From NCBI GenBank assembly GCA_014804755.1, contig JAAUZE010000008.1, forward strand, positions 100,109 through 164,108: a stretch of DNA of 64,000 nucleotides. Direction: 5' to 3'. Source of the DNA: Lachnospiraceae bacterium (lineage in GTDB: Bacteria; Bacillota; Clostridia; Lachnospirales; Lachnospiraceae). The number at the start of each line of letters is the position of its first letter. Positions within the stretch are counted from its first letter, which is position 1. Below the pieces are notes generated by a model. The model saw only the letters and a list, made by a program, of their open reading frames with translations. It did no database searches and was not told the DNA's origin. The translations under genes were made by a program, and so were the position numbers. Below are positions 1-64,000 of the stretch, piece by piece.

Positions 1-1
1 C

Positions 2-229
2 TGGGAGGAATATACGGAGCATACGAGAGAATGCTATATTGATCAGGACGAATACATGCCGGAGCGAAAAGCGACGACGATGGAGGAACTCATGGAGGGA
101 ATCTGCGAGGTGCTGAAAGAGGATACTCATAAAGAGCAGCGCCATGTCTCGCGCAGACGGATGTTTGCGAAGACGGACGGCAGGTCGTGTGAGCGGTTGA
201 TCCGAAAGATTAAGGATATTAGGAAGTAA
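2..229 (+). CDS. 3' end of an ORF truncated by the window edge; possibly the C-terminus of a TagF/TarL-type CDP-alditol phosphotransferase
   Basis: Frame 2 is open from the window edge to TAA at 227-229 (...RRRMFAKTDGRSCERLIRKIKDIRK*). The tail resembles TagF-family C-termini and lies just upstream of a cytidylyltransferase gene. No start codon is in the window. Confidence 0.3.
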   Translation, partial: WEEYTEHTRECYIDQDEYMPERKATTMEELMEGICEVLKEDTHKEQRHVSRRRMFAKTDGRSCERLIRKIKDIRK

Positions 230-271
230 GGTATCGGAAATGCCCCTAAAAGCGGGCGGATAGGAGCGGTT

Positions 272-982
272 ATGAATGTTGCAATGCTGATCGCCGGCGG
301 AAGCGGGCAGAGAATGAAGCAGGATATACCGAAACAGTTTATCAACGTAAATGACAGGCCTGTCATCGTATATACGTTGGAAGCGTTTCAGAAACATCCG
401 AATGTGGATGCGATCGCAGTCGTATGTCTGCAGGGCTGGGAGGAGATCTTAAGGGCATACGCAAAGCAGTTTAATATCACGAAGCTGCAATGGATTTTTC
501 CGGGTGGAGAAAACGGTCAGGAATCCCTTCGGAACGGTGTGATGGGATTAAAGGAAGTCTGCGACGGTGAAGATCTGGTGATCATTCATGATGCGATCCG
601 TCCGATGGTATCGCAGGAGATCATTTCGGAGAATATCAGCTGCTGCATGCGTCACGGTTCCGCGATCACAGTGATTCCGTGCGCGGAGGCGATGCTTTTG
701 ACGGATGATAAAAACAGCTCCACGGAAATGATACCGAGAGACCGCCTTGCAAGAACGCAGACGCCGCAGGCGTTTCCGCTGAAGAAGCTGGTGTGGGCGC
801 ACGAGGAGGCTGCAAAGCGGGGAATTAAGGAATCCATTGCGACCTGTACGCTCATGATCGAGCTTGGAGAGCAGATTTATTTTTCGACCGGTTCGGAGAA
901 AAATTTGAAATTGACGACGGCGGAGGACATTGAGATATTCAAGGCGCTGCTGCACTCAAAAAAGGATGACTGGATGAAGTAG
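272..982 (+). CDS. IspD/TarI-family cytidylyltransferase (ribitol-5-phosphate or MEP cytidylyltransferase-like)
   Basis: The N-terminal AMLIAGGSGQRM...IPKQF motif and the 236-aa length are typical of the IspD/TarI fold. The polysaccharide-cluster context fits. Confidence 0.7.
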   Translation: MNVAMLIAGGSGQRMKQDIPKQFINVNDRPVIVYTLEAFQKHPNVDAIAVVCLQGWEEILRAYAKQFNITKLQWIFPGGENGQESLRNGVMGLKEVCDGEDLVIIHDAIRPMVSQEIISENISCCMRHGSAITVIPCAEAMLLTDDKNSSTEMIPRDRLARTQTPQAFPLKKLVWAHEEAAKRGIKESIATCTLMIELGEQIYFSTGSEKNLKLTTAEDIEIFKALLHSKKDDWMK

Positions 983-996
983 CTCACACTGCAGGA

Positions 997-2106
997 ATGG
1001 AGGACATGATGCTGGAAAGCGCCCTGTATCAGGAGGATCTGAAAAAAATAAATGAGGTCGTCTTTTCGGGAGAGGAACTCGAACAGAAAAATGTTTTGAT
1101 CACGGGAGGAACCGGCCTGATCGGTTCCTGTCTTGTCGATGTGTTACTCTTCAGAAATGAACATCTGGGAACGCATATCGGTATCTGGGTGCTGTGCCGC
1201 AATGAGGCGCGCGCGAAAGAGGTATTCGGAACCTATTTGGATAAAGAATACTTTCACCTGATCGTTCAGGACGTTTCCGTACCGCTGCCGCCGGATGCTC
1301 CGAAATCCATGGACTATATCATTCACGCCGCAAGCAAGGGAGATCCGAACAGCTTTGTCACAGATCCGCTCGGTGTGATGAATGCGAATGTATTAGGAAT
1401 GCATTGGCTTTTAGAATATGCGAAGCAGGTAAAAGTAAAAAAAATCCTATATCTGTCCAGCGGGGAGGCATACGGAAAGGTGGATCTGCCGGAGGATCTT
1501 CCAATCTCAGAGACAATGACGGGGCTGCTTGACAGTCTGAAAGTCAGAAACTGTTATGGCATTTCAAAACGGGCGGCGGAGACGATGTGCGTCAGTGCGG
1601 CATGTGAATATCAGGTTCCGGTATGCATCGCAAGATTGTGCCATATCTATGGACCGACCATGACGACGGGTGAAAACAGAGTGATTTTTCAGTTCCTCCG
1701 GAAAGCATTGGATCAGGAGGAAATTGTATTAAAAAGCGAAGGGCTTCAAAGGCGGTCTTACTGCTATGTGGCGGATGCGGCGGCGGCACTGTTTACGATC
1801 CTTTTCCGGGGCGCTCCGGGGGAAGCTTATAATGTGTCGAATGAAAAATCCGTCGTGACGATCCGCGGGCTTGCGGAAATCCTCGGCAGCTATGCGGGAA
1901 GCGGCGTAAAATATGAACAGCAGACAGAGTCAGAGCGCAGAGGAAATTCCGGCATTATGCACGCGGTGCTTGATAATCAGAAGCTCTTAGAGCTCGGCGT
2001 TCGTATGGAATATGATATGGAGGCCGGATTAAAGAGGACGTTGGAAATTATGAAGGAGCAAGAAGATGAAAAAAGAAATCGGGATTGTCATATGCAATTA
2101 CAATAA
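997..2106 (+). CDS. NAD-dependent epimerase/dehydratase (extended SDR)
   Basis: Rossmann motif ITGGTGLIGS, a YxxxK-type segment (CYGISKRAAE), and 369 aa. The start is ambiguous among 997, 1006 and 1009. Confidence 0.7.
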   Translation: MEDMMLESALYQEDLKKINEVVFSGEELEQKNVLITGGTGLIGSCLVDVLLFRNEHLGTHIGIWVLCRNEARAKEVFGTYLDKEYFHLIVQDVSVPLPPDAPKSMDYIIHAASKGDPNSFVTDPLGVMNANVLGMHWLLEYAKQVKVKKILYLSSGEAYGKVDLPEDLPISETMTGLLDSLKVRNCYGISKRAAETMCVSAACEYQVPVCIARLCHIYGPTMTTGENRVIFQFLRKALDQEEIVLKSEGLQRRSYCYVADAAAALFTILFRGAPGEAYNVSNEKSVVTIRGLAEILGSYAGSGVKYEQQTESERRGNSGIMHAVLDNQKLLELGVRMEYDMEAGLKRTLEIMKEQEDEKRNRDCHMQLQ

Positions 2107-3391
2107 ACAGGACTATGTGCTCAAATGTCTGGAATCTTTATTTGCTTCTGATACGGACGATTTTGATGTCTACGTCGTGGACAACGCATCGCAGGATGAT
2201 TCCGTAAAACTGATCAGAGAACAATTCGGGGATCGCGTAACGCTTTTGGTCAATCAGGAAAATCTGGGCGGCTCCGGCGGGTTCAACACAGGACTCAGAA
2301 AAGTGCTGGAGAGCGATTACAAATATTTGATGTGCGTGGATAACGATATTGTATTTGCTCCCGATGCGGTCAGCGCGCTGCGCCGCTTTTTGGAGGAGCA
2401 CGAGGATACGGCGGTGGTAGGCAGCAAAGCGTACTTTATGGACGAGCCGGATAAGATCTGGAATTTCGGCGGGATCATCCGCTTTGATACCTTTATTCAG
2501 CAGGATCAGCATAAAAATTGTATCGATGCGGGACAACTTCCGGAGGTGGTATACGGCGATTATGTTCCCGCCTGCTCTCTGATGGCGCGGGTGGATGCGG
2601 TCAGGAAGGTCGGTATCATGCCGGAGGATAATTTTATTTATTGGGACGATATGGAATGGGGGTATCGATTCCGGCAGGCAGGCTATAAGGTCGCGTCCTA
2701 CGGAAAATCGAAGGTGTGGCACAAGGCCGGGGGCAGGAATGCGGGAAACACCTTTATTCATTACTATATGTGGCGGAATCGGATTCATTTTTTCAGACAG
2801 TTTCTTCCGCCGGAGGACAGGGAACGTTTTGCGGAAAGTCTGCTGACAGAAATGTTCCGAATGATCTATAGCGTCAACCTAAAAGGAGAGACGAATATCA
2901 TACGGACGCTCATGTATGCCTTTGACGACGCCGTACACGGAGTAAGGGGAAAAGCAAAAGAGGGAAGAATTCTGCCAAGGCCTGCCGTGGCGAACCGGTT
3001 AGAGCAGGCATTGTCGGGAAAAGAAAGCGTGCTGATCCGATTTAACGGAAGCTTTGAGGGGATCGGAAACATTATCAAAAATATACGGAAAACCCTGCCG
3101 GATATGCGGATCGCGATTTCCACGGCGGACTGTCCTGAGCAAGTGAAAGAGCTGACAACGCAGTATCCGGACTGTGAAGTCACGGAGCGCTATGAGCCGG
3201 AGAAATTTGCGGCCCATCTGGTCATGTGCGAGCATATTTTTAAGCTGTCACCGGACATGGAAAAGGACTGTTATATCGATCCGTGGTGCAACCTGATCTA
3301 CACGGCAAAAGATTTTATCTATGCCAGCAGCTTTGAGCAGACCAAGGATTTGTTTGTGCTGTGTAAGAAAGAGCTTTTGTGCGGCGATTGA
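2066..3391 (+). CDS. Family 2 glycosyltransferase (paralogue A)
   Basis: IGIVICNYNK, DVYVVDNASQDDS, NLGGSGGFNTGLR, MCVDNDIV and FIYWDDMEWGYR match a GT2 GT-A fold. Its start overlaps the end of the SDR gene. Confidence 0.8.
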   Translation: MKKEIGIVICNYNKQDYVLKCLESLFASDTDDFDVYVVDNASQDDSVKLIREQFGDRVTLLVNQENLGGSGGFNTGLRKVLESDYKYLMCVDNDIVFAPDAVSALRRFLEEHEDTAVVGSKAYFMDEPDKIWNFGGIIRFDTFIQQDQHKNCIDAGQLPEVVYGDYVPACSLMARVDAVRKVGIMPEDNFIYWDDMEWGYRFRQAGYKVASYGKSKVWHKAGGRNAGNTFIHYYMWRNRIHFFRQFLPPEDRERFAESLLTEMFRMIYSVNLKGETNIIRTLMYAFDDAVHGVRGKAKEGRILPRPAVANRLEQALSGKESVLIRFNGSFEGIGNIIKNIRKTLPDMRIAISTADCPEQVKELTTQYPDCEVTERYEPEKFAAHLVMCEHIFKLSPDMEKDCYIDPWCNLIYTAKDFIYASSFEQTKDLFVLCKKELLCGD

Positions 3392-3422
3392 AAGCGGACG
3401 TAAAGTATGGAGGAGGAAAGCG

Positions 3423-4847
3423 ATGGATCCGGTTGTAGTATTTGGCGCAGGAACCGGCGGGAAGATCGTGAAGTGGATGCTGAATGATTTTGGTATTCCG
3501 GTCAGGGCCTTTACGGATAACGGCAAGGATAAGTGGGGTACAATACTGGACGGGATTCCGGTGATTCCTCCGGATTCTTTATATGATGACGAAAGCAGGA
3601 TTGTGATCGCAAGCACCTGGGAGAGTGAGATCAGGAAGCAATTGACTGAAATGGGATTGAAAGACCGTGTGGTTGAGAAAGAGGTCTTTATGTATCAATA
3701 CCTGGAACAAAGCGCGGGGGTATATTCCGACCTTTCCGGGTATCCGATCGACAGCAGTAAAAAGCCAACGTTTTTATTCGGCACGGATCTCGGGTTATAC
3801 CAGGGCGGCGTGGAGAGCTGGACCTATACGGTAGCGGACGAGTTAAGAAAAAGGGGATACGGGATCAAGATTCTGACCAATCAGACCTCGCAGCCTGCAC
3901 CGGAACGGTTTCAAAACGACACCTATTATCTGAATATGCGGGGGCGGGAATATTGCAGTGGTTTACGTGATACAGTCCATGTGATCATGGAAAATGCGCC
4001 CTGCGTGGTCATTGATTCCTGGCAGAGCATGACGATGCTTGCGGCGGCAATCGTGAAAAGGCAGAATCAGGTTGCTGTTCGACAACTGATAGAGATAGTA
4101 CATAATAATCTGCCACGGCTCTTTGGAATCGTGAAGAAATTTGAAGCTGAGATCAATGCCTGTATGGGAGTGAGCAGGGATATTAATCGGAGTCTGGTCG
4201 AAGAATATCAAATGGCGCCGGAGAAGGTGCATTATAAAGAGAGCCCGGTAAAATATGATGCAGGCATAGGGCGGGATTATATGTCTGACGAGAGTCAGCC
4301 GCTTCGGATCGGGTACGCGGCGAGGTTGTCGAAAAGTCAGAAAAGGGCGGATTTACTGCCGGAATTGATGGACAGACTGATGGAACGCAAGGTTCATTTC
4401 CGCATGCAGATTGCCGGAAGCGGAGCTCTGCGCGATATGATTCAAAACCATATCACGGAAAAGGGGTACGCGCAGTTTGTGTCCCTTACAGGCTATATTC
4501 CAAGGGAAGAGATGAATCGTTTTTGGAGCAGTCAGGATATTTTTATTAATCTGTCCGAATACGAAGGCACTAGTCTGTCAATGTTGGAGGCGATGGGGAA
4601 CGGATGTGTTCCGATCGTTACGAAAGTCGCCGGATGCGAGGAGTTTGTCGCAGAGGACATGGGATATCTCTGTGAAATCGGTGATCTGGATGCCATGGCG
4701 GAAAAAATTGCATATCTTGACCGGCATAGAGAAAAGCTTGGGCAGATGGGACAGAAAGCGTGTGAATCCGCTAGAAGAAAATGCAGTGTGGAAGCATATG
4801 TGGATCATCTGCTGGGATTGACGGCTGAGGGCAGGGAAAAGGGATAA
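3423..4847 (+). CDS. GT-B fold glycosyltransferase (GT4-like) with an N-terminal Rossmann-like extension
   Basis: The C-terminal motif EYEGTSLSMLEAMGNGCVPIVT is GT4-like. GGAGGAGG lies upstream of the ATG at 3423. The listed ORF start at 3321 overlaps the upstream gene and is unlikely to be used. Confidence 0.7.
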   Translation: MDPVVVFGAGTGGKIVKWMLNDFGIPVRAFTDNGKDKWGTILDGIPVIPPDSLYDDESRIVIASTWESEIRKQLTEMGLKDRVVEKEVFMYQYLEQSAGVYSDLSGYPIDSSKKPTFLFGTDLGLYQGGVESWTYTVADELRKRGYGIKILTNQTSQPAPERFQNDTYYLNMRGREYCSGLRDTVHVIMENAPCVVIDSWQSMTMLAAAIVKRQNQVAVRQLIEIVHNNLPRLFGIVKKFEAEINACMGVSRDINRSLVEEYQMAPEKVHYKESPVKYDAGIGRDYMSDESQPLRIGYAARLSKSQKRADLLPELMDRLMERKVHFRMQIAGSGALRDMIQNHITEKGYAQFVSLTGYIPREEMNRFWSSQDIFINLSEYEGTSLSMLEAMGNGCVPIVTKVAGCEEFVAEDMGYLCEIGDLDAMAEKIAYLDRHREKLGQMGQKACESARRKCSVEAYVDHLLGLTAEGREKG

Positions 4848-4971
4848 GTTTATACTGCCGTAGGCGGTACGAGTGAAGAATATTGAATAGCCGGGAAATA
4901 TTATGAGGCGTTGCAGGAAGGCATGAGAGAGCATTGATTGTACTGTTAAACGTGTATATAGGAGGCTGCGC

Positions 4972-6294
4972 ATGGGCAAAAAAATTGGTATCGTCATTTG
5001 CAATTATAATAAAAAACAATTTGTATTATCGTGCATCCAATCAGTACTGGATTCAAGCAGAAAGGATTTTGACGTCTATGTGGTGGATAATGCCTCGACG
5101 GACGGCAGTGCGGACGCGGTGAAAGCGGCATATGGAGACAGGGTCATTCTGATTCAGAACGAGCAAAACCTCGGCGGCAGCGGGGGATTCAACACGGGAC
5201 TCCGCGCGGCAAGGCAGACGGGATACCCCTATTACATGTGCGTGGATAATGATATTGTGATGGATGAGCATAATATTGAAAACCTGCTTTGTTTTTTAGA
5301 AGAGCATCATGAGGTGGGAATCGTCGGTTCCAAGATCTGCCGCATGCAGCACCCGGAACGGCTCCAGGAGCTTGGAGCGCGGCTGGATTTTGAAAAATGC
5401 ACACATGTTCCTTATTATAAAGACCATTTAGACAATGAGGATATCCCGGAGGTGCAGGATTGCGATTATGTTCCGGCCTGTTCGCTGATGGTTCGGGATG
5501 AGGTGATCGATAAGATCGGGCTGCTCCCGGAAGAAAACTTCATTTATTGGGACGATATGGAATGGTGCTATAAGGCAAAGCTTGCGGGGTATCGGGTTGC
5601 GGCGTACCGACAGGCGAAGGTGCTGCATGATATGGGAACCAATTCCGGGGATACGTATTTTTCTACTTATTATTTCTGGCGAAACAGAATTCGTTTTTTT
5701 GCGAGGTATACACCGCAGGATCAAAGAGAAGCAGCGATAGGAACCTTGCTGGAAAATGTTTTTCAGACCATGTACGGCTGTTATTACAAGGGGAAGACAA
5801 ATCAGATTTCCATTATGATGCATGCGCTTGACGATGCGATTCATCATCTCACAGGGAAGGCGGCCGAGGGAAAAATCCTGCCGAAGGATGCGATCGAAGA
5901 CCGGGTGGCAGGATTGTTTGAGACCTATCATAATGTGGTCGTTGAATTTAACGGGGATTACAAGCTGCTTCAGGATATTGTGAAAAAGATACAAAAAGCG
6001 GAGACGGAAGTTTCTCTGCGGATTGTCAGTGACGATGCGGAGGAAGTGCAAAGACAATATCCGGAATATCCCGTTATAAAGAGGGATCAGGTGTCAATCG
6101 AAACGGTTGAGGACTTAAGCGTGTTGTGGCTTGCGATGTGTGAGCATGTATCCAAAGTGGAGGATCACAGCCTGAAAAAGGTTTATATTGACCCGTACAG
6201 TAACCTTTTGGAGAATGAGCGGGATTTGCAGCATTTTGCGGGGTATCAATATAATAAGGATTTGTTTGTGCGCATGTGGAAGGTGCTGCTGTAA
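4972..6294 (+). CDS. Family 2 glycosyltransferase (paralogue B)
   Basis: It has the same motif series as 2066-3391 (IGIVICNYNK, DVYVVDNASTDGS, NLGGSGGFNTGLR, MCVDNDIV, FIYWDDMEWCYK) and the same length class. Confidence 0.8.
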   Translation: MGKKIGIVICNYNKKQFVLSCIQSVLDSSRKDFDVYVVDNASTDGSADAVKAAYGDRVILIQNEQNLGGSGGFNTGLRAARQTGYPYYMCVDNDIVMDEHNIENLLCFLEEHHEVGIVGSKICRMQHPERLQELGARLDFEKCTHVPYYKDHLDNEDIPEVQDCDYVPACSLMVRDEVIDKIGLLPEENFIYWDDMEWCYKAKLAGYRVAAYRQAKVLHDMGTNSGDTYFSTYYFWRNRIRFFARYTPQDQREAAIGTLLENVFQTMYGCYYKGKTNQISIMMHALDDAIHHLTGKAAEGKILPKDAIEDRVAGLFETYHNVVVEFNGDYKLLQDIVKKIQKAETEVSLRIVSDDAEEVQRQYPEYPVIKRDQVSIETVEDLSVLWLAMCEHVSKVEDHSLKKVYIDPYSNLLENERDLQHFAGYQYNKDLFVRMWKVLL

Positions 6295-6490
6295 GCAGCA
6301 CAGAGATGTCGAATGAAAATGTGTATATTATCGCCGGATGTGCCGTTCTTGGGAATAAAATAGTACAAACGGGATAAAGTGTAGTGCAAAATAAAATAAA
6401 GTATGATATGATACAAGTTAGGTTAAATATATCGGACGCGTCCGGAGAGGGCGCAAAAATATCACGTTTATCATTAGGAGGAAAGAAAAC

Positions 6491-6967
6491 ATGAAAAAAG
6501 GCGGCGTAGCAGTATTTTCCACATTGGTCGGAGCGATTGCAGGGTTTGCGGGAAGCTCCTATCTGGGCAACAAGCAGGTTGCACAGAAGGCAGAGAAGGT
6601 TGACAAGTTCAAGGGTTATTACAACATGCTTAATCAGTGGCTTGTATTAAAGCAGGAGGGTAAATCCTTAGAGAAGTACTTCACGGACAACGGTTATAAG
6701 ACGATTGCCATCTACGGTATGGGAGAGATGGGAAACCGTCTGTATGACGAGCTGAAGGGGACTTCCGTAACCGTAAAATACGCGGTTGACAAAAATGCGG
6801 CAAGCACTTACTCCGAGTTGGATGTCATTGATCCCGAGGACGATTATGAAGAGGTTGACGCGATCGTTGTCAGCGCGATCTTCGCTTTTGATGAGATTGA
6901 GGAGATGCTGAGCGACAAAGTTGAATTCCCGATCGTATCCTTAGAGGATGTCGTGTACGAGGTATAA
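6491..6967 (+). CDS. Small membrane-anchored protein with a Rossmann-like module; function unknown
   Basis: Strong RBS (AGGAGGAAAG) and an N-terminal hydrophobic helix. The IAIYGMGEMGNRLYDEL segment resembles the N-terminal module of the 3423-4847 protein. Confidence 0.5.
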   Translation: MKKGGVAVFSTLVGAIAGFAGSSYLGNKQVAQKAEKVDKFKGYYNMLNQWLVLKQEGKSLEKYFTDNGYKTIAIYGMGEMGNRLYDELKGTSVTVKYAVDKNAASTYSELDVIDPEDDYEEVDAIVVSAIFAFDEIEEMLSDKVEFPIVSLEDVVYEV

Positions 6968-7038
6968 GCGCGGGAAGCGTTTGCCGGGAAGATCACAGAA
7001 GCTGTGATAGAACGGTTTTGTTTATGATGATAGTGGCA

Positions 7039-7070
7039 GGCGCCCAAGTCATAAGACTTGGGCGCTTTTC
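7039..7070 (+). terminator. Rho-independent terminator closing the polysaccharide cluster
   Basis: GGCGCCCAAGTC-ATAA-GACTTGGGCGC followed by TTTTC. Confidence 0.8.
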
Positions 7071-7449
7071 TTAGCTTATAGGAAACTCTTTTTTACACGA
7101 TTCAACCGTCAGGTGAATTTTTATATCAAAACATCTGGTCATTGTAACAACGAATAGGATATCTGCTCTTGCTTTTTTGCCGATCAGGATTCATAATATT
7201 TGATAAGCAGCGATTGTGAATCGCAGAACATAATATGTGCGTAACTTTGCTTGTGGATAAGAGATAAGGAGGGATGCACGATGCTGTGTCATATGCGCAT
7301 TGACTTAGGATTCAATCTCTGTACAAGGTCTGATCGTTGGGCAATCCTTGTGCAGAGGGAAAACTAAGAGAATATTCATTGCCCGCATCGGATTTTGTAC
7401 TTATAGGGAACCGCAAATATGAAAAAATAACTATAAGGAGAGAAATTCG

Positions 7450-8724
7450 ATGAATCATAATTATAAAAAATATATTGTTTTTTGGTTAAGTCAGGCGGTA
7501 TCGCAGCTTGGAAGTCAGCTCACGGGGTTTGCATTGATTCTGTGGGCGTATTCACAGAACCATTCTGCGATGACGGTTTCTTTGATGTCCTTTTTTAACT
7601 ATGTACCTTACATTTTAGTGAGTCTGGCGGCGGGAGCGTTTGTTGACAGCCATAGCAAAAAGGGGATCATGCTGGTATCGGATACGATCGCGGCGATCTG
7701 TTCCGTGGTCGTACTCTTTTTAAGCATGTCGGGAGGGCTGCGGGTCTATCATATCTATATGGTCAATTTTGTGATCGGGCTGACGAGCGCGTTCCAAGGA
7801 CCCGCGTCCGCGGTGGCGGTCGGAAAAATGGTGCCGGAGGAGAAACTTGCACAGGTGAGCGGGATGAACTCTTTTTCGGGTAATCTGATCATGGTGTTGG
7901 CGCCGGTGCTTTCCGCGTCGTTATTTGCATTTGGCGGATTAACGATGGTATTAGTGGTTGATCTGTCAAGCTTTGTTTTTGCATTTGCGGTGCTGCTGTT
8001 ACTGATATATATTCCCGAAAATGAGCGGTTACAAGACGATAAAAAATCAATATTTGAAGGATGTGCGGAAGGGTTTCGTTATCTGGCGCGGCAGAAGGCG
8101 ATTTTCACGATCATCATTACGATGGCGCTGCTCAATTTTTTCTCAAGGCTTACCTATGAGAATATTTTGTCGCCCATGATCCTGGCAAGGAGCGGAAATG
8201 ATTCTTTGACGCTCGGGATCGTAAATGCGGTGATGGGGATCGGCGGCATTGCAGGCGGAATTTTGGTTGCCGCGGGGAAGTTTTCGAAGAATAGCGTAAA
8301 GATGATTTATTTTTCCGCGATGTTGTCTTTTTTGCTGGGCGATCTTCTGATGGGTATGGGACGCGGCGTTGTCCTGTGGTCGTTTGCGGGACTGATGGCA
8401 AGTCTGCCGATTCCGTTTATCAATGCGGGTCAGAATGTCATTTTTTATCGTACGGTGCCGACGGAAATGCAGGGCCGGGTATTTGCGGTGAGAAACGCCA
8501 TTCAGTTCTGCACGGTTCCGGTTGGCATCTTATTAGGAGGATTTTTGGCCGACTATGTCTTCGAACCGTTTATGGCGGCGGAATACGGTGTGGTTTCTGC
8601 GCTTCAATTGCTCGTCGGGAAAGGCGCAGGAAGCGGTATGGCGGTGATGTTTTTGTGCACGGGGCTGTTGGGAAGCTTTTTCAGTTATGTGTGCTACAGA
8701 ATCTATGAGAGTCATGCGGAATAA
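7450..8724 (+). CDS. MFS transporter (efflux-type, about 12 TM helices)
   Basis: 424 aa, hydrophobic throughout. The N-terminus FWLSQAVSQLGSQLTGFALILWAY is typical of the Mef/EntS-like MFS subfamily. Confidence 0.7.
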   Translation: MNHNYKKYIVFWLSQAVSQLGSQLTGFALILWAYSQNHSAMTVSLMSFFNYVPYILVSLAAGAFVDSHSKKGIMLVSDTIAAICSVVVLFLSMSGGLRVYHIYMVNFVIGLTSAFQGPASAVAVGKMVPEEKLAQVSGMNSFSGNLIMVLAPVLSASLFAFGGLTMVLVVDLSSFVFAFAVLLLLIYIPENERLQDDKKSIFEGCAEGFRYLARQKAIFTIIITMALLNFFSRLTYENILSPMILARSGNDSLTLGIVNAVMGIGGIAGGILVAAGKFSKNSVKMIYFSAMLSFLLGDLLMGMGRGVVLWSFAGLMASLPIPFINAGQNVIFYRTVPTEMQGRVFAVRNAIQFCTVPVGILLGGFLADYVFEPFMAAEYGVVSALQLLVGKGAGSGMAVMFLCTGLLGSFFSYVCYRIYESHAE

Positions 8725-8792
8725 AAAGAAGAATTTAACGTAAGAGAATGTATAGCAGCGGAGCGGCAGATAAGGACTGAAAGGGGAAACGA

Positions 8793-9635
8793 TTGGACAG
8801 ACTGTTACTCATTGACGGAAGCAACCTGTTGTTTCAAATGTTTTTTGGCATGCCGGCAAGAATCGTAAACGGGCAGGGAAAAGCGATTCAGGGGACGCTC
8901 GGCTTTGTGGGCGCCATGTTAAAAATCATCCGCATGGTGGAACCCACGCATATGGCGGTCCTATTTGACGGAGAGCATGAAAATCCCCGATGTGAGCTGG
9001 ATTCCGCTTACAAAGCGAACCGGCCGGATTATAGCACGGTATGTGAGGAAGAAAACCCGTTTTCCCAGCTGCCGGATGTATATAAAGCGTTGGATTTCCT
9101 TGGAATCAGGTACATAGAAACGATGGATTGTGAGGCGGACGATCTGATCGCCGGTTATGCGCTGTCATTCGGTCGGAATGAGGAGGTCGTGATCGCATCG
9201 TTTGACAGTGATTTTTTTCAGCTTATCACGGACAAGGTATCCGTGCTTCGTTATCGCGGTGAAAAAACAATGATCTGCACGCCGGAATATGTCAAGGAGA
9301 AATTTGATATTGCGCCGGAGCAATATGCGGATTGGAAATCGCTTGTGGGCGATACGGCGGACAACATTAAAGGTGCGGAAAAGGTTGGCGCAAAGACGGC
9401 GGCTTCGCTGCTTCATGAGTTTGGCACGCTGGAACAGGTTCTTTTTTATGCGGAAAAGATCGCAAAACCGTCCGTGAGACAATCCATCCTCCGGAATGCA
9501 GACAGGCTTCGGGTCAACTATCAAATGATCAAGCTTGCGGGCGGGGCGGCGCTGCCGTTCAGCGGGCAGGAATTGAAGTACCGCTATGACGGAAGGACGA
9601 CCAATGAGGTGTTGACGGGGATCGGATTGCGGTGA
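8793..9635 (+). CDS. 5'-3' exonuclease (FEN/Pol I N-terminal domain family)
   Basis: LLLIDGSNLLF and the acidic clusters (FDGEH, EADDLIA, SFDSDFFQL) indicate a PIN-like domain. GDTADNIKGAEKVGAKTAASLL is an H3TH (helix-3-turn-helix) motif. The start codon is TTG. Confidence 0.8.
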   Translation: MDRLLLIDGSNLLFQMFFGMPARIVNGQGKAIQGTLGFVGAMLKIIRMVEPTHMAVLFDGEHENPRCELDSAYKANRPDYSTVCEEENPFSQLPDVYKALDFLGIRYIETMDCEADDLIAGYALSFGRNEEVVIASFDSDFFQLITDKVSVLRYRGEKTMICTPEYVKEKFDIAPEQYADWKSLVGDTADNIKGAEKVGAKTAASLLHEFGTLEQVLFYAEKIAKPSVRQSILRNADRLRVNYQMIKLAGGAALPFSGQELKYRYDGRTTNEVLTGIGLR

Positions 9636-9654
9636 TGAGGAAAGCGGGCTTTGC

Positions 9655-10482
9655 ATGAGGAGCGGAGAGATTGTGGAAAGAGACAAGACTGTGAACAGAA
9701 ATCAGACGATGGAGAACAGTGAGATTATTGAAAGCAATAAGGCGTACTGGAATGAACATGCCGATCTGTGGTTTGGGACAACTGCGCTCCCTGTGTATGG
9801 GGTTCGGTTTCCGACAGGGGATGAGCTGCATCTGTTTGGGGACGTTACGGGTAAGAGGATGTTGGAAATATGCTGCGGCAGCGGGCATTCTTTGAAGTAT
9901 CATGCCGAGAGGGGCGCGGGCGAGTTATGGGGTGTTGATCTGTCGCAGAAGCAGCTTGATAACGCCGCGAGGCTGTTAAAGGAGAGCGGATATTCGGCAA
10001 AGCTGATCTGCTCCAAAATGGAAGCGGAACTCGATGTGCCGAAGGATTATTTTGATTATGTTTATTCCATCTACGGGATCGGATGGACAACGGATCTGCA
10101 GGGGACGTTTGATCATATCGCCTCTTATCTGAAAAAGGATGGGATTTTCATTTTCAGCTGGCATCATACCTTGAATTATTGCGTGGGATGGTCGTGCGAC
10201 GAGAGGAAGGACGTATTTGAAGATGATAAGCTGGTGATGACAAAAAGCTATTACGACGAGTCCTGGTTTAAAATGCCGGTGCATGACAGTGAGGTCATTC
10301 TTTGCAACAGAAAAATGTCAACCTATATCAATGCGCTGGCGAAAGCGGGCTTTGCGATTGAACAGCTGGTGGAGGAAACGGATGACGGGTCCCTGCACGC
10401 CGCAGAGGACGCGGATGCAAAAACGAAAAAAGCACAAATGCTGCCGATCTCATTTTGTATGAAGGCGAGGAAAATGCATTGA
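9655..10482 (+). CDS. Class I SAM-dependent methyltransferase
   Basis: Motif I is MLEICCGSGHS. The start is uncertain (9655 or 9709). Confidence 0.7.
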   Translation: MRSGEIVERDKTVNRNQTMENSEIIESNKAYWNEHADLWFGTTALPVYGVRFPTGDELHLFGDVTGKRMLEICCGSGHSLKYHAERGAGELWGVDLSQKQLDNAARLLKESGYSAKLICSKMEAELDVPKDYFDYVYSIYGIGWTTDLQGTFDHIASYLKKDGIFIFSWHHTLNYCVGWSCDERKDVFEDDKLVMTKSYYDESWFKMPVHDSEVILCNRKMSTYINALAKAGFAIEQLVEETDDGSLHAAEDADAKTKKAQMLPISFCMKARKMH

Positions 10483-10622
10483 ATTCGTTAAGTGACTGTG
10501 GTAGGATTTAGGGCGATCATAATGATATAAAAGAGTTTCAGATAAGGCGCGGGTTTAGGCGGATTTGTTGTGCAGAAATATTTAAGATTAAGATGATTCG
10601 TTTCTAAGGGGGTGAAGCAGTT

Positions 10623-10892
10623 ATGATGTATCCTTTTTTGACTTTAGAGGACAACACAGAAATTGTACATTCGGAGCAATTGGAAAATGGGGAGGTAAAG
10701 GTATATGTTGAGACACCTGATGAAAAGGATTGTTTTCACAACATGACCTGTTATCTGCCGTCTTATCGCATGGAGGTTCATGGTTATTCAGAGGAACAAG
10801 TCAAATATTATATGGATATTATTAAATCTACGGCACACCTTATTATGGAATTTTCACGAGAAGGAGGATTTATGAATGCCTCGGGTTTTTAA
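10623..10892 (+). CDS. Hypothetical small protein, translationally coupled to the DUF4160-like gene
   Basis: Good RBS (AAGGGGGTGA). It overlaps the next ORF by 17 nt. No motif was recognised. Confidence 0.4.
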   Translation: MMYPFLTLEDNTEIVHSEQLENGEVKVYVETPDEKDCFHNMTCYLPSYRMEVHGYSEEQVKYYMDIIKSTAHLIMEFSREGGFMNASGF

Positions 10893-11154
10893 AATCGGCT
10901 CCTATTGGGTTTACTTTTGGGCGAATGAAGGAAGACCGAGTGAGCCTGTACATGTGCATGTGTCAGAAGGAAATCCGTCAGCAAACGCTACAAAGATATG
11001 GATTACTGCTTCGGGTAAATGCCTGCTGGCACATAATAATTCCGATATACCACCAAATGCATTGCGGAATATTATGAGAATCATAGAAGCACGCAGTGAG
11101 GAAGTGATTCAGAAATGGATTTTATTTTTTGGGACGGAAACATATTATTGTTAA
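10876..11154 (+). CDS. DUF4160-like small protein
   Basis: The pattern YWVYFWANEGRPSEPVHVHV resembles the DUF4160 signature (xxEHxPPHxHV-type). Confidence 0.5.
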   Translation: MPRVFKIGSYWVYFWANEGRPSEPVHVHVSEGNPSANATKIWITASGKCLLAHNNSDIPPNALRNIMRIIEARSEEVIQKWILFFGTETYYC

Positions 11155-11239
11155 TGTCGTTGCAATTAGTGAGTTTAGCCAATATTGGGCTTTTAAATTT
11201 GTGAAGAGGAGGTTTCTATGATGAAAGGAAAGCAGTTTT

Positions 11240-11998
11240 ATGAATAGAGATCACTTTAAAACCATTTGGAAACAGGAAGAGGAAATAGCGCATATTCACG
11301 GTTGGGATTTTTCGCATATTCATGGGAGATACGAAGAAGAAAATGACTTGCCGTGGGATTATGAAAAGATCGTCAGAAGTCACTTAAAAAGCCACTTGGA
11401 TATACTGGATTATGATACGGGCGGCGGCGAGCTTTTACTATCCTTACATCACCCATATGACAAAACATCCGCAACGGAAGGGTATCCGCCCAATGTGGAT
11501 TTGTGTAAGGAAACACTACTTCCGTTGGGGATAAATTTCAAGGAATGCAATGATCCGACAAACATCCCATTTGCCGATGAGGCATTTGACTTAATGATCA
11601 ATCGGCATGGTGATTTTGACGCAAGAGAAATATTTCGATTACTGCGGCAGGATGGTGTGTTTATCACAGAACAGGTGGGCGAAGATAATGATAGGGATTT
11701 AGTGGAAATGGTATTGCCCGGAACAGACAAGCCGTTTCCTGATCTGAATCTTGCAAAGCAGCGGAAGAACTTTGAAGAGGCAGGTTTTCAGATTATGCAG
11801 GCGGAAGAAGCCTACCGTCCGATCACGTTCTATGACGTAGGCGCATTCGTTTGGTTTGCACATATCATTGAATGGGAATTCCCTGATTTTTCGGTGGATC
11901 GGTGTTTTGAGCGGCTGTTGAAAATGCAGGAGATGATTGAAAAAGACGGAAAAGTGGAAGGAACTATTCATCGTTATTTGATCGTTGCAAAAAAATAA
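11240..11998 (+). CDS. Class I SAM-dependent methyltransferase
   Basis: ILDYDTGGGELL (motif I) and DLMINRHG (motif II-like). Confidence 0.6.
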   Translation: MNRDHFKTIWKQEEEIAHIHGWDFSHIHGRYEEENDLPWDYEKIVRSHLKSHLDILDYDTGGGELLLSLHHPYDKTSATEGYPPNVDLCKETLLPLGINFKECNDPTNIPFADEAFDLMINRHGDFDAREIFRLLRQDGVFITEQVGEDNDRDLVEMVLPGTDKPFPDLNLAKQRKNFEEAGFQIMQAEEAYRPITFYDVGAFVWFAHIIEWEFPDFSVDRCFERLLKMQEMIEKDGKVEGTIHRYLIVAKK

Positions 11999-12001
11999 GG
12001 A

Positions 12002-12039
12002 AATGAGCCGTTGCCCGCCGTGGGTGGCGGCTCATTTTG
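12002..12039 (+). terminator. Rho-independent terminator
   Basis: AATGAGCCG...CGGCTCATT stem followed by TTGG. Confidence 0.6.
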
Positions 12040-12181
12040 GCAGTTTGATGAAAGATTAAGAAGCAAAGGTCAAAAATATTTTTTTTTGAAAAACGAGAGA
12101 AAGTTTTGCGGTTACAAATCGCAAAACGCATTGATTTTGAGAGAGAATAAGGGTATACTTTTCTTGGAGAGGGGTGATTAC

Positions 12182-13393
12182 ATGATAGATAGGCCAATGT
12201 ATATTGATAAAGTGATGGCGTATACGGATGCGCCTTTCGTTAAAATTCTTACGGGTGTCCGTCGATGCGGTAAGTCTACCATACTTAAAATGATCATGGA
12301 GAGGCTGCGCGATGAAAGAGCCATACCGGAAAGTCAGATCGTTAGTTATCGGTTCGATTCGATGGAATATGAAGACATGACTGCAAAGCAGATGTATGCA
12401 GAATTGAAAAGCAGACTCAGCACGAACGGGAGAACTTACTTTTTTTTGGATGAAATACAGGAAGTTTCGGGTTGGGAAAAGGTTGTCAATTCTTTGGTAT
12501 CGGATTTTGATGTGGATTTGTATGTTACCGGGTCAAATTCTAAAATGATGTCTTCAGAGATATCTACGTATCTAACGGGAAGATATATTGCTTTTCGAAT
12601 TTACACACTGTCTTTTCAGGAGTATTTGACATTCAAAGGTCAGCATACTCTGCTAAAAGATACGAGAACGGAACTGGCAGATTATATTCGGCGTGGTGGT
12701 TTTCCGGCCGTTCATCTTCAAGACTATAGTTTGGATGAAATAGATACGATTGTTCGCGACATCTATAATTCCACGATTTTTTCAGATATTGTAAGGCGGA
12801 ATCAGGTTCGCAAGATTGACCAATTAGAGCGCGTTGTGAAATATACATTCCATAATGTAGGAAATACATTCTCAGCAAAATCAATTTCAGACTATTTGAA
12901 GGCGGAGCGCAGGTCTTTGGATAATGAGACGGTATACAGTTATTTGGAGAAACTGGAAAAGGCTTATCTGCTACATCGTTGCTCACGTTATGATTTGCGG
13001 GGCAAGGAAATATTGAAAACACAGGAGAAATTTTATTTGGCAGATACGTCGCTTCGCTATAGTGTTTTGGGATATCAGGCTAATATGACAGCATCTAGTC
13101 TTGAAAATATCGTCTATTTGGAATTATGCCGCCGTGGATATACGGTATATATCGGAAAGACAGACGATGGGGAAGTGGACTTTGTCGCAGTTCGCCAGAA
13201 TGAGAAAGTTTACGTTCAGGTTACGCAGAAGATTGATTCGGAAAAGACAGAGGAGCGGGAATATAAACGGCTGTTGGAAATTCGGGACAATTATCCGAAA
13301 TATGTGTTGCGGACAGATGAATTTGCCGAGGGTAATTATGATGGAATTAAGACGATGCATGTGGCGGATTTTTTGTTAAGTCAGGAATACTAA
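12182..13393 (+). CDS. AAA-family ATPase with a DUF4143-type C-terminal domain
   Basis: Walker A is GVRRCGKST and Walker B-like is YFFLDEIQ. The C-terminal region is typical of the AAA_14/DUF4143 architecture. GGAGAGGGG precedes the ATG at 12182. Confidence 0.7.
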   Translation: MIDRPMYIDKVMAYTDAPFVKILTGVRRCGKSTILKMIMERLRDERAIPESQIVSYRFDSMEYEDMTAKQMYAELKSRLSTNGRTYFFLDEIQEVSGWEKVVNSLVSDFDVDLYVTGSNSKMMSSEISTYLTGRYIAFRIYTLSFQEYLTFKGQHTLLKDTRTELADYIRRGGFPAVHLQDYSLDEIDTIVRDIYNSTIFSDIVRRNQVRKIDQLERVVKYTFHNVGNTFSAKSISDYLKAERRSLDNETVYSYLEKLEKAYLLHRCSRYDLRGKEILKTQEKFYLADTSLRYSVLGYQANMTASSLENIVYLELCRRGYTVYIGKTDDGEVDFVAVRQNEKVYVQVTQKIDSEKTEEREYKRLLEIRDNYPKYVLRTDEFAEGNYDGIKTMHVADFLLSQEY

Positions 13394-13401
13394 TGCCTTG
13401 A

Positions 13402-14316
13402 ATGTGTAAAGGGATCATGTGGTTGGAGGAACTTATGAAAATCGGAGAAGTCAGTCTGCTGACAAATGATATAGCGGAAAGGAACATCCAATTGGACAGC
13501 AAAGACCTTATCCTATCAAAAGTCCATAAGCTGATGGCGGCATATCGGGACGGCCTGCTCGGCGGCGAAAGGCTGAAAGAATGCAATTCTTTCAACCACG
13601 AATCTGTACCGCATAGCACAAATTCACAGGCTGGAAAAGGGGCATGGATCATCAAGATGCCGGAACATGAGAACCCCGGTTTGGACAGGGCCTCGAAAGA
13701 GAACTACTTGTATTTTACGTTGCCGATGGCGTTGAATTATCAAAGAAATTCGTATGTTTTGTGGGAGTGCGCCAATCGGTTATACAAGAATGTGCCGGAG
13801 ATTTTTGACTGCGGACATGTATTGCGGATGGCGGAAGCCGATTTGAAAGATTTGCTGGTTCAATATAAGGTCGCATTGCAGCCGAATAAGCAGTCGGTCA
13901 TTTGGAAAACGCTCTGCGCCACGTTCCACGACAAATACGGTGGCGATGTACGGAGCTTTTTCTCGGCGATGAATTATGAAGTATCTGCCATAAAAGAATC
14001 CATAAGCAGGAATAAAAAAGCATTTCCTTATTTGGGCGGCAGTAAAATATGTAATTACTGGCTGTATGTGATGGAGCAGTACACCGATGCAAAATTTGTT
14101 GACCGCGAACATATTACTGTGGCGCCGGATACGCATGTCATCCAGGCGAGTGAGAAGCTGGGCGTGATCAGTGCGGAAGAGGCAAAAAGAGCAGATGTTC
14201 AGCAAATCGTTGCGGATAGATGGAATGAGCTGCTGCGCGGTACGGAATATGTTCCCATTGATATTCATACGCCGATGTGGCTGTGGAGCAGGGGGAAATT
14301 TAAAACAATATTGTAA
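13402..14316 (+). CDS. Hypothetical protein; possible HhH-GPD/endonuclease III-like fold (tentative)
   Basis: This is a long ORF with an uncertain start. The segment KICNYWLYVM...ITVAPDTHVIQASEKLGVI resembles the helix-hairpin-helix region of HhH-GPD proteins, but no catalytic motif was verified. Confidence 0.3.
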   Translation: MCKGIMWLEELMKIGEVSLLTNDIAERNIQLDSKDLILSKVHKLMAAYRDGLLGGERLKECNSFNHESVPHSTNSQAGKGAWIIKMPEHENPGLDRASKENYLYFTLPMALNYQRNSYVLWECANRLYKNVPEIFDCGHVLRMAEADLKDLLVQYKVALQPNKQSVIWKTLCATFHDKYGGDVRSFFSAMNYEVSAIKESISRNKKAFPYLGGSKICNYWLYVMEQYTDAKFVDREHITVAPDTHVIQASEKLGVISAEEAKRADVQQIVADRWNELLRGTEYVPIDIHTPMWLWSRGKFKTIL

Positions 14317-14393
14317 AGCAAAAGCTAAACAATTGCTTTACAAATACAGAACCGCGTGATAGAATGGAAGGGTAAAAAGAAGGAGCGGTAATT

Positions 14394-14654
14394 ATGGCAC
14401 AGGCAATGATTAATTTTCGGATGGATGAAGAATTAAAAAAGAATATGGAAGAAATTTGCAAAGATTTAGGATTAAGCATGACAACCGCATTTACTATTTT
14501 TGCAAAAAAAATGACAAGAGAAAAAAGAATTCCGTTTGATGTATCGTTAGATCCGTTTTATTCAGAAAGTAATATGTCATATTTGAAAAAGGTAGTAGAC
14601 GATATTGAATCAGGAAAATCGGTTCTTTCTGAGCATGAATTACTCGAGGATTAA
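14394..14654 (+). CDS. Type II antitoxin (RelB/DinJ-type N-terminus)
   Basis: INFRMDEELKKNMEEICKDLGLSMTTAFTIFAKKMTREKRIPF is a DinJ-like ribbon-helix-helix. It ends 3 nt before the YoeB gene. Confidence 0.8.
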   Translation: MAQAMINFRMDEELKKNMEEICKDLGLSMTTAFTIFAKKMTREKRIPFDVSLDPFYSESNMSYLKKVVDDIESGKSVLSEHELLED

Positions 14655-14657
14655 TGC

Positions 14658-14921
14658 ATGAAGATACTTTGGGAGGAGCGCGCCTGGGAAGAATACTTAG
14701 AGTGGCAGATACAAGACAAGAAAACATTAAAAAGGATTAATGCTCTCATCAAAGAGATACAAAGGAACTGCTACGAAGGGATTGGTAAGCCGGAACCATT
14801 AAAAAATAATTTAAGTGGGTGGTGGAGCAGGCGTATTGATGAAGTAAATCGAATTGTTTATAAAGAAAAAGATGGAGCGGTTATTATAGCATCATGCAAG
14901 GGACATTATGAGGATACATAA
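14658..14921 (+). CDS. yoeB: YoeB/Txe-family toxin (mRNA interferase)
   Basis: KILWEERAWEEYLEWQIQDKKTLKRINALIKEIQR...GIGKPEPLKNNLSGWWSRRIDEVNRIVY...HYED is a near-textbook YoeB sequence. Confidence 0.85.
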   Translation: MKILWEERAWEEYLEWQIQDKKTLKRINALIKEIQRNCYEGIGKPEPLKNNLSGWWSRRIDEVNRIVYKEKDGAVIIASCKGHYEDT

Positions 14922-14953
14922 TGTCCCTTGTTGCGGTATGAAGATCATTTGGG

Positions 14954-15820
14954 TTAGAAATTGTTGTGCCGCAAATAGCATCGAAACGCTTCCGCAACAT
15001 ATTCCGCAGAACCGGTGCCGTTTTTGGTGTCAAAAACGGATCTCAAATAGTCAGTGGAATAGAGATCGATGATCAGGCGGCAATAATTGGCCTGATCGCC
15101 GACCAATTCAGATGGGGCGTTTCCCTGTGCGCGGGCGATGATTTCCTGAACGATTTGCTGCACCTCATCTGAGGAAACGTCCTTTTCTTTATTGGCGGCC
15201 AATTTCACAAAAAGATCCTGCTTCATTTCTTCGGGGATTTCGGAAACCCATTTTTCCATGATCTCTGAAAAATGAGCCAGATTTTCTTTCATCGCCGCGG
15301 TATACGCTTCCATGCTGCCGAACTGTTTGATAGCAAGCTTTGCGACGTTCGGTTCGTCGTCCTTGATTTTTTGAATAAACAGATCATAATTCTCTACACT
15401 GCCCCAGTATTTGATCACCTCATTGGTATTGCGATTCTTGAACTCCTCCAACGCATGAATATAATCGGATAAGTCAAATTCCTTGAAACTCATACAGTTT
15501 TCTCCTTTCTCTAAACGGTCAAGGAGCTGTATCAGCCGGTCTGTGCGGTTGCGCTTTAACAGAAGCAGTTCTTTTTGCTTTTTGAAAGCAGCGATCCTGT
15601 CAAAATCGGGCTTCTCCAATATATCCCGGATATCCTTTAGCTTGAAACCTAATTCCTTGAAAAATAAGATCTGCTGTAATGTCTGTAACGCTTCATCATT
15701 GTACAGGCGGTAACCGGACGGCGTTGTTTCGCTTGGCTTGAGCAGTCCGATTTCGTCATAATACTGCAATGTGCGTACACTGACGTTGGTCAATTTCGCA
15801 ACTTGGCTTGTGGTCCGCAT
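14954..15820 (-). CDS. MerR-family transcriptional regulator with a TipAS-like C-terminal domain
   Basis: The HTH is MRTTSQVAKLTNVSVRTLQYYDEIGLLKPS. The start was moved to the ATG at 15820, which has a GGAG RBS. Confidence 0.8.
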   Translation of the reverse strand: MRTTSQVAKLTNVSVRTLQYYDEIGLLKPSETTPSGYRLYNDEALQTLQQILFFKELGFKLKDIRDILEKPDFDRIAAFKKQKELLLLKRNRTDRLIQLLDRLEKGENCMSFKEFDLSDYIHALEEFKNRNTNEVIKYWGSVENYDLFIQKIKDDEPNVAKLAIKQFGSMEAYTAAMKENLAHFSEIMEKWVSEIPEEMKQDLFVKLAANKEKDVSSDEVQQIVQEIIARAQGNAPSELVGDQANYCRLIIDLYSTDYLRSVFDTKNGTGSAEYVAEAFRCYLRHNNF

Positions 15821-15977
15821 GGGAATCAACTCCTTGCCGATCAGGATTGCGGAATGGTTTCGCAATCACTTGTGGGTTTATAGCCAATCAAAACAGGCTT
15901 AACATATCGTAGGAAGCAGGAAGGAACTGCCGGCCGGTATCATTACTGCTCTCCTGAAAAAAGAATACCGTATCACG

Positions 15978-16790
15978 TTACGTTGAAGTCAAGAGTTTTT
16001 TTGCCACAAAGAGAAAATGATTTGTCTTTCCAAGGTGCTCCGGTTTTTCACAATAAAAGAGGTGCAGTTTCAAATATTGCGCATATCCGGCATCATCAAG
16101 CTGATTGATTCGATCCTCCAATAATTCACTCATGCCGTCTGAGGCGATTTCGTGAATGATAGTAAGATCATTACGGGTGAGCATTTCACGACATTGATTT
16201 AGGTTAAAAAATACAAATGGGAAATTAACTGTTTTGAACGTTTCCCTATCATACTCACCGGTCAGAAGATAGTCCGGGTTATAGCCCCATTCCGTGTAGT
16301 GGAGCATGTCATTATTAATAAAAGCGACAAACAGGGTACCGTCTTTTTTCAACACTCGTTTCGCTTCCCTAATTGCTGTGTTCCGATCCTTTTCATCGTG
16401 CAAATGATAAAGCGGACCGAATAACAGGACAATATCAAACGTTTCATCGTCAAAATCGGATAGGTCGAGAGCGTTTCCCTGTCTGAGATCAATCGTAAGA
16501 CCGTCAGTTATCTTTTCACGGAAATCCGCCACGTTTTTATCCGCAAGTTCAACCGCATTCACGTGGTATCCCTTATTTGCAAAATAAAGACTGTACTCCC
16601 CGGCGCCTGCTCCGAGATCAAGAATTTTCATGCCCTGTTTTAGATATTTTTCAATATATGTGATCGTAGTCGTAAACTCAACTCTGGCTGCATTACTGCA
16701 GTTTAATCTGGATTTTTCATCAAAAAAATGGTAAACAGCATTCACGAGTTCCGCATCGTTCTTGATTTTTTTCAGTTCATTCAGATCCAT
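15978..16790 (-). CDS. Class I SAM-dependent methyltransferase
   Basis: ILDLGAGAGEYSLYFA (motif I) and FDIVLLFGPLYHL. Confidence 0.7.
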   Translation of the reverse strand: MDLNELKKIKNDAELVNAVYHFFDEKSRLNCSNAARVEFTTTITYIEKYLKQGMKILDLGAGAGEYSLYFANKGYHVNAVELADKNVADFREKITDGLTIDLRQGNALDLSDFDDETFDIVLLFGPLYHLHDEKDRNTAIREAKRVLKKDGTLFVAFINNDMLHYTEWGYNPDYLLTGEYDRETFKTVNFPFVFFNLNQCREMLTRNDLTIIHEIASDGMSELLEDRINQLDDAGYAQYLKLHLFYCEKPEHLGKTNHFLFVAKKLLTST

Positions 16791-16831
16791 TTTCGGTACC
16801 TATCTGAGTTGTTTTGGGGGTAATAGGAATG

Positions 16832-17248
16832 TTATTCTCTCCGAATAATCTTTCTCATACCGCAGCCGCAATATTCGTGCGGTATTTTTTTGAAACCGAG
16901 AGATTCGTAAAACGGTTCTTTTCCCGGCTCCGCAATGAGTTGAATACTTGACCTGCCGCCTGCGGGCGTGTGATCGGATACATAGGTTAACAGCATATTC
17001 AGAATGGTGGTGCCGATTTTTTGCTTTTGAAAATCAGGGCGCACGATGACATCCGCGATCAGATCATATTGTCCGTCGCCGATCAATCTGCCCATGGCGA
17101 TCGTTTCATTATGTTCAACCGCGGTTGCGATATACAGGCTGTTTCGGATCGCATTCTCTGATTGCTCCTTTGAAAAGTTGAGCCATCCGACACTTTCGCG
17201 CAGTTTCGCGTAGTCTTCATAAGATAAGGTATTTTCTTTGTATTCCAT
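16832..17248 (-). CDS. GNAT-family N-acetyltransferase
   Basis: RPDFQKQKIGTTILNMLL is the acetyl-CoA-binding motif A. The internal ATG at 17248 has an RBS, and the longer listed ORF adds an implausible N-terminus. Confidence 0.7.
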   Translation of the reverse strand: MEYKENTLSYEDYAKLRESVGWLNFSKEQSENAIRNSLYIATAVEHNETIAMGRLIGDGQYDLIADVIVRPDFQKQKIGTTILNMLLTYVSDHTPAGGRSSIQLIAEPGKEPFYESLGFKKIPHEYCGCGMRKIIRRE

Positions 17249-17255
17249 GCTGTGT

Positions 17256-17516
17256 TCATCCTTTCCGATTATTCGGGGTGAAAAAGCCCCAGACACAATT
17301 GCTGAATTCTCCGGCGGCAAATGTATGCTGCTGACCATGAATCTTAGCAGTATAAATAGGAAACTTGTATTCCTGACCGTATAAGGGGTCATGAACCGTT
17401 GCGGATTCATGGGTCGGTTTCCATTTGTACTTAAATATATTGACGCCAAATAGGTTTGTATCTCCATCGACACCGGTTACTTCATGCTGCCATGCTTGTT
17501 CTTTCGGGGATTCCAT
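17256..17516 (-). CDS. Hypothetical small protein
   Basis: RBS AAGGAAAGGA. It stops 7 nt before the GNAT start, so the two are probably co-transcribed. No motif was recognised. Confidence 0.4.
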   Translation of the reverse strand: MESPKEQAWQHEVTGVDGDTNLFGVNIFKYKWKPTHESATVHDPLYGQEYKFPIYTAKIHGQQHTFAAGEFSNCVWGFFTPNNRKG

Positions 17517-17713
17517 ATCGTCGGTTCCTTTCCTTGATAAGCCCTGTCAATCTGGTCTGTTTCATAAAATCATAGCATACTCGCGTTCATATTTCTATAA
17601 CAGTATTGATAAACTGGAATTTTCATGGTATTTGATCGTGAAAGAAATCAGATGGACAACCAGTGTGCGCAATTGCATAATGATTAAAAAACAAAAGAGG
17701 AGCGTGTCTGATT

Positions 17714-18640
17714 ATGAATACGTTACATTGTTGCATGAGGGAATATTTGGAATATTGTCATTATCGGAAGCGGTTGGATTCCAAGACATTGAAGGCTTAT
17801 CGTATTGACTTAAAACAGTATGAGGATTTTTGCGCCGGGGTATCTGATTGTTTTTCCCAAAATGCGGTGGACAATTTTATCACCTGTCTGCACAAACGGT
17901 ATAAGCCCAAAACGGTCAAGCGGAAGATCGCAAGCTTAAAAGCCTTTTTTCATTACATGGAATATAAAGAAATATTGCATGAAAATCCGTTCGTAAAGCT
18001 GGACGTCCGTTTTCGGGAAGCGAAGCTCTTGCCTAAGACCATTCCGTTTCATTCGATACAGGCATTTCTCTCTGCCATCTACACACAAAAAGAACAGGCA
18101 AAATCAGAATATCAGCGGCGATGCTGCGTCAGAGATATTGCCGTGATGGAGTTATTGTTTGCGACAGGAATGCGGATATCGGAGTTGTGTTCGTTAAAAC
18201 CCGCGGATATAGACCTTGAGAGCAATAACATTTTGATATACGGAAAAGGTGCAAAAGAGCGGATGATCCAGCTTGGTAATCGGGAGGTAATCGCTGCGTT
18301 GGTACAGTATCGGGAGACATTTAGAGAGGACATAGAGGTTTGCGGGTATTTTTTTGTGAATCGGTTACAGCATAAGCTATCCGATCAGTCGGTCCGTTTT
18401 ATGATCAATCACTATGCGGAGCTTGCGGGCATCACGCAGCACATCACGCCGCATATGTTCCGGCATTCTTTTGCCACACTTTTATTGGAGCAGGACGTCG
18501 ATATCCGCTATATTCAAAGGATGCTTGGGCACAGCTCCATTAGCACGACGGAGATTTATACGCATGTGTCGAACGCAAAGCAGAAGGATATTTTGGTGCG
18601 CAAGCATCCGAGGAATTTGATGGAGGTGAATGGAGGATAA
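17714..18640 (+). CDS. Tyrosine site-specific recombinase (XerC/D-integrase family)
   Basis: N-terminal SAM-like core-binding domain (FCAGV...KPKTVKRKIASLKAFFHYM). Catalytic signatures are ATGMRISEL (Arg), HMFRHSFATLLL (HxxR) and LGHSSISTTEIYTHV (Tyr). The last 7 nt of the CDS, through the stop codon at 18638-18640, lie inside the left inverted repeat. Confidence 0.9.
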   Translation: MNTLHCCMREYLEYCHYRKRLDSKTLKAYRIDLKQYEDFCAGVSDCFSQNAVDNFITCLHKRYKPKTVKRKIASLKAFFHYMEYKEILHENPFVKLDVRFREAKLLPKTIPFHSIQAFLSAIYTQKEQAKSEYQRRCCVRDIAVMELLFATGMRISELCSLKPADIDLESNNILIYGKGAKERMIQLGNREVIAALVQYRETFREDIEVCGYFFVNRLQHKLSDQSVRFMINHYAELAGITQHITPHMFRHSFATLLLEQDVDIRYIQRMLGHSSISTTEIYTHVSNAKQKDILVRKHPRNLMEVNGG

Positions 18641-18700
18641 TAAGAAATTATCTATTGAATAATGATTTGTATATTGTGAAAAACACCAATTTATCGGAGG
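18634..18700. repeat. Left 67-bp inverted repeat (IRL) of the candidate invertible cassette
   Basis: AGGATAATAAGAAATTATCTATTGAATAATGATTTGTATATTGTGAAAAACACCAATTTATCGGAGG is the exact reverse complement of 20587-20653 (67/67, checked base by base). Confidence 0.95.
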
Positions 18701-18705
18701 TTGAT

Positions 18706-19383
18706 ATGCATGTTCCTAAAGACGCTATTTTAATGCTATCTGGAGTATCATGTGTTGGAAAAACAACTGCAGCGTATGAGATAGTGAAGAATTATCCTGA
18801 ATTTAGAAGAGTAAGTGAATATGATTTGCTGAGAACAGTTGTGCGAACCGCATATGAATGTTTGGCTGAAGAAGCTTATATAGACAAGGATGAATTAATA
18901 AGTAAATATCATGCGTTGTTTGAGTCTATTACAAATAGCAATTTTGAAATTACCAAGTTACAGTCAGAACAATTACTTCCCTACGTTAAGGAGATAATTC
19001 TCAGACAACAAAGGCGACGGATACCAACTATAATAGAAGGTACTGGTATTATACCAAGCGCATATTTTCCTAATAATCAGCCATTAGCATGGTTATCAAA
19101 ACACGTAGTATTTATTAATCTATATATCTCTGACGAGGAAGATCACATTTCCCGAAGACAATCGCGTTCGGAGGAACGTGATTATCATGAATCGGCCAGT
19201 AAAACAGAAATAATTATTTCCCAATCTAGAGCAGGAAAAAATCAGTTATTACATATGCAGGCAATTAAGTTGCAGCAAAAATTTAAAAATGTGTTTAGCT
19301 TGGATGTTTCAAATTATACTCCAAGTCATATGGCAAGCAAAATAATGGAACTTGTTTTTGATTATTTTGATACCTATAACTAA
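18706..19383 (+). CDS. P-loop NTPase/kinase-like protein; function unknown
   Basis: Walker A is LSGVSCVGKTTAAYE. The ATG at 18706 lies 5 nt after the GGAGG that ends IRL. The listed TTG start at 18655 lies inside the repeat. Confidence 0.6.
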   Translation: MHVPKDAILMLSGVSCVGKTTAAYEIVKNYPEFRRVSEYDLLRTVVRTAYECLAEEAYIDKDELISKYHALFESITNSNFEITKLQSEQLLPYVKEIILRQQRRRIPTIIEGTGIIPSAYFPNNQPLAWLSKHVVFINLYISDEEDHISRRQSRSEERDYHESASKTEIIISQSRAGKNQLLHMQAIKLQQKFKNVFSLDVSNYTPSHMASKIMELVFDYFDTYN

Positions 19384-19392
19384 CAATATGAC

Positions 19393-20580
19393 TTATATAT
19401 CGTACAATTCGTTGTAGAGCTTTTCGGTCAAGGGAACCGCTTGTTCCCATACGTTTAAAAATGTATCATAAAGATGTTTTCCACGGCTTTGTATATCATT
19501 TTCGGAAATTTCTATTATTTCAAATGAAGAATTAGTAATTTGGAGAGGGTATCCTTCGCTGTCACATATTATTGGACTATAAAGCACGGCGTTATCACTT
19601 ATGATTATAGATTCTTTGCGTGGGCATTTGTATAGCCTAATCATTTCGCTTATAGGCAAGTGAAATCTATTTTGCATCCTAACAGCCGCTTCCAAACAGG
19701 TTTGTAAATCTGCTAAGAATCTCCTCTCTTTGTCTTTGCTTACAGCTTTGGTCATAGCTTCGCTTTTTGGATGTGGAAATAGACATTTAAAATCCACCCC
19801 ATTATTTATTCCTTCAATGGCTAGATACTTAAAAAAATCATCATTTTCACCTGTAAATATTTTTTTATTCCTTCTGCCATAAAACCATAAACGTTTGCCT
19901 TGATAATCAATTACATTTCGAATAAGTATTTTCGTAAGAACGCTGGTTGAAAATCCTTTATGAAAAAGAATATGCTCCTTGGTTATTTCAGGACTAACTA
20001 TTGTGAAATTTCCATGGTTGTCCTTCATAATTTGCTCAACCAAATCTCTGCAAGTGTCGGGAATCATTTGTTCACGTTGCAAGATCATTTTAACTTCTTT
20101 TATATATGCATTCCAGTGACTATTGAAGTTTTTGATATCTGTATTAGAATCTTTTGCCAATTCTTGTAAAAAACGTTTGAATTCCTCTCGTGATTTCTTA
20201 AAATTATCATTTTCATTATTTAAACGTATAGGGACATAACGATTTAGAGGTTTATCTACCCATGATGACCAATCGGGAATATGTTCAAATAATATTGGTA
20301 TAACTATACTTCCTCCTGGCTCTGCAAAATGTGCACCATACACTACACCTGCTTCATACATTAACCAAGGATTCTTAAAATTATCTGATGTTATACAAAC
20401 GATACATTTATCACTTCTCAAAAGATTATTATGTATTTCATTATCAACGGATGTCCCTTTATACATATCGGGAGAAAAAAACACTTCAATTTTATTTTCT
20501 AATGTATTCAAGATGAATTTTTTTGTTTCTAATGCTAATAATTTACTTTTATCTTTTGACCAGCTAATAAATATTTCCAC
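19393..20580 (-). CDS. TIR-domain protein with an uncharacterised C-terminal domain of about 250 aa
   Basis: The N-terminus IFISWSKDKSKLLALETKKFIL...VFFSPDMYKGTSVDNEIHNNL...CIVCITSDNFKNPWLMYEAG matches the bacterial TIR pattern (FISWS...S.DI..G......L.....I.......S.W...EAG), including the conserved Glu. The GTG start lies 6 nt after the GGAGG that ends IRR. Confidence 0.7.
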   Translation of the reverse strand: MEIFISWSKDKSKLLALETKKFILNTLENKIEVFFSPDMYKGTSVDNEIHNNLLRSDKCIVCITSDNFKNPWLMYEAGVVYGAHFAEPGGSIVIPILFEHIPDWSSWVDKPLNRYVPIRLNNENDNFKKSREEFKRFLQELAKDSNTDIKNFNSHWNAYIKEVKMILQREQMIPDTCRDLVEQIMKDNHGNFTIVSPEITKEHILFHKGFSTSVLTKILIRNVIDYQGKRLWFYGRRNKKIFTGENDDFFKYLAIEGINNGVDFKCLFPHPKSEAMTKAVSKDKERRFLADLQTCLEAAVRMQNRFHLPISEMIRLYKCPRKESIIISDNAVLYSPIICDSEGYPLQITNSSFEIIEISENDIQSRGKHLYDTFLNVWEQAVPLTEKLYNELYDI

Positions 20581-20586
20581 TTTGTT

Positions 20587-20653
20587 CCTCCGATAAATTG
20601 GTGTTTTTCACAATATACAAATCATTATTCAATAGATAATTTCTTATTATCCT
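20587..20653. repeat. Right 67-bp inverted repeat (IRR)
   Basis: Exact reverse complement of 18634-18700. Confidence 0.95.
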
Positions 20654-20771
20654 TTATCTTTAGAAACTACATCAACAGATACCGTTGAATACTTATTCGT
20701 CCAGCCCGTCAGACGACCTTTTATTACCCAATAACAAATGATCCAGTAGCATCCCATCTACCTAATTTTGT

Positions 20772-20800
20772 ATTGTACTACACGATTGTGCGTATTTCAA
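20772..20800 (-). promoter_or_regulatory. Putative sigma-70-type promoter firing leftward into IRR
   Basis: The minus strand reads TTGAAA, a 17-nt spacer, then TACAAT (plus strand ATTGTA at 20772-20777 and TTTCAA at 20795-20800). It lies about 120 nt outside IRR. Confidence 0.4.
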
Positions 20801-21025
20801 CATCTTTCTCAAATATTCAGTAAATACATACAAGCATTCTTAACTGCTGTCTTTTGCCATGAATATTAAGTTTGCTAATCTCGCCGCTTTACACTATCCA
20901 AGATTTATGAGAAAATGGTTCTGAATTAAGTCAAAACAGTTGAATAAAGTTGCGCAAAGCCCAACTTGCCAATATATACCCATTAACACAGTCTCCGTTG
21001 CTGGAGTATGCGAAAGGAGTCCATC

Positions 21026-21559
21026 ATGTTCTACACCCTCAAAAACGGAAAATCAGTCACTATCAGAAAACCAATCACCAAGGACGCGCAGGACATCGTC
21101 TCCATCATTTCCACCGCAGATGTGGAGACGTTGTTTTTGGCGCGTAATCCGGGCGAGTTCCGCACGACCGCGGAGCGAGAAGAAGCGGTCATTGAAGGCG
21201 TCTTAGCCGATGATGACAGCACATGGTTTGTGGCAGAATACGAGGGCAGGCTGGTAGGTCAATGCTCTGTGGGACTTGTGAGGCGGTATCAGAGATATCG
21301 GCATAGAGCTGAGGTTGCGTTTGTGATCCTGAAAGATTATCAAGACTTAGGAATCGGTGGGAAGATGATGGAGGAATGCATCAAGTGGTGCAGGGAGAAA
21401 GAAGTCACGCAGATCGAACTGGATGTGGTCACAGCCAATCAAAAAGCGCTTTCCATGTATTTGGGCTTTGGATTTGAAGTGACAGGGACCTTGCCGAATG
21501 CATTGCGCTATATGGACGGGACATACGCAGACGAATATAAAATGGTAAAGCGTCTGTAG
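21026..21559 (+). CDS. GNAT-family N-acetyltransferase
   Basis: ILKDYQDLGIGGKMMEECIKW is motif A. The RBS AAAGGAG precedes the ATG at 21026. Confidence 0.7.
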   Translation: MFYTLKNGKSVTIRKPITKDAQDIVSIISTADVETLFLARNPGEFRTTAEREEAVIEGVLADDDSTWFVAEYEGRLVGQCSVGLVRRYQRYRHRAEVAFVILKDYQDLGIGGKMMEECIKWCREKEVTQIELDVVTANQKALSMYLGFGFEVTGTLPNALRYMDGTYADEYKMVKRL

Positions 21560-21703
21560 AAAAAAGATTTCATATCCAATGAAAGATGTTGCAAGCGATT
21601 TTGAGGCATAACGGCTGAAAGGACACGCTCTTTTTAAAATGGTGTGTCTTCAGAAAAGCGCGTATTCTTGTTTATCAAATTGGAGTTAGAGGAGAAAATC
21701 TGT

Positions 21704-22564
21704 ATGGCAGATGACGCACTTACCTGGTTGTTGGAGACAGGAAATCCGGCGGTAAAACATAGGACAAAAATAGAATTACTTGGGCTGGAGGATGACCCAG
21801 CTGAAGCATTCACATGGATTGTGTCAAAACTGCCTGACGATTGGTACAGAGTAAAAGGTTTGTGGTATGCATATTATATCAATGCTCTGGCAGAATGTGG
21901 TCTGAATCAATCCATGATGCCGTCCGAATGGTTCGAAACAGCAATGGACAGAATTCGGGCAGGCTTTGACTTTGGCTGCGAAGCATTCATGCTATTACAG
22001 GCAATGGTTGCCCTTGGATTTGGTGGAAATCCTGATGTGCAGAAAATATTTGCGCTGTTGCATGATAATCGCTTACCGGACGGAGGTTTTCTTTGCGAAA
22101 GACGAAAAGGCAGACTAAAGTATATTCCTAAAAGTTGTTATAAAGCAGATTATTATGCGTTAAGATTATGCTCATGTTGCCGCAAAAAGGGAATCATTCT
22201 CGATATAGAACAGGAGTTAATTCGTTATTTTCTGAGCAGAAATTTATTATTTAGACGGGATAATTTGGATAAATTAATACTTGGGGATAATGAGAAAGAA
22301 GGCTCGCGCAATTCAGATGTATTCTATCCGTTTGAACCGATGCGAATGGGAATTCAAAACATTATGGAAACGATTTCCTCACTTGGGTACGGAAATGATC
22401 CTGCAACTGCAGCCGGTTGGAATTGCTTGAATTCAGCAAAAGATGATATAGGGCGGGTAATTCTGGCCGGTACACTTACGAAGTCTTGGTTGCCAAAGGA
22501 AAAAGTAGGAAAACCAAGTGCGTGGGCAACGTTTTATGCGCTATTGGCTGAAAAAGAACGATAA
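21704..22564 (+). CDS. Hypothetical protein (helical-repeat; possibly prenyltransferase/terpene-cyclase-like fold)
   Basis: RBS GAGGAGAA before the ATG at 21704. Aromatic-rich helical repeats are present, but no catalytic motif was verified. Confidence 0.35.
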   Translation: MADDALTWLLETGNPAVKHRTKIELLGLEDDPAEAFTWIVSKLPDDWYRVKGLWYAYYINALAECGLNQSMMPSEWFETAMDRIRAGFDFGCEAFMLLQAMVALGFGGNPDVQKIFALLHDNRLPDGGFLCERRKGRLKYIPKSCYKADYYALRLCSCCRKKGIILDIEQELIRYFLSRNLLFRRDNLDKLILGDNEKEGSRNSDVFYPFEPMRMGIQNIMETISSLGYGNDPATAAGWNCLNSAKDDIGRVILAGTLTKSWLPKEKVGKPSAWATFYALLAEKER

Positions 22565-22687
22565 ATCTTGAATTGCTGGACGTGACACCACAATTATAAC
22601 CACGAAAATGATACTTCCTTTTTGGAAGCGTTTGCCTTCTGAAAATAGCTTATACTGATTCTCAATACATCCGAATTGAGGGGAGAA

Positions 22688-23362
22688 ATGATAAAGGCGA
22701 TATACTTTGATTTGTTTTTTACATTGATTGTTCCGGCATACGAAAAAATAAATAATGAATTTGATATATTAAATTTGTCTGTTGGCGAGTGGGAACAGTA
22801 CGCCGAAAATGATATTTTATATCGTGAAAGGGCTTTGGGTTTCGTTAAAAATGAAAGAGAGATAATAGATAATATCGTGTCTCTTATGCCGTTTGAGGTT
22901 AGTATTGTTCAAAAACAGCAAGTTTTGAATGCTCGTGAAAAGAGGATGCAAAATGCCCTAAAAATGGTATCAAAAGAAATATTAGACGTTTTACAAAAAT
23001 TAAAAGCAGAGAATATCAAATTAGGGCTGATAAGTAATGCAGACTGCATTGATTGTAAATATTGGAACCAATCACCGTTATCTCCGTATTTTGATGATGC
23101 CATCTTTTCGTGTGACGTCGGATTGCTAAAGCCTGATAGACAGATTTATGAGTTAGCAATGCAGCGTTTGCATGTATCTCCGGAGGACAGTCTGTTTGTT
23201 GGTGACGGAGGTTCAAATGAATTATGCGATGCAAAGGAGGCAGGTATGGGTACTGTTTTTTCAGAAATGCTTGAAACGAAAAACGATGAGCAGAAAAAAA
23301 CAATTATCAAATATGCAGATTATCATATTAAGCATATGAGCGAACTGTTTTATTTGCTGTAA
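22688..23362 (+). CDS. HAD-superfamily hydrolase
   Basis: IYFDLFFTL (motif I-like), LISNAD (motif II) and FVGDGGSNEL (motif IV). Confidence 0.6.
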   Translation: MIKAIYFDLFFTLIVPAYEKINNEFDILNLSVGEWEQYAENDILYRERALGFVKNEREIIDNIVSLMPFEVSIVQKQQVLNAREKRMQNALKMVSKEILDVLQKLKAENIKLGLISNADCIDCKYWNQSPLSPYFDDAIFSCDVGLLKPDRQIYELAMQRLHVSPEDSLFVGDGGSNELCDAKEAGMGTVFSEMLETKNDEQKKTIIKYADYHIKHMSELFYLL

Positions 23363-23452
23363 AGAAAAACTTCCGCTTTATCCAACAGCCAATCAAAAGC
23401 GCTTTCTATGTATCCATGAGTCAGAATATAAATTTAGTAGGAGGATTTCTGC

Positions 23453-23929
23453 ATGCCAATACAAATATCAGCCCAAGAGACAATCAATGCACTAAATGCA
23501 ATTTTTGAGAAACATAAAATGGAGCGTATTTGTGTTTTGGGAACAACATGTTGTGGTAAGACAACCTTGTTAAAACAAATTCCTGGTTGTGTAGATTTGG
23601 ATGATGAATTATGGCCGCAATTAACCAAAGAAGAAGCAGATTTTATCAGCCAAAAACCATGGACAAATGAAATTGGTGACTTTATAGATAAACTGGTTTA
23701 TGAAAAAATATCAGTAAAAGTTGGTCATCCGTTGTTCACTACAATCATTGTAGATTGCGATGTAGTAATATATTTGGATATCAGCGATGAGTTATTGGCT
23801 GAACATTGTAAGAAGCGGGGAAATGATTTTAAAGATTCCATAAATGTAAAGAAATCTATAGAAGGAGATTGGAATAATCACAGAAAAAGTGGTGGAAAAA
23901 CTTTTTATTATTTAACCGTCAATGAGTAA
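23453..23929 (+). CDS. Small P-loop NTPase/kinase-like protein
   Basis: Walker A is VLGTTCCGKTTLL. The RBS is GGAGGA. Confidence 0.55.
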   Translation: MPIQISAQETINALNAIFEKHKMERICVLGTTCCGKTTLLKQIPGCVDLDDELWPQLTKEEADFISQKPWTNEIGDFIDKLVYEKISVKVGHPLFTTIIVDCDVVIYLDISDELLAEHCKKRGNDFKDSINVKKSIEGDWNNHRKSGGKTFYYLTVNE

Positions 23930-24007
23930 TAATCATGAAAAGAGAACTATAAAAAATAGCATCGCAGGGATACAACAGCATACCACCCGATGAGGAGCCA
24001 AAACCAT

Positions 24008-25162
24008 ATGGAACATAAAGGGACGGTCAGAAAAGAAACAGAAAGCTTGATCTTGCCGGAAATAAAAGAAAATAAACAGATCAAAGGCCTGAAACTGTGC
24101 GAAGACTTTTTCAACGATTGCGCAAAAGCAATTCTTGATGAAAACTTTCCTGAATTAAGATATTCAGCAGGGCTGATCGGCTATGGTTCCGATGTGTTAG
24201 GGTATGATGATGCCGTATCAACAGATCACATGTGGGGACCGCGGTTTTATCTTTTTTTAAGTAAAGAGGATCTGTCAAAAAAGAATGACATCCTTTCGGT
24301 ATTATCCGAAAAGCTCCCTTATACATACGAGGGTTATAGCGTGAATTTCACAGAACCCGATCCGAATGACTGCGGCGTGCAGCATCCCAAACTGATCAGC
24401 GAAGGAAAAGTGAATCCGCTGATCTTCATTTACACATTTGAGGAGTATTTGACGGAACAGATTGGGAAGTCCGATTTAGATCATATCAGTCCGCTAGAGT
24501 GGCTTGCGTTTTCGGAACACAGATTGTTATCATTGGTTTCGGGAAAATTCTTTGTCGATCAGCTAAATTGTGTCGGGACGATCTCCAAGCTGATATACTA
24601 TCCGAAGGACGTAAAGCTGTATCTGATCGCCTCCAATTGGGAATGCATCGCATCGGAGCAGGCTTTTATGAAACGTTGCGGCGCATGCGGGGACGAGATC
24701 GGTTCACGGATCATCTGCGCCAGAATTGCGGAGCGCCTGATGAGGTTATGTTTTTTGTATCAGGACACGTACGCGCCGTATAGCAAGTGGTTCGGAACGG
24801 CATTCAGTAAACTGCCGATTGCTGAGAAAATAAAGCGGGCGATAGAAGGCGCGCTGACTGCGAATTGTTTGACAGAACGGGAAGACCGACTCATCGAAGC
24901 ACAGGCGTTGGTCGCGGATATGCATAATGCAAGCGGGCTTACCGAGTTTGTTGCTTATCAGATCGAAAGCTATTTCGGCAGAAATATCAAGGTGATCTTT
25001 GCCGACAAGTTTGTTGAGGCAACAGTTAAAGAACTGAAAGGAACGGTATTTGAGAACATGCCGTTGATCGGGACATTCAGTCAGATCGGCGGACTCGCGG
25101 GATTTGCCGATGAAAAGGAATCTTACGGGCGGATGGCGAGATTATACTGCGGTGATGAATGA
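24008..25162 (+). CDS. Hypothetical protein, DUF4037-like (tentative)
   Basis: The pattern GLIGYGSDVLGYDDAVSTDHMWGPRFYLFL is remembered from the DUF4037 family. The start is 23990 or 24008. Confidence 0.35.
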   Translation: MEHKGTVRKETESLILPEIKENKQIKGLKLCEDFFNDCAKAILDENFPELRYSAGLIGYGSDVLGYDDAVSTDHMWGPRFYLFLSKEDLSKKNDILSVLSEKLPYTYEGYSVNFTEPDPNDCGVQHPKLISEGKVNPLIFIYTFEEYLTEQIGKSDLDHISPLEWLAFSEHRLLSLVSGKFFVDQLNCVGTISKLIYYPKDVKLYLIASNWECIASEQAFMKRCGACGDEIGSRIICARIAERLMRLCFLYQDTYAPYSKWFGTAFSKLPIAEKIKRAIEGALTANCLTEREDRLIEAQALVADMHNASGLTEFVAYQIESYFGRNIKVIFADKFVEATVKELKGTVFENMPLIGTFSQIGGLAGFADEKESYGRMARLYCGDE

Positions 25163-25270
25163 GATGGTTAGATGATTGTAAAACGCTAACAACTTCACTA
25201 GTTCATATTGAGTTTTCTGGCCGCCTATGATAATATTCAGAGCAACAAATCGGGACCTGCGGAGGACAAT

Positions 25271-25747
25271 ATGGAGATTTATTCCAATCAGGTTGATGAA
25301 GCAATTAGGATTATGAAGGAAGTTGCTATGTGGGGGCGGAATAAGGGCTTTCGCATATGGCGGGATGAATGGCTGACAAAAGAAGAACTGATTACAATAG
25401 ATGCGCAGCCGGAGAACTTTTATATTGGTAAAATGGATGGTGTTGCAGTCTGTGCGTTTATTTTACAATGGAGGGATTCAGAGTACTGGCCTGATGCGGA
25501 AAATGAAGCTGTGTATTTGCACAAGCTTTGTGTAAGACGTGAATTTGCCGGTAAAAACATGACGCGCTTCATCATAGAAGCAATCAAGCAGCTTTGCAAA
25601 AAGAAGGGAATAAGGTATATACGGTTAGATACAGCACTTGATGAAAAGGTTGTAAGAAAGATATATTTAAAATTGGGATTTAAAATTGTGGATATTATAG
25701 ATTACCCCAATGGACGCTCTATGGCATTGTATGAGTTAGAGGTATAA
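25271..25747 (+). CDS. GNAT-family N-acetyltransferase
   Basis: VRREFAGKNMTRFIIEAIK is motif A. GGAGG lies 5 nt upstream of the ATG at 25271. Confidence 0.65.
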   Translation: MEIYSNQVDEAIRIMKEVAMWGRNKGFRIWRDEWLTKEELITIDAQPENFYIGKMDGVAVCAFILQWRDSEYWPDAENEAVYLHKLCVRREFAGKNMTRFIIEAIKQLCKKKGIRYIRLDTALDEKVVRKIYLKLGFKIVDIIDYPNGRSMALYELEV

Positions 25748-25831
25748 ATATCTGTTTATCGGGTTGCTATCTGTTATGGCTGGCAACCCTAATCTGAAAA
25801 GGGAGAACACAAAAACCAAATGGATGGGTGA

Positions 25832-26404
25832 ATGATTCACATGAGTTCTTTATTGCAATCAACAAGAAACACGCGGGTGCTGCCGACAGGTACGATGCGA
25901 TATATTAGGAGCGATGTTCCGGAAAATTTGACTGGTCAGGAAATTCAGTGGCTGCTGGATCAGCATGTAACAACGATTGTGGATTTAAGGTCGGAGGAAG
26001 AATGTGTGAGAAGACCATGCTGTCTGAAAGGACAGGATGGTTTTAAGTATTTTCATCTCCCGGTTACCGGCGGTGGCGATACGCCCAAATCACTGGAACA
26101 TCTTCATGTGGTATATCGACAGATGATAGATGAAAAAATGGACAAGATCATCGATACAATCATGGGTGCGGAATCGAACGTGATGTATTTCTGTACAGCA
26201 GGCAAGGACCGTACCGGCGTCGTATCAGCAATGATCTTGAAACGGCTGGGATTCAGTAATGAAGTGATCATCAATGATTATATGGAGTCAAAGGATAATT
26301 TAATGGAGATGCTCACGGCATATGTGACTGAGCATCCGGAAGTGGATATCGAAATCATCATACCGCACAGGGAAAATATGGAACAATTGTTGAAACGTTT
26401 ATAG
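25832..26404 (+). CDS. Protein-tyrosine phosphatase-like protein (CX5R)
   Basis: The catalytic P-loop is FCTAGKDRTGV. Confidence 0.7.
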   Translation: MIHMSSLLQSTRNTRVLPTGTMRYIRSDVPENLTGQEIQWLLDQHVTTIVDLRSEEECVRRPCCLKGQDGFKYFHLPVTGGGDTPKSLEHLHVVYRQMIDEKMDKIIDTIMGAESNVMYFCTAGKDRTGVVSAMILKRLGFSNEVIINDYMESKDNLMEMLTAYVTEHPEVDIEIIIPHRENMEQLLKRL

Positions 26405-26513
26405 AGTTCAGAACGGTCACGTTATCAGGAACATACAAACGTGATGGAATTTTTTTGATGTAAATGCAAATGGCTTGTAATGGAGCAGAAAAGTCGGTAC
26501 GAGGTGACGAAAC

Positions 26514-27044
26514 ATGAGAAAAATCAGTTTATTTATTGCAATGAGCCTCGATGGGTATATAGCGGATAGTAAGGGCGGTGTCGATTGGCTGAAAGGACAA
26601 AGTAGCGATGAAGAGAATATTGACACCTATTCCGAGTTTGTAAAGAATATTGATACAATATTGATGGGGTGGAATACTTATCATCAAGTAGTTACAGAAC
26701 TTTCTCCCAATGAGTGGGTGTATAATGATTTTACAACTTATGTAATTACGCACAATGAGTATACTTCTTCAGAAAAAATTCGATTTACAAGCACAAATCC
26801 TGTTGATTTGATAAAAAGCTTAAAAAAAGAAAACGGAAAAGGTATTTGGATATGCGGTGGAGCTAATCTTATTCAGCAGTTAATAAATGAGGACTTAATT
26901 GACTGCTATTATATTACTATAATTCCAACACTTTTAGGCTCTGGTATTCGGCTTTTTGAAAATGCAAAATCTGAAATTAAGCTAAGATTGCGTAATATAC
27001 AGTCATATAATGGTATGGCAGATTTGATCTATACACGAAGATAA
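26514..27044 (+). CDS. Dihydrofolate reductase-like protein (RibD C-terminal domain family)
   Basis: MRKISLFIAMSLDGYIADSKGGVDWL and IWICGGANLIQQL. Confidence 0.7.
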   Translation: MRKISLFIAMSLDGYIADSKGGVDWLKGQSSDEENIDTYSEFVKNIDTILMGWNTYHQVVTELSPNEWVYNDFTTYVITHNEYTSSEKIRFTSTNPVDLIKSLKKENGKGIWICGGANLIQQLINEDLIDCYYITIIPTLLGSGIRLFENAKSEIKLRLRNIQSYNGMADLIYTRR

Positions 27045-27169
27045 CTTGGCATTTATAGAGGGGATGGATATGACGGAAAAAGCTTTATTGTGGAATAGAT
27101 TTATTGAGGGAATTTGTAAAAAGTGCGTGGAGAAAATTTTTCGGGAGATTAGGGCGTAAGTGAGCAGCA

Positions 27170-28165
27170 TCATGTGGAAACCTGTCTTTGCAGTCTCGCT
27201 TTCAGACTGTTCAGGAATCTTTCATTTTCGAGCACAGTAAGCATAGGCCCAAAGGACATGACTTCAATCAGCAGTTCGGTCTCCATATTCCGGTTATAAT
27301 AGATGACGCATTCATAGGTATCCTCATCTATTTTTGTAGTATTTTTTTCATAGTTTGCAAAGTGCAGCATGGCACGCTCAAGGGCATTGCGTTTGTTGAC
27401 AATGCGCAGTTTAAGAGGTTCTTTATAGTAAGAACGCTGAATCATCGCGTCTAAGTCCACAGGGGAGGATAGCGTTTTTGGCATCAGTTTTACGCTCTGA
27501 ATACGGGAAACATTCAGAATTTCCAGCTTCATTCTTCCGTCCGCTTTAGCTTCATGGTGCGAATCTGAATCAAAAGCCGGACGGCAAGGTTTCAAGGCGA
27601 GAATCCGGAATTTGTCATTTTTGACCGAGTATTCCAGACGGGCGGGGATATAGTGGTGATGTACGCGGTTCCCGTTGGGCGCGGTGTAGTCGATGTCCAC
27701 GTACTGTTTCTGTTTCTGTGCCTGAAGCAGAGTCCGAAAGCAGTGGCGGTAATTTTCATCCTCGTAAGGGTCGCTGTCGGCGAACCGATCGAAATAATAG
27801 AACTGTTCCGGTCTCCAAAGCGGAGCAACGGAAGCCAGCATTTTATCCAATGTTTCCAGCTGATCCTGTTCCAGGAACAACCCTATGCGCGGGTCGGACA
27901 GCAGTGCCTTAAGATAGGACTTCTCAAGGCTGGAAACAGGGGTGATAAAGGAGGATGAGAGACGGGAATGGTATAGCTTCCCATCCTTTTCAAATAAATT
28001 CCATGTCCCGTCTTCCAGCCTGGGGATTATGGAGAGCAGGCTCTCCTCAAAACCTTCGTCGCAGATCCGGCGGCGGATGTCTTGCATGGTCAGTGCGTCC
28101 TGACTGCACAGTAAATGTCTTAATACCTGGTAGTAACAGCTATATATTTCTGAGAATACTTCCAT
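27170..28165 (-). CDS. WYL-domain protein (WYL plus WCX-like C-terminus), partner 2
   Basis: The WYL-like core is VDIDYTAPNGNRVHHHYIPARLEYSVKNDKFRILAL...LEILNVSRIQSV. The C-terminal LKLRI...LIEVMSFGPMLTVLENERF is typical of the WCX extension. Confidence 0.55.
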   Translation of the reverse strand: MEVFSEIYSCYYQVLRHLLCSQDALTMQDIRRRICDEGFEESLLSIIPRLEDGTWNLFEKDGKLYHSRLSSSFITPVSSLEKSYLKALLSDPRIGLFLEQDQLETLDKMLASVAPLWRPEQFYYFDRFADSDPYEDENYRHCFRTLLQAQKQKQYVDIDYTAPNGNRVHHHYIPARLEYSVKNDKFRILALKPCRPAFDSDSHHEAKADGRMKLEILNVSRIQSVKLMPKTLSSPVDLDAMIQRSYYKEPLKLRIVNKRNALERAMLHFANYEKNTTKIDEDTYECVIYYNRNMETELLIEVMSFGPMLTVLENERFLNSLKARLQRQVST

Positions 28166-28180
28166 AGGTCTTCTTCCTTT

Positions 28181-29425
28181 TCAAGAGTTGTCCTTTATTT
28201 GGTACATCCGGCACATTGTCTGTAGATCCCGATAAAAGCGATGTTCCACGGATTTGTCCGTACATTCCAGAGACAAGATCCTGCCTATGAAGGTGCGGAT
28301 CCAGGGCAGCATCTCATTGCAGTCGAATACTTCTATTTCGTACTGATAAACATTACGTTCTATTCTTGTGACCGTACCGCCTCTGCCCTCACGCTTTAAA
28401 CGTTCCACAATATATTGTTCGGAAGGTTCCAGAGCCTGTATTGTCATAGTCAGCCGGTTAAGGTGGTGTCGGGCATTCCCCTGAAAGGATACGCCCCACA
28501 GATGGCAGCGGTTCCGATCCAGCTGTGCCAGCAGTTCCTCATATTTCTCCGATTGGTCTAAGAGAGTGACGGTTTTGACGGTATCCAGGCGGTAGCAGGT
28601 GAAACGCTTACTTTTTTTCGCATATCCGCATAGAAAACGGCGGCCGCTTCTGGTGCTGGTGAAAATCTGCAGGGGCGTACAGTCGGCGGTATTCAGTGCT
28701 CCGTTTTTGGAGCTTTTTATTTCCAGACGTACATCTGTCTTATGGTTCATGGCATTCAGAAGGTCGAAAAGGATTTCCTCCTCCAAAGTATGTACGCAGA
28801 AGCTGTGTTTCACCCGGAAGGTCCGGTTGTGATGATCAAACTGTTCCGAAAGGTGGTTTCCGATGATCCCGAAGCTCCCTGCCATCTGGTAAAATGCAAG
28901 GGCGTCCAGCATGCTCTCATTGGATTTTATCCAGACAGCCAGAGAATTATCGATGGAAAAAACGATGGTTTTCCCAGATTTCTTTTTATGTAACAGCCCT
29001 TCTTTTTCATAGGCGTTGCATTTTCGGCGAACGGTCTGTATATCGAACAGCGCCTCATATTTCTCAAGCAGGCCGCCTGTTATTTCCTCCGCAGTCAATT
29101 CTGCGCCGTCCTGAAGCAGATCAAGTATCAGAAAATGGAGCACGATATCGTTGTCGGTGAAGCTTTTCGTCTTCCATACCCGAAACAGAGGGTTGGTATC
29201 CAGCAGGTTACTGTCTATGGCGAGAGAAATGTTGGAGCCGTTAGACACATGGTCTTTCCGCACATGATTCCCAAGCCAGCTTTCCAGTCGCCTCCGTTCA
29301 TTGTCGTAGGTTCGGGGGCTTTTGTCCTTGAATTCATCTCTGGTCTTGAAGCCGTAGACAAAAAAATCACGCACATATTCTCTTGTTTTGGGAAAGCTTT
29401 TGACCAGCTCCTGAAAATCAGACAT
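28181..29425 (-). CDS. wHTH-WYL-WCX transcriptional regulator (PafBC/BrxR-like architecture), partner 1
   Basis: N-terminal winged-helix region. The WYL core is VRLEIKSSKNG...PLQIFTSTRSGRRFLCGYAKKSKRFTCYRLDTVKTV. The WCX-like tail is LTMTIQAL...MLPWIRTFIGRILSLE. Confidence 0.6.
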   Translation of the reverse strand: MSDFQELVKSFPKTREYVRDFFVYGFKTRDEFKDKSPRTYDNERRRLESWLGNHVRKDHVSNGSNISLAIDSNLLDTNPLFRVWKTKSFTDNDIVLHFLILDLLQDGAELTAEEITGGLLEKYEALFDIQTVRRKCNAYEKEGLLHKKKSGKTIVFSIDNSLAVWIKSNESMLDALAFYQMAGSFGIIGNHLSEQFDHHNRTFRVKHSFCVHTLEEEILFDLLNAMNHKTDVRLEIKSSKNGALNTADCTPLQIFTSTRSGRRFLCGYAKKSKRFTCYRLDTVKTVTLLDQSEKYEELLAQLDRNRCHLWGVSFQGNARHHLNRLTMTIQALEPSEQYIVERLKREGRGGTVTRIERNVYQYEIEVFDCNEMLPWIRTFIGRILSLECTDKSVEHRFYRDLQTMCRMYQIKDNS

Positions 29426-29632
29426 ATTGCCTCCGAATGACCGCCGTTTATGGCAGTTAGTTTTTATTTAGGAATAAATATAACACACTTCGCAACATTT
29501 TTGAAATGATTATTTGGAAAATGTTTCATATACTGATTTTAGTTCATCAAGCAAAACCATATAAAATGCGGCTTTGCATCAGGGAACGGAAGATGAACCA
29601 TATACAAGATAGGAAGAAAGGATGGAGAGGAT

Positions 29633-30865
29633 ATGTTCGTATTGTATAACGAGAATACAAGATTTCCGGTAAAGGTGTGGCTGAAAGATGAGAGTGGGCT
29701 GGAGGGAAAATGTCTGGAGCAGGCATACAACCTGTCGAAGCTTCCTTTCATACATAAATGGGTATGTCTGATGCCTGATACCCATGCGGGTAAGGGAATG
29801 CCCATCGGCGGAGTGATCGCCACAAAGGATGTGATCATCCCCAATGCGGTTGGGGTAGATATCGGATGCGGTATGGATTTTATTCCTACCAATATTCGCG
29901 TGGAGGACATAAAAGGCATTCAGACCGGAAACGGCACCCTGATCCAGTCCATCATCGGAAGCATCATGCGGACGATTCCGCTAAATACAGAGAGATACAA
30001 GGTTCCGCAGGAGTCGGAAGTGCTGGATCGTGCACAGCGGGAAATGGAAAAATATGAGGAGGATGCAGAGCTGGTGCCATTGATTGAGGACGGATATTTT
30101 CAGGTGGGAAGTCTGGGCGGCGGTAATCATTTTATCGAGCTTCAGGAAGATCAGGAAGGATATCTCTGCATTATGATCCACTCCGGAAGCCGTCATCTCG
30201 GAAAGGCAATCTGCGATTACTTCCATAAGAAGGCGGGAGAGCTGAACAGAATGTGGCACAGCGAAGTCAAGGATGAGTATCATTTGTCTTTCTTGCCTGT
30301 CCAGACAAAAGAAGGGCAGCAGTATATCAACTGGATGAATCTGGCGCTGGATTATGCCTTCGAGAACCGCGCCCGTATGCTGGATAAGACCTGTGGCATT
30401 GTGAAAGAGCAGATTGAGAAGCACACGGACCTCACAGTGGAATTCGGAGAGGAGATCAACTGCCATCACAACTATGCGGCATTGGAAAATCATTATGACG
30501 CTAATGTCTGGGTACATAGGAAAGGCGCTACCAGAGTGAGGGAAGGAGAAATGGCTGTGATACCGGGAGCCATGGGATCTTACAGCTATGTGGTGGAAGG
30601 AAAAGGAAATAAGGAATCCTTCTGCACCTCCTCCCACGGTGCTGGCAGAAGATACTCCAGATCCGGCGCCATGCAGGCATTCAGCACAGAGCAGGTCATG
30701 GTGGATCTGAAGGAACAGGATGTTGTGCTGGGAAAGCGCAAGAAAAATGATGTTGCCGAGGAGTGCCGGTTTGCCTATAAGGATATTGACCAGGTTATGG
30801 CACAGCAGCTGGACATGGTCACGCCGGTGAGGAAGTTAAAGACAGTGGGCGTGGTGAAAGGATGA
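29633..30865 (+). CDS. rtcB: RNA-splicing ligase RtcB (3'-phosphate/5'-hydroxyl RNA ligase)
   Basis: VGVDIGCGM, GGGNHFIEL, NCHHNYA, VHRKGAT, IPGAMGSYSYVV and SSHGAGR form the full RtcB metal/GTP-binding motif series. Confidence 0.9.
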   Translation: MFVLYNENTRFPVKVWLKDESGLEGKCLEQAYNLSKLPFIHKWVCLMPDTHAGKGMPIGGVIATKDVIIPNAVGVDIGCGMDFIPTNIRVEDIKGIQTGNGTLIQSIIGSIMRTIPLNTERYKVPQESEVLDRAQREMEKYEEDAELVPLIEDGYFQVGSLGGGNHFIELQEDQEGYLCIMIHSGSRHLGKAICDYFHKKAGELNRMWHSEVKDEYHLSFLPVQTKEGQQYINWMNLALDYAFENRARMLDKTCGIVKEQIEKHTDLTVEFGEEINCHHNYAALENHYDANVWVHRKGATRVREGEMAVIPGAMGSYSYVVEGKGNKESFCTSSHGAGRRYSRSGAMQAFSTEQVMVDLKEQDVVLGKRKKNDVAEECRFAYKDIDQVMAQQLDMVTPVRKLKTVGVVKG

Positions 30866-31049
30866 GCTCAGCGGGGGTCAAATACCCCGCAGTATACTGA
30901 ACAGAAAAGCTGATATGGTGTCAGTATACTGTGGGATATTTGACAAGGCACGGGTATTGGAAGTCACTTCCTGCCCGGCGGTGCCGACAGCGTGCTGTGC
31001 GGTATTCCACGAATATTCCAACCGGCTTAACGTGGTGTTAAGTGAAGGT

Positions 31050-31112
31050 TTGTGGTGTCGAGGGTTCGAATCCCTCCCGTGTAAACGGTAGCTCAGTGGG
31101 TAGAGTGCACAA
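31050..31112 (+). ncRNA. Circularly permuted tRNA-like module (YrlA/Y-RNA-like tRNA mimic candidate)
   Basis: Read 5' to 3': TTGTG, GTGTC, T arm GAGGG-TTCGAAT-CCCTC, CCGT-GTAA-ACGG, TA, D arm GCTC-AGTGGGTA-GAGT, G, CACAA. The terminal 5-mers are perfectly complementary. Confidence 0.5.
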
Positions 31113-31122
31113 CATTATGGCA

Positions 31123-31152
31123 AGACCTGTAAAGTCTGCGGTTCGAATCCGC
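31123..31152 (+). ncRNA. Second partial tRNA-like module (anticodon-arm-like hairpin plus T arm)
   Basis: AGAC-CTGTAAA-GTCT has a 7-nt loop of the form CU-GUA-AA. It is followed directly by GCGG-TTCGAAT-CCGC. Confidence 0.4.
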
Positions 31153-31447
31153 CCAAAGCAATACTTTTATCCCGATTTCAGGCAAATTCTGCATCTCTGT
31201 GAAGCGCAAAGGATTGCGAAGCAGGGAAAGCGTGAGGGCGCCAAATCAGTCTGCGGCCTGAAGGCCGGGGATACCGCAGATCGGAAGGAGGAACAACACT
31301 CTGTAAAGAATATTGAGAAACGGTGATGATATCCCTTTACAGAGTGCCCTTCCTCCCCACGGTCTGCTGAACCGGGCTTCCGCTTCAGACTGATGAATGA
31401 GGGATATCAGTATTACTAAAACAAATTAAGATCAGGAGGAGTAAGTT

Positions 31448-32554
31448 ATGAAGTATATTATCAGAGATAATCAGGCAGGGTTTGTATTGAAGAATGGCGT
31501 ATTTCAAAAGATGATCACCGCGGGAACCTGGCATTTTCCTAAGATAGCAGGTTACACGGTCGAGATTGAGGAGATGTCGAATGAACTGGATTATCAGGAG
31601 GTTCCCTATCAGGTGCTTTCCGGAGATGCTGCATTCCTTAATGCCACTGTACATACGGAAATACCGGATGGCTCTGTGGGTTTCATCTACATGAATGGCA
31701 AGCTGACAGCCTTTGCGAGCAGGAAGGATTATGTATTCTGGAATGTGTTTGATACGTATGAGGTCAAAGTTGTGTCCATGGCGGAGACGTTCATCGGAGC
31801 AGAAGTGACGAAGCAGATGCTTTCGCTGGTGCCGAAGCACCTTTATACGGAGGTGTCGGTGGGAGAGGGAGAAATCGGTCTGGTATACTATGACAACGTC
31901 ATGCAGACCCCACTTTCCAAAGGCGTATATCGTTTCTGGAATTACCATCATGTCGTTTCCTGCTGCGTGATTGATATGAAGCAGAAAGAACTGGATATCG
32001 TGGGTCAGGAAATTCTGACCAAAGACAAGATAGGCATCAGAATGAACGTTGCATGCATGTATAAAATACGGGATGCAGTAGAATTCGTTGCAACGATCTC
32101 GGATCTGAAAGGACAGCTTTACCCTGCGGTACAGCTTGTGATCAGAGAGGTCGTGGGCAATTACAAGCTGGACGAGATACTGGAGGCAAAGGAGCAGATC
32201 TCCGGGGAAATCTACGAGGCGCTTAAGGGGCGGGAAGAGATGTTCTGTGTGAATTTCCTCACCGCGGGAATCAAGGATATCATACTGCCCGGCGAGATCA
32301 GGGAGATCATGAATTCTGTCCTTGTGGCGGAAAAGGCAGCTCAGGCAAACGTGATCGCCAGAAGGGAGGAGGTGGCCTCTACCAGATCTCTGCTCAACAC
32401 GGCGAAGCTTATGGACGAGAACCAGACACTCTACAAGCTGAAGGAGCTTGAGTATCTGGAGAAGATCTGTGAGAAGGTAGGCGACATATCTGTCAATGGC
32501 AATGTGGGAATCATGGAGCAATTGGGGAAAATGATGGGGACGAGACAGGGATGA
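31448..32554 (+). CDS. SPFH/band-7 (slipin-like) domain protein
   Basis: The RBS is AGGAGGAG. The SPFH core is IREVVGNYKLDEILEAKEQISGEI, followed by a coiled-coil tail, AEKAAQANVIARREEVASTRSLLNTAKLM. Confidence 0.65.
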   Translation: MKYIIRDNQAGFVLKNGVFQKMITAGTWHFPKIAGYTVEIEEMSNELDYQEVPYQVLSGDAAFLNATVHTEIPDGSVGFIYMNGKLTAFASRKDYVFWNVFDTYEVKVVSMAETFIGAEVTKQMLSLVPKHLYTEVSVGEGEIGLVYYDNVMQTPLSKGVYRFWNYHHVVSCCVIDMKQKELDIVGQEILTKDKIGIRMNVACMYKIRDAVEFVATISDLKGQLYPAVQLVIREVVGNYKLDEILEAKEQISGEIYEALKGREEMFCVNFLTAGIKDIILPGEIREIMNSVLVAEKAAQANVIARREEVASTRSLLNTAKLMDENQTLYKLKELEYLEKICEKVGDISVNGNVGIMEQLGKMMGTRQG

Positions 32555-32596
32555 TCTAATTAGTTCTTCATGTTTTGGTTATATTGTGTTAAAATA

Positions 32597-32629
32597 ACAG
32601 ATATGGCTCCGGCGGGGAGCCATATCTGT
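32597..32629. terminator. Strong GC-capped hairpin, probably a terminator
   Basis: ACAGATATGGCTCC-GGCGG-GGAGCCATATCTGT is a 14-bp perfect stem. The T-tract is weak on the plus side and better on the minus side. Confidence 0.5.
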
Positions 32630-32728
32630 GTTATAAATTCAAATTTGTTTAAACAACCATTACTACAACTGAATAAATAACACAACGTCAGAGCGAAATC
32701 CCAATCGTAATTCACGGAGGAACATAGA

Positions 32729-33163
32729 ATGATAAAACAGGCAGAACAAGCAGATGCGTTAACCTTGGCAGAATTGGCAATCCAGATGTGGGAAGACAAT
32801 ACCATATCGGAGCTGGCATCCGAATTTGCGGAAATGATTGGCAGCGAGGATGCGGCTTGCTTTATTCAATATGCGGAGGACAAGCCGATCGGATTTGCGC
32901 AGTGTCAGCTTAGGCATGACTATGTCGAGGGCACGGAGACATCACCGGTCGGTTATTTAGAAGGAATCTTTGTTCAGGACGAGTTTCGCCATAAAGGCTA
33001 TGCAAAAGAACTGCTGCAGGAATGCGAAAAGTGGGCAAAGGGAAAAAACTGTTCTGAATTTGCAAGTGATTGTGAATTAGACAATGTGAATAGTCTCAAA
33101 TTTCATTTGGCAATGGGGTTTGAAGAAGCCAATCGGGTTATTTGTTTTCGAAAAGACATTTGA
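32729..33163 (+). CDS. AAC(6')-I-like aminoglycoside N-acetyltransferase (GNAT)
   Basis: IGFAQCQLRHDYVEGTETSPVGYLEGIFV...GYAKELL...ASDCELDNVNSLKFHLAMGFEEANRVICFRK closely parallels the remembered AAC(6')-Iy/Ic-type sequence pattern. Confidence 0.6.
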   Translation: MIKQAEQADALTLAELAIQMWEDNTISELASEFAEMIGSEDAACFIQYAEDKPIGFAQCQLRHDYVEGTETSPVGYLEGIFVQDEFRHKGYAKELLQECEKWAKGKNCSEFASDCELDNVNSLKFHLAMGFEEANRVICFRKDI

Positions 33164-33201
33164 GCAAGGTTAATTGATGCGGGACGAAAGGAATATATAA
33201 A

Positions 33202-33633
33202 GTGGAAAAGCTGAATCAGGAAACAAAAAAGATCATGGAAGAACGGTTCGGAAAAGACAATATTATCGCATTGGCGACGTTGGAAGGCGATATGCCCAGC
33301 GTCCGCAATGTGGACGGATTTTATGAGGATGGGGCGTTTTATACGATCACGTATGCGCTTTCCGACAAAATGAAGCAGATCGAAAAAAATCCGAATGTGG
33401 CGATTGCGGGAGAATGGTTTACCGCGCATGGGAAGGCGGTCAGTCTCGGTTATTTTGGCAGGGCGGAGAATGAGGACATTGCCGGAAAGTTGCGGACGGC
33501 TTTTGCAGAGTGGATTGATAACGGACACAACAATTTTGAAGATGAAAACACAGTCATCCTCTGTGTGCAGCTGACGGACGGTGTTCTTTTTTCACAGGGA
33601 GCAAGATACGAAATTGATTTTAGTGCGGATTGA
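33202..33633 (+). CDS. Pyridoxamine 5'-phosphate oxidase-family (general stress protein 26-like) protein
   Basis: IIALATLEGDMPSVRNVDGFYEDGAFYTIT...NPNVAIAG is a PNPOx-like split barrel. The start codon is GTG. Confidence 0.55.
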   Translation: MEKLNQETKKIMEERFGKDNIIALATLEGDMPSVRNVDGFYEDGAFYTITYALSDKMKQIEKNPNVAIAGEWFTAHGKAVSLGYFGRAENEDIAGKLRTAFAEWIDNGHNNFEDENTVILCVQLTDGVLFSQGARYEIDFSAD

Positions 33634-33650
33634 GGAGGGAATAGAAGACC

Positions 33651-34091
33651 ATGATTCATTTTGAAGCGATAACGGAAGAAAATTTTGATGCGGTCATCCA
33701 AATGAAGCGTCCACCGGAGGAGCATTTTGTAGCGTCAAATGCGTACTCTCTTGCGCAGGCGTGGCTGTATCGGGATGCGGGCGATGTGTATCCGTTTGCG
33801 ATCTGCAATAGCGGCGTATCGGTCGGTTTTATGATGCTGGATGAGGATTTGGAAGAACGCTGCCTCATCATATGGAGGATCATGTTCCCGCCGGAGCATC
33901 AGAACCAGGGTTATGGAACACAGGCCATCCAAGAGATTATTCGCATGGCCAAGGAATCCGGGAAATATGATTTTTTGCTTCTGAACTGCGCGCCCGAAAA
34001 TCACATTGCGGCGCATGTTTATGAAAAGCTGGGATTCAAACCGACCGGCGTTGTCAGTCACGGAGAGACGGAGTTAAAGCTGCTTTTTTGA
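33651..34091 (+). CDS. GNAT-family N-acetyltransferase
   Basis: PPEHQNQGYGTQAIQEIIRMAK is motif A. Confidence 0.7.
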   Translation: MIHFEAITEENFDAVIQMKRPPEEHFVASNAYSLAQAWLYRDAGDVYPFAICNSGVSVGFMMLDEDLEERCLIIWRIMFPPEHQNQGYGTQAIQEIIRMAKESGKYDFLLLNCAPENHIAAHVYEKLGFKPTGVVSHGETELKLLF

Positions 34092-34148
34092 AGCTATATA
34101 ACATTTTTAAGAGGCAGAATGTTTCTGATGACAAGGAGGAGTACGCCT

Positions 34149-34685
34149 ATGAAAAGATGCAGATTATCCTATGATGAATGGAAATGTATCCTGTCAAAAG
34201 AGATGACCGGCAAAAGAGTGGTTGGGGACTTTTTTGAGGGATATATTGGTCTGATCGACATTCGACAGGTAAGTGAAGTGCAGAAATGGAAATTGGGCGG
34301 GGAAGAGATCGTGGTCTGCGACGGAGGCATCAAATGGCTGAGTATTTTGCCGCAGAATGATTTTTATTGTATCACTGCCATGATGAATGAAAAAAGCGAT
34401 ATATTGTTATGGTACATTGATATGATCGCGGGTCAGGGAACGGATACGGACGGTATGCCGTGGTTTGACGATCTGTACTTGGATCTGGTGGTTTATCCGA
34501 ACGGAGAAATTAAAGTGGATGACATGGATGAACTGGAAGAAGCGCTGCGGCAAAAAGACATCACGCAGGAACAATTTGATCTTGCGCTTCATACGGCCGA
34601 TCAATTGAAAAAAGGATTGTTAAAGGACATCCATTCTTTTAAGGACTATACATATGCATGCTATGAGCTCCTATGCAAAGATTGA
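34149..34685 (+). CDS. DUF402-domain protein (nucleoside di/triphosphatase-like)
   Basis: WYIDMIAG...FDDLYLDLVVYPNG...DELEEAL is the DUF402 pattern. AGGAGG precedes the ATG at 34149. Confidence 0.6.
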   Translation: MKRCRLSYDEWKCILSKEMTGKRVVGDFFEGYIGLIDIRQVSEVQKWKLGGEEIVVCDGGIKWLSILPQNDFYCITAMMNEKSDILLWYIDMIAGQGTDTDGMPWFDDLYLDLVVYPNGEIKVDDMDELEEALRQKDITQEQFDLALHTADQLKKGLLKDIHSFKDYTYACYELLCKD

Positions 34686-34793
34686 AAAATCAAAGATTTT
34701 TCTAAAGCGAACAAGTTCGCTTTGCAAATTTGTGCTGACGCCCAAATTCGCGGGCTGTTGGCAGCATGGAGGATTAGTTTGAAGGGAAAAACA

Positions 34794-35396
34794 ATGAATA
34801 TAGGCTTTCAGATCATAGCGATCGTGATATTACTCGTTTTTTACGGGTGCTATTTTACAAAAATGATATTGCAGAGAAAAAAGGGTATACAGACCAATCA
34901 GATGGGAAAAGGGAAAACGGGGCTTGTGAAGCGCATTGAGATTACAATGAAAATCACGTCACTCCTCGTCCCTGCGGCGGAGATTGTCAGTATTGTTTTG
35001 GACGTATCGCCCTTGCCGCTATGGGCAAGAATAGCGGGCGTGCTGATCGGAATCTGCGGAGCGGTGGTTTTTATTTTGGCGGTGGTGACGATGCGGGACA
35101 GCTGGCGTGCAGGCGTTTCGGAAATGGAGCGCACGGAGCTTGTCACAGGCGGTATTTATCAGATCAGCCGCAATCCGGCTTTCCTTGGATTTGACCTTGT
35201 TTACATAGGGATTGTGCTGATGTTTTTTAACTGGGTTCTGCTTGCGGTATCGGTATTTGCCGGTCTGATGTTCCATTTGCAGATCGTGAATGTGGAGGAA
35301 GATTTTTTGGTCCGAACGTTTGGACAAGCTTACCTTGATTATCGAAAAAAGGTGAACCGATATTTGGGGAGAAAGATTGGCAAACAAAATGGGTGA
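34794..35396 (+). CDS. Isoprenylcysteine carboxyl methyltransferase (ICMT)/phospholipid methyltransferase-family membrane protein
   Basis: Multi-TM protein with TGGIYQISRNPAFLGFDLVYIG and HLQIVNVEEDFL. Confidence 0.65.
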   Translation: MNIGFQIIAIVILLVFYGCYFTKMILQRKKGIQTNQMGKGKTGLVKRIEITMKITSLLVPAAEIVSIVLDVSPLPLWARIAGVLIGICGAVVFILAVVTMRDSWRAGVSEMERTELVTGGIYQISRNPAFLGFDLVYIGIVLMFFNWVLLAVSVFAGLMFHLQIVNVEEDFLVRTFGQAYLDYRKKVNRYLGRKIGKQNG

Positions 35397-35436
35397 GATT
35401 TGGGATTCTGTTTGAGCAGAATCATGGAGGATTAAC

Positions 35437-36159
35437 ATGAACATACACGAATTGGGAACGTGGGAACAGCTTCAGAAAAAATTGACATGGGAGCAGCTCG
35501 GGGGATTTTCGGGAAAACGGATTCTGGAGTTCGGCTGCGGAAACGGCGTGATGGGCGCGCATTATGCAAAGGATAACACTGTGATCGCGATAGAGCCGAA
35601 TGCGCAGGTTTTAACGGAGAATCCGTATGAAGATGTGGAGCAGATCTGCGGGGATTTCAAATTATTATCCCGATATGAGGACGAATCGTTTGATGTGATT
35701 TTTTGTCATAATGTACTGGAATACGCCGCAGAGCGCGCGGAAATCTTAAAGGAATTCCAACGACTGTTAAAAAAAGACGGACTTCTTTCCGTATTGAAGC
35801 ATAACCGTCCGGGGCGCGTCATGCAGATGACGGTACTGCTGAACAATTTTGAACATGCGAATGAATTGCTGGACGGAGCATGTGGCGTGAGTCCGCAGTT
35901 TGGGGAAATTCATTATTACGAGGACGAGGATCTGATCAAATGGGCACCAAAGCTGCGGATTGAAAAGATCCTGGGTATGCGGACATTTTGGGATTTACAG
36001 CAGAATCAGGACATACAGAAGGAAGAAGAATGGCAGCAAAAGATGATGCGTTTGGAGCAGCGGGTTTCCGGCATGGAAGAATATCGGAACATCGCGTTCT
36101 TTCACCATGTTTTTTTGAGAAAAGGGAACTGTTCAGAAAGTGCATCTTCAAAGCTGTGA
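35437..36159 (+). CDS. Class I SAM-dependent methyltransferase
   Basis: ILEFGCGNGVMG (motif I) and FDVIFCHNVLEY. Confidence 0.7.
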   Translation: MNIHELGTWEQLQKKLTWEQLGGFSGKRILEFGCGNGVMGAHYAKDNTVIAIEPNAQVLTENPYEDVEQICGDFKLLSRYEDESFDVIFCHNVLEYAAERAEILKEFQRLLKKDGLLSVLKHNRPGRVMQMTVLLNNFEHANELLDGACGVSPQFGEIHYYEDEDLIKWAPKLRIEKILGMRTFWDLQQNQDIQKEEEWQQKMMRLEQRVSGMEEYRNIAFFHHVFLRKGNCSESASSKL

Positions 36160-36302
36160 GGAACGAGGTTTTGAACACTTACGAAGAAATAAAGTCAGCA
36201 TGAGCGAGGGAATACAAGCATGGACTTGTTCTCTATACGAATATGGCGCCTGTGGCATGAACGCATGCGCGTCGCGGTTTGCAGAAAGGCAGGGGGACTT
36301 TT

Positions 36303-37070
36303 ATGATCTTAACAGAGTTTGATTCGATAAAAAAAGCAGTCATCAATCCGGAAGATATTATCAAGCCGGTGGAGGGCATGCCGGAGGTGGCGGTCGCCTG
36401 CTATTCTCATATGACGTTTGAAAGAATGGTCGAGGAATTGGATGCAAAGATCTTTGCGGAGACAAGTACCGCAAATGGTGTGAAACCGGTTTACAAGGCA
36501 GTGTACAAGGGCATGGATGTTGCGCTGTTTATGGTCGACGTGGGCGCGCCTATGAGCGTGGGGATGTTGGAAGATGTATTTATGATGGGCGTTAAGAAAG
36601 CGATCATTTTCGGAACCTGCGGCGTGCTTGACAAAAGCATCGACGACTGTTCTGTCATTATTCCTGATTGCGCGGTGAGGGACGAGGGAACAAGCTACCA
36701 CTATGCGCCAGCATCGGATGAGATCGAAGTAAATAGGAAGTATCTGGAAGTGTTTACCGGTATGCTGGATGAACTTCAGGTGAAATATACGGTAGGGAAA
36801 ACATGGACGACGGATGCGTTTTATCGTGAGACGCCGGAAAAAGTCAGGCGCAGAAAAGAGCAGGGCTGTATCTGTGTGGATATGGAATGCTCGGCGGATG
36901 CGGCAGTCGCGCAGTTTCGCGAAAAAGACCTGATCCAGTTTTTCTATGCGGCGGATAATCTGGATGCGGAGGAATGGGATGTGCGGAGCTTAAGCAATCA
37001 TTCCAAATTGGAGGAAAAAGACCGGATCGCCATGATCGCGCTGGAGCTGGCGGCGCGGGTTTCGCGTTAG
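36303..37070 (+). CDS. Nucleoside phosphorylase (PNP/UDP-1 family)
   Basis: GVGAPMSVGMLEDV, FGTCGVL, WTTDAFYRET and VDMECSA. Confidence 0.65.
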   Translation: MILTEFDSIKKAVINPEDIIKPVEGMPEVAVACYSHMTFERMVEELDAKIFAETSTANGVKPVYKAVYKGMDVALFMVDVGAPMSVGMLEDVFMMGVKKAIIFGTCGVLDKSIDDCSVIIPDCAVRDEGTSYHYAPASDEIEVNRKYLEVFTGMLDELQVKYTVGKTWTTDAFYRETPEKVRRRKEQGCICVDMECSADAAVAQFREKDLIQFFYAADNLDAEEWDVRSLSNHSKLEEKDRIAMIALELAARVSR

Positions 37071-37130
37071 GAGACGGTCCGGCCAAGAAAAGCGGTGCGG
37101 ACGATTGAAACGGTGAGGAAGGAGAGAAAT

Positions 37131-37760
37131 ATGAACGCGTATTGGAAGAAAAATCTTTTTCCGCTGGCGGTAGAAATTGCTTTTATCATTTCGTGCTTTG
37201 TGATTCCGGCGGAGTATTTTATCTATACGAATTTTCTGTTTTATTTTGTGCTGCTCCTTTATTTCGTCGCGGTAAAGGATTTCTCGGTAAAGGAGTGGGG
37301 AAGAAGCTTAAAAGCTGGGAAAGCGTTTTGGAAGCCCGTGGGGATCACCGTATTCTTTTTTATGCTGGCGTTTGCGGCAACCATGATATTGGAAAGCACG
37401 TTTCCGCAATGGGATACGGGAATGATCGGATTAAGGCGTGACAATTGGTTCACGCTTGTATTGTTTGCCATTTCGACGATCGTTCTGCCGCCCGTTGTAG
37501 AGGAGACCTTTTATCGGAAAAACCTGATTTTGACGGGAAATAAAAACGTGATGGCGGCGACCGTGATATGCAGCATGCTTCTTTATGCGGCGGAGCATTC
37601 CCTGACGCCATGGGGGATTTTTCTCACGATGCTCTGGGCGCTGCCGCTCAGCGTTTCCTATGTAAAAACCAAGAATGTATTTATCCCGATGACGGCGCAT
37701 TTCATGGTTAATTTCGTGGGAAACGGCGCGGACGTGGTATTTACGATCATCGGCATGTGA
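37131..37760 (+). CDS. CPBP-family intramembrane glutamic endopeptidase (CAAX protease-like)
   Basis: VVEETFYRKNL (EExxxR motif), AAEHS and HFMVNF, plus multiple TM helices. Confidence 0.7.
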   Translation: MNAYWKKNLFPLAVEIAFIISCFVIPAEYFIYTNFLFYFVLLLYFVAVKDFSVKEWGRSLKAGKAFWKPVGITVFFFMLAFAATMILESTFPQWDTGMIGLRRDNWFTLVLFAISTIVLPPVVEETFYRKNLILTGNKNVMAATVICSMLLYAAEHSLTPWGIFLTMLWALPLSVSYVKTKNVFIPMTAHFMVNFVGNGADVVFTIIGM

Positions 37761-37799
37761 TAGTCGGCACGGATGGATCGCAGAAAAAGGAGGAATGGC

Positions 37800-38018
37800 A
37801 TGTTCGGAAAAAAGAAGCTTCAAGTGGAATACTATGACAAAGAAAATGTAAAGCCGGTCATCCGCGCCAGCATCTGCACGGGAGAGCAGGTTGCCGGATT
37901 TAAGAATATTCATACCGGAAAGTTTGAGGAGATCATGCTGATCCGGGACGAGCGGGATAAAGAAGTATTTTTGAGCAGGTACGGCATTTCGGCGGGGGAA
38001 ATCACAAAGGAATATTAA
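37800..38018 (+). CDS. Conserved small hypothetical protein
   Basis: AGGAGG RBS; 72 aa; contains the CTGEQVAGFK segment. Function unknown. Confidence 0.45.
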   Translation: MFGKKKLQVEYYDKENVKPVIRASICTGEQVAGFKNIHTGKFEEIMLIRDERDKEVFLSRYGISAGEITKEY

Positions 38019-38043
38019 TTGCTGCAGAGAAAGAGAGATAAAT

Positions 38044-38787
38044 ATGCAGATAGATTTTTATTATTGGGGCGGCATGTGTCCTATTTCAGACGAAATCATT
38101 CAAATGCTGTCACGTTGGGATAACAAATTTGATATTCGGTTGCATGACATAACAAATGATTTTGATCTGGCAAAAAATAAAAGCATGTTCTTTCCGTTCC
38201 TCACGATTGTGAATCATAAAGAAAGATATTATGGCCCTGTTTCAGAAGCATTCTTACAAACGTTAAGTACGGGAATGCTGCCAAAAGAAACTCCATATAG
38301 AATTACGATGGGAACAGTCGAAAAAAGCGAGGTCATTCAGCCGATACATAAGGATAATTATTTTCTTGCGTCACAGTGTACCGGTAGAAGGAATTGTTCA
38401 GGATGTAGTTCAAAGGTTAAAATGTATCAGGATTTTCCGGATGGAATAATCGGGTTTATGAATATGGATAACGAAACATTGTTGGGGGGCGCGGAGTACG
38501 TTCCATCTTTGTACGTCCCATATGATATTCCTAAGGGACAGGAAATTGCATTTATTACCTGTGTTTATTTGTCAGATGAGACTTTTGATTATAAATCAGC
38601 ACCATTGAGGGCATTAGAACAATATCTGTCAAAGCGGTACAAAAAAGCGATTGTTATTTCAGATGAAGAAGGTACTTTTCCGAATGGGGATTTACAATTT
38701 TTCGAGAAAAACGGATATCATGATGAGAAAGTGATTTTTGAGGATCGTTATTGCAGACTGCATCTCTTAGTGAAAGATTTAATTTAA
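38044..38787 (+). CDS. Hypothetical protein (thioredoxin-like N-terminal region; tentative)
   Basis: This is a long ORF with coding-like composition. The N-terminal YYWGGMCPIS...FFPFLTIVN suggests a Trx-like fold, but this is not verified. Confidence 0.35.
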   Translation: MQIDFYYWGGMCPISDEIIQMLSRWDNKFDIRLHDITNDFDLAKNKSMFFPFLTIVNHKERYYGPVSEAFLQTLSTGMLPKETPYRITMGTVEKSEVIQPIHKDNYFLASQCTGRRNCSGCSSKVKMYQDFPDGIIGFMNMDNETLLGGAEYVPSLYVPYDIPKGQEIAFITCVYLSDETFDYKSAPLRALEQYLSKRYKKAIVISDEEGTFPNGDLQFFEKNGYHDEKVIFEDRYCRLHLLVKDLI

Positions 38788-38802
38788 TAAATAAAAATTT
38801 GA

Positions 38803-38831
38803 TTGACATAGTTGAACTCCATTTATATAAT
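38803..38831 (+). promoter_or_regulatory. Consensus sigma-70/SigA promoter
   Basis: TTGACA (38803-38808), a 17-nt spacer, then TATAAT (38826-38831). Both hexamers are perfect. Confidence 0.7.
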
Positions 38832-38837
38832 ACTAGT

Positions 38838-38956
38838 ATAGATGAGCAATCATCAGGTGAGTCCTACCGATAAGTGGAATCGATAAGAGAGTATTTCCGT
38901 TGCGACGGATACTACCGAAAGGCTATGCTTTGGCGTAGCCTTTTCTATTATTTTTT
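38838..38956 (+). ncRNA. Orphan small RNA candidate (about 115 nt) between a consensus promoter and an intrinsic terminator
   Basis: No ORF with an RBS. Internal hairpins are GATGA-GCAA-TCATC (GNRA loop) and GTAT..CCGT-TGCG-ACGG-ATAC (UNCG-type loop). The terminator is GGCTATG-CTTTGG-CGTAGCC followed by TTTTCTATTATTTTTT. Confidence 0.5.
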
Positions 38957-39072
38957 AACACAAACATGACACACAGATGTCATGTTTTGCGTTCTATGAT
39001 AAATAAAAGCGGAGACAGAAGCGATAAAAGCGATGTGCCGCGGGCGAGGGTGCGGCATACAGGAGGACCGCC

Positions 39073-39987
39073 ATGAAAATAGACAGACTGATCGGAATTT
39101 TGTCCATATTACTGCAAAAGGATACCGTGACCGCGCCTGACCTGGCGGAGAAGTTTGAGGTTTCCAGACGAACGATCAACCGGGATATTGAAGATCTGTG
39201 TAAAGCGGGCATTCCCATTGTGACGCGGCAGGGAGCGGGCGGCGGCATCTCGATCATGGACAACTATAAGATAGACCGGACACTAGTGAATCACGCGGAG
39301 ATGCAGGATATTCTCGCGGGGCTTCGCAGCTTAGACAGCGTAAACGGAACCAATCGGTACGGACAATTGATGGAAAAATTATCGGTCGGTTCCTCGGATT
39401 TTTTAGTCGGAAATCAGTCAGTGCTGATCGATCTCTCCTCGTGGTATAAAGAATCACTTGCGCCCAAGATCGAATTGATACGCGCCGCGATCGATGTGAA
39501 AAAAGAACTGCTGTTTACCTACTATTCTCCGAGCGGTGAATCCGTCCGGCGCATCGAGCCGTATTATCTGATCTTTCGATGGTCAAGCTGGTATGTGTGG
39601 GGCTTTTGCAAAATGCGGGAGGATTTCCGGCTGTTCAAGCTAAACCGCATGGAGGATGTGCGCGTGTCGGAGGAGGTGTTTGTAAAGAGGAAAGCAGATG
39701 TGCCGGATTTAAATGATGAGGGTATCTTTCCCGGCGGAATCAAGGTGAAAGCACTTTTTGAACCGGAATGCAAATGGAGACTGGTCGAAGAGTTCGGGAC
39801 GGAATGCTTTCGGGAAACGGAGAACGGGAAGCTGCTTTTTCAGGCGGATTATACAAACAGGGAAAATCTGATCACGTGGCTCATGACGTTTCGGGAAAAA
39901 GTGGAGCTTTTGGAACCGGAGGAGATCCGGGCGGAGCTTATCGCGTGTTTTGAGAGGATACGCAGAAAATATGATTCGGGCAGCTAG
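39073..39987 (+). CDS. YafY-family transcriptional regulator (HTH plus WYL domain)
   Basis: The HTH_11-type segment is MKIDRLIGILSILLQKDTVTAPDLAEKFEVSRRTINRDIEDLCKAGIPI. The WYL core is LLFTYYSPSGESVRRIEPYYLIFRWSSWYVWGFCKMREDFRLFKLNRM. Confidence 0.8.
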   Translation: MKIDRLIGILSILLQKDTVTAPDLAEKFEVSRRTINRDIEDLCKAGIPIVTRQGAGGGISIMDNYKIDRTLVNHAEMQDILAGLRSLDSVNGTNRYGQLMEKLSVGSSDFLVGNQSVLIDLSSWYKESLAPKIELIRAAIDVKKELLFTYYSPSGESVRRIEPYYLIFRWSSWYVWGFCKMREDFRLFKLNRMEDVRVSEEVFVKRKADVPDLNDEGIFPGGIKVKALFEPECKWRLVEEFGTECFRETENGKLLFQADYTNRENLITWLMTFREKVELLEPEEIRAELIACFERIRRKYDSGS

Positions 39988-40088
39988 AGAACGGCGGTTC
40001 GGGGGTAAATGGTACAGGCGATGGAGAGAAATAGGATACCTTGTGCATATACTTAAACGCATAGATGGAGTAAGATAGGAGGACAAAG

Positions 40089-40841
40089 ATGAGATATACA
40101 TGGATCGATGAATTTTTGTTAAGCAAACCGGGAGTGACGAAGGATTTGCAGAATGATTGGAATTGGCTTCGCTATCAGATCGGCGGCAAGATGTTCGCGG
40201 CCATCTGCATGGGGGAAAACGATGAGCCTTACTATATCACATTGAAACTGGAACCGATGGAGGGGGAGTTCTTCAGACAGCAATATGAGGACATTGTTCC
40301 CGGCTTTTATATGAATAAAGTGCATTGGAATTCCGTGAAGCCGGACGGCGCAGTACCGGATGAGCTGTTAAAAGATATGCTGGACAAGTCGTATCAGCTG
40401 GTACTTGGCGGACTGAGCAAGAAAAAGCAGAAGGAGATATTGGAAGGCGCGGCTTGCGGTCAGATTGCGGACAGCGAAAAAGGAGCATCGGGCGGAAGCG
40501 GGGATTATGGCAGGGAGGCTGCGCACGAAGCCGGAAACACTTGCGGCGGTACTGCGCACGAAGCACTCAGCTGCTGCGGTACGCAGTGCAGGGAATGCGC
40601 CTGCTATGGAACGATGTGCAAGGGCTGTAATGAGAGTGCCGGAAAAGTGTTCCACGCGCCGGAGGGACAGGCCTGCCCCATTTATGAATGCTCGGTTAAT
40701 CAAAAAAAGCAGAAAAACTGCGGCGGCTGTCAGAACCTTCCGTGCGATATTTGGAGAAACACGAAAGACCCGTCCATGTCGGATGAGGAATTTGAAAACA
40801 ATATCCGGCAGCGAGTCGAAAATGTGAGAAAAACTTGTTGA
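40089..40841 (+). CDS. MmcQ/YjbR-family domain fused to a Cys-rich DUF3795-like domain
   Basis: The N-terminus has GKMFAAI...YITLKLEP...PGFYMNKVHWNSV (YjbR). The C-terminus has CGTQCRECACYGTMCKGC...CPIYEC...CGGCQNLPC. Confidence 0.55.
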   Translation: MRYTWIDEFLLSKPGVTKDLQNDWNWLRYQIGGKMFAAICMGENDEPYYITLKLEPMEGEFFRQQYEDIVPGFYMNKVHWNSVKPDGAVPDELLKDMLDKSYQLVLGGLSKKKQKEILEGAACGQIADSEKGASGGSGDYGREAAHEAGNTCGGTAHEALSCCGTQCRECACYGTMCKGCNESAGKVFHAPEGQACPIYECSVNQKKQKNCGGCQNLPCDIWRNTKDPSMSDEEFENNIRQRVENVRKTC

Positions 40842-40955
40842 ATTCGCGCTAATGATCGCAAACGCAGGAGAAACGAAAAAACCTAGGGCGGTATGCGTTT
40901 ACGGCGGAATGTTCGAAAACATGCAAAAGTAGAAAGAAAAGAGGAAGGAAAGCAC

Positions 40956-41591
40956 ATGGCATTTGATTATAAAAAAGAATACAAGCAATTTTACATGCCC
41001 AAAAACAAACCGGGTATTGTGGAAATACCGCCCATGAATTATCTGGCGGTTCGCGGCAGCGGAGATCCGAATGAAGAAGGAAGCGAGTACAAGCAGTCCA
41101 TCGGACTGCTCTACGCGATCGCGTTTACAATCAAAATGAGCAAAATGGGTGATCACCGGATCGAGGGATATTTCGACTATGTTGTTCCGCCGCTGGAAGG
41201 CTTTTGGTGGCAGGATGGTGTAAAGGGAATCGATTATAGCCATAAAGAAAATTTTCAATTTATTTCCGTTATCAGACTGCCCGATTTTGTGACAAAAGCA
41301 GATTTTGACTGGGCAATCGGGGAAGCGGAGCGGAAAAAGAAAGCGGATTTTTCAAAAGTGGAATGGATGACCTACAATGAGGGTCTGTGCGTGCAATGCA
41401 TGCATATCGGCGCATATGACGATGAGCCGAAAACGGTCCGACTGATGCATGATTTTATGGAGGAGCAGGGTTATGAGCTTGACATTACGGAAAGCCGTTA
41501 TCATCATGAGATTTATTTAAGCGACGCAAGAAAGGTGGCGCCTGAACGGCTTAAAACTGTTTTAAGACATCCAATCAAAAGCGCACTGTGA
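40956..41591 (+). CDS. GyrI-like small-molecule-binding domain protein
   Basis: FDYKKEYKQFYMPKNKPGIVEIPPMNYLAVRGSGDPN...PLEGFWW...CVQCMHIGAYDDE. Confidence 0.6.
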   Translation: MAFDYKKEYKQFYMPKNKPGIVEIPPMNYLAVRGSGDPNEEGSEYKQSIGLLYAIAFTIKMSKMGDHRIEGYFDYVVPPLEGFWWQDGVKGIDYSHKENFQFISVIRLPDFVTKADFDWAIGEAERKKKADFSKVEWMTYNEGLCVQCMHIGAYDDEPKTVRLMHDFMEEQGYELDITESRYHHEIYLSDARKVAPERLKTVLRHPIKSAL

Positions 41592-41712
41592 TGAAAGGAT
41601 TGACATACGGGAGAGCAATTATAGTCTTATTCTTTTTACGGAATTGTGCACCCGTTTATAATTGGTTATAATTGCAATAACAATAAGAATTATACGGAAA
41701 AGGAGACTGAAA

Positions 41713-42135
41713 ATGCAGATCGTACCTACGCTAAGTTTTGGAGGAAATTGTCGGGAAGCCATTCATATGTATGAAAAGGCATTTAATGGGAAGATTAGTT
41801 GTCTGATTACATATGGAGAAGCGAATGATCCCGAATATAATCCGTTGCTTAAAGAAAATCAAAAAGAGTATATATACCATTCGGAACTTGTATTGGGCAA
41901 TCAAAGAATCATTATGAGCGACCATGTGGATATTGAATTTCAAACGTGCTATTCAAATTTCCTCACTGTTATGTATGATACAAAAGAAGAAGTGCAAAGA
42001 GCATATGAAATCATGAAAGAAGGAAGTAAGACAATATATCAACTGGAAGCGACTCCATATAGTTCTTGTCGAGTTGTTTTTGTTGATAAGTTTGGAATTC
42101 GTTGGGGAATTATGACCGAGCAAACAGCGGAATAA
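41713..42135 (+). CDS. VOC/glyoxalase-superfamily protein (PhnB-like)
   Basis: MQIVPTLSFGGNCREAIHMYEKAFNG...DKFGIRWGI. Confidence 0.6.
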   Translation: MQIVPTLSFGGNCREAIHMYEKAFNGKISCLITYGEANDPEYNPLLKENQKEYIYHSELVLGNQRIIMSDHVDIEFQTCYSNFLTVMYDTKEEVQRAYEIMKEGSKTIYQLEATPYSSCRVVFVDKFGIRWGIMTEQTAE

Positions 42136-42159
42136 AGCAGAGATGCGGGAGAGTCAGTT

Positions 42160-42873
42160 ATGTGCGGACGCTACTATATGGAGGATGATACTGCAAAAGA
42201 GATCGAGAAAGTCATTCGCTGGGTGGATGAAAAACTGCGCGCACAGCGGACTGTGCAGGAAGCAACGCGGAAACAGGAGGCAGGAATTACGCAGGAGAAG
42301 AACCCTTGGAATGAAGGAAAAGGGAACGTTGCGGCAGGAATCGGGAAGGCGGGAGACATTTACCCTGCGGCACTTGCACCCGTGCTCGGCGCCGGGATGG
42401 AAACCGCCGGATACAGAACCTTAGATTGCCGCATGCTGCGCTGGGGACTGCCGGGATATACGCTGAAGGGAAACGGCAAAAAAGGACAGGTTATTTTTAA
42501 TGCACGGAGCGAAACTGCGATGGAGAAACCGACCTTTCGGGAGGGGATAAAAAACCATCGCATTGTGATCCCGGCGGCGGGCTTTTATGAGTGGAACCAC
42601 AAAAAAGAAAAATATCGTTTTCGCAGAACCGATTCGCCCGTACTTTTTATGGCGGGATGTTTTCGGCGTTATGAGGACGGCGATCGGTTTGTCATCCTGA
42701 CAACGGCGGCGAATGCATCTATGGAACCGGTGCATGACCGCATGCCGCTTATTTTGGAACCGGACGAGATCGCGGATTGGATATGGGACGGGGAGCGGAC
42801 GAAAAATCTGTTGGAAAAACAACCCTGCCTTTTAGAGCGCACGACGGACTATGAGCAGATGACGCTCTTTTAA
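42160..42873 (+). CDS. SOS response-associated peptidase (SRAP/YedK family), abasic-site processing protein
   Basis: It begins MCGRY, giving the catalytic Cys2. Also present: FNARSETAMEKPTFR, PAAGFYEW and HDRMPLIL. Confidence 0.85.
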   Translation: MCGRYYMEDDTAKEIEKVIRWVDEKLRAQRTVQEATRKQEAGITQEKNPWNEGKGNVAAGIGKAGDIYPAALAPVLGAGMETAGYRTLDCRMLRWGLPGYTLKGNGKKGQVIFNARSETAMEKPTFREGIKNHRIVIPAAGFYEWNHKKEKYRFRRTDSPVLFMAGCFRRYEDGDRFVILTTAANASMEPVHDRMPLILEPDEIADWIWDGERTKNLLEKQPCLLERTTDYEQMTLF

Positions 42874-42892
42874 GCGCATGGAAAAAAATACC
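42823..42892 (+). repeat. Left direct repeat (covers the last 51 nt of the SRAP gene plus 19 nt downstream)
   Basis: About 64 of 70 positions match 45547-45616 by hand alignment. Confidence 0.85.
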
Positions 42893-43257
42893 CACAACGT
42901 GCATTTTAGATATATTCCTGAATTGTAAAGTTAACTTCCATATGAAACGGTAAATTCTACATGCACTTTGAAAACGCCATAAATTTTAAAGTTTTTAGTT
43001 ACGATAACTTCCGAAATGTGGTATACTCATCTCAAATTTATGCTAAAAATCGTGTTTAGAAGCATGGCAAACAGGCCTCTGGAAGATGGGTGTGTCAGAC
43101 TAACTTCTACAGGCCGTTAGAGATATGTTTGATTTCTGACCAGCGGCGGTTTTGCATAAGTTTATAAAGCTACTTAAGCAGCTTCGGGGACAGCTTTACT
43201 TCATCGGGTGCGATGTACCGGAGCTGCAGCTTTTGTAGCGTCTCCAGATCTGAGAGG

Positions 43258-43503
43258 ATGGTTCCTTTAAAAATAGTTAGTGCATTATTAATTGTTTCAC
43301 CAATTATTGTACCCATTTCTCCAATTAACAACATTGATATTATATTATCTATTCCGCTAGCATTTTTGGGATTGGCAATTATTGTTGCATGCTCTGTTAA
43401 TGATTATGAGAGCAAAGAACCTTTAGAGTTGAAAGATAAAATTGACCATAATAAATGTACAATAGGTTCTTGTAATCAACTAATTAATTATTTATCAAAA
43501 TAA
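43258..43503 (+). CDS. Small two-TM membrane protein
   Basis: RBS GAGAGG before the ATG at 43258. It has two hydrophobic helices (IVSALLIVSPIIVPI and LSIPLAFLGLAIIVA). Confidence 0.4.
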   Translation: MVPLKIVSALLIVSPIIVPISPINNIDIILSIPLAFLGLAIIVACSVNDYESKEPLELKDKIDHNKCTIGSCNQLINYLSK

Positions 43504-43736
43504 GCATTTAAGTCAAACACATAGTCGTAAGTAACAGGTAGTAAAATTTGAAATACTTAAAGCATAATATAGTGTTACAAAAGAAATAAGACATCAACTA
43601 ATGTGTTTTTATTGTACGACTACCCTTTCATATTATGCAAAAATATGTTCTGTATAGTATTGACACGCAATATGTAGTATAATGTCAATATTGGTATTTT
43701 ATTATAAAACCATTGACAATTGCGAGGAAAATATTA

Positions 43737-44480
43737 ATGAAATCGATAGGAACTTCAATGCATGAAGATTTATCACTATTTATAGATGAATCTGGCAGCA
43801 TAACTAAAACTAATATATCTTTTAATAGGTACTTTATTATTGCCATTCTATTTACACGGAAATATAGTAGATTGCAAAGATATTTTCAAAAGGGAATTGC
43901 GTCTTTATTGCAAAACCCCAAATATAAAATAATGCTGGAAGAAAATGGAGAAATAAAGGGAAGTAAGTTATCGGAAACAAAAAAGAAACCTATTTACGAT
44001 CGTATTATAAGAAATTGCTCAGAAGATTTTGAATTGGGAATAATTGTTTTAGATAATACATATACTACAGATGAGTTTATAAAAAATCATGCTAGAACAT
44101 TCAATTATATATTGCAACTCTACTTAGATAATATGTTTAGACATTGTAGTAAGTATTCTAAAAATACAAGAGATATGAGAATATTGATAGATGAACAAAA
44201 TATTTCTACAGATGCTAAGTATACATTGGATGATTATCTAGAACAGCATTTTACTGTTATGAATCCATTATGTCGCACGGTAGATGTTAAATATACAGAT
44301 TCTAAAAACCACCCTATGATTCAATTAATTGACTTTATATCTAACACTTTTTATCGAAACCTTGAAAAACATGATAAAACAAGTATAGAAACTGTAAAAA
44401 TGTTACTTCCCTATGTTTGTGGCGGAAAAATATTTGATTTTTCAACTAATCATGACACAAGATTAATGTTGGATGAATAA
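43737..44480 (+). CDS. DUF3800-family protein
   Basis: The N-terminal LFIDESGS motif and the C-terminal LIDFISN-type motif are characteristic of DUF3800. The start could be 43713, 43737 or 43758. Confidence 0.6.
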   Translation: MKSIGTSMHEDLSLFIDESGSITKTNISFNRYFIIAILFTRKYSRLQRYFQKGIASLLQNPKYKIMLEENGEIKGSKLSETKKKPIYDRIIRNCSEDFELGIIVLDNTYTTDEFIKNHARTFNYILQLYLDNMFRHCSKYSKNTRDMRILIDEQNISTDAKYTLDDYLEQHFTVMNPLCRTVDVKYTDSKNHPMIQLIDFISNTFYRNLEKHDKTSIETVKMLLPYVCGGKIFDFSTNHDTRLMLDE

Positions 44481-44659
44481 TATAGAATGTACTTGACAAC
44501 ATTATTATGGTATGTTATATTTACTTCACCAAGTAATTTCCCTTATACGGTGCATGAGGATGTAAGGCGGCTGTAATGTCGTCCACCATAGGGTTTTGGT
44601 AGAAAGACATTCCAGATATGGGATGTTTTTTCGCTTTATAAGTAAATATTTTCATATAT

Positions 44660-44692
44660 AAAAGAGACGGGATTGATCACCTCGTCTCTTTT
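44660..44692. terminator. Bidirectional-looking intrinsic terminator
   Basis: AAAAGAGACG, a 13-nt loop, then CGTCTCTTTT. The A and T tracts are built into the stem ends. Confidence 0.6.
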
Positions 44693-44970
44693 ATTACAAT
44701 GCCCTTTTATTAATTTTAGAAAGGATGTGATCTGATCAATCTAATACTACCACATAGTCCTACAATTAGATTGTGTCAATCACCAAAGCTGTTAACCAAG
44801 CTTTTACAGACTCAGGAGAAACTTAAGAAGAATGTTGTGAAAAAGCAAGAAATGTTGACGTGTGTTTGCTGTTCTTATTTATGTTGAACTGCAGGCCTTT
44901 TTCGGGTATAATTCATTCATGGCAGGAAAATAGGTTTCCGATTGGTTCGATCATGAGAGGGGGATTTCCC

Positions 44971-45213
44971 ATGAGCACTTTAGATGCAACAGTTTCCATG
45001 CTGGAAGCAATGCCGGAGGAGGCAAGAATCAAGGTTTTGGAATTTACGAAGCAGTTGTTCAACTCCAGAAAGCCGGCCAATCCGTTTGTCCCGGTCAGTC
45101 AGAGGCAGGTTCATTCCGACCTTACGGAATCACGTCAGCAGATTGCTGCCGGACAGGGATTGAATATGGAAGACGCTTTAGACAGAATGGGAAAACAGCA
45201 TGAATTCATTTGA
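44971..45213 (+). CDS. Type II antitoxin (partner of the RelE/ParE toxin)
   Basis: 80 aa with RBS GAGAGGGGG. It overlaps the toxin start by 14 nt. Confidence 0.55.
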   Translation: MSTLDATVSMLEAMPEEARIKVLEFTKQLFNSRKPANPFVPVSQRQVHSDLTESRQQIAAGQGLNMEDALDRMGKQHEFI

Positions 45214-45523
45214 TGTAATTATTTCACCAAAAGCATTGTCTCAACTGAACAGTTATGTTGATTATCTGCAATATACGCTGCTGAATGATCAGGCAGCTCG
45301 TAATGTGTGGCAGGATGCCATGGAAACACGGGATCAGCTTTCAAAAGCTGTCGAGGGTCTGAAACCCTGTTCTTATCCTCTGCTAAAAAAGAACGAATAC
45401 TGTGTCATCCATTTCATGCGGCACCGCTATCTGATGCTTTATCGGATAGAGGGATCGACCATTTATGTGGATGCGATATATCATCAGCTTCAGGACTATG
45501 AAAATATTTTTGCAGATGAATGA
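45200..45523 (+). CDS. RelE/ParE-family type II toxin
   Basis: 107 aa. The pattern ISPKALSQL...YLMLYRIEGSTIYVDAIYHQLQDY is typical of ParE/RelE-fold toxins. Confidence 0.7.
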   Translation: MNSFDVIISPKALSQLNSYVDYLQYTLLNDQAARNVWQDAMETRDQLSKAVEGLKPCSYPLLKKNEYCVIHFMRHRYLMLYRIEGSTIYVDAIYHQLQDYENIFADE

Positions 45524-45546
45524 GGCCGGTCAAAGCACAAAGGCGG

Positions 45547-45616
45547 CCCTGTCTTTTAGAGCGTACGACGGACTATGAGCAGATGACGCTCGTTTAAACA
45601 TATGGAAAAAAATACC
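45547..45616 (+). repeat. Right direct repeat (relic copy of the SRAP gene 3' end)
   Basis: It still reads in frame as PCLLERTTDYEQMTLV*, compared with PCLLERTTDYEQMTLF* in the intact gene. Confidence 0.85.
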
Positions 45617-45618
45617 GG

Positions 45619-45647
45619 TTGAAAGCAGAACGTATGTTTGCTATAAT
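45619..45647 (+). promoter_or_regulatory. Promoter with an embedded LexA (Cheo/DinR-type) box upstream of the Y-family polymerase
   Basis: TTGAAA (45619-45624), a 17-nt spacer, then TATAAT (45642-45647). The spacer contains AGAACGTATGTTTG (45627-45640), compared with the Firmicutes SOS-box consensus CGAACnnnnGTTCG. Confidence 0.6.
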
Positions 45648-45661
45648 GTGTCACACAGGAG

Positions 45662-46936
45662 GTGAACACACGTTTGAAATCAGTGATATTTCATATTGAT
45701 GTGAATGCAGCCTTCCTTAGTTGGGAGGCTGTTTATCGTCTGTATCATAAAGGAGGGACAGTGGATCTTCGCGAGATCCCTTCAGCGGTAGCGGGAGATG
45801 CAAGTCTGCGCCACGGCATTATTCTTGCCAAGTCCATACCGGCGAAGCGATATGGCATACAGACGGGCGAGAGCATACCGGAGGCAAAAAGAAAGTGTCC
45901 GGGGCTCACGCTTGCCGCGCCGAACTATAACCTGTATGAGCGCTGCTCTGCGGCGGTGATGGAGATCCTGCGGGAATACTCGGACACCGTGGAGCAGTAC
46001 AGCATTGACGAGGCATTTGTGGATATGACGCAGACCTGCCATTTGTTCGGGGAGCCGGAGCAGACTGCGGAAATGATAAAGGATCGGATTCATCGTGAAT
46101 TGGGATTTACGGTGAATGTGGGGGTGTCGGAAAACAAGCTGCTCGCTAAGATGGCGTCTGATTTTCGGAAGCCGGATAAGGTGCATACACTGTGGAAGTC
46201 GGAAATACAGAGGAAAATGTGGCCGCTCTCCGTATCGGAGCTGTTTTTTGTGGGAAGGGCGACCGCGAAAAAACTATTTTCTGTCGGGATCAGGACGATC
46301 GGGGAGCTTGCGCAGGCGGATCCGGCATATATCAAGAGCATACTCAAAAAGCAGGGAGAGATCGTGTGGGCATTTGCGAACGGGCTGGATTCTTCCCCGG
46401 TGATGAAGCAGGCTCCGGCCAACAAAGGATACGGGAACAGCACAACCACTCCTTTTGACGTGACGGATGCGCCGACAGCCAAAAAAGTGTTGTTGGCGCT
46501 GTCGGAAACGGTGGCGGCAAGGCTTCGCGCAGATGGCGTGCAGATCGGTGTGGCTGCCGTGGGGATCAAAGGAACGGATTTCTCCTACTGCTCGCACCAG
46601 CGTGTACTGCCGGTTTCCACCAATATTACGCTGGAGATTTATCAGGCGGCGTGCGGGCTGTTTGACGAGCTTTGGGGCGGGAGTCCGATCCGGCATCTGG
46701 GCGTGCATACCTCCGGCGTATGCAGAGAGAACTTCACAAGACAGATGAGCCTGTTTGACGGGGCGGACTACGAAAAGCTGGCACGACTGGATACGGCGGT
46801 GGACGCTGTTCGGGAACGGTTCGGCGCGGATGCGTTGATGAGGGCAGCCTTTTTAAATCAACCGATTGACCATATGAGCGGAGGAATCTCAAGAGAAAAG
46901 AGAGAGGCGGATTACAGCGGAATGAAACCGGAATAG
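45662..46936 (+). CDS. Y-family DNA polymerase (DinB/UmuC-like translesion polymerase)
   Basis: IFHIDVNAAFLSWE, YSIDEAFVDMT, VNVGVSENKLLAKMASDFRKPD and FFVGRATAKKL. The start codon is ambiguous (GTG 45662 or TTG 45674). Confidence 0.85.
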   Translation: MNTRLKSVIFHIDVNAAFLSWEAVYRLYHKGGTVDLREIPSAVAGDASLRHGIILAKSIPAKRYGIQTGESIPEAKRKCPGLTLAAPNYNLYERCSAAVMEILREYSDTVEQYSIDEAFVDMTQTCHLFGEPEQTAEMIKDRIHRELGFTVNVGVSENKLLAKMASDFRKPDKVHTLWKSEIQRKMWPLSVSELFFVGRATAKKLFSVGIRTIGELAQADPAYIKSILKKQGEIVWAFANGLDSSPVMKQAPANKGYGNSTTTPFDVTDAPTAKKVLLALSETVAARLRADGVQIGVAAVGIKGTDFSYCSHQRVLPVSTNITLEIYQAACGLFDELWGGSPIRHLGVHTSGVCRENFTRQMSLFDGADYEKLARLDTAVDAVRERFGADALMRAAFLNQPIDHMSGGISREKREADYSGMKPE

Positions 46937-46946
46937 GAGGTGCGCG

Positions 46947-47258
46947 ATGGCATTCGGGGCAGGAAAAGAACATCAGGACGGGCATGCAGGGCAGATACGC
47001 GGGAGGCAGCAGGAGGTTGCCTGTGAGTGCTGGTTTACCAGTACCGGGAGGCTGATACCATTGATGCTGAAGTTAAAAGACGAGGACGGAATGTGCCGAA
47101 CCGTCAGACCGATCATGGTGCATTCCGCTGAGAAAAAAATGTATGCGGGCACGCCCTTTATCGAGTTTGACTGTGAGATTGTGGTGAGGGAACAAAGGAT
47201 ACGCGTATGGCTGATCTATTATCAGAGTGAGAACCGCTGGGTGTTGAACTTCCGGTGA
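46947..47258 (+). CDS. Hypothetical protein co-transcribed with the Y-family polymerase
   Basis: AGGAGG lies 6 nt before the ATG. 103 aa; no motif recognised. Confidence 0.4.
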   Translation: MAFGAGKEHQDGHAGQIRGRQQEVACECWFTSTGRLIPLMLKLKDEDGMCRTVRPIMVHSAEKKMYAGTPFIEFDCEIVVREQRIRVWLIYYQSENRWVLNFR

Positions 47259-47277
47259 CGGTGGGAACTGTCACCGG
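47252..47277. terminator. Hairpin between convergent genes (shared terminator candidate)
   Basis: CCGGTGAC, a 10-nt loop, then GTCACCGG. It overlaps both stop codons. Confidence 0.5.
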
Positions 47278-49178
47278 AAATTTTCTTTCTTAATAAATTC
47301 AATAAATGCCTTTGCTTCCAGGGGCTTTGAGAAATAATAGCCTTGGATATAGTCGATACCCAGCTCTTCAAGCACGGTCAACTGCTCTTTTGTCTCCACG
47401 CCCTCAGAGACGACCTTTAAGTGCATATCGTGGATCATGTTCATGGCGGCGCGCAGGACGAACTTTGCTTTTTCACCCTTAAAGTATGACTGCGTCATAT
47501 CGCGGTCGAATTTCACGATCTGAACCGGCATGTCCACGATATAGTTTAAGTTCGACTGCCCGCTTCCGAAATCATCCAGCGAAAAGGACACGCCGTAATC
47601 GATTAAGCACCGCATGTTTTCAAGCAGCGTCTTTCGCGTGTTGATCGATGCGGATTCCGTGATTTCCAGATTGATGGATTCGGGAGCGATATGATGTTTT
47701 TGCATAATACTGATGTACGTGTTTGCGAGGGCCTCGCTGTCGCACTGTATGACGGAGAGGTTTGCCTCAATATATTGAATGCCGTAGTCGTTCAGATTCT
47801 GCTCTTTTATAAAACGGCAGGTTTTGTCGAATAGGATCTCGCCGACCTCGCTGATAAGCCCGGTCTCCTCCGCGATGGGGATAAAAAGTCCCGGCGGGAT
47901 GATGCTGCCGTCTTCCCTGCGGATACGCGCCAATGCCTCTGCGGATACGAATTTCTTTTCTTTTGTGGAGTAAATGGGCTGATAAAACACCTCAATCCGG
48001 TCTTCCTTTATGGCGCGCACAAGCGTGCCGAGCATTTCGTCATGCTCGCGTCGTTTTTTCACACTGTCTTCATCTATCGTTATGACAGAGTCCTCCGATG
48101 ATTCCGCACAGTGAGAACGGAAATATTTGAGAACGCCGAGCATTTCCTCTGCATTTTCTGCCACCTTGCAGGAGGGAATGAGGATGTAATTCGGCTGTAA
48201 AAATACCGGCTCCTCATCAGCGTGGTCTGTAAGCCAGCTGCGTCGAAAACGGTCGTAAATGATGCCGCAGGCGTGATAGAGTGCCTCTTTCTCTTCAAAT
48301 TCCAGTGAAAACTCCCGATCGTCCGTCTTGAACACCCGGACTTTCGGAATCCGGCGGATAAACTGTACGATCTCCGCCATGGCTTTCTCCATTTTGGCAG
48401 GCGTCATATTGTTGATGACATGCACATTTTCAAGGGAAAGAAGGATGCCGCAGCAGTCAATGTCCATGTGGTAGCGCTGTTTGATAAATTCAACAAATGC
48501 ATAGCTGTTAAAAAAACCGGTGCTCCTGTCAATGTAAATTTCAGGATTTTCAAGCTCGAAAAATAAAATGACCATTCCCATAACGCTCGCGAAACCGACC
48601 AACAAAAGCTTGCTGTTTAAGAATTGGGTCAGGGCAGCCACAATCCATATCAGCAGCCACAGACGGATGGCGCTGCGGCGTTTGGGGTTCATTGTTTTTC
48701 CGTGCAGAAAAATCTTGAGCAGCGTTGCCAGAATCAAGAGCAGCGCGCCTGCATAGGTGGCGGAGCACGCCAGACCGTGTGTGTATACAATATTGTGACC
48801 GTCATAATAAGTAGAAATGGGAAGCGCAAAGATCAGGATGCCGATCACAATGACCACAACTCCCAGTCTGCGGGTAAACTTGTCCGCCTTGACTAAATGA
48901 TGAATATCGGCGCTTGCGTAGGCAAATGCGATATAACCGGTAGTGATGAGGGAGACGAGATACGCCTTGCATTCGGTTTTCACCAGCCATATCGGGAGAT
49001 GCGCCTGATTGATGATGAGAACGATCGATAAAATATCCAGGATCAGACAAGCGATCGTAATGTAAAGCGCACGCAAAAAGAGTCTTCCGGTATACAGCCC
49101 GATGGTATGCTGGCGTTTGTAGAAATAAAGCAGCAGTAATAGAATGAATACGCCGCCTGTTTGCATCTGAATATTCAT
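47271..49178 (-). CDS. Membrane-anchored EAL-domain c-di-GMP phosphodiesterase with a degenerate GGDEF-like middle domain
   Basis: About 6 N-terminal TM helices. EAL motifs: EVFYQPI, EALARI, IEANLS, LEITES, SLDDFGSGQSNLNY, VKFDR, VVSEGVET and QGYYFSKP. No GG(D/E)EF motif was seen. Confidence 0.8.
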   Translation of the reverse strand: MNIQMQTGGVFILLLLLYFYKRQHTIGLYTGRLFLRALYITIACLILDILSIVLIINQAHLPIWLVKTECKAYLVSLITTGYIAFAYASADIHHLVKADKFTRRLGVVVIVIGILIFALPISTYYDGHNIVYTHGLACSATYAGALLLILATLLKIFLHGKTMNPKRRSAIRLWLLIWIVAALTQFLNSKLLLVGFASVMGMVILFFELENPEIYIDRSTGFFNSYAFVEFIKQRYHMDIDCCGILLSLENVHVINNMTPAKMEKAMAEIVQFIRRIPKVRVFKTDDREFSLEFEEKEALYHACGIIYDRFRRSWLTDHADEEPVFLQPNYILIPSCKVAENAEEMLGVLKYFRSHCAESSEDSVITIDEDSVKKRREHDEMLGTLVRAIKEDRIEVFYQPIYSTKEKKFVSAEALARIRREDGSIIPPGLFIPIAEETGLISEVGEILFDKTCRFIKEQNLNDYGIQYIEANLSVIQCDSEALANTYISIMQKHHIAPESINLEITESASINTRKTLLENMRCLIDYGVSFSLDDFGSGQSNLNYIVDMPVQIVKFDRDMTQSYFKGEKAKFVLRAAMNMIHDMHLKVVSEGVETKEQLTVLEELGIDYIQGYYFSKPLEAKAFIEFIKKENFR

Positions 49179-49270
49179 AGCCTGAGTAACTCTCCTCTCC
49201 GATATGACCTCATTTTACCATATTTTACATTTAGATGACAATTCCTGTCAGAGTTATTTTTATGCTGTTT

Positions 49271-49309
49271 ATGACAGGAAAAAATAACTGTGGTAGATTT
49301 TCCTGTCAT
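49271..49309. promoter_or_regulatory. 12-bp perfect inverted repeat (operator candidate) in the divergent EAL/tmk intergenic region
   Basis: ATGACAGGAAAA (49271-49282), 15 nt, then TTTTCCTGTCAT (49298-49309). A related TGACA-ATTCC-TGTCA lies at 49236-49250, and TATAAT at 49314-49319. Confidence 0.4.
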
Positions 49310-49392
49310 ACGTTATAATGAATTACATGGAGCAGCACAGATGCTGCATGTAAAAATGTTCTGACAAAGAATAGCAGGAGAACGAAACACAT

Positions 49393-50049
49393 ATGGGGAA
49401 GGTAACTGATAGCAGGGAAAACACAGGGCGGGGCAGTCTGATCGCCCTAGAGGGCATTGACGGGAGCGGAAAGAGCACACAGGCGGCGTATCTTTATGAG
49501 CGGTTAAAAAAAGAAGGCGTCTGCTGTGAGCTGACAATGGAGCCGACTGCTTCGCCGATCGGGGCGTTGATCCGGCAAATTTTGAAGGGGGAGTTTCGGA
49601 CGGACAACCGTGTGATCGCGGGGTTATTTGTTGCGGATCGTTTAGATCATTTATTAAACGAAGCGGACGGGATCGCGGCGAAGGTGGAATCCGGTACGAC
49701 CGTGATCACGGACAGATACTATTTTTCTTCCTATGCCTATAACAGTGTGGATATGCCGATGGACTGGGTCATTCAGGCAAATAAGCCGAGCAGCGCGATC
49801 CTAAGACCCGCCGTGAATCTGTTTATTGACGTTGATCCGGATGTCGCGTTGGAGAGAATCGCGAAGAACCGCCGTCATGTGGAGCTGTTTGAGACAAAGG
49901 AAAGACTGAAGCTTGTGCGGGAAAATTACAGGAAAGCGTTTCAGATGCTGGAAAATGAGGAGCGTTGTGTGATCATTGACGGAAACCGCCCACAGGAGGA
50001 GATTGCGGAGAGCGTATGGGAAGCCGTACGGGAGATCCTGTCTAAGTAG
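49393..50049 (+). CDS. tmk: Thymidylate kinase
   Basis: LIALEGIDGSGKSTQ (P-loop), DRY motif (ITDRYYFSSYAY), and about 218 aa. Confidence 0.85.
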   Translation: MGKVTDSRENTGRGSLIALEGIDGSGKSTQAAYLYERLKKEGVCCELTMEPTASPIGALIRQILKGEFRTDNRVIAGLFVADRLDHLLNEADGIAAKVESGTTVITDRYYFSSYAYNSVDMPMDWVIQANKPSSAILRPAVNLFIDVDPDVALERIAKNRRHVELFETKERLKLVRENYRKAFQMLENEERCVIIDGNRPQEEIAESVWEAVREILSK

Positions 50050-50119
50050 ACCTCTCATTGGATCAGCGATTCCCAGAGTAAAATATATAGAAACCCTGAT
50101 TGAATCCGTGTTTCCGTAA

Positions 50120-50166
50120 AAAACAGACCGACCTGGTACAATGGTGTATCGGATCGGTCTGTTTTT
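50120..50166. terminator. Rho-independent terminator (A-tract and T-tract flanked, so possibly bidirectional)
   Basis: AAAAACAGACCGA...TCGGTCTGTTTTT. Confidence 0.7.
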
Positions 50167-50269
50167 ATGTATCGGAATTTTCGTGCGCTCATTTTTTTTA
50201 TCAACAGAAACTTTCGTGCACGCGAGTTTTGCGTAGCAAAATCTCGCAAAGAATGCCTTGCATTCTTTT

Positions 50270-50701
50270 TTATTCTATCGTGGAAATCTCTTCCTGCTCC
50301 GCTGCCTTTGCCTTTTTGCGGTCAAAGGGTTTGGTTGACGGATCAGCCTGAGCGGTCGTCATGGTACACTTGCCGTCAAAGCATGCATCCTCGTCCACGA
50401 TCAAAGAGCGCGCGGTAACATTGCCGGTAACTTTTGCGGTGGAGAAAAGCTCCAGCCTGCCCTGCACGTGAATATCGCCCGTTACCCTGCCTGAAAGTGT
50501 GACATTCAGAGCCGATATATTGCCGATGATCACGCCGTCCGTGCCGAGTATGACATTTTCCTTACACGTACAGTCGCCGTTTAAGCTGCCGTCAATGCGG
50601 ATGGTTTCGGGGGCGTTGATGTTTCCGTCAAAAACGGCTCCGGCGCCGATCAGTGTGCCGACTGTCTGTGTTTTTCCAACGTCAGTATTTTTTTTTCTCA
50701 T
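50270..50701 (-). CDS. Bactofilin (polymer-forming cytoskeletal protein, DUF583)
   Basis: Repetitive beta-helix pattern: IGAGAVFDGNI...IRIDGSLNGD...VILGTDGVIIGNI...VTLSGRVTGDI...LELFSTAKVTGNV. GGGAGG RBS before the ATG at 50701. Confidence 0.8.
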   Translation of the reverse strand: MRKKNTDVGKTQTVGTLIGAGAVFDGNINAPETIRIDGSLNGDCTCKENVILGTDGVIIGNISALNVTLSGRVTGDIHVQGRLELFSTAKVTGNVTARSLIVDEDACFDGKCTMTTAQADPSTKPFDRKKAKAAEQEEISTIE

Positions 50702-50767
50702 AAATTTGTTCCTCCCTTTAGTGCATTGCATTTTGCGATGCCTGTGTTAATGTACGAAGCTCATTTT

Positions 50768-51541
50768 TTAGCCCTTGGTATCCATAATGGAGAGCGGATC
50801 GATCCATTCTTCTCCAAACAGTACCCCATAATCTAATTCCGTGCCTTCAGAAGTGATCGTGAACAGGGAATCTCCTTTATTTACCTGTGCACCTTCTTCC
50901 ACCTTCAATTCGGCATTCTGGCGGTAGAGATAGTAGGTCGTATAGCCGCTTTCATGCACGATCTCGATCATGTAGCGGTAGGTGTCATCCGAATTGATCG
51001 ACCTGACCGTGCCGTTGCCGGCTGCGATAACATCGGTTCCCGACTCAACGGTAAATGAGGTGTACGGGTGTTCATTAGAAAAGGTGGAAGTGATTACTCC
51101 CACGCCGGAGGATGGATATAAAGTGGGAACCAATGCCTCCGCCGCTTCGCGTTCCGCCGCTTCCGCCGCTTCCCGCTCGGCATCTGCGATCGCCTGCAGC
51201 TCCTGTTCCCGCAAATCCAAATCTGAGCGAACTGCAGCCAGTTCCTCCTCCAATGCCTGTTTTTCCTGTGTCCAATTATCTTTTTCGTCTTCCCATTCCG
51301 AAACAAGCCGTTCTTCCGCAAGCTGTTGTTCACGAAGCTGCTGCTGCAATCCGCTCTCGTGCTGTATCTGGGTCAGCGCCTGATAGCTGAGCCATCCGGC
51401 AGCGGCAAGGATCGTGAAAAAGAGAACAAACAACAGACGCAGCGTAGAGCGTGCAATGCGAAAACGCCGATTGCGTCTGTCTATGTTGGAGACAAAAAGT
51501 ACGGAATAGGATTCCTTGCGTTTATGTCGTCGGTTCTTCAT
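50768..51541 (-). CDS. M23/LytM-domain protein with an N-terminal TM helix and coiled coil; catalytic residues appear degenerate
   Basis: The C-terminal GTDVIAAGNGTV...IVHESGYTTYYLY...VEEGAQVNKGDSLF...WIDP follows the M23 fold pattern. The HxxxD and HxH positions read EHPYTSF and LDYGVLF. Confidence 0.65.
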   Translation of the reverse strand: MKNRRHKRKESYSVLFVSNIDRRNRRFRIARSTLRLLFVLFFTILAAAGWLSYQALTQIQHESGLQQQLREQQLAEERLVSEWEDEKDNWTQEKQALEEELAAVRSDLDLREQELQAIADAEREAAEAAEREAAEALVPTLYPSSGVGVITSTFSNEHPYTSFTVESGTDVIAAGNGTVRSINSDDTYRYMIEIVHESGYTTYYLYRQNAELKVEEGAQVNKGDSLFTITSEGTELDYGVLFGEEWIDPLSIMDTKG

Positions 51542-51821
51542 ACGCAAAACCTCCCTCGGAGTCCTGTAAGTACTCGGTACGCATATTATAGTAGCAAATC
51601 GCAAGAAAAGCAAATGGAAAATGCGTTTTAGGGGGTAGAAATTACCGCGTTTTGGTAAAATAAAGCGATGGAAAGCACTTTGCAGCGATTTTTGCTCTTG
51701 TTTTTACCGGGGAGGCACACTATAATGGGAATGCAGGAATCCGGCGTGCGGGGGCATAAAGAGCGTGTGCCGGAAAAAGAAAACCGGATTTGCGGGCAGC
51801 AGAAAGGCATGAGTATCGGTT

Positions 51822-52916
51822 ATGAAAGTAGTTTTACAGAATTTGACAAAAAAATTTCCGAACCGCAATAAAAAAGCGGGCGGCGAGGTCGTTGCAGTGG
51901 ATGATTTTTCCTTTGAAATTCCGGACGGGAAGCTTGTCGGGCTGCTCGGACCCTCGGGCTGCGGAAAAAGTACGACGCTTTTTATGATATGCGGGCTGCA
52001 AAAGCCGACAAGCGGTAAAATCTTTTTCGGCGAGGACGATGTGACGGATTTACCGCCCGAAAACAGGGGGGTCGGTGTGGTGTTCCAAAATTATGCGCTC
52101 TATCCGCATTTGACAGTCAGACAGAATATCACGTTTCCGCTGGAGAACCTCAAGGGTGAGGACAAGCTCACGAAGCAGCAGATGCAGGACAAAGCGCATG
52201 AAGCGGCAAAGCTCGTGCAGATCGAGGAATTGATGGACAGAAAGCCGAACGAGCTTTCCGGCGGTCAGCAGCAGCGCGTTGCGATCGCGCGTGCGATGGT
52301 GAAGATGCCGAAGGTGCTTTTGCTGGACGAGCCGCTTTCGAATCTCGATGCGCGCCTGCGCTTACAGACGCGGGAGGAAATTCGGCGCATTCAGCGGGAG
52401 ACGGGCATTACGACCGTGTTTGTGACGCATGATCAGGAGGAAGCGATGAGCATTTCCGATGTGATCGTCGTTATGAAGGACGGCGTAGTGCAGCAGATCG
52501 GAAAGCCGCAGGAGGTGTATGACGATCCGGTCAATTTATTTGTTGCCAAATTTTTAGGCACGCCGCCGGTCAATCTCTTTGACGGCGAGGTCAAAGCGGG
52601 AATGCTCCATATCGGTGACGACGCCGTACTGTCTGTTCCGGGCGCAGCGGACGGGGCAGTGGATGTCGGCATCCGTCCCGAGGGCTTTCTTTTAAAAGAA
52701 GACGGGGTATTATGCTGTGCGCTGACGGGAGTAGAGGTCATGGGACGCGATATCAGCGTCGTATCGACGAATCCGCATGCGCAGAGCAAGGCGATCCGCT
52801 CCATTATCAACGCGGAGAACAAGGTGGACACGGATGCAAAGGACGTCCGGTTTGCGTTAAAACCGAATAAGGTGCTTCTGTTTCAGAAAGAGACGGGAGA
52901 ACGGATTTATTTTTAA
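51822..52916 (+). CDS. Sugar ABC transporter ATP-binding protein (MalK/MsmX/UgpC-like)
   Basis: GPSGCGKST, LSGGQQQRVAIARA and LLLDEPLSNLD, plus a C-terminal regulatory (TOBE-like) domain. Confidence 0.85.
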   Translation: MKVVLQNLTKKFPNRNKKAGGEVVAVDDFSFEIPDGKLVGLLGPSGCGKSTTLFMICGLQKPTSGKIFFGEDDVTDLPPENRGVGVVFQNYALYPHLTVRQNITFPLENLKGEDKLTKQQMQDKAHEAAKLVQIEELMDRKPNELSGGQQQRVAIARAMVKMPKVLLLDEPLSNLDARLRLQTREEIRRIQRETGITTVFVTHDQEEAMSISDVIVVMKDGVVQQIGKPQEVYDDPVNLFVAKFLGTPPVNLFDGEVKAGMLHIGDDAVLSVPGAADGAVDVGIRPEGFLLKEDGVLCCALTGVEVMGRDISVVSTNPHAQSKAIRSIINAENKVDTDAKDVRFALKPNKVLLFQKETGERIYF

Positions 52917-52937
52917 TACTCAGGAAGGCAGACTAAC

Positions 52938-53708
52938 ATGTCGAAGATTAGTTCCTATGACGAATATATCGAAAAGTTGGATGGGCGGGGCGATGTCATT
53001 GTGTTCCGAGGACAGGCAAACAGCGAGTTTGTGCTGATCCCGTCAGGGCTTCGCGGGGATCACATCCACATTGCGGACAGTCAGATGTTCCGCTTTGTTG
53101 ATGAAATGAAGCAACTGTTTAATTTTGATGAGCTGACCTGTATTGAGATCGCGCAGCATTTTGCACTTCCGACGAGAATGCTGGATTTTTCCTATTCCTT
53201 TGACGTGGCCTTGTTTTTTGCATGCCATGACGCCAAGGGGCGGTACGCGGAAAATGACGGCAAGGTGTTCATTTTTAATAAGAGTAAATATGAGCAAGCG
53301 CTCAGGGAAAGAAGAAAGCTTTCCAGCGAGGTCATCCGGAATAATAAATTTCTGTATGAATGGCTGCAAAAATACATAGATAAGGAATCAACGCTCATGG
53401 GAAACGAGGGCGTTGATATGCCGATCTTTGTGGATGCGACGCAGCAGTTCGACCGGTTGTATATGCAGAAGGGATTGTTCCTGCTCTGGGGGCGGGACGA
53501 GTGCTCCCTTGAAAAAATACTGGAAAATGAACGAATACCGATGTCGCAGCTCATCGATACGATCACGATCGACGCGTGCGCCAAGCCGCGTATTTTGTCC
53601 GAGCTTGCAAAAAAACACATCAGTGAGGATACACTGTATATGAACATCGGAAAGATCAAGGATTTGGTTTACCATATCAAGTATGGAGATAAACCAAAAC
53701 AGGAATGA
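52938..53708 (+). CDS. FRG-domain protein
   Basis: VIVFRGQANSEFVLIPSGLR...AQHFALPTRMLDFS...RLYMQKGLFL matches the FRG-domain pattern. Confidence 0.6.
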   Translation: MSKISSYDEYIEKLDGRGDVIVFRGQANSEFVLIPSGLRGDHIHIADSQMFRFVDEMKQLFNFDELTCIEIAQHFALPTRMLDFSYSFDVALFFACHDAKGRYAENDGKVFIFNKSKYEQALRERRKLSSEVIRNNKFLYEWLQKYIDKESTLMGNEGVDMPIFVDATQQFDRLYMQKGLFLLWGRDECSLEKILENERIPMSQLIDTITIDACAKPRILSELAKKHISEDTLYMNIGKIKDLVYHIKYGDKPKQE

Positions 53709-53716
53709 GGAATTGT

Positions 53717-54610
53717 ATGGAAAAAAATAAATTGAAGGGTTGGCTGTATCTGCTGCCGGCTATTTTGTTTTTGGGATGCTTTATGGTATATCCGCTCATT
53801 GACGTATTTGTGTATTCGTTCGAGGAAAGCTACAATTTTGCTTCCCAGACCTATCAGGGAACCGGTGGCTATAATTTTGCGTATGTTCTGCATGACACGT
53901 ATTTTTTGCAGGCGGTAAAAAATACCTTCCTCATGGTGGTCATCACCGTGCCGCTCTCAACAGGCATCGCGCTTTTGATCTCCGTGGGTTTAAGCTCCAT
54001 CAAACCGCTTCGCAGGCTTTTTCAGACGGTTTATTTTCTGCCGTATGTGACGAATACGCTTGCCGTCGGTCTTGTCTTTATGATCCTGTTCAAAAAGACG
54101 GAGTATACGGACGGACTCGTGAACCTGCTCATTCATTGGTTCGGCGGAGAGTCGGTCGATTTTATTTCCGGACCGTACTGGGCGAAAATGTTTGTCATGT
54201 GTTTTTATATCATATGGGTCGTTATGCCGTTTAAGATCCTGCTCCTCACAAGCGCGCTCTTATCTGTGGATCAGAGCTATTACAACGCGGCAAAGGTGGA
54301 TGGCACGTCGGGCGCGCGTATTTTTAGAAAGATCACGCTGCCGATGATTTCGCCTACGATCTTTTATCTTGTCATCACGGGCTTTATCGGCGCGTTCAAG
54401 GAATACAGCGACGCTGTCGCATTATTCGGGACGAACTTAAATGCGGCGGGAATGAATACGATCGTCGGATATGTGTACGACATGCTTTACGGGGACAGCG
54501 GCGGCTATCCGTCGTATGCCTCGGCGGCGGCGATCATATTATTTGTGATCGTCTTGACGATCACCTGTATCAACCTGCTCATCAGCAGTAAGCACACGAC
54601 GTACAATTAA
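53717..54610 (+). CDS. Carbohydrate ABC transporter permease (MalF/UgpA-like)
   Basis: Six TM helices. The EAA-loop is YNAAKVDGTSGARIFRKITLPMISP. Confidence 0.8.
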   Translation: MEKNKLKGWLYLLPAILFLGCFMVYPLIDVFVYSFEESYNFASQTYQGTGGYNFAYVLHDTYFLQAVKNTFLMVVITVPLSTGIALLISVGLSSIKPLRRLFQTVYFLPYVTNTLAVGLVFMILFKKTEYTDGLVNLLIHWFGGESVDFISGPYWAKMFVMCFYIIWVVMPFKILLLTSALLSVDQSYYNAAKVDGTSGARIFRKITLPMISPTIFYLVITGFIGAFKEYSDAVALFGTNLNAAGMNTIVGYVYDMLYGDSGGYPSYASAAAIILFVIVLTITCINLLISSKHTTYN

Positions 54611-54623
54611 GGAGGAATCCTTC

Positions 54624-55499
54624 ATGGCAAAAACGGATACTTATAAGGAGATTGAGCGCACGGCGGCGCGGCGCAAAAAAGGTGTGCGCACGGTCACTTA
54701 TATCCTGCTCACATTGTGGGCGCTCATCGTGCTGTTTCCTTTTTACTGGATGCTGCTGACGAGCATCAAAAGCTACGGCGCGTACAACTCAGAATATATT
54801 CCGCAATTTATTACCCTGTCGCCGACGCTTCAGAACTATGCGGATGCGTTCAGCGCCGTTCCGCTCGGCAGATACCTGCTCAACACGTTTATTTTTACGG
54901 TGGCGACGACCGCGATCATGATGGTGGTCATCACATTGGCGGCGTTCGCGTTTGCGCGTTTGAACTTTCGGGGAAAAAATCTCGTGTTCACGCTGTTTCT
55001 GGCGCTGATGATGATACCGAACGAGCTTGTCATCATTACGAACTTTGCGACGATCACAAACATGAACATGCGCAATTCGTTTTTGGGACTGATCTTACCG
55101 TCCGTCACATCCGTTTTTTATATCTATTTGCTAAAAGAGAATTTTGCGCAGGTGCCGGATTCGCTTTATTATGCGGCGAAAGTGGATGGTACCTCCGACT
55201 TAAAGTATCTGTGCAAGGTGATGGTGCCGATCTGCCGCCCGACGCTCATTACGATCGTGATCTTAAAGGTGATCGAGTGCTGGAATTCCTATGTGTGGCC
55301 GCGCCTCATCACCGACGACGAGCGCTATTTTCTGGTGTCGAACGGCATTCAGGAGATCCGGGAGAACGGTTTCGGCCGTGAAAATATCCCCGCGATGATG
55401 GCGGCGGTCGTTGTGATCTCGCTGCCGCTCATCGTGCTGTTTCTCATTTTCCGCGAAAAGATCATGGCGGGTGTATCAAGAGGGGGGACAAAAGGGTGA
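54624..55499 (+). CDS. Carbohydrate ABC transporter permease (MalG/UgpE-like)
   Basis: The EAA-loop is YYAAKVDGTSDLKYLCKVMVPICRP. Six TM helices. Confidence 0.8.
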   Translation: MAKTDTYKEIERTAARRKKGVRTVTYILLTLWALIVLFPFYWMLLTSIKSYGAYNSEYIPQFITLSPTLQNYADAFSAVPLGRYLLNTFIFTVATTAIMMVVITLAAFAFARLNFRGKNLVFTLFLALMMIPNELVIITNFATITNMNMRNSFLGLILPSVTSVFYIYLLKENFAQVPDSLYYAAKVDGTSDLKYLCKVMVPICRPTLITIVILKVIECWNSYVWPRLITDDERYFLVSNGIQEIRENGFGRENIPAMMAAVVVISLPLIVLFLIFREKIMAGVSRGGTKG

Positions 55500-57097
55500 C
55501 GAAAAAAAGAAAGACCGTTCGTTTTTTGCTGTTATCTCTGCTTTTTGCATTTGCCGCGCTGCTTGCAGGCTGTCACGGGTCGAAGGGGCTTGACCCGTTC
55601 GGGATGCCGGAAGAATTCGACACCTCAAGGAATTATACGATCACGTTTTGGGCAAAAAACGATACGAACAAGACGCAGGCGGACATTTACGAGCGGGCGA
55701 TCGCTGAGTTTGAACAGCTGTATCCGAATATCAAGGTGAATCTGCGTTTGTATACGGATTATGGAGTGATCTATAATGACGTCATTACGAATATTTCCAC
55801 GAATACGACGCCGAATGTCTGTATCACTTATCCGGATCACATCGCAACTTATCTGACCGGAACAAATGTCGTGGTTCCTCTGGACGAATTGTTTGCCGAT
55901 GAACGTTATGGTTTCGGAGGGAGCGAGGTGCGTTTTGACGCGGTGGCACAAAACGAGGTCGTTTCCCGTTTCTTGGAAGAGGGTGCGTTTGACGGGCACT
56001 ATTACGCGATCCCGTTCATGCGTTCCACCGAGGCGTGCTATGTGAATAAAACCTATGTGGAAGCGCTGGGTTATACACTGCCCGATGTGCTGACATGGGA
56101 TTTTGTGTGGGAGGTATCCGAGGCGGCTCTGGCGGCGGACGCGGACGGAAATTATATCGTCAACGGGCAGAACGTGCTGATCCCGTTTATCTACAAATCC
56201 ACGGATAACATGATGATCCAGATGCTTAAGCAGACGGGCGGCGACTATTCCACGGATGAGGGGGACATCCTTCTTTTTAACGATACGACGAAGGCGCTTC
56301 TCTATACGATTGCGGAGCATGGAAAGACCAAAGCGTTTTCCACATTTAAGATATCGAGTTATCCCGCCAATTTCCTCAATGCGGGACAGTGTATTTTTGC
56401 GGTCGATTCCACGGCGGGCGCGACATGGATGGGAACGGATGCGCCGCTTCGGGACATCAGCGATGAGAAACTGGTGCAGTTTGAGACCGAGATCAGGATG
56501 GTCCCGCAGTTTGACACGGATGCGCCGCAGATGATCTCGCAGGGACCGTCCGTGTGCTTGTTTAACAAGTCTGACCCGCAGGAGGTATTGGCGTCATGGC
56601 TGTTTGCGCAGTATCTTCTGACGAACAACGTGCAGATCGCGTATGCCGAGACGGAGGGTTATATCCCCGTGACAACGAGGGCGCAGAATGCGGCGGAGTA
56701 TACGGACTATCTGGCGAGGGGCGGCGAGGACAACGCTCTGCACTATGACATCAAGATCAAGGCGGCGAAGCTCCTGATTGACAATATTGACAATACTTTT
56801 GTTACGCCGGTGTTTAACGGCTCGGCATCCTTGCGCAATGCCGCAGGGCAGTTGGTCGAGGAGACAGTGAAGGCAGTCAGGAGGGGGCAGACCGTGGATG
56901 AGGCGTTTATAGAGACGCTCTATGCCGACACGACATCACTGTACCGCTTAGATCAGGGCGGGTCATCCGCGACGGGAAAAACAGACTTAGGTCCGCTCCC
57001 GAAAACGGCGGTTGTTCTGCTTGTTTCGCTGGCGGTCGTATGGATTTTGATCATACTTTATGTCATTTTGCAGGCAAAAAAGCAGAAAAGCTATTGA
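55496..57097 (+). CDS. Extracellular solute-binding lipoprotein with an additional C-terminal TM helix
   Basis: The lipobox is LLAGC. The body is SBP-like. The C-terminus LPKTAVVLLVSLAVVWILIILYVILQAKKQKSY is hydrophobic with a basic tail. Confidence 0.7.
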   Translation: MTKKRKTVRFLLLSLLFAFAALLAGCHGSKGLDPFGMPEEFDTSRNYTITFWAKNDTNKTQADIYERAIAEFEQLYPNIKVNLRLYTDYGVIYNDVITNISTNTTPNVCITYPDHIATYLTGTNVVVPLDELFADERYGFGGSEVRFDAVAQNEVVSRFLEEGAFDGHYYAIPFMRSTEACYVNKTYVEALGYTLPDVLTWDFVWEVSEAALAADADGNYIVNGQNVLIPFIYKSTDNMMIQMLKQTGGDYSTDEGDILLFNDTTKALLYTIAEHGKTKAFSTFKISSYPANFLNAGQCIFAVDSTAGATWMGTDAPLRDISDEKLVQFETEIRMVPQFDTDAPQMISQGPSVCLFNKSDPQEVLASWLFAQYLLTNNVQIAYAETEGYIPVTTRAQNAAEYTDYLARGGEDNALHYDIKIKAAKLLIDNIDNTFVTPVFNGSASLRNAAGQLVEETVKAVRRGQTVDEAFIETLYADTTSLYRLDQGGSSATGKTDLGPLPKTAVVLLVSLAVVWILIILYVILQAKKQKSY

Positions 57098-57213
57098 TTT
57101 CAAAAGAAATCTATTGATTTCTTTGCGATTGTTGAGTACAATGTCAACGTGTGATTGTTGAAGGGAGCTCTGAAAGGGACTTCCGCGCATAAAGAAAAAG
57201 AGGAGAGAAAAAA

Positions 57214-57939
57214 ATGAAAAAAAGTGTGGCATTGATTTTAACGTTTTCCCTGATGCTTGCGCTCGCAGGCTGCGGTGGAAAGGGTGATGCAGGAAGCGAT
57301 GTAAAGTCCGAGGGTGTCATGACCCATGCGGAGTACGTGGCTGCGGCAGTGGACGCGCAGGTCGTCGTAGAGACCTATGTACAGGCAAAGCAGGCTTGGT
57401 GGGATAATAAGGCGACGATTTATACGCAGGATAAGGACGGCGCATATTTTATTTACGAGATGGCTTGCTCCGAGGCGGACTACGATAAGCTGACGCCGGG
57501 TACGAAGATCAAGGTTACGGGCTATAAGGCAGAGTGGTCAGGCGAGGTTGAGATTATTGACGCAACGTTCGAGATCGAGGATGGCAATTATGTTGCATCA
57601 GCGCTTGACGTAACGAGCATGCTCGGATCGGATGACCTGATCGCACATCAAAATGAATTTGTATCGTTCAAGGGGATGACCGTGGAGGATGCGGGCAACG
57701 GCGCTGCATTCATGTATAAGTGGGACAATTCCGGTACGGACGGCGACGATCTGTACTTCAATGTTTCCTTAAACGGACAGACCTATACGTTTACGGTAGA
57801 GTCCTATCTGTGTGATAACACGACGGATGTTTACGCGGCAGTCAAGAATCTACAGATCGGCGATGTAGTCGATATGGAAGGTTTCTTATACTGGTATGAG
57901 GGCGTGAATCCGCACATCACATCCGTGACTGTAAAGTAA
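57214..57939 (+). CDS. Lipoprotein of unknown function
   Basis: The signal peptide and lipobox are LMLALAGCGG. Strong RBS. Confidence 0.5.
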   Translation: MKKSVALILTFSLMLALAGCGGKGDAGSDVKSEGVMTHAEYVAAAVDAQVVVETYVQAKQAWWDNKATIYTQDKDGAYFIYEMACSEADYDKLTPGTKIKVTGYKAEWSGEVEIIDATFEIEDGNYVASALDVTSMLGSDDLIAHQNEFVSFKGMTVEDAGNGAAFMYKWDNSGTDGDDLYFNVSLNGQTYTFTVESYLCDNTTDVYAAVKNLQIGDVVDMEGFLYWYEGVNPHITSVTVK

Positions 57940-58039
57940 TCGGACAAAAGGATCATAGCACGTAAAATGAGCGATACATTTGCCAAAACGGCGGGGTACC
58001 GCTCATTTTGTTATCATTGGCGTAAAGAGGAAGCACATT

Positions 58040-60169
58040 ATGAGGTATCAGATACGGCATGCGCTGGTGCAGTACGGCGCGGACACGATTATAGAGGATG
58101 TAAATTTTGAGATTCACGACCATGAGAAAATTGCGGTGGTCGGACGGAACGGCTGCGGAAAGACAACGCTCCTAAAGCTGATCAACGGTGACATTACCAT
58201 GAATAATTTGGACAGCGACGAGACGTGCGGCATTACGATGGCGGGAAAGCAGGAGATTGGTTTTTTACATCAGATCAGCTTTCCGGACGCGGACCTCAGC
58301 GTGGAAGAGGAGATCAAGAAAACCTTTGCCGCGGTGTTTGCCTGCGAGGCGCGCATGAAAGAGATTGAGTGTCAGTTGGAGAGCGGCACGGCGTACAGAA
58401 ACGGCAGCGAAGAGGAAGCTGACGGGATGCAGGACGCAGAACCGCAGAGCGAAGAACAACGGCGGCTGCTCGGCGAATACAATGCGCTGCAAAGGCGGAT
58501 GGAGGCGCTCAGAGGATATAGCTGGCGCAGGGACATGGAGATCATGTTTCAGCAGTTCGGTTTTGCGCTTGCGGACTTACAGCGTCCGATTGGGAGCTTT
58601 TCGGGCGGGCAGCAGACGAAGATCGCGTTTATTAAGCTGCTGCTCTCAAGACCGGACATCATGCTATTGGACGAGCCGACCAACCACCTTGACCTGCAGA
58701 CGATCGAATGGCTGGAAGATTATTTGAAAAAATATGACAAAGCTGTCGTTATTGTATCGCATGACCGCATGTTCCTGGACCGCGTGATCGACGTGACCTA
58801 TGAGATCGAGTATCACCGCATCAAGCGTTATCCGGGCAATTACAGCGCATTCATGAAGCGCAAGGAGGAAGACCTGCAGAAGCAGGAGAAGGATTATGAG
58901 GCGCAGCAGAAGGAGATCAAGCGTCTGACGGAGTGGATCGAAAAGTGGAAGAACACGCCGACAAAGGTGGCGTCCGCGCATTCCAAGCAGATGGCGATCG
59001 AGCATATGGTGAAGATCGAGAAGCCGAGGCGGTTTGACACAAAAACCTTCCGCGCCATGTTTATGCCGCGCATCGAAAGCTATACGGAAGTATTGAATGT
59101 CAAAAACCTAAAGATCGGTTATGACAAAGAGCTTGCGGAGGTTTCTTTTTTATTGGAAAAGGGGCAAAAGCTGGCGATTCTCGGGGAGAACGGTATCGGA
59201 AAATCGACGCTGCTCAAAACGCTTGTCGGGTTGATCCCGCCGCTTTCGGGGAGATTCTCATTCGGTCACAATGTGGAGTGGGGGTATTTCGACCAGCAGG
59301 AAGCGGTCATGAAAGACGCGCCGCCGGAGCAGACGATATTGGATAATTTTTGGGAGGAATATCCGAAGCTTTTGCGCGAGCAAGTGCGGAGCGCGCTCGG
59401 TGCGTTTCTTTTTTCGGGGGAGGATGTCATGAAGCAGATGGGGCAGCTTTCCGGAGGGGAGAAAGTGCGCCTGGAGCTCTGTAAAATGTTTTATCGTAAG
59501 CCGAATCTGCTCATTTTGGATGAGCCGACCAACCATATGGATATGGCGGGAAAGGATGCGCTGGAAAAAATGCTGGGGGATTTTCCGGGGACGATCCTGT
59601 TTGTTTCGCATGACCGCTATTTTGTCAGCCGGATCGCGACGGGCGTGCTGGAATTTGACTTGGGCGAGGTGCGGCAGTATCGGGGCGGTTACGAGGAATA
59701 TTTAGAGGAAAAACAGAAGCGCATGAGCGGGGTCGTGAAGGATACCGTGCGGGAGAACGGAACCGCCGCGCAGGGAAAAAAGAATGCCGCCGGAGAGAAA
59801 GCGGGCGGTGCGGGAACGAATGGCAGTCCGGTACAGGCCGGGCAAAGTAATGCAGGGATGAACGGCAGCGGGAACGCCGCAAAGAATCCGACGCTGGACG
59901 ATGTATTTGACAAGAAAACATATTATAATCCGGGAAAGGTTCTGTCCCGGCTCAAAAAGCAGCTGGAAAAGTATGAAAAGCAGCTTGAGGAGAGCGAGGC
60001 GCGGGCGGCGGAGCTGTCTTTACGCCTCATGGAGCCAGAGCTTGCCTCGGACTATCAGAAGCTGATGGAGCTGCAGGAGCAGTTAGACGGCGAGGAGCAT
60101 TTGCAGGAGACACTGTTGGAGCGGATGATGGAGACCGAGACCGAGTTGCAGGAGATGGAGCAGGCATAA
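58040..60169 (+). CDS. ABC-F family ATPase (two ABC domains, no TM domain; translation-factor/ARE-like class)
   Basis: Walker A motifs GRNGCGKTT and GENGIGKST, signature motifs FSGGQQTK and LSGGEKVR, an inter-domain linker, and a C-terminal coiled coil. Confidence 0.8.
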   Translation: MRYQIRHALVQYGADTIIEDVNFEIHDHEKIAVVGRNGCGKTTLLKLINGDITMNNLDSDETCGITMAGKQEIGFLHQISFPDADLSVEEEIKKTFAAVFACEARMKEIECQLESGTAYRNGSEEEADGMQDAEPQSEEQRRLLGEYNALQRRMEALRGYSWRRDMEIMFQQFGFALADLQRPIGSFSGGQQTKIAFIKLLLSRPDIMLLDEPTNHLDLQTIEWLEDYLKKYDKAVVIVSHDRMFLDRVIDVTYEIEYHRIKRYPGNYSAFMKRKEEDLQKQEKDYEAQQKEIKRLTEWIEKWKNTPTKVASAHSKQMAIEHMVKIEKPRRFDTKTFRAMFMPRIESYTEVLNVKNLKIGYDKELAEVSFLLEKGQKLAILGENGIGKSTLLKTLVGLIPPLSGRFSFGHNVEWGYFDQQEAVMKDAPPEQTILDNFWEEYPKLLREQVRSALGAFLFSGEDVMKQMGQLSGGEKVRLELCKMFYRKPNLLILDEPTNHMDMAGKDALEKMLGDFPGTILFVSHDRYFVSRIATGVLEFDLGEVRQYRGGYEEYLEEKQKRMSGVVKDTVRENGTAAQGKKNAAGEKAGGAGTNGSPVQAGQSNAGMNGSGNAAKNPTLDDVFDKKTYYNPGKVLSRLKKQLEKYEKQLEESEARAAELSLRLMEPELASDYQKLMELQEQLDGEEHLQETLLERMMETETELQEMEQA

Positions 60170-60175
60170 GGCAGT

Positions 60176-61081
60176 ATGGATGAGAAGCTATTTAGGATAC
60201 TAAAAAAGGTATATTATAAAAAAGACTATATCAAAGATGAAAAAGGAAATAAAATACGAGTCAAAACGGGGGATGTATTTGATCTGAAATCGAATACCAG
60301 ACAGTATTCTATAGAAAATCTTTCACCAGAAGAGGTCCTGTATTTACAGGAAAGCGGATTTGTTGTAAATGACATCGTCTATGATACACATGACGATAAC
60401 ATTCATAAGTTAAAGGAAATAATCGGTAATTCAAATCTGACATTGCATAATGTGCTTTCTGCCTATATTGCTGGGTTTGGGAGTTTCCCAAGGGGACGGC
60501 AGCCGATTATGAGCTATTTGTTCGCGCGTGCAGTGCCGCTTCATCATTTTTGCAATTCGCAGGGGAGAGATATATGCGAAATCTGCACAATAAAAAGGGA
60601 TTTTTGGTCCGAAAGGGGAAAGGAAATATTTCGCAGATATTGGGGATATTCCTGGAATGAGTTTGTCGATCGGTTTTATATTGATTTAGAAGAATTTGTG
60701 AAATTGCCCCCACGGACAGCTACGGAAGAAGATTTGCAGATTTTCCGCTCTGTAATTGATATGATACGGAATGCGCCGGAGGATGAAACACCCGGACAGT
60801 TGGAACAACGTATCAAAAAGTCAAAACTGATTCCAAACTGTGAAAAATATAGGTTGCGGGGGCAGCTCATGACATTAGCAGAGCTTGGTGTTATGTATAA
60901 TCCATTTATCAAACCATTGTTTGATGGTTTTACGAATTTTAATACCCGCTGCGAGATAGGACGGAAAGTGCCGGGAAGCAGCCGTTCAGATATAATCCTT
61001 CCGCTAAGCGGTTGGCGTGGCAAATATGGAGTCTGTGAAGAACGGTTTGAGGAACTCTTCGGTTCGTTCTATCGCGAATGA
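60176..61081 (+). CDS. Hypothetical protein
   Basis: 301-aa ORF starting 6 nt after the ABC-F stop. No motif recognised. Confidence 0.4.
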   Translation: MDEKLFRILKKVYYKKDYIKDEKGNKIRVKTGDVFDLKSNTRQYSIENLSPEEVLYLQESGFVVNDIVYDTHDDNIHKLKEIIGNSNLTLHNVLSAYIAGFGSFPRGRQPIMSYLFARAVPLHHFCNSQGRDICEICTIKRDFWSERGKEIFRRYWGYSWNEFVDRFYIDLEEFVKLPPRTATEEDLQIFRSVIDMIRNAPEDETPGQLEQRIKKSKLIPNCEKYRLRGQLMTLAELGVMYNPFIKPLFDGFTNFNTRCEIGRKVPGSSRSDIILPLSGWRGKYGVCEERFEELFGSFYRE

Positions 61082-61137
61082 GGATCAAATGATACAAGAT
61101 GCATTTTATAAAGAGCTCAGAAAGTAGGAGAACCGGC

Positions 61138-61998
61138 ATGGACGTGCAATGTCTGATCGTGGACGATGAGGTGGAACTTGCGCAGATGACCTGCGAGTAT
61201 TTTGAGATGTTCGGCGTAAGCTGCAAGTATGTGGAGTCGGCGCGGGAGTGCCTTGCTTTTTTAGCCGAAAACACGGTGGGGCTCATTCTGCTTGACATTA
61301 ATCTGGTGAACGAGAGTGGTTTTTCTCTGTGTAAAAAAATAAGGGAAACCTTGGATATTCCTATCTTATTCATCAGTGCGCGCGATAGCGACAGTGATGT
61401 GCTGATCGCCTTAAACATCGGCGGGGACGATTATATCAAAAAGCCCTATTCTTTAAGCGTGCTGCTTGCGAAGGTACAGGTGGTCTTAAAACGCATGGAA
61501 GCGGGGAGGCGGGCGGCAGCGTGTATAAAAGAAGAAGCATTGCAACAGGAAGCCGGCAGGATGGATGGGACAGGAACGGTGAATGATGCAGAGATGGACG
61601 GCGGAGCGGACAATGTCAAAGGAGCCGGAAGCGCTGCGGGAAGCGGGACGGATCAGGGCGGCGCGGACGCGGGGGAACAGGACGGTCCGCTCCGCCTTGC
61701 GGAGGAAAAGCTGTGCGTGTACCTGAAAAAGAATAGGACCGGAGCAACGAGCAGCGCGGAGGAACAGGAGATTCCCTTAAAGGCGAAGGAGTTTGCGCTG
61801 CTTAAATGCTTATATGAGCACCGCGGAACGATCGTGACGAAGGAGCAGTTGTTTCTTTCGGTGTGGGGCGATGCGTTTTACAGTGACGGCACCCTGAACG
61901 TTCATATCAGGAGGCTGCGGGAAAAGCTGGAGGAGGATCCGTCCGATCCCAGGCTCATCAAAACGATCTGGGGAACGGGATATATGCTGGAAGGATGA
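61138..61998 (+). CDS. OmpR-family response regulator with an unusually long low-complexity interdomain linker
   Basis: The receiver domain has LIVDDE...ILLDINL...DDYIKKP. The wHTH has LNVHIRRLREKLEEDPSDPRLIKTIWGTGYMLE. About 90 Gly/Ala/Asp-rich residues lie between them. Confidence 0.8.
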   Translation: MDVQCLIVDDEVELAQMTCEYFEMFGVSCKYVESARECLAFLAENTVGLILLDINLVNESGFSLCKKIRETLDIPILFISARDSDSDVLIALNIGGDDYIKKPYSLSVLLAKVQVVLKRMEAGRRAAACIKEEALQQEAGRMDGTGTVNDAEMDGGADNVKGAGSAAGSGTDQGGADAGEQDGPLRLAEEKLCVYLKKNRTGATSSAEEQEIPLKAKEFALLKCLYEHRGTIVTKEQLFLSVWGDAFYSDGTLNVHIRRLREKLEEDPSDPRLIKTIWGTGYMLEG

Positions 61999-62083
61999 TC
62001 AGGATGCCCGCCCGCAAGATGGAAAGTGCAGGCTTTTGGGGGGCGGCGTTGTCGGTACGACGTAATCAGGGAGAGGAAATTTC

Positions 62084-63349
62084 ATGACGAAACTGCGGTA
62101 TTGGCTTTTCTGTTATCTGGCGGTCATGCTTTTGCTTTTACTGTTCATCGGATACGGTTTTGAGCGGACGGATGCGGAAGGCAGAGACATGGTTTTTTAT
62201 CATGAGCAGCGCACATTGGCACAGCAGGCGCTGAGGCGGGGGGAGAACCGGGAGCGCGTGGAACGGGAATACGGCTGCCGGATTCTTCTTTTTTCTGATG
62301 AGGATTATGAGATTGCGCTTGGCAGCGCATACCAAAGTGAGGCGCTCATCATGGATTTGATGTGGGAACAAGAGCCGGAGACAGTCCGGCAGGATGGGGA
62401 GTGCGCCGGCAAGATCGTTTGGAATGTGTCTGAACAACGTTATCGGAGCATGGAGCGGATATTATACAGGCGCATGCTGATCATGTGGGGGATTCTTTTG
62501 GCTGGCGGTCTGCTGCTATTCGGTTTTTTCTATGTGCGCTTTATCCGTCCGTTTACGCAATTGCAGACATTTGCGAGGCAGATCGCAAAGGGGAATCTCG
62601 ATTTTCCGCTGCCGATGCGGAAACGCCAGTATTTCGGCGCATTTACGGAAAGCTTTGACCTGATGCGCGAGGAGCTGAAGCGGGCGAAGGAGAGCGAGTA
62701 TCAGGCGAACCGAAGTAAAAGGGAGCTGGTCGCGGAGCTGTCGCACGATATTAAGACGCCGATCGCCACGATCCGGGCAACCTGCGAGGTATTGCAGGTT
62801 AAGGAACAGAATCCCGATACAAAGGCAAAGGTTGCGGTCATTCATGCGAAGGCGGGTATGGTGGATGCGCTGGCGAACAATCTGTTTCAGGCAAGCTTAG
62901 AGGAGCTGGAGGTTCTGAAAGTGGAACCGGCGGAGGAGCAGTCCCCGTGTATCCGCGAGATGTTTGAAGAGTTACAGGATTACAGCGAGATTCGTATAGA
63001 GGGGGATGTGCCGCACTGCCTTGTGTGGATGGACAGGCTCAGGCTTCGTCAGGTCATTGATAATGTTGTCAGCAATTCGTGGAAATATGCGGGTACGCCC
63101 GTGACAGTTACTTTTTTTGAGACGGATCAAAGGCTCGGAATGCGGATCCGGGACGAGGGTGCGGGCGTGGAGACGGACGAGCTTGTCCTGCTCGGCGAGA
63201 AATTTTACCGGGGAAGCAACGCGAAGGGAAAGAGCGGTTCGGGACTCGGGCTGTATCTGGCAAAGCTGTTTATGGAGCGGATGTACGGAGAAATTCATTT
63301 TTGGCAGGAGGGAGGCTTTGTTGTGGAGCTTTCCCTGAAAAAAGTATAA
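62084..63349 (+). CDS. Sensor histidine kinase (TM, HAMP, HisKA, HATPase_c)
   Basis: The H-box is LSHDIKTPIATIRA, the N-box DNVVSNSWKY, and the G-box GSGLGLYLAK. Confidence 0.85.
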   Translation: MTKLRYWLFCYLAVMLLLLLFIGYGFERTDAEGRDMVFYHEQRTLAQQALRRGENRERVEREYGCRILLFSDEDYEIALGSAYQSEALIMDLMWEQEPETVRQDGECAGKIVWNVSEQRYRSMERILYRRMLIMWGILLAGGLLLFGFFYVRFIRPFTQLQTFARQIAKGNLDFPLPMRKRQYFGAFTESFDLMREELKRAKESEYQANRSKRELVAELSHDIKTPIATIRATCEVLQVKEQNPDTKAKVAVIHAKAGMVDALANNLFQASLEELEVLKVEPAEEQSPCIREMFEELQDYSEIRIEGDVPHCLVWMDRLRLRQVIDNVVSNSWKYAGTPVTVTFFETDQRLGMRIRDEGAGVETDELVLLGEKFYRGSNAKGKSGSGLGLYLAKLFMERMYGEIHFWQEGGFVVELSLKKV

Positions 63350-63358
63350 AAGACAAAA

Positions 63359-63400
63359 GAAACAGCATCGAAGCCATAAACGGTTTCGATGCTGTTTTTA
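63359..63400 (+). terminator. Rho-independent terminator
   Basis: AACAGCATCGAA, a 12-nt loop, then TTCGATGCTGTT followed by TTTA. Confidence 0.75.
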
Positions 63401-63507
63401 GGCCCGGATGAATAGTCTTGCCATTCCTTCGATAAAGGAATTTTCGTAAAAGGCCGCACATTCCGCATGGCGAAAACGTTATACATGATGAGAGGAGGTT
63501 ATAAGCG

Positions 63508-63957
63508 GTGAATGATCTGGCTGACATTTATGATAAAATATACCGTTTTTGCTTTTATAAAGTGAGAAATTCCTTTGTCGCCGAAGACATCACGCAGGAA
63601 ACCTTTCTCAAATATTTCGGGCAGCAGTCCAAAATACGTCGCGGTCAGGATATGGCTTATCTGTACACGATCGCCAAGAACCTGTGTGTCGATCACTTCC
63701 GGCGAAAGCAGGCTTTGGGATTGACCGAAGATTACCCTGCGGAGGATTTCGCGGAGCAGAGAGAAATCAAGGTAGCTGTCCGAGGCGCGCTCGAAAAGCT
63801 TGACGAGCGGCAGCGCGAGATCATTGTTTTACGATATATCGGCGAGTTGTCAGTGAACGAAACCGCATGCGCGGCGGGAATTTCAAGATTCGCGGTATAT
63901 CGTCTTGAGAAAGCTGCCTTGAAAGAATTGAAAAAACTGATGGAGGGAGTGTTGTAG
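63508..63957 (+). CDS. ECF-type sigma-70 family RNA polymerase sigma factor
   Basis: Region 2 is EDITQETFLKYF...AYLYTIAKNLCVDHFR. Region 4 is REIIVLRYIGELSVNETACAAGISRFAVYRLEKAALKEL. GTG start with a GAGGAGG RBS. Confidence 0.8.
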   Translation: MNDLADIYDKIYRFCFYKVRNSFVAEDITQETFLKYFGQQSKIRRGQDMAYLYTIAKNLCVDHFRRKQALGLTEDYPAEDFAEQREIKVAVRGALEKLDERQREIIVLRYIGELSVNETACAAGISRFAVYRLEKAALKELKKLMEGVL

Positions 63958-63959
63958 TA

Positions 63960-64000
63960 TGAAAATCAGGGAGGCTCTGCGAGGCGCTTTTACACCGCCC
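63960..64000 (+). CDS. 5' end of an ORF running off the window (possible anti-sigma factor by position)
   Basis: The ATG lies 2 nt after the sigma-factor stop. Only 13 codons are visible. Confidence 0.25.

Follow-up and report, generated by a model that had tools for sequence, protein, structure and literature searches.

Stress induces the operon of bacterial RtcB, a conserved enzyme whose natural substrates and cofactors are, to our knowledge, poorly defined. [quoted passage not shown] The vault, a eukaryotic particle of major vault protein, TEP1 and vault RNA, contains a small structured RNA beside a protein with a TROVE domain, and the shoulder domain of its cage protein has a stomatin/SPFH-like fold; vault RNAs are not tRNA mimics and vaults contain no ligase. 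Y RNAs, in turn, are described as tethering Ro60 to an effector protein.

Among the closest described systems is YrlA (RF02553; Chen et al. 2014, PMC4201824; Wang et al. 2018, bioRxiv 10.1101/312249), which is recognised by a long stem in which the 5' and 3' ends pair, a Ro-binding helix, the 5' motif GNCGAAN0-1G and a gene for a TROVE-domain Ro60/Rsr protein within 4 kb on the same strand (PMC4201824). In M. smegmatis, YrlA and YrlB are cut from a single precursor (PMC4201824). An association of RtcB, a Band-7 protein and a tRNA-like RNA, with the idea of a scaffold plus an RNA cofactor, is set out in the Discussion of the preprint (bioRxiv 10.1101/312249). Its passages on this subject state that b7a-tRNA strongly resembles authentic tRNA, that YrlA-like RNAs occasionally adjoin Band-7 genes, and that the Band-7/tRNA-like RNA arm of the 2016 prediction was experimentally unvalidated as of 2018 (bioRxiv 10.1101/312249); in the literature after 2018 we found no report validating it.

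The locus described here lies in 64,000 nucleotides of a Lachnospiraceae bacterium (contig JAAUZE010000008.1), the whole of which is referred to as the window, and was compared with 80 homologous loci fetched using rtcB. Its main elements are the following.

27170 to 28165, minus strand: WYL-domain gene, 331 aa, divergent from rtcB (PADLOC WYL)
28181 to 29425, minus strand: WYL-domain gene, 414 aa, divergent from rtcB (PADLOC WYL)
29633 to 30865, plus strand: rtcB, 410 aa, first gene of the unit (Pfam RtcB, E = 3.6e-108)
30933 to 31414, plus strand: structured non-coding RNA of about 480 nt, conserved and covarying in the comparison with the 80 rtcB loci
31448 to 32554, plus strand: SPFH/Band-7 ('slipin family') gene, 368 aa (Pfam Band_7, E = 2.3e-26)

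By its Pfam match, the rtcB product is an RNA 3'-phosphate/2',3'-cyclic-phosphate ligase. Close homologues of the SPFH protein are labelled 'slipin family protein' in the source records; the protein has no predicted membrane helix (maximal Kyte-Doolittle 19-residue mean 1.17) and its AlphaFold model, at a mean pLDDT of 46.7, is of too low quality for use. The two WYL-domain genes (PADLOC E = 4.8e-9 and 1.2e-8), the larger of which has homologues named 'WYL domain-containing transcriptional regulator' in the source records, are both found in 61 of the 80 loci, divergent upstream of rtcB in 59, and represent candidate regulators of the rtcB unit. PDB sequence searches with the WYL proteins, and with the DUF2828 protein that appears below, returned nothing informative. 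Carriers in culture are Petralouisia muris (L027), Sporofaciens musculi (L059) and Lachnospiraceae bacterium JLR.KK009 (L050).

The 582-nt gap between rtcB and the SPFH gene (30866-31447) encodes a conserved folded RNA of about 480 nt, built round a tRNA look-alike. The minimum free energy of the gap is -229.4 kcal/mol, compared with -179.6 +/- 6.2 for dinucleotide shuffles (z = -7.98), and none of 100 shuffles folds as well; the minus strand yields z = -7.2. Homologous sequence is present 3' of rtcB in about 45 of the 80 loci, and the covariance model R1 matches 36 loci over its full length, at 110-243 bits, and more distant ones partially, in the tRNA-like module, the element being conserved across Firmicutes families. 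In the 5' half, 94.7% of cells are paired versus 38-46% with slid partners, and double-sided change affects 31 of the 65 pairs tested versus about 10-16 in the slid-partner controls; in the 3' half, a rod, it affects 26 of 42 pairs. The covariation-backed structure of the two halves exceeds 100 base pairs in total and comprises two large domains organised by the long-range helices P0 and the rod-closing helix, both of which covary between clades.

With no tRNA found in the window by ARAGORN, no family in the whole of Rfam 15 at gathering score in the gap and mechanical ORFs of 58 and 94 aa, one might take the gap for remnants of decayed tRNA genes, for a spacer that is palindrome-rich by chance or for a small protein gene that has escaped recognition. 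Strong compensatory covariation over more than 100 base pairs and conservation across Firmicutes families refute this reading, to which we assign next to no weight, and the ORFs are not conserved: no conserved coding frame emerged from 32 relatives, the frame of the 94-aa ORF (31042-31326) is broken by stops or frameshifts in most of them, and the longest ORFs of homologous gaps vary in position and strand. A preliminary description of this DNA had seen here an ORF-free, densely structured region and a large ornate non-coding RNA, or array of RNA modules, at an RNA-repair operon; the alignment of rtcB-downstream regions that it suggested bears this out.

The RNA is divided into a 5' three-way junction, a permuted tRNA mimic that is followed by a hairpin and another T-arm, and a 255-nt rod. 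The 5' region contains the following elements.

30876 to 30944, plus strand: clade-specific long hairpin, found only in the window, L001, L002, L003 and L025
30933 to 31019, plus strand: 5' three-way-junction domain of P0, H1 and H2 (pair counts, clade covariation)
31026 to 31042, plus strand: hairpin H3, CUUAAC-GUGGU-GUUAAG, variable in sequence and length

Helix P0 (30933-30942 with 31010-31019) encloses H1 (30952-30976) and H2 (30981-31005), and its strands covary between clades, as in GGAAAUAAUUUAU/AUAAAUAUUUC, GGGAUAUUUG/CGAAUAUUCC, GAAGGAAUUAU/AUAGUCCUUC and GGACAUAUUAC/GUAAUAUGACC. Two sequences of the domain are conserved, the GGCG joiner and the motif GGUGCC...GGUAU(N)CC. Four of the six H3 pairs are changed on both sides, for example to GUGCAG/CUGCAC (L007) and CCUGAC/GUCAGG (L008). 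The leader containing the 30876-30944 hairpin folds at about -38 kcal/mol, and no second copy of the hairpin arm exists within the window. As the 3' arm of this hairpin contains the 5' strand of P0, the two are mutually exclusive, i.e. in the window's own clade an additional leader hairpin competes with P0.

Downstream of H3 follow the tRNA-like elements.

31050 to 31112, plus strand: circularly permuted tRNA-like module (partial Rfam YrlA match, four covarying helices)
31123 to 31137, plus strand: anticodon-arm-like hairpin, AGAC-CUGUAAA-GUCU, with a covarying stem (helix 12)
31138 to 31152, plus strand: second T-arm, GCGG-UUCGAAU-CCGC, with a covarying stem (helix 13)

The module is ordered as a UUGUG/CACAA closing stem, equivalent to an anticodon stem, the variable-loop-like GUGUC, a T-arm (31060-31076), an acceptor-like hairpin of 4 bp with a GNRA-type loop (31077-31088), UA and a D-arm (31091-31106). 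All four helices covary, the T-loop GGUUC.A..CC is invariant in the alignment, the D-arm and D-loop positions are largely so, and the tRNA elbow nucleotides are retained; the flanks of the closing stem, as read from the alignments, do not pair together. This module is the sole part of the RNA that is also matched in distant loci. The second T-arm is conserved about 77 nt past the first T-loop in most loci and absent from some distant ones. Read from the alignment, the loop of the anticodon-arm-like hairpin is mostly 7 nt long, usually with YU at its start and AA at its end, and similar hairpins with CUUAAAA loops lie 3' of the module in the distant loci L065 and L070.

Positions 31052-31113 align to positions 23-88 of the 114-position Rfam YrlA model (35.7 bits, E = 5.8e-6, cmscan). 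The likeness consists of the order T-arm, looped acceptor-like hairpin, D-arm and of the anticodon-stem-like clamp; moreover, the window RNA also sits inside an RNA-repair operon beside rtcB and is probably processed from a polycistronic transcript. In contrast to YrlA, it scores below the gathering level (35.7 versus 69 bits), which no sequence reaches in the window or in 15 related loci, and it has no terminal Ro-binding stem, model positions 1-22 and 89-114 being unmatched. The motif GNCGAAN0-1G is absent from 30866-31447 and sporadic in relatives, no Rsr/TROVE gene was matched among the ten neighbouring genes (25832-34685), and the partner gene encodes an SPFH protein, not Rsr. The window RNA is also about four times longer, adding the 5' three-way junction, the second T-arm and the 255-nt rod. 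Since it stays below the YrlA threshold and lacks the Ro-binding stem and GNCGAAN0-1G, the Y-RNA analogy is structural only.

The Rfam tRNA model (RF00005) matches at 21.5 bits against a threshold of 29, without an acceptor stem; unlike in tRNA, the arms follow a permuted order and the acceptor-like helix closes into a hairpin of 4 bp. A cloverleaf tRNA (50.9 bits) occurs in the relative L069 as an extra insert inside the gap. At E values up to 10, Rfam returned, besides the partial YrlA and tRNA matches, only chance microRNA-type matches on long hairpins. The families named in the preliminary description are thereby represented by the tRNA-like core, partially and below the YrlA gathering score, with no match to ROOL or GOLLD. 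A tRNA-like non-coding RNA occurs together with RtcB and a Band-7/SPFH protein in the window, as it does in the published account of b7a-tRNA, and the window is likewise a case of a YrlA-like RNA adjoining a Band-7 gene. The window RNA, however, is not a cloverleaf, and that account mentions in its passages on the subject neither a flanking 5' junction domain nor a rod. The window RNA matches the predicted Band-7 and tRNA-like RNA module, in a much larger Firmicute form.

The retained elbow nucleotides, and the hairpin that follows the module with its mostly 7-nt loop of YUNNNAA type, also admit a different function, in which the RNA acts as a sentinel or decoy cleaved by invading tRNA-targeting nucleases, the toxin being soaked up or the cut ends being resealed by RtcB or sensed by the WYL-domain proteins. 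An analogue exists in the tRNA halves proposed to activate RtcR, and conservation of the two WYL-domain proteins beside rtcB in 61 of 80 loci points the same way. However, the 'anticodon' triplet varies freely among species on a stem of just 4 bp, a sentinel encoded 3' of rtcB would be made only after the operon is already on, and the SPFH protein and the 255-nt rod are left without a role; we consider this function unlikely.

The third part of the RNA, listed from base to tip, is organised as follows.

31160 to 31414, plus strand: rod domain, 255 nt (RNAalifold consensus, compensatory changes)
31160 to 31173 with 31401 to 31414, plus strand: rod-closing helix (S1/S3), in nearly all main-clade loci, with compensatory changes
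next after the closing helix, plus strand: UUC/GAA pairing
31181 to 31242, plus strand: variable branch, after UUC/GAA
31245 to 31253 with 31386 to 31394, plus strand: helix (RNAalifold)
31265 to 31268 with 31372 to 31375, plus strand: CCGG/CCGG pairing (RNAalifold)
31269 to 31275, plus strand: conserved asymmetric internal loop, GGAUACC facing UGAA at 31368-31371
31276 to 31279 with 31364 to 31367, plus strand: GCAG/CUGC pairing (RNAalifold)
within 31283 to 31293 and 31349 to 31356, plus strand: GGAAGGA/UCCUUCC pairing (RNAalifold)
31294 to 31349, plus strand: variable tip

The rod pairs were obtained with RNAalifold run on trimmed constructs (42 pairs, 26 compensated); 88.8% of cells are paired (38-52% when the partners are slid), at a covariation score of 0.415 (0.08-0.17 for the slid partners). 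In the internal loop, flanked by covarying helices, AUACCG is invariant in A4 and GG nearly so, and 40 of 49 SPFH-linked gaps contain GRAUACC 3' of the tRNA-like module, making the loop a candidate docking site for a protein or an RNA.

Several further pairings were considered. A kissing contact of the rod loop GGGGAUACC (31267-31275) with the invariant GGUAU(N)CC (31001-31008) is unsupported: it would hold an A-G mismatch, as N is mostly A, and a U-to-C change in L014 and L047 fits H2 rather than the contact. For a candidate pseudoknot of CCA (31007-31009) with UGG (31118-31120), both sides are invariant in A3, with anecdotal CCG/CGG combinations in L053 and L071. K-turns, considered for GA/GA beside the closing helix and for the rod loop, were rejected, the required 3-nt bulge geometry being missing as read from the sequence. 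Between the rod and a pairing of UAUCCCGAUUUCAGGC with block B, RNAalifold favours the rod, and the alternative pairing is recorded as unexplained.

The complementary segments proposed in the preliminary description are all present, to within 1-3 nt of the positions given there, and differ in how far they belong to the conserved fold. Covariation supports CTTAAC/GTTAAG at 31026-31042 and both T-arm modules in 31050-31152. Of the element at 30948-30986, the inner GGGUA/UGCCC and GGAAG/CUUCC covary, whereas the outer GGCAC/GTGCC is dissolved in the consensus, where GTGCC opens the next helix, H2; similarly, the proposed 75-nt hairpin (31283-31353) retains a covarying base, GGAAGGA/UCCUUCC, below a variable tip. 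The local TCTGCGG/CCGCAGA hairpin is replaced by long-range pairing of UCUG and of GCAG within the 255-nt rod, and the CGGCC-TGAA-GGCCG nested in it falls inside the rod, with some bases paired to distant partners and part unpaired. Hairpins at 30871-30935 are confined to the closest relatives, the four loci named above, and are not part of the conserved fold. The linkage to SPFH and the long-range helices P0 and rod-closing helix had not been seen in that description.

Every covariation-supported helix is confined to one half, P0 closing the 5' domain and S1/S3 the rod; no supported pairing joins the halves, the GGUAU/AUACC complementarity being unsupported, and distant loci retain the tRNA-like module while other parts diverge. 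Two or more small RNAs, a 'head' (about 30933-31155) and a 'rod' (about 31160-31414) cut from the operon transcript and each perhaps with its own partner, would agree with this and would resemble YrlB and YrlA next to rsr, which derive from a single precursor in M. smegmatis (PMC4201824). On the other hand, only about 7 nt lie between the halves, head and rod motifs occur together in most SPFH-linked gaps, and no processing site is visible in the sequence. Separate RNAs are possible, if doubtful in our view, and would alter the number of molecules, not the function.

In 13 loci, H1 lies only 18-25 nt beyond the stop codon of rtcB, and P0 begins 0-10 nt after that codon. Because the RNA starts a few bases past the rtcB stop in many relatives, it is almost certainly co-transcribed with rtcB; alternatively, transcription may start from a promoter inside the rtcB 3' end. 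A scan found no plus-strand terminator-like site between rtcB and the SPFH gene, in line with the preliminary description, which had considered co-transcription probable on that ground. The RNA is present in 48 of 49 SPFH-positive loci versus 3 of 28 SPFH-negative loci, and two loci without SPFH hold decayed remnants only; it is tied to the downstream SPFH gene, not to rtcB alone. In two loci of Oscillospiraceae, L076 and L080, a DUF2828 plus vWA-type protein replaces SPFH 3' of the same tRNA-like module, which shows the YrlA-type tRNA mimic to be portable, with either protein as its partner. A relationship of DUF2828 to TROVE was not demonstrable by the searches made.

Model R1 has no match in the enterobacterial rtcR-slipin loci, which carry homologues of the SPFH gene, and two very weak partial matches in a Subdoligranulum locus, 2-3 kb upstream of the SPFH homologue, coincide with an apparently ordinary tRNA. 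Phage and plasmid collections, searched at the DNA level, gave no match, and of 67 viral contigs with the T-loop-to-D-arm pattern none has RtcB, SPFH or WYL homologues.

Co-oriented with the SPFH gene, immediately 5' of it and lost along with it, the structure could instead act in cis, controlling SPFH translation, stability, transcription or the rtcB:SPFH dosage with no role as a free RNA; the enterobacterial homologues of the SPFH gene likewise have a long leader with a T-arm-like hairpin. As to riboswitch or attenuator traits, however, there is no terminator/antiterminator, and the ribosome-binding site AGGAGG (31434-31439) lies beyond the RNA fold, 20 nt past the last conserved helix, the spacing from rod end to SPFH start being 19-131 nt in most loci. 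Furthermore, 480 nt with a full tRNA mimic far exceed the needs of known leaders, the same module stands 5' of the unrelated DUF2828/vWA gene elsewhere, and it resembles the trans-acting YrlA, so that we regard a purely cis-acting leader as improbable.

Based on its fold, conservation, operon position and co-occurrence with SPFH, the RNA is best read as a scaffold or cofactor of an RtcB-SPFH repair particle. We propose, with some confidence, that an RNA of about 480 nt (30933-31414), whole or cut into two adjacent RNAs, is released by processing from the middle of the rtcB-RNA-SPFH operon and acts as an SPFH-RtcB scaffold. In this mechanism, the RNA would be transcribed as the middle part of the operon and presumably freed from its transcript by processing. 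The 5' half would form a compact 'head' of the P0/H1/H2 junction, H3, the tRNA mimic of YrlA/Y-RNA design, the hairpin and the second T-arm, and the 3' half the 255-nt rod with its conserved asymmetric internal loop. In analogy to Ro60/Y RNA, the rod, which is our guess for the SPFH-binding part, would bind the soluble, presumably oligomeric SPFH protein through the conserved loop, and the tRNA-shaped head may provide a handle for RtcB, tRNA-handling enzymes or broken tRNAs. RNA ligation would then be tethered to the SPFH scaffold through the RNA.

The proposed particle shares its working model with the Ro60 (Rsr)-Y RNA-PNPase complex of Deinococcus radiodurans, in which an RNA tethers an enzyme to a ring or cage protein, a protein-binding stem and a separate effector-binding module being combined in one RNA; the proteins are Ro60 and PNPase there, whereas here they would be SPFH and RtcB. 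With the vault the likeness is conceptual only, the bacterial loci switching between SPFH and DUF2828 plus vWA partners for the same module. ROOL, GOLLD, OLE, HEARO and raiA RNAs are comparable in size (about 0.5 kb), number of covarying helices, occurrence in Firmicutes and the lack of an assigned biochemical function, but the window RNA has no Rfam match to any of the five and differs in its fixed operon context and recognisable tRNA-mimic core. More tentatively, it may represent an undescribed class, a multi-domain architectural RNA of about 0.5 kb in a cytoplasmic SPFH-cage/RtcB repair particle, with the head recruiting damaged tRNAs or the ligase and the rod organising the SPFH oligomer, as a bacterial counterpart of Ro/Y-RNA and the vault.

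In conclusion, the locus gives the 2016 prediction a concrete object, with defined ends, a covariation-backed structure and a candidate protein site. The portable tRNA mimic bears on why RNA-repair and RNA-surveillance systems repeatedly recruit tRNA look-alikes. If the particle model is true, soluble bacterial SPFH proteins would gain an RNA-linked function, and the short list of large structured bacterial RNAs would gain a new entry.

Based on folding, comparative alignment and covariation analyses, we conclude that the gap between rtcB and the downstream SPFH/Band-7 gene almost certainly holds a real and conserved structured RNA (30933-31414), which, on the best-supported reading, partners the SPFH protein within an RtcB repair module. 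The locus is organized as follows.

27170-28165, minus strand: WYL-domain protein, 331 aa (PADLOC WYL)
28181-29425, minus strand: WYL-domain protein, 414 aa (PADLOC WYL)
29633-30865, plus strand: rtcB (Pfam RtcB, E = 3.6e-108)
30866-31447: region under study, between rtcB and the SPFH gene
31448-32554, plus strand: SPFH/Band-7 gene (Pfam Band_7, E = 2.3e-26)

This order is kept across loci: the 331-aa and 414-aa genes lie upstream of rtcB and point away from it, and 410-1000 nt separate rtcB from SPFH. Homologous loci (80, numbered with L) were fetched with RtcB, one genome per species, mostly from Lachnospiraceae, with some from Clostridium, Ruminococcus, Oscillospiraceae, Paenibacillaceae and Bacillales. 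Both WYL genes occur in 61 of them, in 59 divergently upstream of rtcB. The PADLOC E values for the two WYL proteins are 4.8e-9 and 1.2e-8, and homologues of the 414-aa protein are named WYL domain-containing transcriptional regulators; Pfam alone barely detects the domain in this protein (E = 0.0016, failing the family cut-off) and yields no WYL match in the 331-aa protein. They may be a PafBC-like pair that substitutes for the CARF regulator RtcR. No membrane helix is predicted in the SPFH protein, whose Kyte-Doolittle mean over 19 residues peaks at 1.17.

As plus-strand RNA, 30866-31447 folds at -229.4 kcal/mol, as compared to -179.6 +/- 6.2 in 100 dinucleotide-preserving shuffles (z = -7.98), none of which was as good as the native strand; the minus strand reaches z = -7.2. 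The preliminary description had proposed a large, ornate non-coding RNA lacking a credible ORF at an RNA-repair operon, which is essentially right. Stops or frameshifts interrupt the 94-aa frame of the window in most of the 32 relatives aligned, and the longest ORFs in homologous gaps share neither position nor strand. Aligning rtcB-downstream regions, as suggested there, revealed blastn similarity directly 3' of rtcB in about 45 of the 80 loci (strongest block 30948-31184, others near 31245-31310 and 31345-31421) and compensatory changes in both halves. Its complementary segments were all recovered, displaced by 1-3 nt at most. The Rfam search that it also suggested returned a partial YrlA match and no family at gathering score; the RNA is not in Rfam 15, and ARAGORN detects no tRNA gene in the entire window.

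The 5' half (30933-31155) and its leader contain the following elements.

30876-30944, plus strand: long hairpin, shared by the window with its four closest relatives only
30933-30942 with 31010-31019, plus strand: helix P0, strands varying by clade with complementarity kept
30952-30976, plus strand: H1
30981-31005, plus strand: H2, carrying GGUGCC...GGUAU(N)CC, a near-invariant motif
31026-31042, plus strand: H3
UUGUG/CACAA, plus strand: closing stem enclosing the T-arm, acceptor-like hairpin and D-arm
31060-31076, plus strand: T-arm
31077-31088, plus strand: acceptor-like 4-bp hairpin with GNRA-type loop
31091-31106, plus strand: D-arm
31123-31137, plus strand: 4-bp hairpin, loop mostly 7 nt, beginning YU and ending AA
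31138-31152, plus strand: second T-arm

In an alignment of 23 core sequences, the RNAalifold consensus comprises 48 pairs, 14 with compensatory changes. The covariance model R1 built from it (216 positions) matches 36 loci over its full length (110-243 bits) and several more distant loci only at model positions of about 100-162; the H2 motif is kept even in distant loci. A wider alignment that includes the leader (A3, 33 sequences) was evaluated for 13 helices with 65 pairs against controls in which the 3' partners were slid by 1-3 columns. Standard pairs occupy 94.7% of cells (38-46% in the controls), 31 of the 65 pairs are changed on both sides (10-16) and the covariation score is 0.240 (0.056-0.076), values that none of 500 column shuffles attained. 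P0 illustrates this, as its strands read GGAAAUAAUUUAU/AUAAAUAUUUC in most loci, GGGAUAUUUG/CGAAUAUUCC in the clade of the window, GAAGGAAUUAU/AUAGUCCUUC in L043 and GGACAUAUUAC/GUAAUAUGACC in L049. The 3' arm of the long hairpin 30876-30944, which has no further copies in the window and is thus not a repeated element, is the 5' strand of P0, hence the two compete; the hairpin could keep P0 masked as long as the leader remains attached.

The sole meaningful permissive Rfam match is to YrlA (RF02553; 31052-31113, 35.7 bits, E = 5.8e-6, model positions 23-88 of 114); the matched stretch coincides exactly with the T-arm, the acceptor-like hairpin and the D-arm. The tRNA match is weaker (21.5 bits with a threshold of 29); it spans the D-arm through the second T-arm and has no acceptor stem. 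The T-loop (GGUUC.A..CC) does not vary in A3, and D-arm and D-loop positions are for the most part likewise invariant. Together with the YrlA match, this conservation identifies the core module as a YrlA-type tRNA mimic with circularly permuted arms. Module and adjacent hairpin represent, as predicted arms, all four arms of tRNA, and the hairpin presumably stacks below the UUGUG/CACAA stem, finishing the L-shape. As the sole D-arm is placed for the first T-loop, the second has no obvious D-loop partner. Unlike YrlA, the RNA scores below the family threshold and lacks both the 5' motif GNCGAAN0-1G and the terminal Ro-binding stem, and no TROVE gene lies among the ten neighbouring genes scanned; unlike authentic tRNA, it has no cloverleaf and stays below the tRNA threshold; and compared to both b7a-tRNA and YrlA, it is a multi-domain molecule of about 480 nt. 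In L069 (Bacillales), the rtcB-SPFH RNA has an additional true cloverleaf (6701-6771; Rfam tRNA 50.9 bits, ARAGORN 'tRNA-Thr agt') inserted after the permuted module and ahead of the second T-arm; this element probably represents b7a-tRNA in its canonical form. Alternatively, the RNA may be a decoy or a sentinel for nucleases that target tRNA, with the WYL proteins as a possible readout.

The 3' half (31160-31414) forms a rod, with two defining elements.

31160-31173 (AAUACUUUUAUCCC) with 31401-31414 (GGGAUAUCAGUAUU), plus strand: rod-closing helix by complementarity, starting just past the second T-arm
31269-31275 (GGAUACC) facing 31368-31371 (UGAA), plus strand: conserved asymmetric internal loop, flanked by covarying helices

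Almost every main-clade locus has the closing helix, in versions that differ by compensatory changes, for example UACUGUUAUCCCG/CGGGAUAACAAUA in L019 and CUUCUGUC/GACAGAAG in L014, with others in L035, L036, L056 and L067. For the alignment A4 (17 loci), variable hairpins were excised guided by conserved blocks and the remainder was aligned; RNAalifold independently folded it into a single long rod with 42 pairs, of which 26 are compensated. Pairing amounts to 88.8% (38-52% with slid partners), doubly changed pairs to 26 (12-16) and the covariation score to 0.415 (0.08-0.17). Covariation thus refutes the view of the region as non-functional sequence. Of the 49 SPFH-linked gaps, 40 have the rod-loop motif 3' of the tRNA-like module, according to a regular-expression census. 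Among the local hairpins proposed previously, that of 75 nt is the distal part of the rod, with a conserved base and a variable tip. The TCTGCGG/CCGCAGA hairpin is not a conserved fold, as its bases pair long-range, and the nested CGGCC-TGAA-GGCCG hairpin is missing from the consensus, its segment lying within the rod, in part paired to distant bases and in part unpaired. The conserved rod helix GGAAGGAGGAA/UUCCUCC contains a Shine-Dalgarno-like AGGAGG (31286-31291), with no start codon at a usable distance past it; the partner strand (31350-31356) resembles the anti-Shine-Dalgarno CCUCC.

The rtcB stop codon lies 18-25 nt from H1 in 13 loci, and the 5' strand of P0 starts 0-10 nt past the stop, leaving no space for a separate promoter unless inside rtcB. 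A consensus scan detected no terminator-like site on the plus strand from rtcB to the SPFH gene, in line with the preliminary description, and co-transcription with rtcB, likewise proposed there, is most likely. Between the end of the rod and the SPFH start codon lie 19-131 nt in most main-clade loci and 29-33 nt in the window, and the fold does not include the SPFH ribosome-binding site (31434-31439). Given this arrangement, the RNA is most likely made within an rtcB-RNA-SPFH transcript and released by processing, similar to YrlA and YrlB of M. smegmatis, which are both processed out of a single precursor (PMC4201824). Head and rod may instead be two separately processed RNAs, which fits the same function as a single RNA, or the RNA may be a cis-acting leader of SPFH. 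A perfect 14-bp G+C-rich hairpin (32597-32629), 43 nt past the SPFH stop codon, is scored as a terminator on the minus strand only; it probably also terminates the rtcB-RNA-SPFH unit.

The RNA tracks SPFH rather than rtcB. With SPFH downstream it is present in 48 loci and absent in one (L054, with a truncated SPFH), and without SPFH it is present in three and absent in 25. In two RNA-negative loci without SPFH, L009 (6214-6331) and L020 (6220-6324), fragments only were detected (the 5' domain in both, a piece of the second T-arm in L020), which suggests that the RNA decays after SPFH loss. The three SPFH-less loci with RNA carry the tRNA-like module only; in two of these, both Oscillospiraceae, it follows rtcB and precedes not SPFH but a 489-512-aa DUF2828 and DUF7788/vWA-type protein.

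L076: module 7153-7212; DUF2828 and DUF7788/vWA-type protein 7465-9003
L080: module 6973-7028; DUF2828 and DUF7788/vWA-type protein 7359-8828

This protein resembles Ro60 in domain order; a TROVE relationship could not be shown. Phage and plasmid collections contain no similar DNA, and the 67 viral contigs with the T-loop-to-D-arm pattern encode no RtcB, SPFH or WYL homologues. Full-length SPFH homologues (about 32% identical), named 'slipin family protein', occur in E. coli and Citrobacter, where a nucleotidyltransferase gene follows; the Citrobacter slipin gene and rtcR are arranged divergently. The leader (L149 4679-4819 in Citrobacter freundii, L148 about 4677-4821 in E. coli) contains a T-arm-like hairpin, UGGGUUCGAUUCCCA, and a sigma-54-type promoter sequence, TGGCAC...TTGCA, read from sequence; R1, ARAGORN and Rfam tRNA/YrlA give no match to it.

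In the abstract of Burroughs and Aravind in Nucleic Acids Res 2016, SPFH/Band-7 modules that include a novel tRNA-like molecule are reportedly named as potential cofactors for scaffolding. The association of RtcB, Band-7 and a tRNA-like RNA was already known as a prediction. In its Discussion, the preprint by Wang et al. 2018, the sole result of a full-text literature search for 'b7a-tRNA', states of the 2016 work that such RNAs were proposed as ligation cofactors and that b7a-tRNA existence was without experimental validation (bioRxiv 10.1101/312249). In Pseudomonas aeruginosa, too, the rtc locus contains an SPFH gene, according to a 2026 paper (PMC13086221). The RNA described here is an RtcB/Band-7-associated, YrlA-related tRNA-like RNA, a far larger form of a predicted kind.

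We consider it probable that the RNA works with SPFH and RtcB. More tentatively, and with doubt prevailing, it may act as a tether: the rod would bind a soluble SPFH oligomer via the conserved internal loop, while the tRNA-shaped head would engage RtcB, tRNA-handling enzymes or broken tRNAs. The analogy is to Y RNAs, which tether Ro60 to an effector, e.g. PNPase.

In conclusion, the genomic context was anticipated in 2016. With the size of the RNA, its covariation-backed architecture and the strictness of its link to a soluble SPFH protein, a prediction of long standing can be put to a direct test.

Follow-up and report, generated by a model that had tools for sequence, protein, structure and literature searches.

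Comparative analysis of the spacer between an rtcB RNA ligase gene and an SPFH/Band-7 gene, in a 64,000-nt stretch of Lachnospiraceae DNA (the window, which is part of a 444-kb metagenomic contig), identifies a permuted tRNA mimic at 31050-31112 as a single domain within a conserved, structured RNA some 480 nt long. Judged by alignment and covariation, this domain and the T/acceptor-like/D module of YrlA-class Y RNAs are homologues. An earlier note on the same DNA had treated the 63-nt element as a unit; spacer conservation and consensus folds place it instead within the larger RNA. The first reading had also overlooked the adjacent SPFH/Band-7 gene, whose presence tracks that of the RNA without exception. 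It is considered fairly probable, at roughly 0.6, that the large RNA supplies the nucleic acid of an SPFH ribonucleoprotein cofactor in a WYL-controlled RtcB repair operon. The genes and RNA features on which this reading is built are collected in Table 1.

Table 1. Genes and predicted RNA features around the tRNA-like domain (positions in the window).
Feature	Position	Strand	Basis or remark
WYL-type regulator, 331 aa	27170-28165	-	PADLOC WYL E = 5e-9
WYL-type regulator, 414 aa	28181-29425	-	PADLOC WYL E = 1e-8; weak Pfam WYL match
rtcB RNA ligase gene	29633-30865	+	Pfam RtcB E = 4e-108
50-nt hairpin between rtcB stop and large RNA	30886-30935	+	fold; outside the conserved RNA
Whole conserved structured RNA	~30933-31415	+	spacer conservation, consensus folds; ends inferred from conservation
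5' domain, three-way junction	30933-31019	+	RNAalifold, 29 sequences
P1	30933-37 (and 30940-44 in one fold) with ~31007-31019; outer pairs 30933-37/31015-19	+	GC-for-AU exchanges
P2 hairpin	30948-30979	+	one pair with 12 AU-to-GC exchanges
P3 hairpin, GUGCC...GGUAU	30981-31005	+	one pair with 13 GC-to-UA exchanges
P4 hairpin, CUUAAC-GUGGU-GUUAAG	31026-31042	+	kept in 28/29 Lachnospiraceae copies
tRNA-like domain, YrlA-type, permuted	31050-31112	+	sequence, Rfam, covariation
Closing stem, TTGTG with CACAA	31050-54 with 31108-12	+	sequence
Variable-loop analogue, GTGTC, 5 nt	31055-59	+	sequence
T arm, GAGGG-TTCGAAT-CCCTC	31060-76	+	sequence
Capped acceptor-like hairpin, CCGT-GTAA-ACGG	31077-88	+	sequence
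U8/A9 analogue, TA	31089-90	+	sequence
D arm, GCTC-AGTGGGTA-GAGT	31091-31106	+	sequence
Single G between D arm and closing stem	31107	+	sequence
Anticodon-arm-like hairpin, AGAC-CUGUAAA-GUCU	31123-37	+	compensatory changes in stem
Second T arm, GCGG-UUCGAAU-CCGC, directly 3' of the preceding hairpin	31138-52	+	compensatory changes
3' domain	31163-31411	+	consensus folds
Closing helix of 3' domain	31163-73 with 31401-11, plus UUC 31177-79 with GAA 31395-97	+	
Long hairpin inside 3' domain	~31250-31389	+	
Conserved GGGGAUACCGCAG	31267-79	+	in long hairpin of 3' domain
Helix GGAAGGAGGAAC/CCUUCCUCC, in long hairpin of 3' domain	31283-94 with ~31347-58	+	
SPFH/Band-7 'slipin family' gene, 368 aa	31448-32554	+	Pfam Band_7 E = 2e-26

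All strings and coordinates that the earlier note gave for the tRNA-like domain are exact in the sequence, and its description of a permuted, YrlA-type tRNA mimic downstream of rtcB is borne out by an Rfam YrlA alignment in the same register. In a permissive Rfam scan of 30700-31500, YrlA (RF02553) matched the + strand at 31052-31113 with 35.7 bits (E = 5e-6) and was, chance-level matches aside, the sole meaningful family. The covariance-model check that the note had proposed therefore recovers the YrlA core, at scores below the Rfam gathering cut-offs for both YrlA (69 bits) and tRNA (21.5 against 29 bits). The YrlA alignment comprises model positions 23-88 of 114 and omits 1-22 and 89-114, so that the tRNA-like core is matched and the terminal Ro-binding stem is not. 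The weak match to the tRNA model, at 31088-31154, shares the D arm of the module and ends in the second T arm. No Rfam family reached its gathering score anywhere in the window, ARAGORN called no tRNA in the whole window, and neither ARAGORN nor Rfam revealed the acceptor stem formed from 5' and 3' ends or the anticodon arm of a genuine tRNA gene. The GNCGAAN0-1G motif of YrlA does not occur in the spacer (30866-31447), and its Ro-binding 5'/3' terminal stem was not found around the module, where the flanks fold into other, conserved domains. Within the module, the aligned sequences indicate that the needs of an L-shaped elbow are kept, namely the UUCGAAU T loop, the D-loop GG, U8/A9, the 5-nt variable loop and a covarying 15:48 pair. 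What corresponds to the anticodon stem forms the junction to the remainder of the large RNA.

Relatives were collected by an RtcB protein scan with one genome per species, which yielded 80 loci with RtcB 59-95% identical, mostly from Lachnospiraceae, with some from Oscillospiraceae, Ruminococcus, Clostridium and Bacillales. The permuted arrangement lies 3' of rtcB in 55 of the 80; a loose regular expression alone finds it on the same strand as rtcB in 50/80, with matches starting 120-915 nt past the rtcB stop, locus L177 excepted. Covariation was assessed on 50 distinct copies, using the structure as first noted plus the 15:48 tertiary pair. Since these copies had been picked by loop motifs and not by stems, covariation in the stems constitutes independent evidence. 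Pair cells were formed at 97.8%, compared with 77.3% in shuffled copies; none of 500 shuffles reached the observed pairing, and sliding the partners by 1-3 columns lowered it to 26-52%. Both-sided, compensatory changes were found in 15 of the 19 pairs, the 15:48 tertiary pair included. Of the 50 copies, 45 have CG and 5 have UA at this Levitt-type pair (C31059:G31096), which is broken in none; the D-loop GG and the UUCRA T loop vary little or not at all. In the closing stem, whose covariation the earlier note had proposed as a check, 5/5 pairs covary and 92% are paired.

The exchanges involve every helix of the module. T stems occur as GAGGG/CCCTC, GGTGG/CCACC, GTCGG/CCGAC, GCGGG/CCCGC and GCAGG/CCTGC, D stems as GCTC/GAGC, GCTT/AAGC and GCTA/TAGC, and capped hairpins as CCGT-GTAA-ACGG, CCAT-GTAA-ATGG, CAGA-GAAA-TCTG, CATAC-TTCG-GTATG and CAGATTC-TTA-GAATCTG. 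The closing stem appears as TTGTG/CACAA, ATGTG/CACAT, TTATG/CATAA, ATGAT/ATCAT, ACGAT/ATCGT and ATACTT/AAGTAT.

These data bear directly on whether the site could be what is left of a rearranged tRNA pseudogene, or the point where two tRNA genes in head-to-tail order meet, for which the earlier note would have expected tandem tRNA genes in relatives or a closing stem without covariation. A covariance model built on the permuted module, R1, which scores 86 bits at 31050-31112, does give 30-63 bits at tandem-tRNA junctions in phage tRNA arrays, and some relatives have genuine tRNA-Glu and tRNA-Cys genes close by. However, the acceptor-like hairpin consists of a 4-7 bp stem with a tetraloop, leaving no room for two acceptor strands, all helices are compensatory across RtcB identities of 59-95%, and, one spurious call aside, the site is free of ARAGORN tRNAs in 59 of 60 loci. 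With covariation present and no tandem tRNA genes at the site in relatives (ARAGORN), both comparative questions are answered and an origin as tRNA debris is effectively refuted. Pattern and R1 matches on viral contigs, which were mostly tandem-tRNA junctions in phage tRNA arrays, were excluded from the family.

Beyond the module, the large RNA measures ~480 nt in the window and 452-665 nt across 29 Lachnospiraceae loci. Conservation extends across the rtcB-to-Band-7 spacer in the 26-29 loci aligned; this spacer spans 582 nt in the window, where its fold has a z-score of -8 against shuffles, and 413-996 nt in all two-gene loci. Compensatory pairs account for 15 of the 52 predicted in the 5' half and 15 of the 29 in the 3' half, and lineage-specific large insertions occur at fixed points, a behaviour likened to that of other big structured RNAs. 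The P4 stem varies as CCUGAC/GUCAGG and CCUAUU/AAUAGG, and P4 is absent in L157. A second T arm lies ~77 nt past the first in most Band-7-linked RNAs, and the closing helix of the 3' domain is doubly compensated in L136, as CUUCUGUC/GACAGAAG. Most of the distant spacers linked to Band-7 also contain a GGUGCC-hairpin-GGUAU(N)CC motif, which is not evident in L171 and L185, and most contain the GGAUACCG motif. The 50-nt hairpin between the rtcB stop and the large RNA is lineage-specific, being confined to the window and its four closest relatives.

When 30990-31180 is folded alone, the minimum free energy structure is no more stable than those of shuffles and pairs the palindromic T loops with each other, an artefact that the comparative analysis resolved. 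GGCAU variants find their compensating changes in the local P3 hairpin and not in the 3' motif, so that a long-range GGUAU/AUACC helix joining the 5' motif to the 3' motif was dismissed as the principal pairing. At the gathering threshold the large RNA matches none of the Rfam 15 families, among them OLE, ROOL, GOLLD, raiA, tmRNA and RNase P. A description of the ~480-nt architecture was likewise not found in the literature consulted, which covers Burroughs and Aravind (2016) through its summary in a later preprint (10.1101/312249).

The distribution of the RNA follows that of the SPFH/Band-7 gene. By tblastn, a Band-7 gene lies downstream of rtcB in 45 of the 80 loci, and R1 scores 43-87 bits in every one of these, including six outside model building whose matches are permuted modules by eye. 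Among the 67 informative loci (at least 2.2 kb of sequence after rtcB), 40 carry the RNA with Band-7 and none carries Band-7 without the RNA; 22 have no RNA, Band-7 or DUF2828 gene, two combine the RNA with a DUF2828 gene, two have a DUF2828 gene with only weak R1 matches, and one, L177, has the RNA alone. The association of RNA and Band-7 is strong (Fisher p = 3e-15, without phylogenetic correction), in a test that overstates independence because the loci were picked by RtcB similarity and are phylogenetically clustered. In two loci only Band-7 fragments persist and the RNA is lost, and in Subdoligranulum a diverged RNA copy precedes a 42%-identical Band-7 gene. A divergent pair of WYL genes lies upstream of rtcB in nearly all 80 loci, whether the RNA is present or not (tblastn); in the window both are WYL-type by PADLOC, with weak Pfam support, in agreement with the regulators named in the earlier note. 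Being present and absent together, the RNA and the SPFH gene act as a unit that is attached to, or dropped from, a core of rtcB and WYL genes. In a phage collection neither the RNA nor the Band-7 protein had a meaningful match. The region upstream of the E. coli slipin gene gave no Rfam, ARAGORN or R1 match; a T arm is present there.

The slipin is the proposed protein partner of the large RNA. Its close homologues are named 'slipin family protein' by NCBI, and more than 7,800 clusters match the protein at E <= 1e-10. The AF2 model is of moderate quality (pLDDT 68, pTM 0.40) and comprises a ~130-aa N-terminal part rich in beta structure, an SPFH domain and a ~60-residue helix. Foldseek matched it to proteins whose subunits all assemble into rings or cages, namely stomatin, prohibitin, HflK/C, erlin and flotillin. 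The protein has no transmembrane segment (maximum 19-aa hydropathy 1.17), and this lack of a hydrophobic segment points to a soluble SPFH protein. It is net acidic, with 39 K+R against 50 D+E, and no recognisable RNA-binding domain was found in it.

Gene arrangement further suggests that the RNA is probably co-transcribed with rtcB and the Band-7 gene, in an operon under the two divergent WYL regulators. The sole + strand promoter-like site lies upstream of rtcB, no + strand terminator-like site was found in 29400-31600, and in several relatives the first conserved base of the large RNA falls directly past the rtcB stop codon. Within such an operon, the 5' and 3' domains would take the place of the Ro-binding stem of YrlA, either binding a soluble SPFH oligomer that forms a ring or cage or being organised by it. 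Left exposed, the tRNA mimic could then act as a handle recruiting a tRNA-recognising factor, or substitute for a tRNA, when cleaved tRNA or rRNA undergoes RtcB-dependent repair. The resulting SPFH-RNA particle would be the SPFH counterpart of the Ro60-Y RNA cofactor. A bolder version, entertained only tentatively, holds that the entire RNA of 450-665 nt, permuted mimic and second T loop included, might form with a membrane-free SPFH ring or cage a hitherto unseen kind of bacterial ribonucleoprotein. This functional analogue of Ro-Y particles or vaults would capture cleaved tRNAs and present them to RtcB, and SPFH and Ro-like proteins would be exchangeable scaffolds for a single ancestral RNA module.

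The same gene arrangement can be read in another way. The ~480-nt RNA might mainly be a cis-acting 5' leader of the Band-7 mRNA, in which the mimic, by docking a tRNA-binding protein or by responding to damaged tRNA, controls how well the Band-7 message is translated or how stable it is; the RNA would then not be a stable trans-acting component of a ribonucleoprotein. The RNA ends ~30 nt 5' of the Band-7 ribosome-binding site, the common gain and loss of RNA and Band-7 gene would be explained equally well, and the GGAGG/CCUCC helix of the 3' domain could in principle compete with the Shine-Dalgarno sequence. However, the sequence of CCUUCCUCC drifts while the helix stays paired, so that Shine-Dalgarno sequestration by this strand was judged unlikely. 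The helix loses its Shine-Dalgarno likeness and keeps its pairing in copies such as GGAUAGGGC/CCCUCCGUC, as expected of a structural helix. Moreover, no terminator or anti-terminator was detected, and the YrlA RNAs that carry the homologous module are stable and bound by Ro (PMC4201824). A leader function is accordingly rated as unlikely.

A further alternative concerns the mimic alone, which might serve as a decoy or competitive inhibitor of a tRNA-targeting toxin or nuclease, with the Band-7 protein merely stabilising it. This idea was raised for YrlA by Hughes et al. (2020; PMC7790460), and it would suit a module that has an intact tRNA elbow and lacks the anticodon loop, where tRNAs are usually cleaved; in L177, two modules lie beside a PBECR4 nuclease gene. 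No conserved nuclease gene is present at the window locus, however, and a decoy leaves the large 5' and 3' domains and the strict Band-7 link unexplained, which makes this reading less credible still.

Some relatives connect the ribonucleoprotein reading with canonical Y RNAs. In two Oscillospiraceae loci, L198 and L202, the module precedes a gene of ~500 aa with DUF2828 and DUF7788 (vWA-like) domains, whose product matches phrog_850 'RNA-binding protein' at E ~1e-133. In L198, Rfam YrlA aligned over its full length with 50.3 bits, the outer stem ACGGCGC.../...GCGCCGU included. Burroughs and Aravind reportedly treated DUF2828 as a Ro/TROVE relative in 2016, and in a sequence search against the PDB the DUF2828 protein had no Ro60 match. 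This context is counted as displacement of a Ro-like partner around the same RNA module. In a Band-7-linked Bacillales locus, L191, a complete tRNA-like cloverleaf lies directly 3' of the permuted module; the Rfam tRNA model gives this cloverleaf 50.9 bits, ARAGORN calls it 'Thr-AGU', and it is probably the 'b7a-tRNA'. In the lineage of the window this second unit is reduced to the anticodon-arm-like hairpin and T arm at 31123-52.

Another alternative is that the window simply encodes an ordinary Y RNA with its Ro60/Rsr or DUF2828 partner elsewhere in the genome. YrlA is the best Rfam match, and the 64 kb examined are a fraction of the 444-kb contig. The earlier note had reported no TROVE-like ORF, and indeed no TROVE or DUF2828 match was found in the genes scanned between 19.4 and 37.1 kb or in ten ORFs of at least 420 aa. 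Against a distant partner stand the missing Ro-binding stem and GNCGAAN0-1G motif, and the report that nearly all of the best YrlA matches have rsr at most 4 kb away and in the same orientation (Chen et al., 2014; PMC4201824). In addition, DUF2828 occurs in 0/40 Band-7-linked loci, counted over the 3.5 kb downstream of rtcB. A remote Ro-type partner is therefore regarded as very improbable.

Altogether, a tRNA-like domain has been kept under strong selection with an unrelated partner, an SPFH protein without a membrane anchor. The same domain, with another partner and in a larger RNA, points to the mimic as the constant core of RtcB-linked repair and to the scaffold as interchangeable. To our knowledge, bacterial Y RNAs have been known only as Ro60 partners. 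If a soluble SPFH-RNA particle is real, the roles of SPFH proteins extend beyond membranes. The RNA is more substantial than first thought, being large, ornate and without an Rfam family. For the earlier suggestion of a Y-RNA-like mimic operating without Rsr, the absence of the Ro-binding part counts as support; the idea itself is not new, as an Rsr-free, Band-7-linked arrangement had already been predicted by Burroughs and Aravind in 2016, as summarised in the YrlA structure preprint (10.1101/312249). According to that summary, RtcB beside Band-7 and a 'band 7-associated tRNA' was predicted in some bacteria, YrlA was noted occasionally beside Band-7, and these RtcB/Band-7/tRNA-like RNA predictions stood unvalidated (10.1101/312249). 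The family is common in gut Lachnospiraceae, cultured strains included (for example Sporofaciens musculi WCA-9-b2, locus L181, and Petralouisia muris NM01_1-7b, locus L149), so that the 2016 prediction is directly testable.

The closest known system is YrlA itself (structure source: 10.1101/312249), which has been defined by the GNCGAAN0-1G motif, a T/AS/D domain and proximity to rsr in a search of TROVE-containing genomes only (Chen et al., 2014; PMC4201824). The window RNA has in common with it the order of T arm, capped acceptor-like stem and D arm, the T- and D-loop nucleotides, the company of rtcB and covariation at 15:48, for which G15:C48/A15:U48 compensation was reported in YrlA (Chen et al., 2014; PMC4201824). 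It differs in having neither the Ro-binding 5'/3' stem nor the GNCGAAN0-1G motif (35.7 bits against a cut-off of 69), in sitting within a roughly 4x longer RNA that adds a second T arm and distinct 5' and 3' domains, and in neighbouring an SPFH protein instead of Ro60/Rsr, with no TROVE gene within ~4 kb.

RtcB/Band-7/b7a-tRNA systems, as far as the preprint summary describes them (10.1101/312249), share the adjacency of RtcB and Band-7 with a tRNA-like noncoding RNA in between. The b7a-tRNA is reported to resemble authentic tRNA strongly, whereas the window has no such cloverleaf (none by ARAGORN; Rfam tRNA 21.5 bits) and carries an anticodon-arm-like hairpin and T arm after the permuted module, where L191 has the full cloverleaf. 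The literature found on 'b7a-tRNA' consists of the YrlA structure preprint only. An SPFH gene is also contained in the P. aeruginosa rtc locus (2026 paper, PMC13086221).

Ro60-Y RNA systems, such as Rsr-Yrn1-PNPase of D. radiodurans and rsr-yrlBA-rtcBA of Salmonella, are similarly encoded beside rtcB. They combine a ring scaffold with a modular RNA, one module sitting on the scaffold and the other facing an effector, and a like division is proposed here, with the difference that the scaffold would be an unrelated SPFH protein. With OLE, ROOL, GOLLD and raiA, the large RNA shares a length of several hundred nt, many covarying helices, expansion segments, a noncoding nature and occurrence in Firmicutes; it differs from them in the lack of an Rfam match, in gene context and in carrying a tRNA mimic. 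The eukaryotic vault, finally, brings together a small RNA, the TROVE protein TEP1 and MVP, whose shoulder domain has an SPFH-like fold. The RNAs are not homologous, and the analogy lies in the partners, as the bacterial systems appear to swap TROVE-like and SPFH proteins around one RNA module.

In several of the compared loci, genuine tRNA genes, including tRNA-Glu(UUC), tRNA-Cys(GCA) and others, lie 3' of the Band-7 (SPFH, slipin) gene that accompanies the permuted tRNA-like module; in loci that carry neither the RNA nor Band-7, such tRNA genes directly follow rtcB. The module thus constitutes an insertion that separates rtcB from a tRNA cluster. Furthermore, two of the compared loci, L176 and L154, retain truncated Band-7 remnants immediately 3' of rtcB and lack the RNA, which supports an origin of the Band-7-less loci through joint deletion of the RNA and Band-7. 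Further upstream, genes for a TIR-domain protein and a DUF4037 protein are located 5-10 kb from the rtcB locus; synteny in relatives was not found for DUF4037 or the other upstream neighbours tested, a set that did not include the TIR gene.

Coordinates of the features discussed, in the window or in loci of other genomes (L numbers)
Feature	Location	Strand	Remarks
TIR-domain protein	window 19393-20580	-	PADLOC TIR-TM, E = 3e-16
DUF4037 protein	window 23990-25162	+	
Near-perfect hairpin, 50-nt, CCCGCAGTATACTG...CAGTATACTGTGGG	window 30886-30935		between rtcB stop codon and conserved RNA
GGUGCC-hairpin-GGUAU(N)CC	window 30979-31008		found again in most Band-7-linked spacers
GGAUACCG	window 31268-31276		found again in most Band-7-linked spacers
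Band-7 remnants	L176 9424-9783; L154 1656-1853		
rtcB/Band-7-to-tRNA-gene order	L137 5580-5752; L194 9366-9615; L150 7624-7770; L169, L172, L189		
Two permuted modules	L177 11489-11569 and 11728-11807		locus 9247-12750
Permuted module	L191 9640-9698		first of three elements, within 9640-9830
Complete tRNA-like cloverleaf	L191 9701-9771		Rfam tRNA 50.9 bits, anticodon AGU
Third T arm	L191 9817		last of three elements
Unannotated gap, 530-nt	L205 1564-2092		upstream of slipin gene
T arm TGGG-TTCGATT-CCCA	L205, about 1906-1922		within the gap
Slipin island	L205 2093-4979		E. coli WAT, NZ_CP012380.1

Within the spacer, the 50-nt hairpin is carried only by the window and the four relatives nearest to it; it might have arisen as a repeat insertion or might serve for processing. 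The two recurrent motifs are partially complementary to each other but display no covariation; they might serve as a pair of protein sites or touch each other in the tertiary fold.

The module also occurs away from Band-7, which is absent from locus L177. Here it is present twice, together with three T arms, between an upstream 727-aa ORF with a weak TerD match and a downstream gene for a PBECR4 (Barnase/EndoU/ColicinE5-D/RelE-like) nuclease. In automated searches for permuted tRNA mimics the capped hairpin needs to be checked by eye, since the permuted-module covariance model also gives 30-63 bits to phage tRNA arrays (viral contigs L003-L102), at the junctions where two tRNA genes stand head to tail.

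In E. coli WAT, an island flanked by yjbD and lysC encodes a slipin (32% identical to the Band-7 protein of the window), a nucleotidyltransferase and a zeta-toxin-family kinase. Of 5426 complete E. coli genomes, 1425 matched at least 80% of a query that spans this island. The gap 5' of this slipin gene contains a T arm, gave no match by Rfam, ARAGORN or our permuted-module model, and may harbour another SPFH-linked T-loop RNA. Lastly, the rtcB to Band-7 spacer of a Bacillales MAG (L191) holds three elements, in which the permuted module is directly followed by a cloverleaf; the latter element probably corresponds to the published 'b7a-tRNA', the band 7-associated tRNA predicted by Burroughs & Aravind (2016).

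Follow-up and report, generated by a model that had tools for sequence, protein, structure and literature searches.

Type III toxin-antitoxin modules place an antitoxin RNA between a promoter and a Rho-independent terminator, which is in turn followed by the toxin gene (PMC5086642, PMC3401426). In the ToxIN system, ToxI units bind ToxN via the base of a pseudoknot and single-stranded tails, ToxN cuts ToxI RNA between the As of the linker, and the bound RNA occludes the ToxN active site (PMC8860590, PMC5086642). The positions conserved in ToxI crystal structures are two G-C pairs of stem S1 together with G5, A6, U12, A19, A20, G21 and U22 (PMC8860590). Type III antitoxin arrays contain 1.9-5.6 copies of a 31-62 nt repeat, and toxIN loci in Lachnospiraceae were already catalogued in 2012 (PMC3401426). 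Type III loci with full antitoxin repeats and truncated toxins have also been described, in which the toxin has decayed or been altered while the antitoxin and terminator are kept (Blower et al. 2012, PMC3401426). The nearest precedent for a solo type III antitoxin is the pseudo-ToxI of phage PhiTE, a ToxI-like RNA without its own toxin that, when expressed, neutralises ToxN in trans (PMC3475682).

We analysed a locus in a 64-kb window (the whole 64,000-nt stretch of DNA under study) for which a preliminary description had proposed an independently transcribed small RNA of unknown class. Comparison with ToxI-type RNAs indicates that positions 38793-38947 very probably encode the orphan antitoxin half of a toxIN/AbiQ-family type III module. 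The assignment to an unknown class was not upheld, as the core pseudoknot and near-identical RNAs upstream of PF13958 ToxN genes mark the RNA as a ToxI/antiQ homologue. The outcome comes close to the alternative that the same description had allowed for, a 3' fragment of a known element, except that the known element is a two-gene module, of which the RNA forms the antitoxin part.

Architecture and identity of the RNA

The elements of the module are as follows.

38793-38947, + strand: whole toxI module (promoter, RNA and terminator stem), delimited by homology
38803-38808, + strand: -35 hexamer TTGACA, from promoter inspection
38826-38831, + strand: -10 hexamer TATAAT; homologues keep TATAAT or TACAAT
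38841-38854, + strand: P1, a 5-bp GNRA hairpin (GAUGA-GCAA-UCAUC), a 5' extension of the antitoxin unit supported by covariation
38855-38890, + strand: canonical ToxI-type unit of 36 nt (GGUGAGUCCUACCGAUAAGUGGA...), from its invariant core and alignment to known units
38856-38859 and 38865-38868, + strand: stem S1 (GGUG/UACC), inside the ToxI-type unit
38862-38864 and 38876-38878, + strand: pseudoknot stem S2 (UCC/GGA), inside the ToxI-type unit
38872-38876, + strand: AAGUG, inside the ToxI-type unit
38878-38890, + strand: A-rich 3' tail, AAUCGAUAAGAGA, with a putative ToxN cleavage site (AUAA/G) after PMC8860590
38891-38912, + strand: P2, a bulged 8-bp hairpin with a UNCG-type loop (GUAU-UU-CCGU-UGCG-ACGG-AUAC), supported by covariation
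38912-38918, + strand: second CUACCGA motif (repeat family D5), its CUACC invariant in the subfamily alignment at columns C75-C79
38918-38943, + strand: intrinsic terminator stem-loop of 11-12 bp, AAAGGCUAUGC-UUUG-GCGUAGCCUUU (DNA GGCTATGC-TTTG-GCGTAGCC), extended by AAA/TTT
38941-38956, + strand: U-rich tail, of which 38941-38947 belong to the module and 38948-38956 to the pre-existing flank

The core H-type pseudoknot unit at 38855-38890 carries every conserved position reported for ToxI (two S1 G-C pairs, G5, A6, U12, A19, A20, G21 and U22) and aligns column for column with units of P. atrosepticum ToxI, L. lactis antiQ, Fusobacterium, C. botulinum and S. horikoshii, the comparison repeats being taken from plasmids, 5' of genes annotated as 'ToxN/AbiQ family toxin'. 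Representative units are given below.

P. atrosepticum repeat unit: CAGGTGATTCGCTACCTTAAGTGCGGGACGAAAATC
L. lactis (antiQ) repeat unit: GCGGTGAATCTCCACCATCAAGTGAGAATCAAAAAA
S. horikoshii repeat unit: TCGGAGAGCTCCTACCGTATAAGTGGAGAA...
Window repeat unit: CAGGTGAGTCCTACCGATAAGTGGAATCGATAAGAG

When S1 is taken as GGU/ACC and S2 as the pairing of the 3' end of loop 1 (its last 3-4 nt) with the stretch that begins at the final G of AAGUG, the two stems are paired in 94.8% of cells across ToxI units, vs 38-52% in slid controls. S2 covaries, with both-sided changes in three of its four pairs (UCC/GGA in the window, CGC/GCG in P. atrosepticum and CUC/GAG in L. lactis). The core motif occurs once in the 64-kb window, where none is expected by chance.

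The window RNA shares with the ToxI of ToxIN (P. atrosepticum; also E. coli and B. thuringiensis) the core GGUGA-N3-4-CUACC-N2-3-AAGUG, S1, a covarying 3-4-bp S2, the A-rich linker, the promoter-RNA-terminator layout and, in homologous loci, a PF13958 partner toxin (PMC8860590, PMC5086642). It differs in that ToxI consists of 3-5.6 tandem repeats of 34-36 nt, whereas the window RNA possesses one canonical unit, extra flanking GNRA and UNCG hairpins, a loop L1 that is one nt shorter and no adjacent toxN. The antiQ RNA of AbiQ from L. lactis is a Firmicute member of the same family, whose unit GCGGUGAAUCUCCACCAUCAAGUGAGAAUC also aligns column for column with the window and whose repeat period of ~35-36 nt in a lactococcal plasmid (L056) is that of Lachnospiraceae arrays (L041, L033). 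Whereas antiQ is a tandem array (three consecutive units in L056) directly upstream of plasmid abiQ, the window RNA has a single unit, sits on a chromosome and lacks a toxin. Neither positions 38700-39100 nor the toxN-linked homologue L027 contains a tandem repeat that TRF can find, and the single-unit subfamily, including the members that keep toxN, therefore departs from the tandem array of direct repeats by which type III antitoxins are usually recognized. The window RNA is thus a non-repetitive ToxI variant that would escape this repeat criterion.

The hairpins GATGA-GCAA-TCATC and GTAT..CCGT-TGCG-ACGG-ATAC, the two copies of CTACCGA and the strong terminator had each been recognized in the preliminary description, which had also suggested a search of related genomes for homologues and covariation. 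Homologues were found, and an alignment of 16 distinct subfamily sequences with the full window architecture supports the helices: 95.9% of cells are paired and 18 pairs show both-sided changes, values matched by 0 of 500 shuffles. Both-sided changes are found in four of the five pairs of P1 (for example, GACAA-GAAA-UUGUC in L044), in four of the eight pairs of P2 (99.2% paired) and in 10 of the 11 terminator pairs, while the 16 members show no variation in the pseudoknot core or the second CUACC. P1 is missing from some subfamily members (L088, L139 and L054). The CTACCGA copies, at 38864-38870 and 38912-38918 with a spacing of 48 nt, can be reread as a trace of antitoxin repeat structure; by comparison with the 35-nt arrays of relatives, the P2-CUACC-GAAAGG segment may be a degenerate second repeat that gives the downstream side of a processing site. 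The terminator stem stands as described, but the T tract from 38948 does not belong to it, being ancestral flank common to relatives without the RNA.

Both promoter hexamers are consensus with a 17-nt spacer, in agreement with the preliminary description. The promoter (38803-38831) is the sole 12/12 match in 36-42 kb, a region in which promoter-like sites as a class show no enrichment (12 observed vs 10.7 expected). Homologues carry TTGACA, TTGGCA or TTGCAT at the -35 position, 16-17 nt from the -10 box, with divergent spacer sequences, and the promoter and the Rho-independent terminator are both conserved in position. Promoter spacing predicts a transcription start near 38838 and an RNA of ~105-115 nt. 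As had also been claimed, no RBS-preceded ORF is present in the transcribed stretch. We rejected a small-protein gene (MSNHQVSPTDKWNR), as the sole ATG ORF (38842-38886, 14 aa) lacks a Shine-Dalgarno sequence and its frame is shifted by an 11-nt duplication in the otherwise identical copy of locus L021. A self-contained, non-coding promoter-RNA-terminator unit is thus supported.

Such a stand-alone unit, strongly conserved and, in its MFE fold, unpaired over a long stretch, might also be expected of a base-pairing regulatory sRNA of a new class, possibly a co-opted antitoxin. The 119-nt transcript model (38838-38956) has an MFE of -34.7 kcal/mol (z = -2.9 vs shuffles), but its 'single-stranded' stretch is the pseudoknot, ToxI homology accounts for every conserved feature, and the neighbours of homologues are toxN or unrelated genes, which leaves a regulatory sRNA very improbable.

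The Rfam cmsearch that had been recommended returned no match in the window at the gathering threshold and, at E up to 10, only chance-level matches (GibS, STnc320, snoRNAs) on the terminator or on A/T-rich stretches. This blank result is uninformative, because Rfam 15 holds no model that detects the ToxI family: canonical ToxI and antiQ arrays run as a control likewise gave no match at E up to 0.01. A blank Rfam scan is consequently not evidence of a new RNA class.

Homologues and toxin-less members

We scanned the 19-mer GGTGAGTCCTACCGATAAG (38856-38874) against one genome per species and obtained 32 genome loci, nearly all titled as Lachnospiraceae, Eubacterium or Acutalibacteraceae MAGs from rumen, rabbit and mouse gut. 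A metagenome scan with the pattern GGTGAGTCCTACC-N1-4-TAAGTGG yielded at least 120 further loci with the core, from gut and rumen-type samples and without taxonomic labels. The layout that recurs at the genome loci is a promoter, an RNA from ~GGUGAG, a terminator hairpin, an RBS and an ORF starting M..RLNLY.VDMKY.R.L, and the ORFs after the terminator are PF13958 ToxN_toxin (E 9e-38 to 7e-46). Several loci bear the core as a 35-nt tandem array (L041: 3.0 x 35 nt, 100% matches), and at L027, L043, L183 and others a nearly identical single-unit RNA lies immediately 5' of toxN.

A covariance model built for the single-unit subfamily, R1, scores its members at 104-135 bits and other ToxI subtypes at 57 bits or less, and finds one copy in the window, in which blastn-short, a motif search and the covariance model detected no further copies. 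Among the matches listed, a full-length ToxN-like frame lies directly 3' of the RNA in eight subfamily clusters (L027, L043, L183, L028, L044, L049, L077 and L088/L172), two of which are confirmed by Pfam; partial toxN is found in three clusters (L029, L126 and L139), and six members are toxin-less (the window, L021, L054, L084, L140 and L147). That a single-unit, hairpin-flanked ToxI is still paired with ToxN in other genomes bears on how ToxN recognizes and processes its inhibitor.

No toxN was found in the 64-kb window by tblastn with eight ToxN proteins, and the RNA is not immediately upstream of any PF13958 ToxN/AbiQ gene there. In place of a bicistronic antitoxin-terminator-toxin operon, the sequence after the terminator consists of 3 nt, an ancestral T tract, a YafY operator and YafY. 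Compared with the loci of Blower et al. 2012 (PMC3401426), in which truncated toxins persist, the toxin ORF is completely gone, and a toxin-anchored search could therefore not have found this locus. The locus would be passed over by both repeat-array and adjacent-toxin criteria, yet clearly carries an antitoxin.

Toxin-less copies are frequent in the family. With full toxN counted if within 450 nt downstream, 130-odd of the ~150 motif-bearing loci among the matches listed extended far enough downstream to be classified, with 55 full, 30 partial and 48 without toxN. Clustering these matches at 90% identity gave 35 clusters with full toxN, 10 with truncated toxN only, 25 without toxN and 9 uninformative, so that 35, 10 and 25 of 70 informative clusters fall into the three states, fractions that are rough, and biased by the intact core that the scans demanded and by the short, fragmentary MAG contigs. 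The 10 truncated-only clusters among the matches listed correspond to the state described by Blower et al. (PMC3401426), and one cluster is polymorphic, with nine full and nine truncated toxN copies. The genes 3' of the terminator in orphans include AP_endonuc_2, AAA-ATPase_like with PDDEXK_9, GNAT and HTH, and are mutually unrelated, for which reason we rejected an alternative toxin that replaces toxN. That toxin-less genes make up about one third of core-bearing clusters among the matches listed is relevant to the decay of phage-defence modules.

Genomic setting and conservation of the module

The locus lies, as first described, between a gene of unknown function, here a 247-aa ORF (38044-38787) with no Pfam domain, and a YafY/WYL regulator, which is followed by YjbR, GyrI-like and 3-dmu-9_3-mt genes and, just beyond, by an SRAP gene (L001). 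PADLOC and NCBIfam applied to the neighbour genes gave generic WYL/HTH matches for YafY only. A close relative (GCA_014804305.1; L012/L013) with ~92.5% nucleotide identity is collinear with the window but exactly lacks one segment.

38021-38947, + strand: 927-nt segment that holds the 247-aa ORF and the toxI module, absent from L012

Window position 38020 maps to L012 position 2371 and window position 38948 to L012 position 2372, where L012 has TTTTATTTTTTAA. The junctions show no target-site duplication and no terminal repeats, so that a mobile element or integron-like cassette gained no support, and three more strains (L017-L019) also lack the segment. Homology of the module to toxIN modules and to L021 begins at ~38793 (AAAATTTGATTGACATA), and the similarity to toxN-linked modules runs out at the TTTT of 38941-38944, while L012 resumes at 38948. 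After the stem, toxN-linked relatives continue with GTGTTAC..AAGGAG..toxN; the window continues with CTA and then the ancestral T tract, which, together with the palindrome AAACATGACA-N6-TGTCATGTTT (38962-38987), it has in common with L012.

In a more distant lineage (L021/L022, and partly L020), the RNA is found at the same junction upstream of YafY, without the 247-aa gene and with unrelated DNA to its left, so that the RNA module is its own unit, tied to neither neighbouring gene. A link to the 247-aa gene was rejected on separate grounds: homologues of this gene occur in five other contexts without such an RNA downstream, and among the matches listed the gene is upstream of no other toxI locus.

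The RNA has the same orientation as YafY, 130 nt upstream of its ATG, and is beside YafY in the L021 lineage as well, an arrangement that could suggest a cis-acting, riboswitch-like leader or attenuator for read-through into the YafY-YjbR-GyrI-like operon. The RNA is, however, missing upstream of YafY in L014 and L016 and in L012, L013 and L017-L019, of which the latter five are close relatives with the same operon; its presence there is confined to the window lineage and L020-L022. Among the ~150 loci in the matches listed, YafY lies downstream solely in the window and L021 lineages. Moreover, the operon's own conserved palindromic operator and a -10-like box lie 3' of the terminator, whose tail is stronger here than in toxN-linked copies. 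A leader function is thus hardly credible, in line with the preliminary description, which had argued against a 5' leader.

The module is far better conserved between the window and L021 than its surroundings. Across 38826-38944, which runs from the -10 box through the terminator stem, 119 of 119 positions are identical, aside from one 11-nt tandem duplication in L021, whereas identity is 14/22 in the -35 box and spacer, 100/115 in the downstream intergenic region and 824/915 in the YafY CDS (Fisher test, 119/119 vs flanks, p ~7e-6). Zero substitutions in 119 nt against flanks that are 87-90% identical argue for constraint or gene conversion, and the sequence comparison accordingly points to purifying selection or gene conversion as the source of this identity. 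Recent gene conversion or transfer could account for it in place of selection, and the 11-nt duplication inside the L021 unit hints at relaxed constraint.

Origin and possible activity of a toxin-less ToxI gene

We propose that the RNA would fold as one H-type pseudoknot unit (GGUG/UACC, UCC/GGA, with conserved GA and AAGUG) with an A-rich tail, preceded by the 5' GNRA hairpin and followed by the UNCG hairpin and the degenerate second CUACC repeat, and that its terminator is the one that normally precedes toxN in complete modules. The orphan is most likely the remainder after toxin loss, the only viable decay order for such a module. Judged from its sequence, the gene should still be competent for transcription, and its predicted transcript would stay unprocessed without ToxN. 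By analogy with characterized ToxI RNAs, ToxN cleavage would fall in GAUAAGAG, and AUAAG in the 3' tail is a candidate A-rich cleavage site. Because toxN is absent at the locus, the RNA could act only on ToxN supplied in trans, and its sole plausible activity would probably be the neutralisation of a cognate ToxN from a second locus, an incoming plasmid or a phage.

Two accounts of why the RNA persists carry most weight. It may be an inert relic, idle since toxN was lost and persisting through short time or through homogenising recombination with other copies. Such modules are expected to decay by losing the toxin first, the family often has copies with a truncated toxN or with no toxin at all, the genes downstream of orphans are heterogeneous and without a recurrent partner, and one allele carries the 11-nt duplication inside its unit; the 31 matched genome assemblies, with a chance match in L035 set aside, contain no second exact-core locus. 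An inert relic sits less easily with 0 substitutions in 119 nt against ~10-13% in both flanks of two lineages at one junction, with good -35 and -10 hexamers retained in both lineages despite 64% spacer identity, or with intact helices, and we regard it as possible without favouring it.

Alternatively, the RNA could be a selected solo antitoxin that disarms plasmid or phage ToxN (anti-addiction) or partners a toxN elsewhere in the genome. This reading, which may well be correct though we hold it tentatively, draws on the conservation and the intact consensus promoter, on the precedent of pseudo-ToxI (PMC3475682) and on cognate toxIN modules, which occur widely in Lachnospiraceae genomes and in metagenomes from gut and rumen. 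However, no cognate toxN was found in the 64-kb window, look-ups of protein names and contigs yielded no link to a toxN of the same genome or sample, and gene conversion can account for the conservation. The precedent also differs in setting: pseudo-ToxI is phage-borne and selected as an escape from abortive infection, whereas the window RNA is chromosomal, lies beside housekeeping and stress genes, and has a putative role. Such share of probability as the relic and the solo antitoxin leave falls to co-option for another role or to no assigned role.

Neither the family nor the toxin nor the layout is new, but the single-unit, hairpin-flanked architecture and the frequent chromosomal toxin-less ToxI genes appear to be undescribed in the literature searched, in which no paper pairs ToxI or ToxN with 'orphan antitoxin'; the word 'orphan' is absent from the review PMC5086642. 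The frequency of orphans bears on whether solo antitoxins serve cells or mobile elements as a means of weakening one another's toxins. A bolder extension, which we consider rather unlikely, is that solo type III antitoxin genes form a selected class of their own, kept as 'vaccines' by gut Lachnospiraceae and at least one virus. If this were so, strongly promoted toxin-less ToxI RNAs would disarm the ToxN of incoming plasmids, of prophages or of defence modules nearby, the role would be best served by a non-repetitive, single-unit ToxI that flanking tetraloop hairpins stabilise, and searches anchored on the toxin or on repeats would have overlooked the class entirely.

A blastn search against plasmids and phages returned no match, and viral scans with window-specific 21-22-mers gave 0 matches, while a viral scan with the general core found one viral contig (L182). 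In this single viral example, which lends some support to a selected solo antitoxin, a toxin-less array of the window core immediately precedes a complete toxIN whose repeat differs, made up of a second promoter, a different array and toxN.

A variable interval upstream of yafY

The interval between the 81-aa gene and the gene for the WYL-type regulator YafY is a variable spot, corresponding to window 38021-38947, to the junction 2371/2372 of L012 (a relative of about 92% identity) and to 1415-2257 of L014. In L012 and in the further strains L017-L019 there is nothing at this spot, while the window carries a 247-aa ORF together with the ToxI-type antitoxin RNA module (toxI), L021, from a second lineage, carries toxI and other DNA, and L014 carries an unrelated 280-aa ORF. 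Neither a target duplication nor terminal repeats were seen at the window copy of the spot. The window features of this region are as follows.

38044-38787, 247-aa ORF
38793-38947 (+), toxI: promoter, antitoxin RNA and terminator stem
38962-38987, perfect palindrome AAACATGACA-N6-TGTCATGTTT

The 247-aa ORF had no match in Pfam, NCBIfam or PADLOC. Its 113 homologues (E up to 1e-5) are held mostly by Clostridia, often adjoined by GNAT acetyltransferases.

The palindrome, with a TATGAT box 7 nt downstream, is kept upstream of the YafY orthologues of L012, L014, L016 and L021, and its arms covary, the L021 version reading AAACACGACA...TGTCGTGTTT. The palindrome probably serves as the WYL/YafY operator for an operon encoding YjbR, GyrI-like, glyoxalase-like and SRAP proteins, apparently a unit that responds to DNA damage or xenobiotics. 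The YafY orthologue of L014 is annotated as 330 aa, with an N-terminal extension; the DNA upstream of it, at 2330-2560, is rich in purines over a long stretch and consists of imperfect repeats of about 12 nt (GACGAAACAGTGGCAGAAATAAAAACAGTGACAACAAAAGCAGTGACGGC...).

An 11-nt duplication within toxI

In L021 and L022, both of the second lineage with toxI upstream of yafY, an 11-nt unit (TAAGTGGAATC) is tandemly duplicated (window 38867-38885; L021 2282-2303). Independent assemblies are interrupted exactly at this unit: L005 stops at 38866, L002 begins only at 38875, and the L020 contig begins at CGATAAGAG, which suggests that one-copy and two-copy alleles are present together within samples. Another assembly, L003, is interrupted at the 38947 boundary.

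Antitoxin loci with absent or truncated toxN

Rfam-based annotation is blind to type III antitoxin RNAs, as Rfam 15 (E up to 0.01) gave no match on the canonical ToxI/antiQ arrays L055, L056, L177 and L181, and the arrays missed include Pectobacterium atrosepticum ToxI and Lactococcus lactis antiQ.

A single orphan ToxI locus was seen in at least 10 human-gut metagenome contigs (L085, L090, L106, L108, L123, L135, L144, L152, L157 and L171). A -10 box and a terminator accompany the intact RNA; after them come AAGGAG and, in place of the toxin gene toxN, a gene of the AP_endonuc_2 (nfo-like) type. Among array-type loci, one 90%-identity cluster (L061, L063, L069, L073, L075, L086, L092, L098-L100, L107 and L117) has full toxN in 9 copies and toxN truncated after about 37 aa in 9; the gene is either repeatedly inactivated or polymorphic within the population.

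Two tandem promoter-array-terminator modules lie on the reverse strand of the viral contig L182 (IMGVR_UViG_3300029574_000132), at about 10700-11200. The first, with the same core as the window RNA (GUCC/GGA), lacks a toxin and could be a solo antitoxin on a mobile element; the second, built on another repeat (GACCC/GGG), has toxN downstream of it.
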